A stretch of 18,835 nucleotides of DNA, taken from assembly GCA_030637655.1 (NCBI GenBank), contig DAOWGI010000070.1, positions 1 to 18,835 on the forward strand, in the 5' to 3' direction. The position numbers and the translations under genes were made by a program. Position 1 is the stretch's first letter. The number at the start of each line of letters is the position of its first letter. A model generated the notes under the pieces. The model was not told the DNA's origin and did no database searches. It was given only the letters and a program-made list of their open reading frames with translations. This DNA is from a candidate division FCPU426 bacterium. GTDB taxonomy: Bacteria > Oederibacteriota > JAAXVQ01 > JAUVAV01. Shown here one piece after another: positions 1 through 18,835 of this stretch.

Positions 1-27
1 GTAATATGTCAGTGAACTAATGGAAAG

Positions 28-131
28 AAAATTAACCGCCGATGAACGCCGATAAATACGGATTAAAATTTTTTTTTATCTCTTAAGCTATAAATATCTG
101 CGTTTATTTGCGTTCATCGGCGGTTAATTTT
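28..131. repeat. Long imperfect inverted repeat (REP/MITE-like stem-loop)
   Basis: Arm 28-63 (AAAATTAACCGCCGATGAACGCCGATAAATACGGAT) is the reverse complement of arm 96-131 at 31/36 positions, around an AT-rich 32-nt loop; arms show ~10-nt internal periodicity. Confidence 0.85.
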
Positions 132-171
132 GGTTCTGGTTTATCCGTATTAGGTTTTTCTCTCTTCACTG

Positions 172-202
172 ACCTGTTACTATTAATAGTAATATGACAG
201 GT
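172..202 (-). terminator. Hairpin just downstream of the giant gene; possible terminator or protein-binding palindrome
   Basis: Perfect 16-bp palindrome TTACTATTAATAGTAA (177-192) with ACCTGT/ACAGGT outer arms, 30 nt past the stop codon at 232; no clear U-tract. Confidence 0.35.
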
Positions 203-231
203 GACCGGCTGGCCCCCTACTGTCTGACACC

Positions 232-3200
232 TTACGCAGCTTGCGCCGGGGTCTTGTGCAAAATAATTGGCAGCAGCTTGATGCGCTGCTTATCAATTCG
301 GATGATGCCCTGCGGATACTTCTGCTGCAACAGCCAGAGCAGGTTTTGCCGCTCTATCACCACCGCCGGCAAGACTATGGATATCTTCTTCTGTTCCACC
401 GTAATCACGACTTTTACGGAATGTCCCGAATCCACAGTGCCTAATAATTTTAAAAGGCTGTGGTCCAATTGCTGATCATCTGACTCCAACAAAGCCTTTA
501 ATAGCAAGCGACTTAATCCACCTACTCCTAAAGTGGACTTTCCCATTGCCAAATGCCCCAGCGCCTGCTGCCAGCGTTTTCCAGTAGGCGTATTAGAAAC
601 AAAGAGCGGTCCCAGCCGGGGATCTGCTGACACCTGCTGCTGCAAGTGCTCGGCAAGACGGAAATGGCCACGGAGTTTTTGGTAATAACGCTCCCCGGCA
701 AAGGCCGCAATGTGATCAAACAGCAGCCCGGACCAACCCAGCGAGTCGCCTCGGCTCATCTTTTCCGCCAAGCTCGAACTCAAGCCTGTGGGCAGATACA
801 GCGCGAACGCGTCTGTTGGAGAATCTGCTTTCTCTCCTTTTTCCACCCGCTGCCAGCACTCTCCCCGCACCAAGCGCACAATATACTCTAACCCATTCAT
901 ATTCTCCGGCAGGGTCCTGACCTCAATGCACCGGCCCTCGCGGTTGGCCCGCAATAAATCAGAGAGCGCAAAGCGGTTAGGCGGCAATTGGCTGATGATT
1001 CTTTGGCCGAGTTTATTTCCCAGAGCCTCAGGGTGTTGCTCCAAGTCCAGGTTCTTGGGGCCTGGCAACAACTGTTGGCGCAACCCCTGGACTACGGACA
1101 AAACAAAAATCAAGCCAAGCCGCAAATTCGGTAATCGCTTTAACAGCCAGGAACGGCCGGCTAAAACATATTCATTGGGAGTTTTTTGAATTTTGGACAA
1201 ATCAATATCCACCAAGGAAGAATAAGCAGTGGAGATTGTTTTTTTGTGATCACCTGTCAGATTTCTTGCCATTCGGTCGAATTCCCAAAAATCATAGCTC
1301 ACGTGAATGCCGGTTGCCAACAAACCCAACACAATCACCCAACCCCAGAACCAGCCATTGAGCGCCAGGAATAGTGAAAAAGCAAAATAGGGTGCAAAGG
1401 CGAGTATTTGTTTACTCCAACCCGCCAGCAGCGGTATGGCGCCGCGCGCCAAGCCTGCGCGCCATTTATAATATTGATGTACCAGGGCAAAGGCCGCTAA
1501 AAAGACTGCAAACCAGACATGCAGACCCATTAACCCCAGCACCGCGCCCAAAATAAGCAACACCGGAATTTCCCATTTCAATCCCCGCTTCCCGACCGCC
1601 ACTGCGCCGGTTATGTCGCCGGGGTGACGGATGAGGTGGAGAAAGAAAGCGATGGAGTTGGGATTCATTGCTTGTACTTGGTCTCTTATTCGTAGGACCT
1701 CATAAATCTGATCTCCAGGAAAATGCACATTCTCGGTTGCCTTGGGTTTTTTCCTTCTGATTATTTTACTAATAGTGTCTGAATCAGTCTCTCCTTGGTG
1801 AATCTGCTGAATATAATTCCAGTAAACAATATCATTAAGAGTACCCTCGCTAATATCAGATTGGCTAATAAACATGACTTTCGCAAACTGATTAAAAAAT
1901 GGCATGCCAATGGCATTGTCACTTCGGCAGGATCCCATCCCTATTAAAACCGTTTCGTCCTTCCAATCCTCTGGAACAATTCCGCTAAAAACTTGATTGA
2001 GATTGGATTCATAGCCATGACCACGATAGAAGACCATGCGCGCACCATACTTTTTCATCAATTGCGGCAAAGGTGTTTTCATGCGCCCCATCTCATCGAG
2101 CATATCCGGCGCTAAATGGACCAAAACAATCTGTTGTTCCGGCTTGGTCCGGTAGGTTAATAGAGTTATATTTTTCTCTTGCTTCGTGATTATATAACCC
2201 CCTATCCCATAGCTGTTTCCCGTATATCTCTTTATTGTCTCTTTATAAAAAGCCCGGTGATCAGGACTGTAGATCATAAGACTAGGGCCTTGCACAAGGC
2301 CTTCCGGTAAATCTCCGCTTTCTTTTGTCTTGCGCGCTATTTCACTGATATCCACCCCTTCCAGCAATGGCATGATCCTGTTATGAACACTCTCGGGAAT
2401 ATTTCCACGCGCGAGATTCACACCCAAAAGCAGACGCAGCGTTGTTTTGATCTCTTCCGACTTGATAACTTCATGAGCGCGGACCATTCCGTCTGCTAGA
2501 TTTTCTTTTAGTTGAATAGCCATAGTTTCATCAGCACTTAATGACCTGAGAAATTGTGTGTCTGGGGATTCGTAGTTCACATCTTGTTCGCCCGTCTGCC
2601 GGCTGGTTGATTTCTCCCCAAGCATCTCATGCAAAAGACGGACAGCTGCTACATATTTGTCATCTTTAATACTGTCAACGCGCTTAAATAAAATAGACGC
2701 CATATTTCTGAAAAATACAGGATATTCCGCCAGCGCATGTTTTACTTCATCAAATGCTTGCAGCACTCGCAAAAATTCAATCGTTAATTTATAATCAAAA
2801 TCAAGTCGTCCTAAATATTCCAGAAGCACGCGCCCCTGAACTCGGGCTCTTTTCCGAAGTTCCGGCAAAAGCAGATTGAAGGTACGTGAATTAATTTGAT
2901 TCTGTCCCCTGGCCAACAACACATAGAGCGCGATATCAGGTAATTGTTCGATCTCTTTTTGCTGAATATCATATCGAATTAAATGCATAATAGGATTAGC
3001 ATCTATTTCAAAGAGCACGTTAGGTATTTGTTGTGCATAAGAATAAAATTCCAGAACTTCCGGAACAGAATCAACCAAAGACGACCATATCGCGATATTT
3101 TTTGAGCTTTTTTCCGCCTGCGGCATACGGCTTACATTCCGGCGCATTTGTTCCAGCGCACTTTGCTTAATGATTTTTCCACTTTCCGGGTCTGACTCGG

Positions 3201-6200
3201 ATATATCAATGAATTGGTTTTGCGGACTTACACCATAAGGATATTCACTCAAAATTCTGCCCGCAACTGCATCTGCATTTTGTGCCATGGCTTTAATCAT
3301 TTGTGGGTGTGGTCCTATGGCTTTACAAAGTCTTAAGGTTCCTCCGGCGAAGTTGACCAAACGATGATCCAACTGGGTCACGATACGAACCGCTTGATTG
3401 TTATCAGCCTGTCCGGCTTGACGGATTAATCGCACCATGACCTTTCTACCCTGCTCATTAATACCATATTCTTCTCTTACAATGGGACTCCATAATCGAA
3501 AATGTCGATTTAATATTCCAACCACTTCAACACCTGCATCCAGGGCTTCCCGGACTTCTGTTTCCGCATGTACAATCTCAGACTCAGGAACATTTAATTC
3601 CAGTTTGTCTTGACCAGGCGTTTGCAAAGCCCGCTCTAAAGCCTGAAAATAAACCGGGTTTAATTCACTCCAAGATTTCAAGGCCTTTTTCCATTGTGTT
3701 CCCCAATTCTCGGAATCCTGTTGATAGGCTTTTTTTAATTCTATGCCTATGCTTTGATCTTTGACCGCTTGCTTTACTATTTCAAATGCTCGCTGACGAA
3801 TCTCCGGCTTCAAATCCGGTCCCAGGAGCATAATTTCTCTTAAAACTTCACGCAAAAAAGATTCCCCGCGTCTTTCAAACTCAAAATCCAAATGCTGCAA
3901 AGCGTACTGTGAATAACTTTTCGCCAGGCGGACCAATAGCCGGGCTTGTCTGTTTGCAGGACTATGCCCCTCGGCCCGTAATAAAATCGTCCACCGTTTT
4001 TCCTGCGCTAAGATTTTTACCATCTCATCGTAGATGTCTTTTTCAGGCGTATCCCACCATGACAAGCTCAGACTGCCGCCTAAAGCCAAACGTACTTTCG
4101 GGTCTGTTTTTTCCAGAATATCCAGCAATCGTTCGATATCAAACTGCGCGGCCTTTCTGATAAATGCAATTAGTAATTGCTTTTGCTTCGCAGTTAATAT
4201 TCCATTTTCATTAAGCCATTGTCTGCCTTGATTATTTGTCACGTTTGCAGCCAGGTCTATGGATATGGCTGACTCTTGTTGCAATAGTTCTTCTACTTGT
4301 ACCGTATTTGCAGCAACGCCGCTCATTCCAGGTGGTTCGGCCAGAATTGGAGTCCCAAAAACCAAACCCCAAGATAACACCAATGCCAAAATAGCGCCTT
4401 TAATATCCCCTGGCTTCATTTCAAATAATATCCGCGGCGATTGAATTACTAACCATAGCAACTTAGCAATCTGCGAGCCAATTATCCAGACCAGAACCAG
4501 CGTTGAAAACATGCCGGCGACAACCCCAAAGAGACCTACGATTGAGACAGACCACAGTACATGTTTACTTTTGTTCACAAGCCAGGCATTCTGGACGGCA
4601 TTAAGTTCGAATATTTCTCCCAAGCGCCAGAGAGTATAATCAACTAAAGCTTGATACCGTTTCGGCACTTCCCTTATTATCAAAGCGGAAATATTCACCA
4701 ACCCATGCCCCAGCAACCCAAAAGCCAGCATGACCGGGAAGGATACAAAAGGCATGAATATCAGGGCAATATTGACAACGCTGAAAATCACAGCAATGAT
4801 TTTATTGGTCCGGGATGCTTTTTGTTTGAAATGAAGGTGAGAAAAAGATACCCACACCGGGCCCAGGAAGACTTTTAAAGCTAAATCAATATCACCAAAC
4901 ATGTACAGTGCCATACCTGCAAATGCCAAACCGGGCACCCAGGCATACCACTGCTTCAGGGAAACACAGAATTCCCACCACCAGGCGACTAATGTGCTGT
5001 AATGCTTTTCCCAAAATTTACCTTTCCCTGCCCAGTGCTTGAACTCATCGGGCATGATGCCGCCGGTTGAAGCTTCTTGCCGAAAGTCTTGCTCAAGACT
5101 TTCCAGCAACCACTTGCCCAACATGACATAGGCATAGGCAATTTCACTCATGCTTAATGCTCTGCCGGTCCTTAAATTGTGCTCAACTATTCGGCGCCTC
5201 TTGTTAGGATTGTTCAGTAATTCAATTATTCTTTGAGCGCCGACCTTAAAATCAATTTCACCTATATCGGTATTAGGCACTTCAACAATTCTTAGCCCTT
5301 CGTCTTGTTGAATAGACCGACTGGAACTACCTCGGCGCCAGATTTGAATTGCCGGCCCGGCCGTACGATGGCAAGTGCCATCCGGCTCCATTTTCGTCTT
5401 ATTTTTATCTTCCGCGGGTCGTTTCTCATTCAATACCTCATGATGAATACCCGCTGTTTTAAAATCAATCAGGTTTTCCTGCCATTTGGATAGTTCCATA
5501 TCTTCCGGACCGAAAAGCTCCGGCCAAATAATCACGCGGCGCTTATCATCCAAATTGCCTGCATAGTCTTTATTGCTTTTATCCAACAGCCACCTTCTAA
5601 AAGACGCTTCATCACTAAACTCCTTTTGGCTATACGCACTTCGCATCTCATTTTTAGATAAAAATAAGTAATTATCCGTATCTTGCTGATATTTTTTCAA
5701 ATCAATGAAGTTATCAAAGCCGCCGGCTATGAAGCCAATAACATTTTTCCCCGGATTATTTACATAAACGGCATTTACCAGTTTTTTTACATCTTCAAAT
5801 TTTCTAATACTTCCCCAGTCAGTTATTGCTCCCACTACACTGACTGCCTCTGATCGCAATCGCTGTTCATCAATCAAATCACCTTTGCTAATAAAACCAT
5901 GAGGGATATATACTACCGGTTTACCCGACATCATCTCCTGATAACGCTTGATCCATTCTTGATCATTGATGAGCATGACCACAGCATTAACTTGATCCAG
6001 GACTTGCCGCACTTTTTCCTTGCCATAGCGCAAATATAATTCTTCCGGACGATGAATAATTAAAATGACTGGTTGGGAATCTTTGCTTTTTTCTATTATC
6101 GGCAATTGGCCGGCCAACCACTGCTCTTCTTCTGCTGATCCTTGCCATTGAATAATCGTCACCCCCTGATCTGACTTTTTATCTACCTTGCCGTCTTTAC

Positions 6201-9200
6201 TTCCGATGATTTTTGTAAAAGTTATCAGAGGTTTATCATGTCGATTTGAACTGCCCTGCCAACGTTTATTTATTTCGCCAATACCATGTATTAAGACATT
6301 TGTGTATCCTCTTAGCGAAGGAGGGGCATGTATGGCCAAGGCTGGTAAAAATGGCGCTTCTTTTTGATTTAATAAAGCATCAAGTCTTCGATGCAGGGCT
6401 CTAGGTTTCAATTGTTGTTGCCAGTTATGGGGCCCAAGTTCACTTTTGCCCCTCTTTGAACGGCTTCTATATTCTTCAGTTGGGGTGCCGCCGGGTCGAG
6501 TTTTCATATCGTCTTTCTTTTTAGCTGTCCGGCGAATAAAACCTTCAAATCCAAAAAGGGCATGAATAAAATATACGGGGTTTAATTCAAAAGTTATCCT
6601 GGTCAAAAGCTCAGGCTTCCGCTCATGGATAAATCGCAAAAACATCAAATTAGGGATCAAGGTCTTATTCCCAAAAAGGGCGCTGCGATAGAAAATTATA
6701 TTAAATAATCTTGAAAAGTACGGATATCGCTTTTCATTGGAAAAATGGATCCACCCAACCATATCCTGCATTGAGGTAAAAGCCTGTTTTAGAATTTCTA
6801 AAACCTCAAAGCGGATCGCATCGGTTTTTCCAGGTAGAGTCGTCTGATGAAATTGACGGTACAGCTCCGGGTATCCATTACTTATCCAATGCCAGGGATC
6901 GAATACTATTTGAATAGGTATATGCCGATCCGGGTGGAATTTTGACCAGCTCTCACGCCATGTGCGTATGCGGGCAACATATCTTTCCAGTCCCGCCACA
7001 CCTTTACATGATTTTGCCAGGTGCAGAGGTTCAAATAAGAGGATGATGTTGTTATCAAAAGCCCGTTCAGCCATAGCCATCTGGATAGGTTCAAAATTAT
7101 CAGAATCGAACAGCAGGTTTTCCCGGTGCGCAAAATCCTCCAGAATTCGATCAATATCTTCTATATGAACGATTAGCTTAATTTTATCAGCCGGTTCAAA
7201 ATACCGGTTTAGGGTTTTATAAAACAAGAAGGTATGACGTGGCGACATGTCCATATGAAAGCTTTTCACATAGAGCCGGCCTTTTCTCAAGTAGCGAAGG
7301 GCGGTTTTGTATTGAAAAGGATCAAGATAAAGTTCATTTGCCGGCAGACCCATAAATTTCGAGGCAAAAAGAGAATAAAAAAGTATGAGCCCCGGAATAA
7401 ACGCATAAATAAATATATGAATAATTGGGCTTCTGATTCTATGTAAAAGCCCGGTTAGCGCCAAGCTGGAGATGGCTCCATTTTGAAAAACGGTTTGCAG
7501 GATTTCACGATCGGTTGCAGTCAGCTTATGCTGCTCATCTGTAGCTAAATTCAGGGATTGCATGTCAGGGTATGTTTGAATTTTGTCTGAAACATTTTTG
7601 GGCTTTTTGAGAACTTTGATGACTGGCACCGTCTCCGCAGCATTTGATAGTTCAGTTAATTTATTTCTAATGAGTTTCCAAATAGGATATAAACTAATGA
7701 CTTGCAATGGCCGCAGGATATACCGAAGCGGGGTGGCAAAAAATCGAATGACTGACCTCAGGATTGGATGACGAGCAGATTGTCTGGCAAGACGCTCAAG
7801 AACAATCGCCGAGCCTTCGTGGGCCAGGGTCACGGGCAGCATTATAGCGCGCAGAAGATTGAACCAGCGGCTCTGGGAGTCGGCCACCCAGCCGTGGTTG
7901 AGATATACCGTGAACTTTCCGGTTTTAGGATCGCGATACGTCAAGGCGCTGTTCCAGGGCGCCAGCCATTTTTGCCACCATTTCTGCCACCTAGTGCGTT
8001 TTTTACTTTTCGCCTCATTCTGCTTATCCGTGATCTTCCAATACATGGCTTCCATCTCAGCGGTTGGTAAACACACCACCTTGGCAGCATTCCTGAAATA
8101 TTGCTCCGCGCGTGATTGCCATTTGGTTTTAGGCGCATCATCTATCGGGCGGACACCAGGATTTGTTACATCATCCGGGCGGCCACGGGGGGCCGCCCCT
8201 ACATTTTGTATTACCCAACCGGCCAATCCGTGCAGGGCGTACACGCCGACCATGGCCCAGGTAAAAATACTGAGCCAGACGCTGCTGTCAACCAAGGTGG
8301 CATAGACTGCAATTCCGATTGCGCCAAGAATGGCGAAACTATTGTGGAGCAGGTTGAAGGGAGCTTTGGTGCCTGTCACGTGATCTTTCTCAGAGAATGC
8401 TTGTATTACCTTTTGTGCTTGCATAAATGTTTCAACATCACCGGCAAGAATATCTCCTTTTTCCAGGGTCCAATGCATTGGATCACGTGCTGAGACAGTG
8501 AATGATTCGCCATCTGTAATAGGATTGAATATTTTTTTATTATAATCTTGCTTATGCTCTGAATTAAATTTATTGATATAGTCAACAACTGTTTTCAATT
8601 CGTCGCCGGGAATTGTTCCTCCCAGCCAAGCTAAATTCATGGCAAAGAATTGTTCGTTTTTACCGGATTGCTGTTTAATCCCGTGTTTTTTGGCTATATC
8701 AGCAACTTTTACCAAAGCGTGTTTATCCCCTTTAACCGGGACATGATATTTTAGATAGCACACCAAATCGCCGGCAGGATTGATGCCTAATCCCGTAACT
8801 TCCAATTTCATAGCTTTCAAATCAGGATCAGCCCCACACTCTGTTATAATATTTTGGTAAATTTCAGGGATATCTTCTATTGGAAAATCTTGGTAATTGG
8901 TTCCCAGTAAAATAGAAAAATGAGGCACAGCCCGGATAATCCCTAGAGAGGTTTTCGGCATATTTTCAAAAAATTCATTTAGCATTTCTACCAGTTCTTG
9001 AGGAGTTAAATTTAAGAGTGTGGCATTGGGTACAAATGGGTATAATCCTCTTTCAGGAGAAACCACCTCACGAGGATCTTCACTTTTATCAAATTCCCGG
9101 GCTGACCATGATTTCTTATTCTCTATATAATATTGAATACGCCATTTATTTAAACTTGCTATTACCTGATTATTCATAGGTGGGCCAATGGCATAATATC

Positions 9201-11628
9201 GGCTGATATCTTTCCAAAAACCGGGTTGAATAATTACCCATTGATCTCTTTCATCCAAAGCTGTCTGCCATTCCGCAATATCCTGCTTCCCTTCAAGCGC
9301 TTTTGGGGGGAGTATTTCATCTGTTATTTTGGCAAATGATTCAGGCGCATTCAGCACAGCATGGAAAATTTTCATCATAGCCTGATGGCTGGATAACTTG
9401 GCTTCAGTGCCTGGCACCTTTTGTAGCATCGGCAGCACGCGGAAAAATGTTTCTTCCAGCAGGGGTCTCCAGCGTTTTGGAATTCTTGACAAGGTTTGTT
9501 TTAAATAGCCCTTTTTGAAAAAACCTCTCTCCCATTGCGGAAGTTCCAAGGCTGCGGGGGCCAGACCCGTTTGCTTAGCTGCTTCCTGCGCAATATTTTC
9601 ATTGAGAATCCGGGTCCATTTTTGCTTTATTTTACTTGCAAACATAAGCATAGCAGGCATTATTTTAAGCATCCTACCCTGCCACCCAAAAAAATCCGAC
9701 AACTTCGCCCCATCTGGTAATAAGACCAGGACCTGCCGCTGTTGAGATTTTTTAAGTAATATCTCCAAGGCTTGGGCACCCTGTTTCGGATCTCCATAAT
9801 AAAGATAATCAACCGGATTCTTGCTCCCTAGCCGAATGCGTTGCAATTCATGATTGCTTGGTCCGGGCGTTTGCTTGATATCCAAAAGGGCCAAAGTTGT
9901 TACCTTGGTTCCACTCTCGTCTCTTACCGGAATCATTAGCAAAGGTAGCTCTTTGCCCTTTAATTCCTGCACCATAGCCTGATTTTCTTTTATGAATATA
10001 TCCCAATCAACAGTAGTTTCTCCATTGGCCAAATATTTTTTCAGCAATGCTAAATAAGCGTCCGGTATCTCCGGCAAAGGCACTTTTTGTATGTTGGTCA
10101 AATTCACAACGGTTGCGTTTTTTAGTAATACATCCTTCATCCGCCGGGCAATCCGCTTTTTTCCTCTCAATTGAGCGGGATTTATAATATCCGTTGGTTT
10201 AATATTCGGCAGATCTGCGCATTCGGTCAGCACTGCCATAATATCCTGGTTCCTGGCCAGTAGCTTTTCTAACGGCAGCTTACGGTTTTGCAGCAGAGAA
10301 AAATAGGGATTCACAATATCCTGACGCGTCAACCGCGGTTTGATTGAGACATAACTGATATTCCGGGACTCAAGTTCGTGCAGCACTTTTTCCGTATGAA
10401 AACCTCCGCTAATCATAACAGCCAGATTTTCATCAAACCGCTCCATCTTAGCAGCCAAATTCTCGACAAAATGTTGGCTGCGCTCATCAGCCAGGCGGTA
10501 AAAGGTTTCGACCTGATCTAAATATTGATCCAAGCTTGCAAATTCCCAACTATCAAACTCAAATTTTGTTTCACCGGCCGGGCTATGCTGAGCTGCAAAC
10601 TCTAAAAATACCCGCGTTTGGTATTGCCCGCGATTTTCCCGGAAGTCCTGTAACTCCTCAGGCTTGACGGAAATGCTCAGCAGACGTTCAATCACATCCA
10701 CGCGATGTAAGAGAATATCCAATTCCTGTTGGCGCTCATCGGAATAAAGCCGGCTGCGAATCTCAATGTCCAGGCGCTCGAATTCAAAAAAAAGACTATC
10801 CGCATCAATTTTTTCGGAGAAGATATTTTGCTTGAAGGCAAGGAAGCGGGTTAACTGAATATAAGAGGTTAACGGAATATGCAACTTTTTAGCCATGGTG
10901 TAAAGATGCCTGGCATAAACCAGCAGTTCGCTGCGGCCCAACCGATAGTCGCTGCATTTATCATCGTACTTTAATAACCGCGGATTATAGATGGAAGGCT
11001 TTAATTCGTCCAGAAGTTCGCGCAGGTCGTAGCTCAAACCCTGTGATTCACTATTTAAAAAAGAACGTACCTGCCTGGCACTGGCGTGATACAGGTCCGG
11101 GGTCTCGATCCCTTCCAAACGGACCGGATGCTCACCGGTCGCTGAGTAATATTCCGCGCCGCTCAATTTACCCTGTTGGACCAGATAATCACCTACATCC
11201 TCGCGAATCTCCGGGATTGGAAATGTTCTAAGCTTGGAGGTATTTACCGTATAAAACGCGCCTTCTTCTCCTACCAAGCCCAACTCGTGTTCCTGGGCCA
11301 GATAGTGGATTATCCGGGCAATGTTCATCTGCACTTCATGGTTGCAGTGCAGATCCTGAACATGCACGATCATCCTGTTTTGGCCCTGAAAACCCTTTTG
11401 AATTTTTCCGAATTTTTCCGGCAGCTTTAGATTTTTTCCCAGGAGTTGTACTTGGATCATATAAGGATTAGAAGACAAGTAATTGGCGCTGTCAAAAGCC
11501 CAGGTTATAATTGGGAGCACAAAAGAGAATGCCGCGCCAAGCGCAATAATCCTGGTCCAAATGAATAATTTTGGATGTCTCCAGACAGACAAGACACAAA
11601 ATTTCTTGCTAGAGGTATGCTGTTCCAT
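232..11628 (-). CDS. Giant (~3,798 aa) multidomain membrane-associated protein
   Basis: Uninterrupted 11.4-kb ORF. ATG at 11628 preferred over TTG at 11664 (AAAGG/GGA upstream; followed by a basic/hydrophobic signal-like segment RIIALGAAFSFVLPIITWA). Several hydrophobic blocks and recognisable enzyme motifs; ends TPAQAA*. Confidence 0.95.
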   Translation of the reverse strand: MEQHTSSKKFCVLSVWRHPKLFIWTRIIALGAAFSFVLPIITWAFDSANYLSSNPYMIQVQLLGKNLKLPEKFGKIQKGFQGQNRMIVHVQDLHCNHEVQMNIARIIHYLAQEHELGLVGEEGAFYTVNTSKLRTFPIPEIREDVGDYLVQQGKLSGAEYYSATGEHPVRLEGIETPDLYHASARQVRSFLNSESQGLSYDLRELLDELKPSIYNPRLLKYDDKCSDYRLGRSELLVYARHLYTMAKKLHIPLTSYIQLTRFLAFKQNIFSEKIDADSLFFEFERLDIEIRSRLYSDERQQELDILLHRVDVIERLLSISVKPEELQDFRENRGQYQTRVFLEFAAQHSPAGETKFEFDSWEFASLDQYLDQVETFYRLADERSQHFVENLAAKMERFDENLAVMISGGFHTEKVLHELESRNISYVSIKPRLTRQDIVNPYFSLLQNRKLPLEKLLARNQDIMAVLTECADLPNIKPTDIINPAQLRGKKRIARRMKDVLLKNATVVNLTNIQKVPLPEIPDAYLALLKKYLANGETTVDWDIFIKENQAMVQELKGKELPLLMIPVRDESGTKVTTLALLDIKQTPGPSNHELQRIRLGSKNPVDYLYYGDPKQGAQALEILLKKSQQRQVLVLLPDGAKLSDFFGWQGRMLKIMPAMLMFASKIKQKWTRILNENIAQEAAKQTGLAPAALELPQWERGFFKKGYLKQTLSRIPKRWRPLLEETFFRVLPMLQKVPGTEAKLSSHQAMMKIFHAVLNAPESFAKITDEILPPKALEGKQDIAEWQTALDERDQWVIIQPGFWKDISRYYAIGPPMNNQVIASLNKWRIQYYIENKKSWSAREFDKSEDPREVVSPERGLYPFVPNATLLNLTPQELVEMLNEFFENMPKTSLGIIRAVPHFSILLGTNYQDFPIEDIPEIYQNIITECGADPDLKAMKLEVTGLGINPAGDLVCYLKYHVPVKGDKHALVKVADIAKKHGIKQQSGKNEQFFAMNLAWLGGTIPGDELKTVVDYINKFNSEHKQDYNKKIFNPITDGESFTVSARDPMHWTLEKGDILAGDVETFMQAQKVIQAFSEKDHVTGTKAPFNLLHNSFAILGAIGIAVYATLVDSSVWLSIFTWAMVGVYALHGLAGWVIQNVGAAPRGRPDDVTNPGVRPIDDAPKTKWQSRAEQYFRNAAKVVCLPTAEMEAMYWKITDKQNEAKSKKRTRWQKWWQKWLAPWNSALTYRDPKTGKFTVYLNHGWVADSQSRWFNLLRAIMLPVTLAHEGSAIVLERLARQSARHPILRSVIRFFATPLRYILRPLQVISLYPIWKLIRNKLTELSNAAETVPVIKVLKKPKNVSDKIQTYPDMQSLNLATDEQHKLTATDREILQTVFQNGAISSLALTGLLHRIRSPIIHIFIYAFIPGLILFYSLFASKFMGLPANELYLDPFQYKTALRYLRKGRLYVKSFHMDMSPRHTFLFYKTLNRYFEPADKIKLIVHIEDIDRILEDFAHRENLLFDSDNFEPIQMAMAERAFDNNIILLFEPLHLAKSCKGVAGLERYVARIRTWRESWSKFHPDRHIPIQIVFDPWHWISNGYPELYRQFHQTTLPGKTDAIRFEVLEILKQAFTSMQDMVGWIHFSNEKRYPYFSRLFNIIFYRSALFGNKTLIPNLMFLRFIHERKPELLTRITFELNPVYFIHALFGFEGFIRRTAKKKDDMKTRPGGTPTEEYRSRSKRGKSELGPHNWQQQLKPRALHRRLDALLNQKEAPFLPALAIHAPPSLRGYTNVLIHGIGEINKRWQGSSNRHDKPLITFTKIIGSKDGKVDKKSDQGVTIIQWQGSAEEEQWLAGQLPIIEKSKDSQPVILIIHRPEELYLRYGKEKVRQVLDQVNAVVMLINDQEWIKRYQEMMSGKPVVYIPHGFISKGDLIDEQRLRSEAVSVVGAITDWGSIRKFEDVKKLVNAVYVNNPGKNVIGFIAGGFDNFIDLKKYQQDTDNYLFLSKNEMRSAYSQKEFSDEASFRRWLLDKSNKDYAGNLDDKRRVIIWPELFGPEDMELSKWQENLIDFKTAGIHHEVLNEKRPAEDKNKTKMEPDGTCHRTAGPAIQIWRRGSSSRSIQQDEGLRIVEVPNTDIGEIDFKVGAQRIIELLNNPNKRRRIVEHNLRTGRALSMSEIAYAYVMLGKWLLESLEQDFRQEASTGGIMPDEFKHWAGKGKFWEKHYSTLVAWWWEFCVSLKQWYAWVPGLAFAGMALYMFGDIDLALKVFLGPVWVSFSHLHFKQKASRTNKIIAVIFSVVNIALIFMPFVSFPVMLAFGLLGHGLVNISALIIREVPKRYQALVDYTLWRLGEIFELNAVQNAWLVNKSKHVLWSVSIVGLFGVVAGMFSTLVLVWIIGSQIAKLLWLVIQSPRILFEMKPGDIKGAILALVLSWGLVFGTPILAEPPGMSGVAANTVQVEELLQQESAISIDLAANVTNNQGRQWLNENGILTAKQKQLLIAFIRKAAQFDIERLLDILEKTDPKVRLALGGSLSLSWWDTPEKDIYDEMVKILAQEKRWTILLRAEGHSPANRQARLLVRLAKSYSQYALQHLDFEFERRGESFLREVLREIMLLGPDLKPEIRQRAFEIVKQAVKDQSIGIELKKAYQQDSENWGTQWKKALKSWSELNPVYFQALERALQTPGQDKLELNVPESEIVHAETEVREALDAGVEVVGILNRHFRLWSPIVREEYGINEQGRKVMVRLIRQAGQADNNQAVRIVTQLDHRLVNFAGGTLRLCKAIGPHPQMIKAMAQNADAVAGRILSEYPYGVSPQNQFIDISESDPESGKIIKQSALEQMRRNVSRMPQAEKSSKNIAIWSSLVDSVPEVLEFYSYAQQIPNVLFEIDANPIMHLIRYDIQQKEIEQLPDIALYVLLARGQNQINSRTFNLLLPELRKRARVQGRVLLEYLGRLDFDYKLTIEFLRVLQAFDEVKHALAEYPVFFRNMASILFKRVDSIKDDKYVAAVRLLHEMLGEKSTSRQTGEQDVNYESPDTQFLRSLSADETMAIQLKENLADGMVRAHEVIKSEEIKTTLRLLLGVNLARGNIPESVHNRIMPLLEGVDISEIARKTKESGDLPEGLVQGPSLMIYSPDHRAFYKETIKRYTGNSYGIGGYIITKQEKNITLLTYRTKPEQQIVLVHLAPDMLDEMGRMKTPLPQLMKKYGARMVFYRGHGYESNLNQVFSGIVPEDWKDETVLIGMGSCRSDNAIGMPFFNQFAKVMFISQSDISEGTLNDIVYWNYIQQIHQGETDSDTISKIIRRKKPKATENVHFPGDQIYEVLRIRDQVQAMNPNSIAFFLHLIRHPGDITGAVAVGKRGLKWEIPVLLILGAVLGLMGLHVWFAVFLAAFALVHQYYKWRAGLARGAIPLLAGWSKQILAFAPYFAFSLFLALNGWFWGWVIVLGLLATGIHVSYDFWEFDRMARNLTGDHKKTISTAYSSLVDIDLSKIQKTPNEYVLAGRSWLLKRLPNLRLGLIFVLSVVQGLRQQLLPGPKNLDLEQHPEALGNKLGQRIISQLPPNRFALSDLLRANREGRCIEVRTLPENMNGLEYIVRLVRGECWQRVEKGEKADSPTDAFALYLPTGLSSSLAEKMSRGDSLGWSGLLFDHIAAFAGERYYQKLRGHFRLAEHLQQQVSADPRLGPLFVSNTPTGKRWQQALGHLAMGKSTLGVGGLSRLLLKALLESDDQQLDHSLLKLLGTVDSGHSVKVVITVEQKKISIVLPAVVIERQNLLWLLQQKYPQGIIRIDKQRIKLLPIILHKTPAQAA
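1280..1580 (-). other. Giant-protein domain: CPBP-like 4-TM module 2 (degenerate)
   Basis: KWE (~1570-1578), FALVH (1477-1491) and HVSYD (1291-1305) lie in hydrophobic helices, same layout as module 1. Confidence 0.5.
1700..2300 (-). other. Giant-protein domain: clan CD (caspase/gingipain/CHAT-like) cysteine peptidase-like
   Basis: Hydrophobic strand then RGHGY (2011-2025), and hydrophobic strand then MGSCRS (1921-1938): a His-Gly...Ser-Cys dyad arrangement. Confidence 0.55.
4680..4990 (-). other. Giant-protein domain: CPBP/CAAX-protease-like 4-TM module 1 (degenerate)
   Basis: AWWWE (~4972-4986), FSHLH (4831-4845, FxxxH) and HGLVN (4693-4707, HxxxN) lie in hydrophobic helices. Confidence 0.5.
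5110..6350 (-). other. Giant-protein domain: GT-B fold (GT4-like) glycosyltransferase-like
   Basis: ILIIH...VNAVVML...VVYIPHGF (5893-5916), then VVGAITDWGSIRKFEDVKKLVNAV and GFIAGG: the typical GT4 inter-lobe linker and start of the C-lobe. Confidence 0.55.
6560..7300 (-). other. Giant-protein domain: xylose-isomerase-like/AP endonuclease family 2 TIM barrel
   Basis: Putative metal-ligand strands in the expected order: KSFHMD, IVH, LLFEP (7028-7042), FDPWH (6889-6903), IHFSN (6736-6750), TFEL (6583-6594). Confidence 0.65.
8480..9050 (-). other. Giant-protein domain: degenerate 2H phosphoesterase (LigT-like) module
   Basis: PHFS (8914-8925) is a first HxS/T motif, followed by the strand MKLEVTGLGINP; at the second-motif position FFAMNLAW (8626-8649) lacks the His. 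Confidence 0.5.
10320..11400 (-). other. Giant-protein domain: Tiki/TraB/ChaN(EreA)-like metallohydrolase-type N-terminal domain with helical insert
   Basis: Ordered motifs HVQDLHCN (11341-11364), GEEGA (~11257-11271), ERS (~10477-10485), GGFH (10396-10407) fit the H...E...R...GxxH pattern of this fold. Confidence 0.6.
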
Positions 11629-11698
11629 TAAATCCAGCCTTTTTAGTGTTCCATAATTGTACAAGAATCATAAAACATATATAATTATCATATAAATA

Positions 11699-11726
11699 AC
11701 TATATCATATAGATTTCAAAAAGCAA
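11699..11726 (-). promoter_or_regulatory. Candidate sigma70 promoter of the giant gene
   Basis: Minus strand TTGCTT-16 nt-TATAGT with a TGn extension; overlaps one of two TATCATATA direct repeats (11686-11694, 11703-11711). Very AT-rich, so chance matches are possible. Confidence 0.35.
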
Positions 11727-11802
11727 ATTGGGACTGCTGAATAATGGGTATGGGGCGTCAAGTAGATTCAAAAGGATTTTTGTAACTACTCAGGTTTGCA
11801 AG

Positions 11803-11826
11803 GAGCAGAGCGCTTTGCTCTTTTTT
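11803..11826 (+). terminator. Intrinsic-terminator-like hairpin with T-tract on the + strand
   Basis: GAGCAGAG-CG-CTTTGCTC followed by TTTTTT; orientation is opposite to the flanking genes. Confidence 0.4.
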
Positions 11827-11839
11827 CAAGCGTGGCATA

Positions 11840-11907
11840 GGAATCCATTGATTTTATAAGCAAAATCAAAGGTACCTGGACCCCGTCTAAAGTCATGCCG
11901 GGGTGAC
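11840..11907. repeat. Degenerate REP-like palindromic element
   Basis: GGAATCCA, then hairpin TTGATTTT/AAAATCAA (11848-11869), then TGG-ACCCCG...CGGGGT-GAC (11877-11907), resembling ...GGAATCCA...TGGACCCCG...CGGGGTGAC intergenic repeats. Confidence 0.4.
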
Positions 11908-11948
11908 TACCAAAAAAGCTTTTTAAAAAAATTGTGGTTCAACTACTA

Positions 11949-12824
11949 TTAGTTTTCAGAAATGATTTCAATAGAATATTCAGTTGACGCGCCGGATGAA
12001 ACCATGACGATTTGTGCAAAATCACTTGATTTCAACATCTCAATTCCACCTACTGCATCCCCCCCCACATACTCAATCCCATCACACTTCCGTATGCCCT
12101 GCGCTTCCATTTGCCGCACCATGGCTTGTTCCCAGGGTTTTTCAGCCATGGTTTTATTAATCTTATCAAGGTATTCCCAGGAAGATTGAAAACCATTATA
12201 GGCTTTAAGCGTGATTTCAAGTTCACTACGGCCGCGCAAGCGATAGCGCCTCTCAATACGGCGCCAGTTCTTTTTTCTTTTCAGATAGCGAACGTACTCT
12301 TGTTTTTTTTCTAAAACCGCGATTCCGGCTTGGAGATTGTACTCCGGATCATATTGAATCCGGACATAATCCCATTGTTCGTAATTCAAACAATTCGACG
12401 CCTCATTAATTTGCATTAAACCAATATCATAGGTGGTCTGAACAATTTTTCGCTTTCTTTGGGAGCGTCCGCTTCTCTTCCAGAATATCTTCTTATTGAT
12501 CCCGATCTTGGTCCGGCCGTAATTATTAAAATGCTTCCAATCACTCTCGCACCAGGCTATAGCTTTTATCAATTCCGGAGAAAATTCGGTATCCAGGGTC
12601 TCAAAGTATCGATTCATGGCAATATAATCTTGCTCCATCCAGACTTTGGCGGCAATAGTTTCCTCAGGTTTGGAAATAGGTTTGATTTTACTAATTAAGG
12701 CAGCTGCGGATATCCTTACAGACAAAGCATCAAACAGGACAAACGCAGTAATTCCTAAAATAGCCAGGACTTTAATAAAAATAATTTTGACCCACCACGG
12801 TCGTTTTTTGACTGTGTAAAACAC
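11949..12824 (-). CDS. Lytic transglycosylase (SLT domain), N-terminally membrane anchored, 291 aa
   Basis: Motifs LIKAIAWCES (catalytic Glu), DIGLMQIN, YNLQAG, AYNG; N-terminal TM helix; GTG start with strong SD GAAGGGGAG. Confidence 0.9.
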   Translation of the reverse strand: MFYTVKKRPWWVKIIFIKVLAILGITAFVLFDALSVRISAAALISKIKPISKPEETIAAKVWMEQDYIAMNRYFETLDTEFSPELIKAIAWCESDWKHFNNYGRTKIGINKKIFWKRSGRSQRKRKIVQTTYDIGLMQINEASNCLNYEQWDYVRIQYDPEYNLQAGIAVLEKKQEYVRYLKRKKNWRRIERRYRLRGRSELEITLKAYNGFQSSWEYLDKINKTMAEKPWEQAMVRQMEAQGIRKCDGIEYVGGDAVGGIEMLKSSDFAQIVMVSSGASTEYSIEIISEN

Positions 12825-12922
12825 GTACTACTCCCCTTCAAATACATACTTTTTTAATCTACGAAAACCAGGAGAGGAAATACAAGGAGGTAACAGGCAG
12901 TGCGTAGAAAATAATTGTACTG

Positions 12923-12957
12923 CGCATAAAAGCGACCCAACAGGCCGTTTTTATGCG
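12923..12957. terminator. Stem-loop between the holin-family gene and the transglycosylase
   Basis: CGCATAAAAGCG (12923-12934) pairs with CGTTTTTATGCG (12946-12957), 11/12, ~55 nt after the stop at 13011. Confidence 0.4.
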
Positions 12958-13010
12958 GATACTTTACTATTTAACCATACCTGGTGTCAAGGTCCAAATA
13001 TTGTGCTGTT

Positions 13011-13352
13011 CTATATTCCAAGTGTCATTTGAACTAATATAAAATTAATCAGAGATAGAATAACGCCGAACAGCAAGGCCCACCAAAAGTTTCGGACCTC
13101 AAAACCGGGTACGATGGCACTAGTCAGTATAATCAATAAGGTGTTGATAACCAAAGTAAATAAACCTAAAGTCAAAATATTGAGCGGAAGAGTCAACAAC
13201 AGCAGAATCGGCCTGAGAATGGCATTGACGAGTCCTAATACCAGAGCCGTTACCAGTGCCGCGGCCAGGCCGGTTACCTTAACTCCTGGAAGCAAATAGG
13301 CAGAGAGCATAATAGCAATCGCATAAAGCAGCCAATGAAAGAGGATGTACAT
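13011..13352 (-). CDS. Phage holin family (4-TMS, YvlD/DUF360-like) membrane protein, 113 aa
   Basis: Signature LVLGLVNAILRPIL...LTLPLNILTLGLFTLVIN...VPGF..FWWALL; start moved to ATG 13352, which follows SD GGAGGTAAGG. Confidence 0.92.
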   Translation of the reverse strand: MYILFHWLLYAIAIMLSAYLLPGVKVTGLAAALVTALVLGLVNAILRPILLLLTLPLNILTLGLFTLVINTLLIILTSAIVPGFEVRNFWWALLFGVILSLINFILVQMTLGI

Positions 13353-13509
13353 TTTCCTTACCTCCGTAAATAGAGTCCTATGGGCAATCCCCTGCACAAA
13401 ACCATACAGGACAAGCCGGGGGCCCGTTGCCTCAATTAGTAATGTGGGATTTCTGAAAAAGTCTACCTGATTATCGCAAAAAACGAGAAAATGGGCCAAC
13501 TCAAAAAGA

Positions 13510-13686
13510 GTTATCTGAGACGCGATAAATCGCGTCTCTACGGCATATTTCTATGCTTCCATGAATATGGTTTGACACAATACAATATTCGTCCACGCGG
13601 ATATGTTTGTATTTCCAGGGAATCGATCGCCAAATGGTTTTGGCATATCGCCCGCATTCATTCAAAGCCACAATTCCATTGGTTAT
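13510..13686 (-). pseudogene. Internal fragment of a REP-associated tyrosine transposase (RAYT, Y1/HUH); direct repeat of 16616-16792
   Basis: 177 bp with 9 mismatches to 16616-16792; translates NECGRYAKTIWRSIPWKYKHIRVDEYCIVSNHIHGSIEI with an intact HUH (HIH). Confidence 0.9.
13517..13541. repeat. GTAG-type REP palindrome
   Basis: GAGACGCGATAAATCGCGTCTCTAC (GTAGAGACGCGAT...ATCGCGTCTC on the minus strand); identical to 16623-16647. Confidence 0.9.
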
Positions 13687-13798
13687 GTTATCTATTTTCC
13701 TCTTTTGGGATGTGGAATTTTTGCAAGCTTTTCCTATAATTTACAGGATTTCTTGCAGTTTGGCATCTTCTTTTTTCTCATGAAATGCTTATTCTTAC

Positions 13799-14130
13799 AG
13801 CATTTTATGCTTTTTTAAGGATCGACTACATACAGAACGTAGATTGCGCAATGACAATACACTTGTGCCTGAAGGACGATGGTATCAAATATGCACTCGG
13901 GTTAGTGATAAAATGGCAACTGTCCGCGAAGGGCTCAATGGTAGAATAACGATTATAACAAACGAAAGGACGCTTCGCTGCCAAGCAATTCCAGGTCCAA
14001 TTCCAAGACTGAAAAAAGCACTAAAGCAGCGAGGAACCAGAAAACCTAGTATTCCTAGAGCTAATCATCCTTGGAGGCGGGAATTTACTTTACAGTCTTA
14101 AAAACAGGACATTTCTATTTTGCCTTGACA
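13799..14130 (+). mobile_element. ISNCY/IS1202-group-like remnant: transposase C-terminus plus right terminal inverted repeat
   Basis: Frame reads SILC...TERRLRNDNTLVPEGRWYQI...VREGLNGRITI...KPSIPRANHPWRR, stop at 14101, immediately followed by GGACATTTCTATTTTGCCTTGACA (14107-14130, TGT...ACA-type end). DDE core and left end are absent. Confidence 0.75.
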
Positions 14131-14182
14131 GTGTTAAAAATAATTTTTGAAATTCAACATTTCGTGCTGTGAACTAAAAAAC

Positions 14183-15499
14183 TTATACATCTAACAACCA
14201 CTCCCGTTTCATCCATTTAATGCCCGATTTCATGGTGGATAAAAAGACAGAGCGTAAGGTATTGCTCATTAATGATCGTTTAACTGCCGGCAAATTTAGA
14301 AAAGCGCCCAGGACAGCACGCATGGTTTTTTCAGTTATGCTTTGGGGATTGTCAAAAATCTGATTTTGTAGAGTACCTCTTTCCAGACATTGTAAAATCA
14401 CCCGTTCAAACGTTGTTTCCGGATGGATTACTTTTTTCGGTCGGTGTTTTAGGGTAATCGCATGAGTTGGACATTTCAATCCGCAAACTCCACAGCCCAA
14501 ACAAAGCTTATGATCAATAGTCACATGTTTTTTCGGTTTGGAGCCTTCGCTAACCTTTACGTCTTCTAGAGTTATGACATCAATCGGGCAGGCTTTCACA
14601 CATTTACCGCACCCCGTACATAAATCTTGATCACAATGAGCTAGATAATTTGAGGTTACGATAGCATTGCTAAATCCATGTCGACTGATGCCAGAGAGGG
14701 CAGTACAGCAGCATTTACAGCATAAACAAATATACATGATTTTATTTTGTATATTGTCAGCATTGAATACCAAACCAAGCTCTTTCGCATGAGCAAGATT
14801 TTCCAACATTTTCGATTTACTAACTTTCTTGGCAAGCCCTCTTCGCACCAGATAATCAGCTGCTTGACCGAATGAAGAGCACATCTCCAATGGTGTGGAA
14901 CAGGTTTTTTCTCCCAGATGATGCTTTTCATGGCGGCAAGAACAAGTGGCAATAGCAAATTTATCAAAAGATTCCACCAGAGCAGTGGCTTTTTCATAAT
15001 CTAAGATTTCCATGTATTCTGAAACATGAATTATTTCTTCATGCGGTAAGGTGCGCATAAAAGAGGTTTTTTGCTGTTGAGAAAAATTGGCGGCCCAAAA
15101 AGTATCCGGACTGTTAATATAAGTATTTAAAAGCTCAGCCCGTTTTTTAGAGTTGGCGGGCTCACCAGTGCGCATCATAGTGAATTCATAAATACCAATG
15201 ACCATGGGCGAGGGCATATAATAATAAGTGTCTTTTAAGTACAAATCAATTACAAGACCCTTAAAACACAAATTTTCTAGAATTTTTTGTAGGCTTGTGG
15301 CTTCCCAACCAGTAATAGCCTGAACCCGGTTCAAGGTTGACAAGGCATAAGGCATTTTAATCAATAGCTCAGCTTCTTCAAGGGAATACAATTCCTTTAA
15401 AAGTGAATAAAAATCATTATTCCAAGGCACCCGCACGCTGAGGCCATCGATTTTTTTGCCCAGCTGTTTATAAACATCTTTAGCAACCATGTGACCCAT
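14183..15499 (-). CDS. 4Fe-4S dicluster domain-containing protein, 438 aa
   Basis: CTGCGKCVKACP and CLGCGVCGLKCP ferredoxin motifs; extra Cys clusters CSCRH...C...C and ICLCCKCCC; SD GGGAG. Confidence 0.92.
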   Translation of the reverse strand: MGHMVAKDVYKQLGKKIDGLSVRVPWNNDFYSLLKELYSLEEAELLIKMPYALSTLNRVQAITGWEATSLQKILENLCFKGLVIDLYLKDTYYYMPSPMVIGIYEFTMMRTGEPANSKKRAELLNTYINSPDTFWAANFSQQQKTSFMRTLPHEEIIHVSEYMEILDYEKATALVESFDKFAIATCSCRHEKHHLGEKTCSTPLEMCSSFGQAADYLVRRGLAKKVSKSKMLENLAHAKELGLVFNADNIQNKIMYICLCCKCCCTALSGISRHGFSNAIVTSNYLAHCDQDLCTGCGKCVKACPIDVITLEDVKVSEGSKPKKHVTIDHKLCLGCGVCGLKCPTHAITLKHRPKKVIHPETTFERVILQCLERGTLQNQIFDNPQSITEKTMRAVLGAFLNLPAVKRSLMSNTLRSVFLSTMKSGIKWMKREWLLDV

Positions 15500-15745
15500 C
15501 GCTTATCTCCCAATAACAAGTGTAAATAAAATTCCATTTATTATATGGCACAAAGACCGAATAGTCTTTTTCCATGTGAGCTGAGCTGGATAGACTACTC
15601 CACCCTTTAAAATTAACTATAATTTGTTGTCCAGCCATATTATTTTAGACAGATTTTTATGCTTTTCCTTTCACTTTTTTTGTTTTTTTAAGCGAACAAG
15701 CGAACTCCGACCCCAGTCACATTTATGAAATTGAGATCCGGAGAA

Positions 15746-16285
15746 TTATCTTTGCGGATAAAATACCCGGATGCTGCCGAATATCGCCTCTGCCTTCAAA
15801 TCAAGATATTTTTCATTTTCATTGAAATTCCCGCTGTTCCAGCTCAGGGAACCGAATCCGCCGCCACTGCGATCCGGAAGCTGTACTCCCCCGAAAACGG
15901 CATCACTATTAATTTTTACCGGTAATTCCCTGCCCAACTTGATTTCGGCACTGCCAAATATCGCGGTGACTTTAAGGTGAGTAACCGGCTCGGTTAGCGT
16001 CAAGTTGGTGAGGTCAATATCAGCTTTGCCAAAAATAGCGTTGTATTCCCGCTCCGCCGGAATGCCGGAAAACGCGGTTTCTTCAAAAACTACATCTTTT
16101 TTAGTCTGCCAGCTCTTGCACGGCCAGCAGCCGCCAAATATTATTTTTATGCCCAAGAAAATAATAAACAAGCCGAAGAGAATCCTGAAAAAAGGAATAT
16201 TAACTTTGAAAATTACATTTAGAATAATGCTTAAACCGATGAGTATGATGAACATCCCCCCAAATAGGCCCCATACCATTTTCAT
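15746..16285 (-). CDS. LiaF/DUF2154-like membrane protein (2 TM plus repeated beta domain), 179 aa
   Basis: Two N-terminal TM helices; repeats AIFGKADIDL, AIFGSAEIKL, AVFGGVQL, AIFGSIRV; ATG 16285 with SD AGGAGGGAG. Confidence 0.8.
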   Translation of the reverse strand: MKMVWGLFGGMFIILIGLSIILNVIFKVNIPFFRILFGLFIIFLGIKIIFGGCWPCKSWQTKKDVVFEETAFSGIPAEREYNAIFGKADIDLTNLTLTEPVTHLKVTAIFGSAEIKLGRELPVKINSDAVFGGVQLPDRSGGGFGSLSWNSGNFNENEKYLDLKAEAIFGSIRVFYPQR

Positions 16286-16391
16286 GCACTCTCCCTCCTG
16301 TTTTGGATAATAGTCTATATAGGTGATACTATGAAACAAATGCCTTGAATACGCAAGGTTCAAAACCACAAATTATTGGTACGGGGGACAT

Positions 16392-16460
16392 GGGGTCTGG
16401 TCTATTTTTTTTGACATTTGGGCGTAATGAGGTAAGCGAATGTCAAGATAGACCTACCCC
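16392..16460. repeat. GGGGTC...ACCCC-type inverted repeat (second REP-like family)
   Basis: GGGGTCTGGTCTAT(T)nTTGACATT (16392-16418) pairs imperfectly with AATGTCAAGATAGACCTACCCC (16439-16460). Confidence 0.7.
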
Positions 16461-16467
16461 CTCACCT

Positions 16468-16924
16468 TCAGTAATATCGTGCCTGCCATTGAAAATCCAT
16501 TCCTCTTTGCCTTTGTCGAATTTCAAAAGATGTTCTGCCTTTATACCATCTTATAAGGTTCGCCAATGATTGGCGCAACCTTGGGATTGGCGTTCTGGGT
16601 TATACCTCCCTGTTTGTTATCTGAGACGCGATAAATCGCGTCTCTACGGCATATTTCTATGATTCCCTGAATATGATTTGGCATAATACAATATTCGTCC
16701 ACGCGGGTATGTTTGTATTTCCAGGGAATCGATCGCCAAATGGTTTCGGCCTATCGCCCGCATTCATTCAAAACCACAATTCCATTGGTTATATTGCCAA
16801 AATGCCGTTCTCTATTCACGGTACATATCGTAACAAAATACATGCCGGCATCTGAATAGTCCCAATCCCACAGGCGTGCCGTGGAAATTCCATATTTATT
16901 TTTATATAATAATTCCTTTTTCAT
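16468..16924 (-). pseudogene. RAYT (REP-associated tyrosine transposase) pseudogene
   Basis: RLWDWDYSDAGMYFVTICT...; in-frame TAG at 16751-16753; MPNHIQG (HUH changed to HIQ); frameshift near 16580 into SLANLIRWYKG...FQWQARYY*; truncated before the catalytic-Tyr helix. Confidence 0.9.
16623..16647. repeat. GTAG-type REP palindrome inside the RAYT reading frame
   Basis: GAGACGCGATAAATCGCGTCTCTAC; read in frame as RRDAIYRVS. Confidence 0.9.
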
Positions 16925-16948
16925 AATCATTTTATATTCCACACACCT

Positions 16949-16976
16949 GTAGAGACGCGATTTATCGCGTCTCTAT
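16949..16976. repeat. GTAG-type REP palindrome upstream of the RAYT
   Basis: GTAGAGACGCGATTTATCGCGTCTCTAT, in inverted orientation relative to the other two copies. Confidence 0.9.
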
Positions 16977-17168
16977 GCGTTCGTGTTTTATATATTTAGA
17001 CAGGAAAATGTGAGAATCCTTGCGGAAAAATTAAAAAAGATTAAAGAGAAAAGATAAAAACGAGAAAGCTGACGAGTTTCGAACCTGGTGCCGTATGGAA
17101 TTGGCGGCCTAATAGCTCATTCAGTCGAAGTCACAAAACATCGTTCGAATACCATCACAGTACATGCT

Positions 17169-17717
17169 TTATTTGAAGTACATGCAAAACAAATCTTTTT
17201 TCTTCTTCAACTCCTCTCCTCGCATTACAAATGATATGCCTTTATGAAACATGTAGGTTGCAGGATCAGCCACTTTTACTTTTAACCCTTCAATATCAAC
17301 CATCACATAATTTTCCAAAAGCATTTCAAAAGCATCTATTCTATTGCACGCCAAACCTCGTCCCAAAAATTTGTTCAGCGTATCATCTGACGTATAAAAA
17401 GATGTTATAAATTCAATTTTAATACTCGTATTCCCCTTTTTATTGTAAAACTCGCCCGGTATTTCTTCTTCTTCGTACAGTCTTTCATACATATATCCGC
17501 TTTTACGCAAGTCATCGTATACCGTAGTCTCAAAGTTCTTTACACCCGTTTCCTCAACCCCAAAATCAATGTCCAGCGTGCTGGGAATTTTCAATTTTTT
17601 CTTCCACAAATATTCCGAATAAATGCAAGGGCACCAGCCGCCCACAATCACCAGATCATCCAATTTTTCTTTTAATGAATTTAAGGTATCAATGAATTGT
17701 TTTTCCATTTCTTCCAT
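17169..17717 (-). CDS. AbiEii-like (GSU2403-type) nucleotidyltransferase toxin, 182 aa, possibly C-terminally truncated
   Basis: VIVGGW, STLDIDF and HKG...KKKKDL motifs of DNA-pol-beta-superfamily type IV TA toxins; ATG 1 nt after the antitoxin stop (TAG-C-ATG); ORF ends 6 aa after KDL. Confidence 0.8.
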   Translation of the reverse strand: MEEMEKQFIDTLNSLKEKLDDLVIVGGWCPCIYSEYLWKKKLKIPSTLDIDFGVEETGVKNFETTVYDDLRKSGYMYERLYEEEEIPGEFYNKKGNTSIKIEFITSFYTSDDTLNKFLGRGLACNRIDAFEMLLENYVMVDIEGLKVKVADPATYMFHKGISFVMRGEELKKKKDLFCMYFK

Positions 17718-17718
17718 G

Positions 17719-18411
17719 CTAGGCAATTTCTTCGCCCGCCTTTTGCCAATATTCTTTTAATTGTAGGGCTTCCTCAATACCCGTCGGCGGAAATCCCACA
17801 AGGTCTAAATATAACTGCAAATTTGAAACAAGGTTAAACCCTTTTACCTTTCTTGATTCTTTAAAAACAGAAGACCCATAAAAAGGTATTGCAAAACACA
17901 GGTTGCCGCCTTTTATAAGTTTCTTGAGGTCATATCTTGACACTATGTTGTTTAAAAACTGCTCTGCTTCTTCTGGTTTAATGCCAACATAAATAAAACT
18001 CCTCTCATCTTTTACGTATGGTGAAATTAATCTGCTGGCGCTGTACAGTGTTAATGAATACTCAATGTTCTTTTCCTCAAAGTATTTTTTACACTCTTTG
18101 AGAATATTTTTATCATGCGAGTAGTAATATGTATGCAAATTCTTGCTGAATGAGTAGTTATTTATCCAGTCGTTTAGTAATTCTTCCCTTTTGTTGGAAA
18201 GTACCGAATAACTACCAGGGCCTATCCTTACCCGGTTTACAAACCCTAGGCTTTCCGCCCTATTCAAAACCAGACTTGTCAGACCGAAAGAAACACCGAT
18301 TTTTTGAAAATCCGGTATTTTCCACTTGCGTTTAGGGTCCTTCAACATGGCCCGCAATATCAGTGAAGACTTGTCGCTATAAATGTTTTGTAATTGGCGT
18401 CTTTTGAGCAT
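17719..18411 (-). CDS. Type IV toxin-antitoxin AbiEi-family antitoxin / transcriptional regulator, 230 aa
   Basis: N-terminal winged-HTH-like region, ELLNDW, YSLTLYSAS, GGNL and VSNLQLYLDL motifs; translationally coupled to the NTase. Confidence 0.82.
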   Translation of the reverse strand: MLKRRQLQNIYSDKSSLILRAMLKDPKRKWKIPDFQKIGVSFGLTSLVLNRAESLGFVNRVRIGPGSYSVLSNKREELLNDWINNYSFSKNLHTYYYSHDKNILKECKKYFEEKNIEYSLTLYSASRLISPYVKDERSFIYVGIKPEEAEQFLNNIVSRYDLKKLIKGGNLCFAIPFYGSSVFKESRKVKGFNLVSNLQLYLDLVGFPPTGIEEALQLKEYWQKAGEEIA

Positions 18412-18424
18412 ATCTTTTCATCTT

Positions 18425-18486
18425 TCAACATATGTTATATATATACTATTTGTTGATATATTAACGTTTTTCTTACTCGTTGTCAA
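18425..18486 (-). promoter_or_regulatory. Sigma70 promoter plus palindromic operator of the AbiE-like operon
   Basis: Minus strand TTGACA (18481-18486)-17 nt-TAATAT (18458-18463), directly followed by the inverted repeat TCAACA...TGTTGA (18425-18456). Confidence 0.7.
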
Positions 18487-18652
18487 CACCCTCTCGGTTA
18501 GTATGATCCTTAATCTTCCGACCTTGAACAGTTGTTGAGTCAAACTTAAGCCCATCAGGAGTCACAGAAACATTGCACACATTTTTCATCACTGCTTCGA
18601 TAGCCGCCACTTGGTTGTCGCGATGAGCCAAAAAGTCTATATCGAGCGTTGT
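18473..18652 (-). pseudogene. Fragment of a second, canonical AbiEii/AbiGii nucleotidyltransferase
   Basis: Translates TTLDIDFLAHRDNQVAAIEAVMKNVCNVSVTPDGLKFDSTTVQGRKIKDHTNREGV, matching the T.DIDFL...DGL.FD...I....Y.GV pattern; no start, stop upstream. Confidence 0.75.
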
Positions 18653-18700
18653 GGACCCTTTTTATAAAGGTTTGAACAGCAGAACAGTGGAACAGTGATC

Positions 18701-18835
18701 AGCGTCAATTATATTTTCCCTCCGCATTGACTCATCGTTTTTGTTACTGATTCCCGACCGTTGCCTCACTATAATGTTACCAAAAACTGGAGGTGGAAAA
18801 TGGTAACAGAAATAGTGAGCAAGCAGGCACGGAAA
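18701..18835 (+). mobile_element. Probable IS left end and start of a gene (MVTEIVSKQARK..., possibly a transposase) running off the window
   Basis: GCGTCAA...CCGTTGCCTCACTATAATGTTACC, SD GGAGGTGG, ATG at 18800; only 12 codons are visible. Confidence 0.4.

Follow-up and report, generated by a model that had tools for sequence, protein, structure and literature searches.

Introduction

Giant multi-enzyme membrane proteins are already known from Omnitrophota, where they have been treated as 'Archaeovorins' and 'multi-enzyme metabolic clusters' (West-Roberts et al., 2023, 10.1101/2023.11.21.568195; Nielsen & Lui, 2026, 10.64898/2026.06.07.730766). According to the main texts of these papers, their domains include glycolytic enzymes, PPDK, SecA-like domains and glycosyltransferases, their N-terminal regions "generally lack identifiable domains", and both the membrane side of the enzymes and the cleavage of the chain are debated. 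A second point of reference is the TIKI superfamily. As set out in the text of PMC6254334, its core is an alpha/beta fold with a parallel beta-sheet and helices on its sides, and the catalytic set of RRSP (E3900/H3902/E3930/H4030) has a counterpart in Bcr135 (H85/E113).

Here we describe a giant gene in a window of 18,835 nucleotides, the whole stretch of DNA analysed, from a candidate division FCPU426 bacterium. The gene belongs to a very large unnamed family of giant mosaic membrane proteins built as head, cargo and tail; we hold our overall reading of this family with moderate confidence.

Results

The open frame extends from position 232 to 11664 on the minus strand and comprises 3,810 codons when counted from an in-frame TTG. 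The ATG at 11628 is the likely start of the gene (232..11628; 3,798 codons, stop codon at 232-234), and the database record of the protein (P0002) has the length of the ATG-started product, 3,798 aa. The TTG at 11664 represents an alternative start. The giant ORF is real, since about 3,800 open codons at the 42-50% GC of this DNA cannot be due to chance. All features described below lie on the minus strand and are given in ATG numbering. The earlier note, made from the sequence alone, had described a single ORF of about 3,800 aa with a string of motifs, leaving the strand unstated; all motifs were found in the order claimed: TWAFD (42), QDLHC (91), VGEEG (119), SGGFH (407), VPHFSI (901), LFEPL (1531), FDPWHW (1576), HFSNE (1628), FELNP (1680), YIPHGF (1907), RGHGY (3202) and MGSCR (3231). 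Kyte-Doolittle windows revealed hydrophobic blocks at residues 27-45, ~1095-1141, 1400-1428, ~2211-2431 and ~3354-3443. These agree with the signal peptide and three transmembrane blocks of the earlier note and add a single helix at ~1400. No internal repeats were detected in the protein at E<=10, scans for promoters and terminators gave site numbers not above those of shuffled sequence, and no RNA data are listed among the sequencing runs that contain the DNA of the gene. Because short motifs alone are weak proof, the fold assignments were each tested separately.

The module junctions were searched for in assembled contigs of the sequencing data labelled X1 to X4. All runs containing this DNA belong to a single study, and the source sample itself may be among them as X1. 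Position 1665 is bridged by contigs of X1, X2 and X3, position 7659 by X1 and X3, position 8379 by X1 and X2, position 9424 by X1, X2 and X4, and position 10189 by X1 and X3. Since contigs from three samples of this study run across the junctions, the assembly is not chimeric at these points. An artefact, whether through chimeric assembly or because the frame is decayed or does not code, would fit the fragmentation of the metagenome-assembled genome into 120 contigs and a few odd low-depth joints; it is nevertheless extremely improbable given the open frame of 3,810 codons, a head and tail conserved with thousands of proteins, and junctions each bridged in two to three samples.

The protein starts with a basic N-terminus followed by a hydrophobic helix at residues 27-45 (11494..11550), after which comes a near-invariant T/S-W-A-F (42-45). 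A44 is kept in 23 of 24 heads of the same genome. The helix may serve as a Sec signal or as an anchor, and signal peptidase may cut after A44. The head itself (residues 46-470; 10219..11493) is predicted to have an alpha/beta core into which a large helical segment is inserted. Its conserved residues D92-x-H94-C95, E122, E175, E194, R383-S384 and G408-G409-x-H411 are invariant in all 24 copies of the genome, and D92-x-H94, E122 and H411 also in an alignment of 28 heads. The AlphaFold2 model (pLDDT 85.7, pTM 0.78) contains six strands, and the conserved residues each follow directly after a strand. When this model was compared with the PDB by Foldseek, the top five matches were Bcr135 (3b55, 2rad) and EreC (6xcq, 6xcs) with probabilities of 0.75-0.96, and the next matches reached at most 0.28. 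The fold match is weak, with E values of 6e-3 to 7e-2 and TM-scores of only 0.20-0.25. The invariant residues D92/H94/E122/H411 parallel the two-His/two-Glu catalytic set of RRSP, with the first acid being Asp instead of Glu; the His-to-Glu spacing is 28 in both and likewise in Bcr135.

Profile searches behaved differently. PF05139 and PF04187 matched none of the heads in the genome, the control for PF04187 likewise remaining without any match, and PF01963 gave a head match in 0 of 15 genomes of the order. None of these three families appeared in an hmmscan of 28 heads at E<=10, and the head of this protein had no Pfam match at E<=10 and no sequence match in the PDB. Fold search and catalytic motif thus lend weak support to the Tiki/ChaN-like N-terminal domain suggested earlier: in its predicted fold and invariant residues the head resembles hydrolases of the TIKI/erythromycin-esterase type.

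At the other end, the C-terminal domain (residues 3458-3798; 235..1257) is common to about eight relatives and ends in PAQAA. Its model has pLDDT values of 70-95, and neither this domain nor the membrane joint before it, joint C, found a fold match in the PDB (best Foldseek E value 0.2). The last ~90 residues (235-504) form a family-wide tail with a near-invariant Pro (3754) and a basic patch. This tail can be aligned with 22 others, 20 from paralogues in the same genome and two from relatives; the tails also carry a conserved hydrophobic-D motif. All 23 complete head-bearing ORFs of the genome end in [AGSM][ASV]. In 20 of them the ending is [AGSM]A, in 14 AA, against a background of 2.3% among 1,693 ORFs, and the same type of ending occurs in 32 of 49 distant head proteins with 19-35% identity. 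An N-terminal head together with a ~90-residue tail ending in a dipeptide of small residues therefore marks this protein as built like the head-cargo-tail family. A complex prediction for head (46-470) and a 95-residue tail scored 0.00, which weighs neither for nor against binding.

C-terminal ends of this kind are recognised by ClpX, FtsH and Tsp. The tail might be a degradation or extraction handle that imitates the SsrA tag or ClpX signals, an AAA+ or tail-specific protease setting the protein level. The frequency of the AA and [AGSM]A endings would suit such a handle, as would the tmRNA tag of the genome itself, DEPQLALAA, and the mean of 5.5 K+R among the last 25 residues of the tails. 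On the other hand, the likeness is limited to two residues, equipping every member with a degron would be wasteful, and a degron would not need the Pro and hydrophobic-D motif of a ~90-residue tail. We regard this explanation as quite improbable.

The genome of 3.28 Mb contains 29 head matches. The head-bearing ORFs of at least 1,000 aa number 27 and sum to 94,946 aa, corresponding to 8.7% of the genome bases. Only 31.5% of the tail residues of these 27 ORFs resemble another giant ORF of the genome. With its own-genome giants, the protein shares residues ~10-480 and, with one to three partners each, residues 1431-1699, 3305-3459 and 3329-3795. Hence a conserved N-terminal domain with exchangeable cargo, as the earlier note had proposed, is borne out by 27 ORFs whose middles are mostly unrelated, and the paralogues it had predicted, alike at the ends and different in the middle, do exist. 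The closest relative, G030, shows how far the exchange goes: it is 68% identical over residues 5-735, 61% over 1084-1324 and 81% over 3322-3495, and carries about 613 aa between the latter two blocks compared with about 2,000 in this protein. Its cargo differs while head, membrane joints and tail region stay 61-81% identical. In G024, head, joint C and C-terminal domain are found within 881 aa, and the relative G023 has 2,361 aa. Breakpoints between conserved and replaced segments are sharp, and a full-length collinear homologue was not found. Close relatives with the same head, joints and tail but different cargo indicate that cargo was swapped at the joints.

The family reaches far beyond this genome. 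The head family comprises 7,532 cluster representatives at E<=1e-3, and in the 150 representatives listed the head match lies at the protein N-terminus. Relatives are labelled Omnitrophota, Elusimicrobia, Endomicrobium and FCPU426, in line with the occurrence in Omnitrophota- and Elusimicrobiota-like bacteria that the earlier note gave for giants of this general kind. Within the phylum of our bacterium, the head is confined to one order, being present in 15 of 15 genomes there but in 0 of 84 others, with 6 to at least 16 head genes in each of the 15. Pfam domains carried by head-bearing giants include enolase, TIM, PGK, PPDK, CMP kinase, SecA, kinase, methyltransferase and GT. Family members begin alike, with a basic N-terminus that leads into a single hydrophobic helix and then a head of ~425 residues, and continue with unrelated enzyme-like modules that are separated by portable joints.

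Between head and first module lies a region (residues 481-735; 9424..10188) that is common only to the closest relatives (G030 59-68%, G023 37%). Membrane joint A (residues 1084-1357; 7558..8379) consists of two helices (~1095-1141) and a basic region, and is 61-63% identical in G030 and 32-37% in G023 and P0124. Membrane block B (residues 2211-2431; 4336..4998) contains ~6-8 helices and is partly common to P0011. Joint C (residues 3322-3457; 1258..1665) has four helices, also in its predicted model, and is a recurrent portable module that starts with [DNST]-P-x-S and is 81% identical in G030.

Intramembrane proteases of the CPBP/Rce1 type carry the motifs EExxxR, FxxxH and HxxxN/D. Joint C shows the order E...FxxxH...HxxxD and was considered as a candidate of this type (PF02517). 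The likeness is confined to the motifs, and we rejected the assignment after profile and fold tests: PF02517 at E<=10 found two small proteins in the genome and no joint, a comparison of the joint alignment with 10 CPBP domains by hhalign yielded P=0.35, and Foldseek with the joint C model gave no Rce1 match.

One cargo module is a candidate TIM barrel. Barrels of the xylose-isomerase-like type hold metal ligands at strand ends in the pattern E, D..H, H/N, E. The corresponding module (residues 1358-1710; 6499..7557), which includes the single transmembrane helix (1400-1428), contains E1533, D1577, H1580, N1631 and E1681 and has 13 homologues within other giants. In their alignment, E109, D153, W155 and H156 are invariant or conserved to at least 90%, in addition to N207; E109, D153, H156 and N207 correspond to E1533, D1577, H1580 and N1631. 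PF01261 matched seven of 14 aligned members (20-50% identical to this copy; best E 6.6e-6), and not the copy of this protein at E<=10; weak PDB profile matches pointed to D-tagatose 3-epimerase (E 1.3). It is by way of its homologues that the AP2/xylose-isomerase-like barrel named in the earlier note gains support.

Residues 1775-2190 (5059..6306) form an orphan module that had been assigned to a GT4/GT-B fold. Language-model features of the Atlas speak for this: the best 10 of 10 named clusters are GT-B (AGT PF11440, GT4) with scores of 0.90-0.91 (167 of 256 features, recognition 2792). Pfam, PDB and profile searches did not back it. at E<=10, PF00534 had 28 matches across the genome, none of them in this segment; hhalign against 16 GT4 proteins of the genome gave P=0.018 over 42 columns, shuffles giving 0.35-0.47; and no homologue of 261-833 aa was found among 8,000 candidates scored. 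The segment probably adopts a GT-B glycosyltransferase fold, which we treat as a lead. In the same part of the gene, a low-depth X2 contig joins position 4446 to 6521 with 12 other letters between them (depth 3.3, side 21). Such joints are often foreign; if real, this one would represent a variant that lacks most of block B as well as the GT-B-like module.

Three further modules are orphans. In 2H phosphoesterases, two H-hydrophobic-[ST]-hydrophobic motifs occur in a duplicated fold. Residues 736-1083 (8380..9423), for which this is the candidate fold, hold one such motif at 903 and a second 149 residues further on, at 1052; the whole protein has four compared with 1.7 expected, and the module found no homologue in the order and no Pfam or PDB match. 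The region of residues 2432-2939 (2812..4335), mostly helices in a low-confidence model, found no homologue in 99 genomes. Clan CD cysteine peptidases have a caspase-like fold in which one hydrophobic strand precedes a His-Gly and another an Ala/Ser-Cys. Residues 2940-3321 (1666..2811) contain RGHG (3202) and GSC (3232), and had been compared with this clan. Their single-sequence model has a pLDDT below 50 and is too poor to judge, the best Atlas score was 0.76, no Pfam or PDB match was found, and among 1,999 giant candidates the module matched only itself. PDB sequence searches with residues 736-1083, 1775-2190 and 2940-3321 yielded nothing below E 0.05. These three modules and residues 2432-2939 were free of homologues in all searches and could be decaying filler instead of enzymes.

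We also inspected the gene neighbourhood, which bears on the view of the earlier note that the protein is a polymorphic effector or surface 'toolkit'. In that case the head would serve in trafficking or processing, and the cargo would be either delivered to other cells or displayed against them. Fast cargo turnover, ends that stay constant while the middle varies, and 6 to at least 16 copies per genome would suit an effector, and TIKI-fold domains are present in MARTX toxins (PMC6254334, text). Moreover, genes of the holin family and for an SLT protein lie directly upstream on the same strand. However, upstream of 25 head genes examined no family recurs, a GT4 gene before two of them being the only repeat, and the neighbours of the G023 relative are quite different. 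In view of this lack of conserved neighbours, we do not take the holin-family and SLT genes as partners. The window contains no secretion-system genes, cargo in the wider family consists mostly of housekeeping-type enzymes, and at least 12 predicted membrane helices along the chain run contrary to release. The effector view found no support: among the neighbours of the paralogues, no immunity-like or secretion partner is seen repeatedly, and the membrane blocks favour a protein of the cell's own membrane. We consider an effector improbable.

Discussion

Under the head-cargo-tail reading, the head would be exported by Sec and act as a periplasmic hydrolase, either a protease or an esterase. The joints would lead the chain back and forth across the membrane, placing successive modules on opposite faces, and the protein would remain in the membrane of its own cell. 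The TIM-barrel and GT-B-like modules, within residues 1429-2210, would then face the cytoplasm, the site of sugar-phosphate and nucleotide-sugar chemistry. Head, residues 481-1083 and 2432-3321 with the orphan modules they contain, and C-terminal domain would face outward. The whole chain may be a tethered set of enzymes acting on envelope or surface glycans, and head and tail may serve the shared biogenesis, processing or turnover of all members and not a specific chemistry. Joint A is followed by a strongly basic region, which the positive-inside rule would place in the cytoplasm, contrary to the alternating-face model; applied to the whole topology, the rule gave conflicting answers.

A self-processing polyprotein would fit with this explanation; the two diverge solely in the state in which the protein ends up. 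Here the head, as a TIKI-type protease, or the GHG/SC module would cut at or near the joints and free enzymes on both faces. TIKI-family enzymes include endopeptidases (PMC6254334, text), and autocatalytic cleavage by other protease domains has been proposed for Omnitrophota giants in the main text of 10.1101/2023.11.21.568195. The invariance of the head residues in 24 of 24 copies regardless of cargo, and the joint occurrence of head and tail across unrelated cargo, would agree with such a function. Against it, no short linker or cleavage motif recurs in 27 tails, the best pattern being found in seven of them; the clan CD assignment found no support; and cytoplasmic segments would be out of reach for a periplasmic head. 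Self-processing appears rather unlikely.

It is also conceivable, if unlikely, that head, joints and tail constitute an undescribed plug-and-play polyprotein system, with TIKI-fold head and Ala-Ala tail as the ends of a dedicated maturation step. Recombination at portable joints would place any enzyme on either membrane face, and the head would read or trim the tail or cut at joints, whereby cargo is activated, released or recycled. If true, several uncultured phyla could in this general way build and quickly re-equip a membrane-bound enzyme set that takes up 9% of this genome.

Returning to the head-cargo-tail family, thousands of otherwise unrelated proteins from several phyla are framed by one type of head, whose hydrolase-type active site is intact, and one type of Ala-Ala tail, and the family extends beyond Omnitrophota and Elusimicrobiota. 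This provides handles for experiments, namely one domain, one C-terminal dipeptide and defined junctions for cleavage. The main texts of West-Roberts et al. (2023) and Nielsen & Lui (2026) mention neither an esterase/TIKI-like head nor a conserved Ala-Ala tail; the words 'esterase' and 'TraB' are absent from both texts, and 'TIKI' from that of Nielsen & Lui. Our literature search, which covered main texts, found no paper on a head or tail common to such giants.

As far as the main texts of these papers describe them, the Omnitrophota giants are like this protein in their very long ORFs, many transmembrane helices and housekeeping-type enzyme domains. They exceed it in size, with over 10-147 kaa compared with 3.8 kaa, and the present protein comes from an order of another phylum.

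With the TIKI superfamily (EreA-C, Bcr135/136, TraB/PrgY/GumN, ChaN, Tiki1/2, RRSP), the head has in common the acid-x-His motif, a Glu 28 residues further on, a distal His after a beta-strand and a conserved Arg. In TraB/PrgY and Tiki, the TIKI-type domain lies outside the cytoplasm and is attached to membrane helices. In contrast to the superfamily, the head has a helical insert of ~220 residues and an invariant Cys beside the first His, goes undetected by the Pfam models of the superfamily and always comes first among the domains of giant mosaic proteins. MARTX and polymorphic toxins likewise combine constant ends with swappable internal enzyme modules and built-in processing domains, and some MARTX toxins contain a TIKI-fold domain. 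There, the TIKI domain is cargo, whereas in this family the TIKI-like domain is the head. Furthermore, MARTX and other modular toxins depend on dedicated secretion systems with conserved neighbours, for which this family has no equivalent, and its helices run along the whole chain. Finally, SsrA tags and ClpX or Tsp signals present a C-terminal AA-COOH, often preceded by basic residues, as does the tail. However, the SsrA tag is added by tmRNA, whereas the Ala-Ala end of the giants is encoded in the gene and lies within a conserved domain of ~90 residues.

Gene structure and assembly

The genome that holds the window comprises 3.28 Mb in 120 contigs and is 91.6% complete; the window is the entire contig C46 (18,835 bp). 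Its sole long frame runs from 232 to 11664 on the minus strand, and the ATG at 11628 yields a protein exactly as long as the database record (3,798 residues). The motifs named by the earlier note, which it took as typical of Tiki/ChaN, 2H phosphoesterase, AP2/xylose-isomerase-like, GT4 and clan CD folds, were all located in the protein, in the order proposed. Hydrophobic blocks lie at residues 27–45, ~1095–1141, 1400–1428, ~2211–2431 and ~3354–3443. Searches of the whole protein against Pfam and NCBIfam gave no match at E ≤ 1, and Pfam searches with ten pieces of it gave none at E ≤ 10.

Besides the likely source sample, contigs of three more samples from the same study partly cover the gene. 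At each module junction, contigs of two or three runs span the join, so the chimeric assembly considered previously is contradicted there. A single low-depth contig without 4447–6520, a joint of a kind flagged as unreliable, suggests a variant of the gene lacking this segment. The contig end at 1–130 is a high-copy repeat (~480–1,000x in the depth bin 1–628 versus 13x), with many loose contig ends at 54–131, and probably explains why the contig stops.

Predicted fold and active site of the head

The model of the head (residues 46–470), built from a 28-sequence alignment, reached a pLDDT of 85.7. Its five best PDB fold matches were Bcr135 and the erythromycin esterase EreC, at a probability of 0.75–0.96 and weak by E-value (6e-3 to 7e-2) and TM-score (0.20–0.25). 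D92-x-H94, E122 (exactly 28 residues past the His) and H411 (behind a strand) fit the TIKI/Ere catalytic set as described for RRSP and Bcr135 in PMC6254334. These four residues as well as C95, E175, E194, R383 and G408-G409 are invariant in 24/24 heads of the own genome. C95 (nt 11344–11346), which adjoins the first catalytic His (D-L-H-C), is also kept in 90% or more of the 28 aligned rows; a Cys at this place is not known to have a counterpart among Ere and TIKI enzymes. The Pfam models of the TIKI/Ere superfamily did not detect the head, and a sequence profile search of the PDB gave no match. Because the predicted fold and active site fit while these searches fail, we would place the head within the superfamily but in no named family. 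The own heads are preceded by a basic stretch, one hydrophobic helix and a near-invariant T/S-W-A-F, which may constitute a Sec signal, possibly one that is cleaved.

Distribution of the head

In the own genome, the N-terminal ~480 residues have 29 matches, each at the start of an open frame. These frames span 100 to 12,216 codons, where contig ends truncate the shortest, and the 27 of at least 1,000 aa sum to 94,946 aa or 8.7% of the genome; frames of this size with or without the head together account for 19%. Counted from stop to stop, 96 frames have at least 1,000 codons. Sixty-nine of them are without the head, at least three being family members cut at the N-terminus.

Within the phylum, the head is confined to one order: it occurs in 15 of 99 species genomes, with the window's family (11/11) and the sister family (4/4) both fully represented (0/84 elsewhere), at 6 to at least 16 copies per positive genome. 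Among 1.84 billion cluster representatives, it matched 7,532 proteins at E ≤ 1e-3, of which 1,149 remained at E ≤ 1e-30, and lay at the N-terminus among the 150 matches listed. Among proteins of 2,088–6,647 aa, 124 matched; those with names carry the source labels FCPU426, Omnitrophota/Omnitrophica, Elusimicrobia/Elusimicrobiota, Endomicrobium/Endomicrobiales, Ruminimicrobiellum and Verrucomicrobiae. Behind the head, these 124 contain enolase, triose-phosphate isomerase, PGK, PPDK, CMP kinase, SecA, protein kinase, AAA, methyltransferase and glycosyltransferase domains.

A common C-terminal tail

All 23 complete head-bearing frames of the own genome end in [AGSM] followed by [ASV] (AA 14, SA 4, MA 2, AV 2, SS 1). 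Of 1,693 other frames with 200 aa or more, 2.3% end in [AGSM]A and 3.9% in [AGSM][ASV]; the three giants that end likewise but are without a head all begin at contig starts. The last ~90 residues can be aligned across the paralogues and share a near-invariant Pro and a basic patch. The same type of end was found in 131 of 221 relatives from the database and, for distant relatives, in 32 of 49; many of the remainder are probably cut by contig ends. In its sequence the end resembles a degradation tag, the tmRNA tag of this genome being DEPQLALAA; a degron is a less likely reading of the tail. In the favoured reading, an exported hydrolase head and the common tail would serve biogenesis, processing or turnover. 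A 120-codon frame elsewhere in the genome (G000:C77:25268–25456), 73–76% identical to residues ~3735–3793, seems to be an isolated relic of a C-terminal end closely related to this one.

Exchange of cargo between membrane joints

Only 23% of the post-head part resembles any other giant in the own genome. The closest relative, in genome G030, is 68% identical over residues 5–735, 61% over 1084–1324 and 81% over 3322–3495, and carries ~613 residues where the window's protein has ~2,000, with sharp breakpoints. A 2,361-aa relative in G023, whose gene neighbourhood is unrelated to the window's, retains the head, 486–664, 1090–1352 and the C-terminal domain, and an 881-aa frame in G024 consists of head, joint C (3322–3457) and C-terminal domain, nothing more. 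Joint C, which the model folds into four helices, recurs within many giants of the window's order. These relatives and this recurrence show that cargo is swapped between conserved membrane joints.

Module 1425–1710 has 13 homologues inside other giants, some in tandem, and 7 of 14 aligned members match a xylose-isomerase-like TIM-barrel family (best E 6.6e-6). Tandem pairs (~29% identical copies) occur in chains of 4,323 (G031:C6) and 11,265 codons (G022:C6); thus, modules also duplicate within a chain. Module 1775–2190 is an orphan that a language-model search puts among GT-B glycosyltransferases, without support from HMM, profile or PDB searches. Modules 736–1083, 2432–2939 and 2940–3321 are likewise orphans, and the C-terminal domain has no fold match in the PDB.

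A self-cleaving polyprotein is a less likely reading of such a chain. In the reading we favour, the giant protein would stay in the membrane as a tethered enzyme set. The sugar-chemistry cargo of this copy would then face the cytoplasm because of helix parity (2+1 helices ahead, four in joint C) and because minimal relatives place head and C-terminal domain on one side, a topology partly at odds with the positive-inside rule.

Neighbouring genes

Directly upstream on the same, minus strand lie genes for an SLT lytic transglycosylase with an N-terminal TM helix (11949–12824) and a Phage_holin_4_2-family protein (13011–13499). This pair recalls holin/muramidase export pairs; it is absent beside 24 other head genes examined and beside the G023 relative. 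The earlier note had read the giant protein as a polymorphic effector or surface toolkit protein; a delivered effector is a less likely rival of the membrane-held reading. At two loci (G000:C57:61175–61684 and G000:C43:18384–18899), a separate GT4 glycosyltransferase gene immediately precedes another head-bearing giant; no other neighbour family is common to any two of 25 paralogue loci.

A 180-nt direct repeat (13510–13689 and 16616–16795, 94% identity) brackets Fer4 and LiaF-like genes. Contig depth is 61–100x over 16329–17584 versus ~13–16x on either side, and contigs from three runs exit the window or skip from ~13542 to ~16949; hence, the region holds an element in several copies, of which a deletion variant may exist. 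AbiEii-like nucleotidyltransferase and AbiEi-like antitoxin genes (17169–18411, minus strand), overlapping by 8 bases, form a type IV toxin-antitoxin pair.

Comparison with known giant proteins

Giant multi-enzyme membrane proteins in Omnitrophota are the subject of two preprints (10.1101/2023.11.21.568195; 10.64898/2026.06.07.730766), whose accessible portions name no shared head or tail. New here are a head that, in a further phylum, is limited to a single order, an active site unchanged over 24 paralogues, the tail statistics and a direct instance of cargo replacement.
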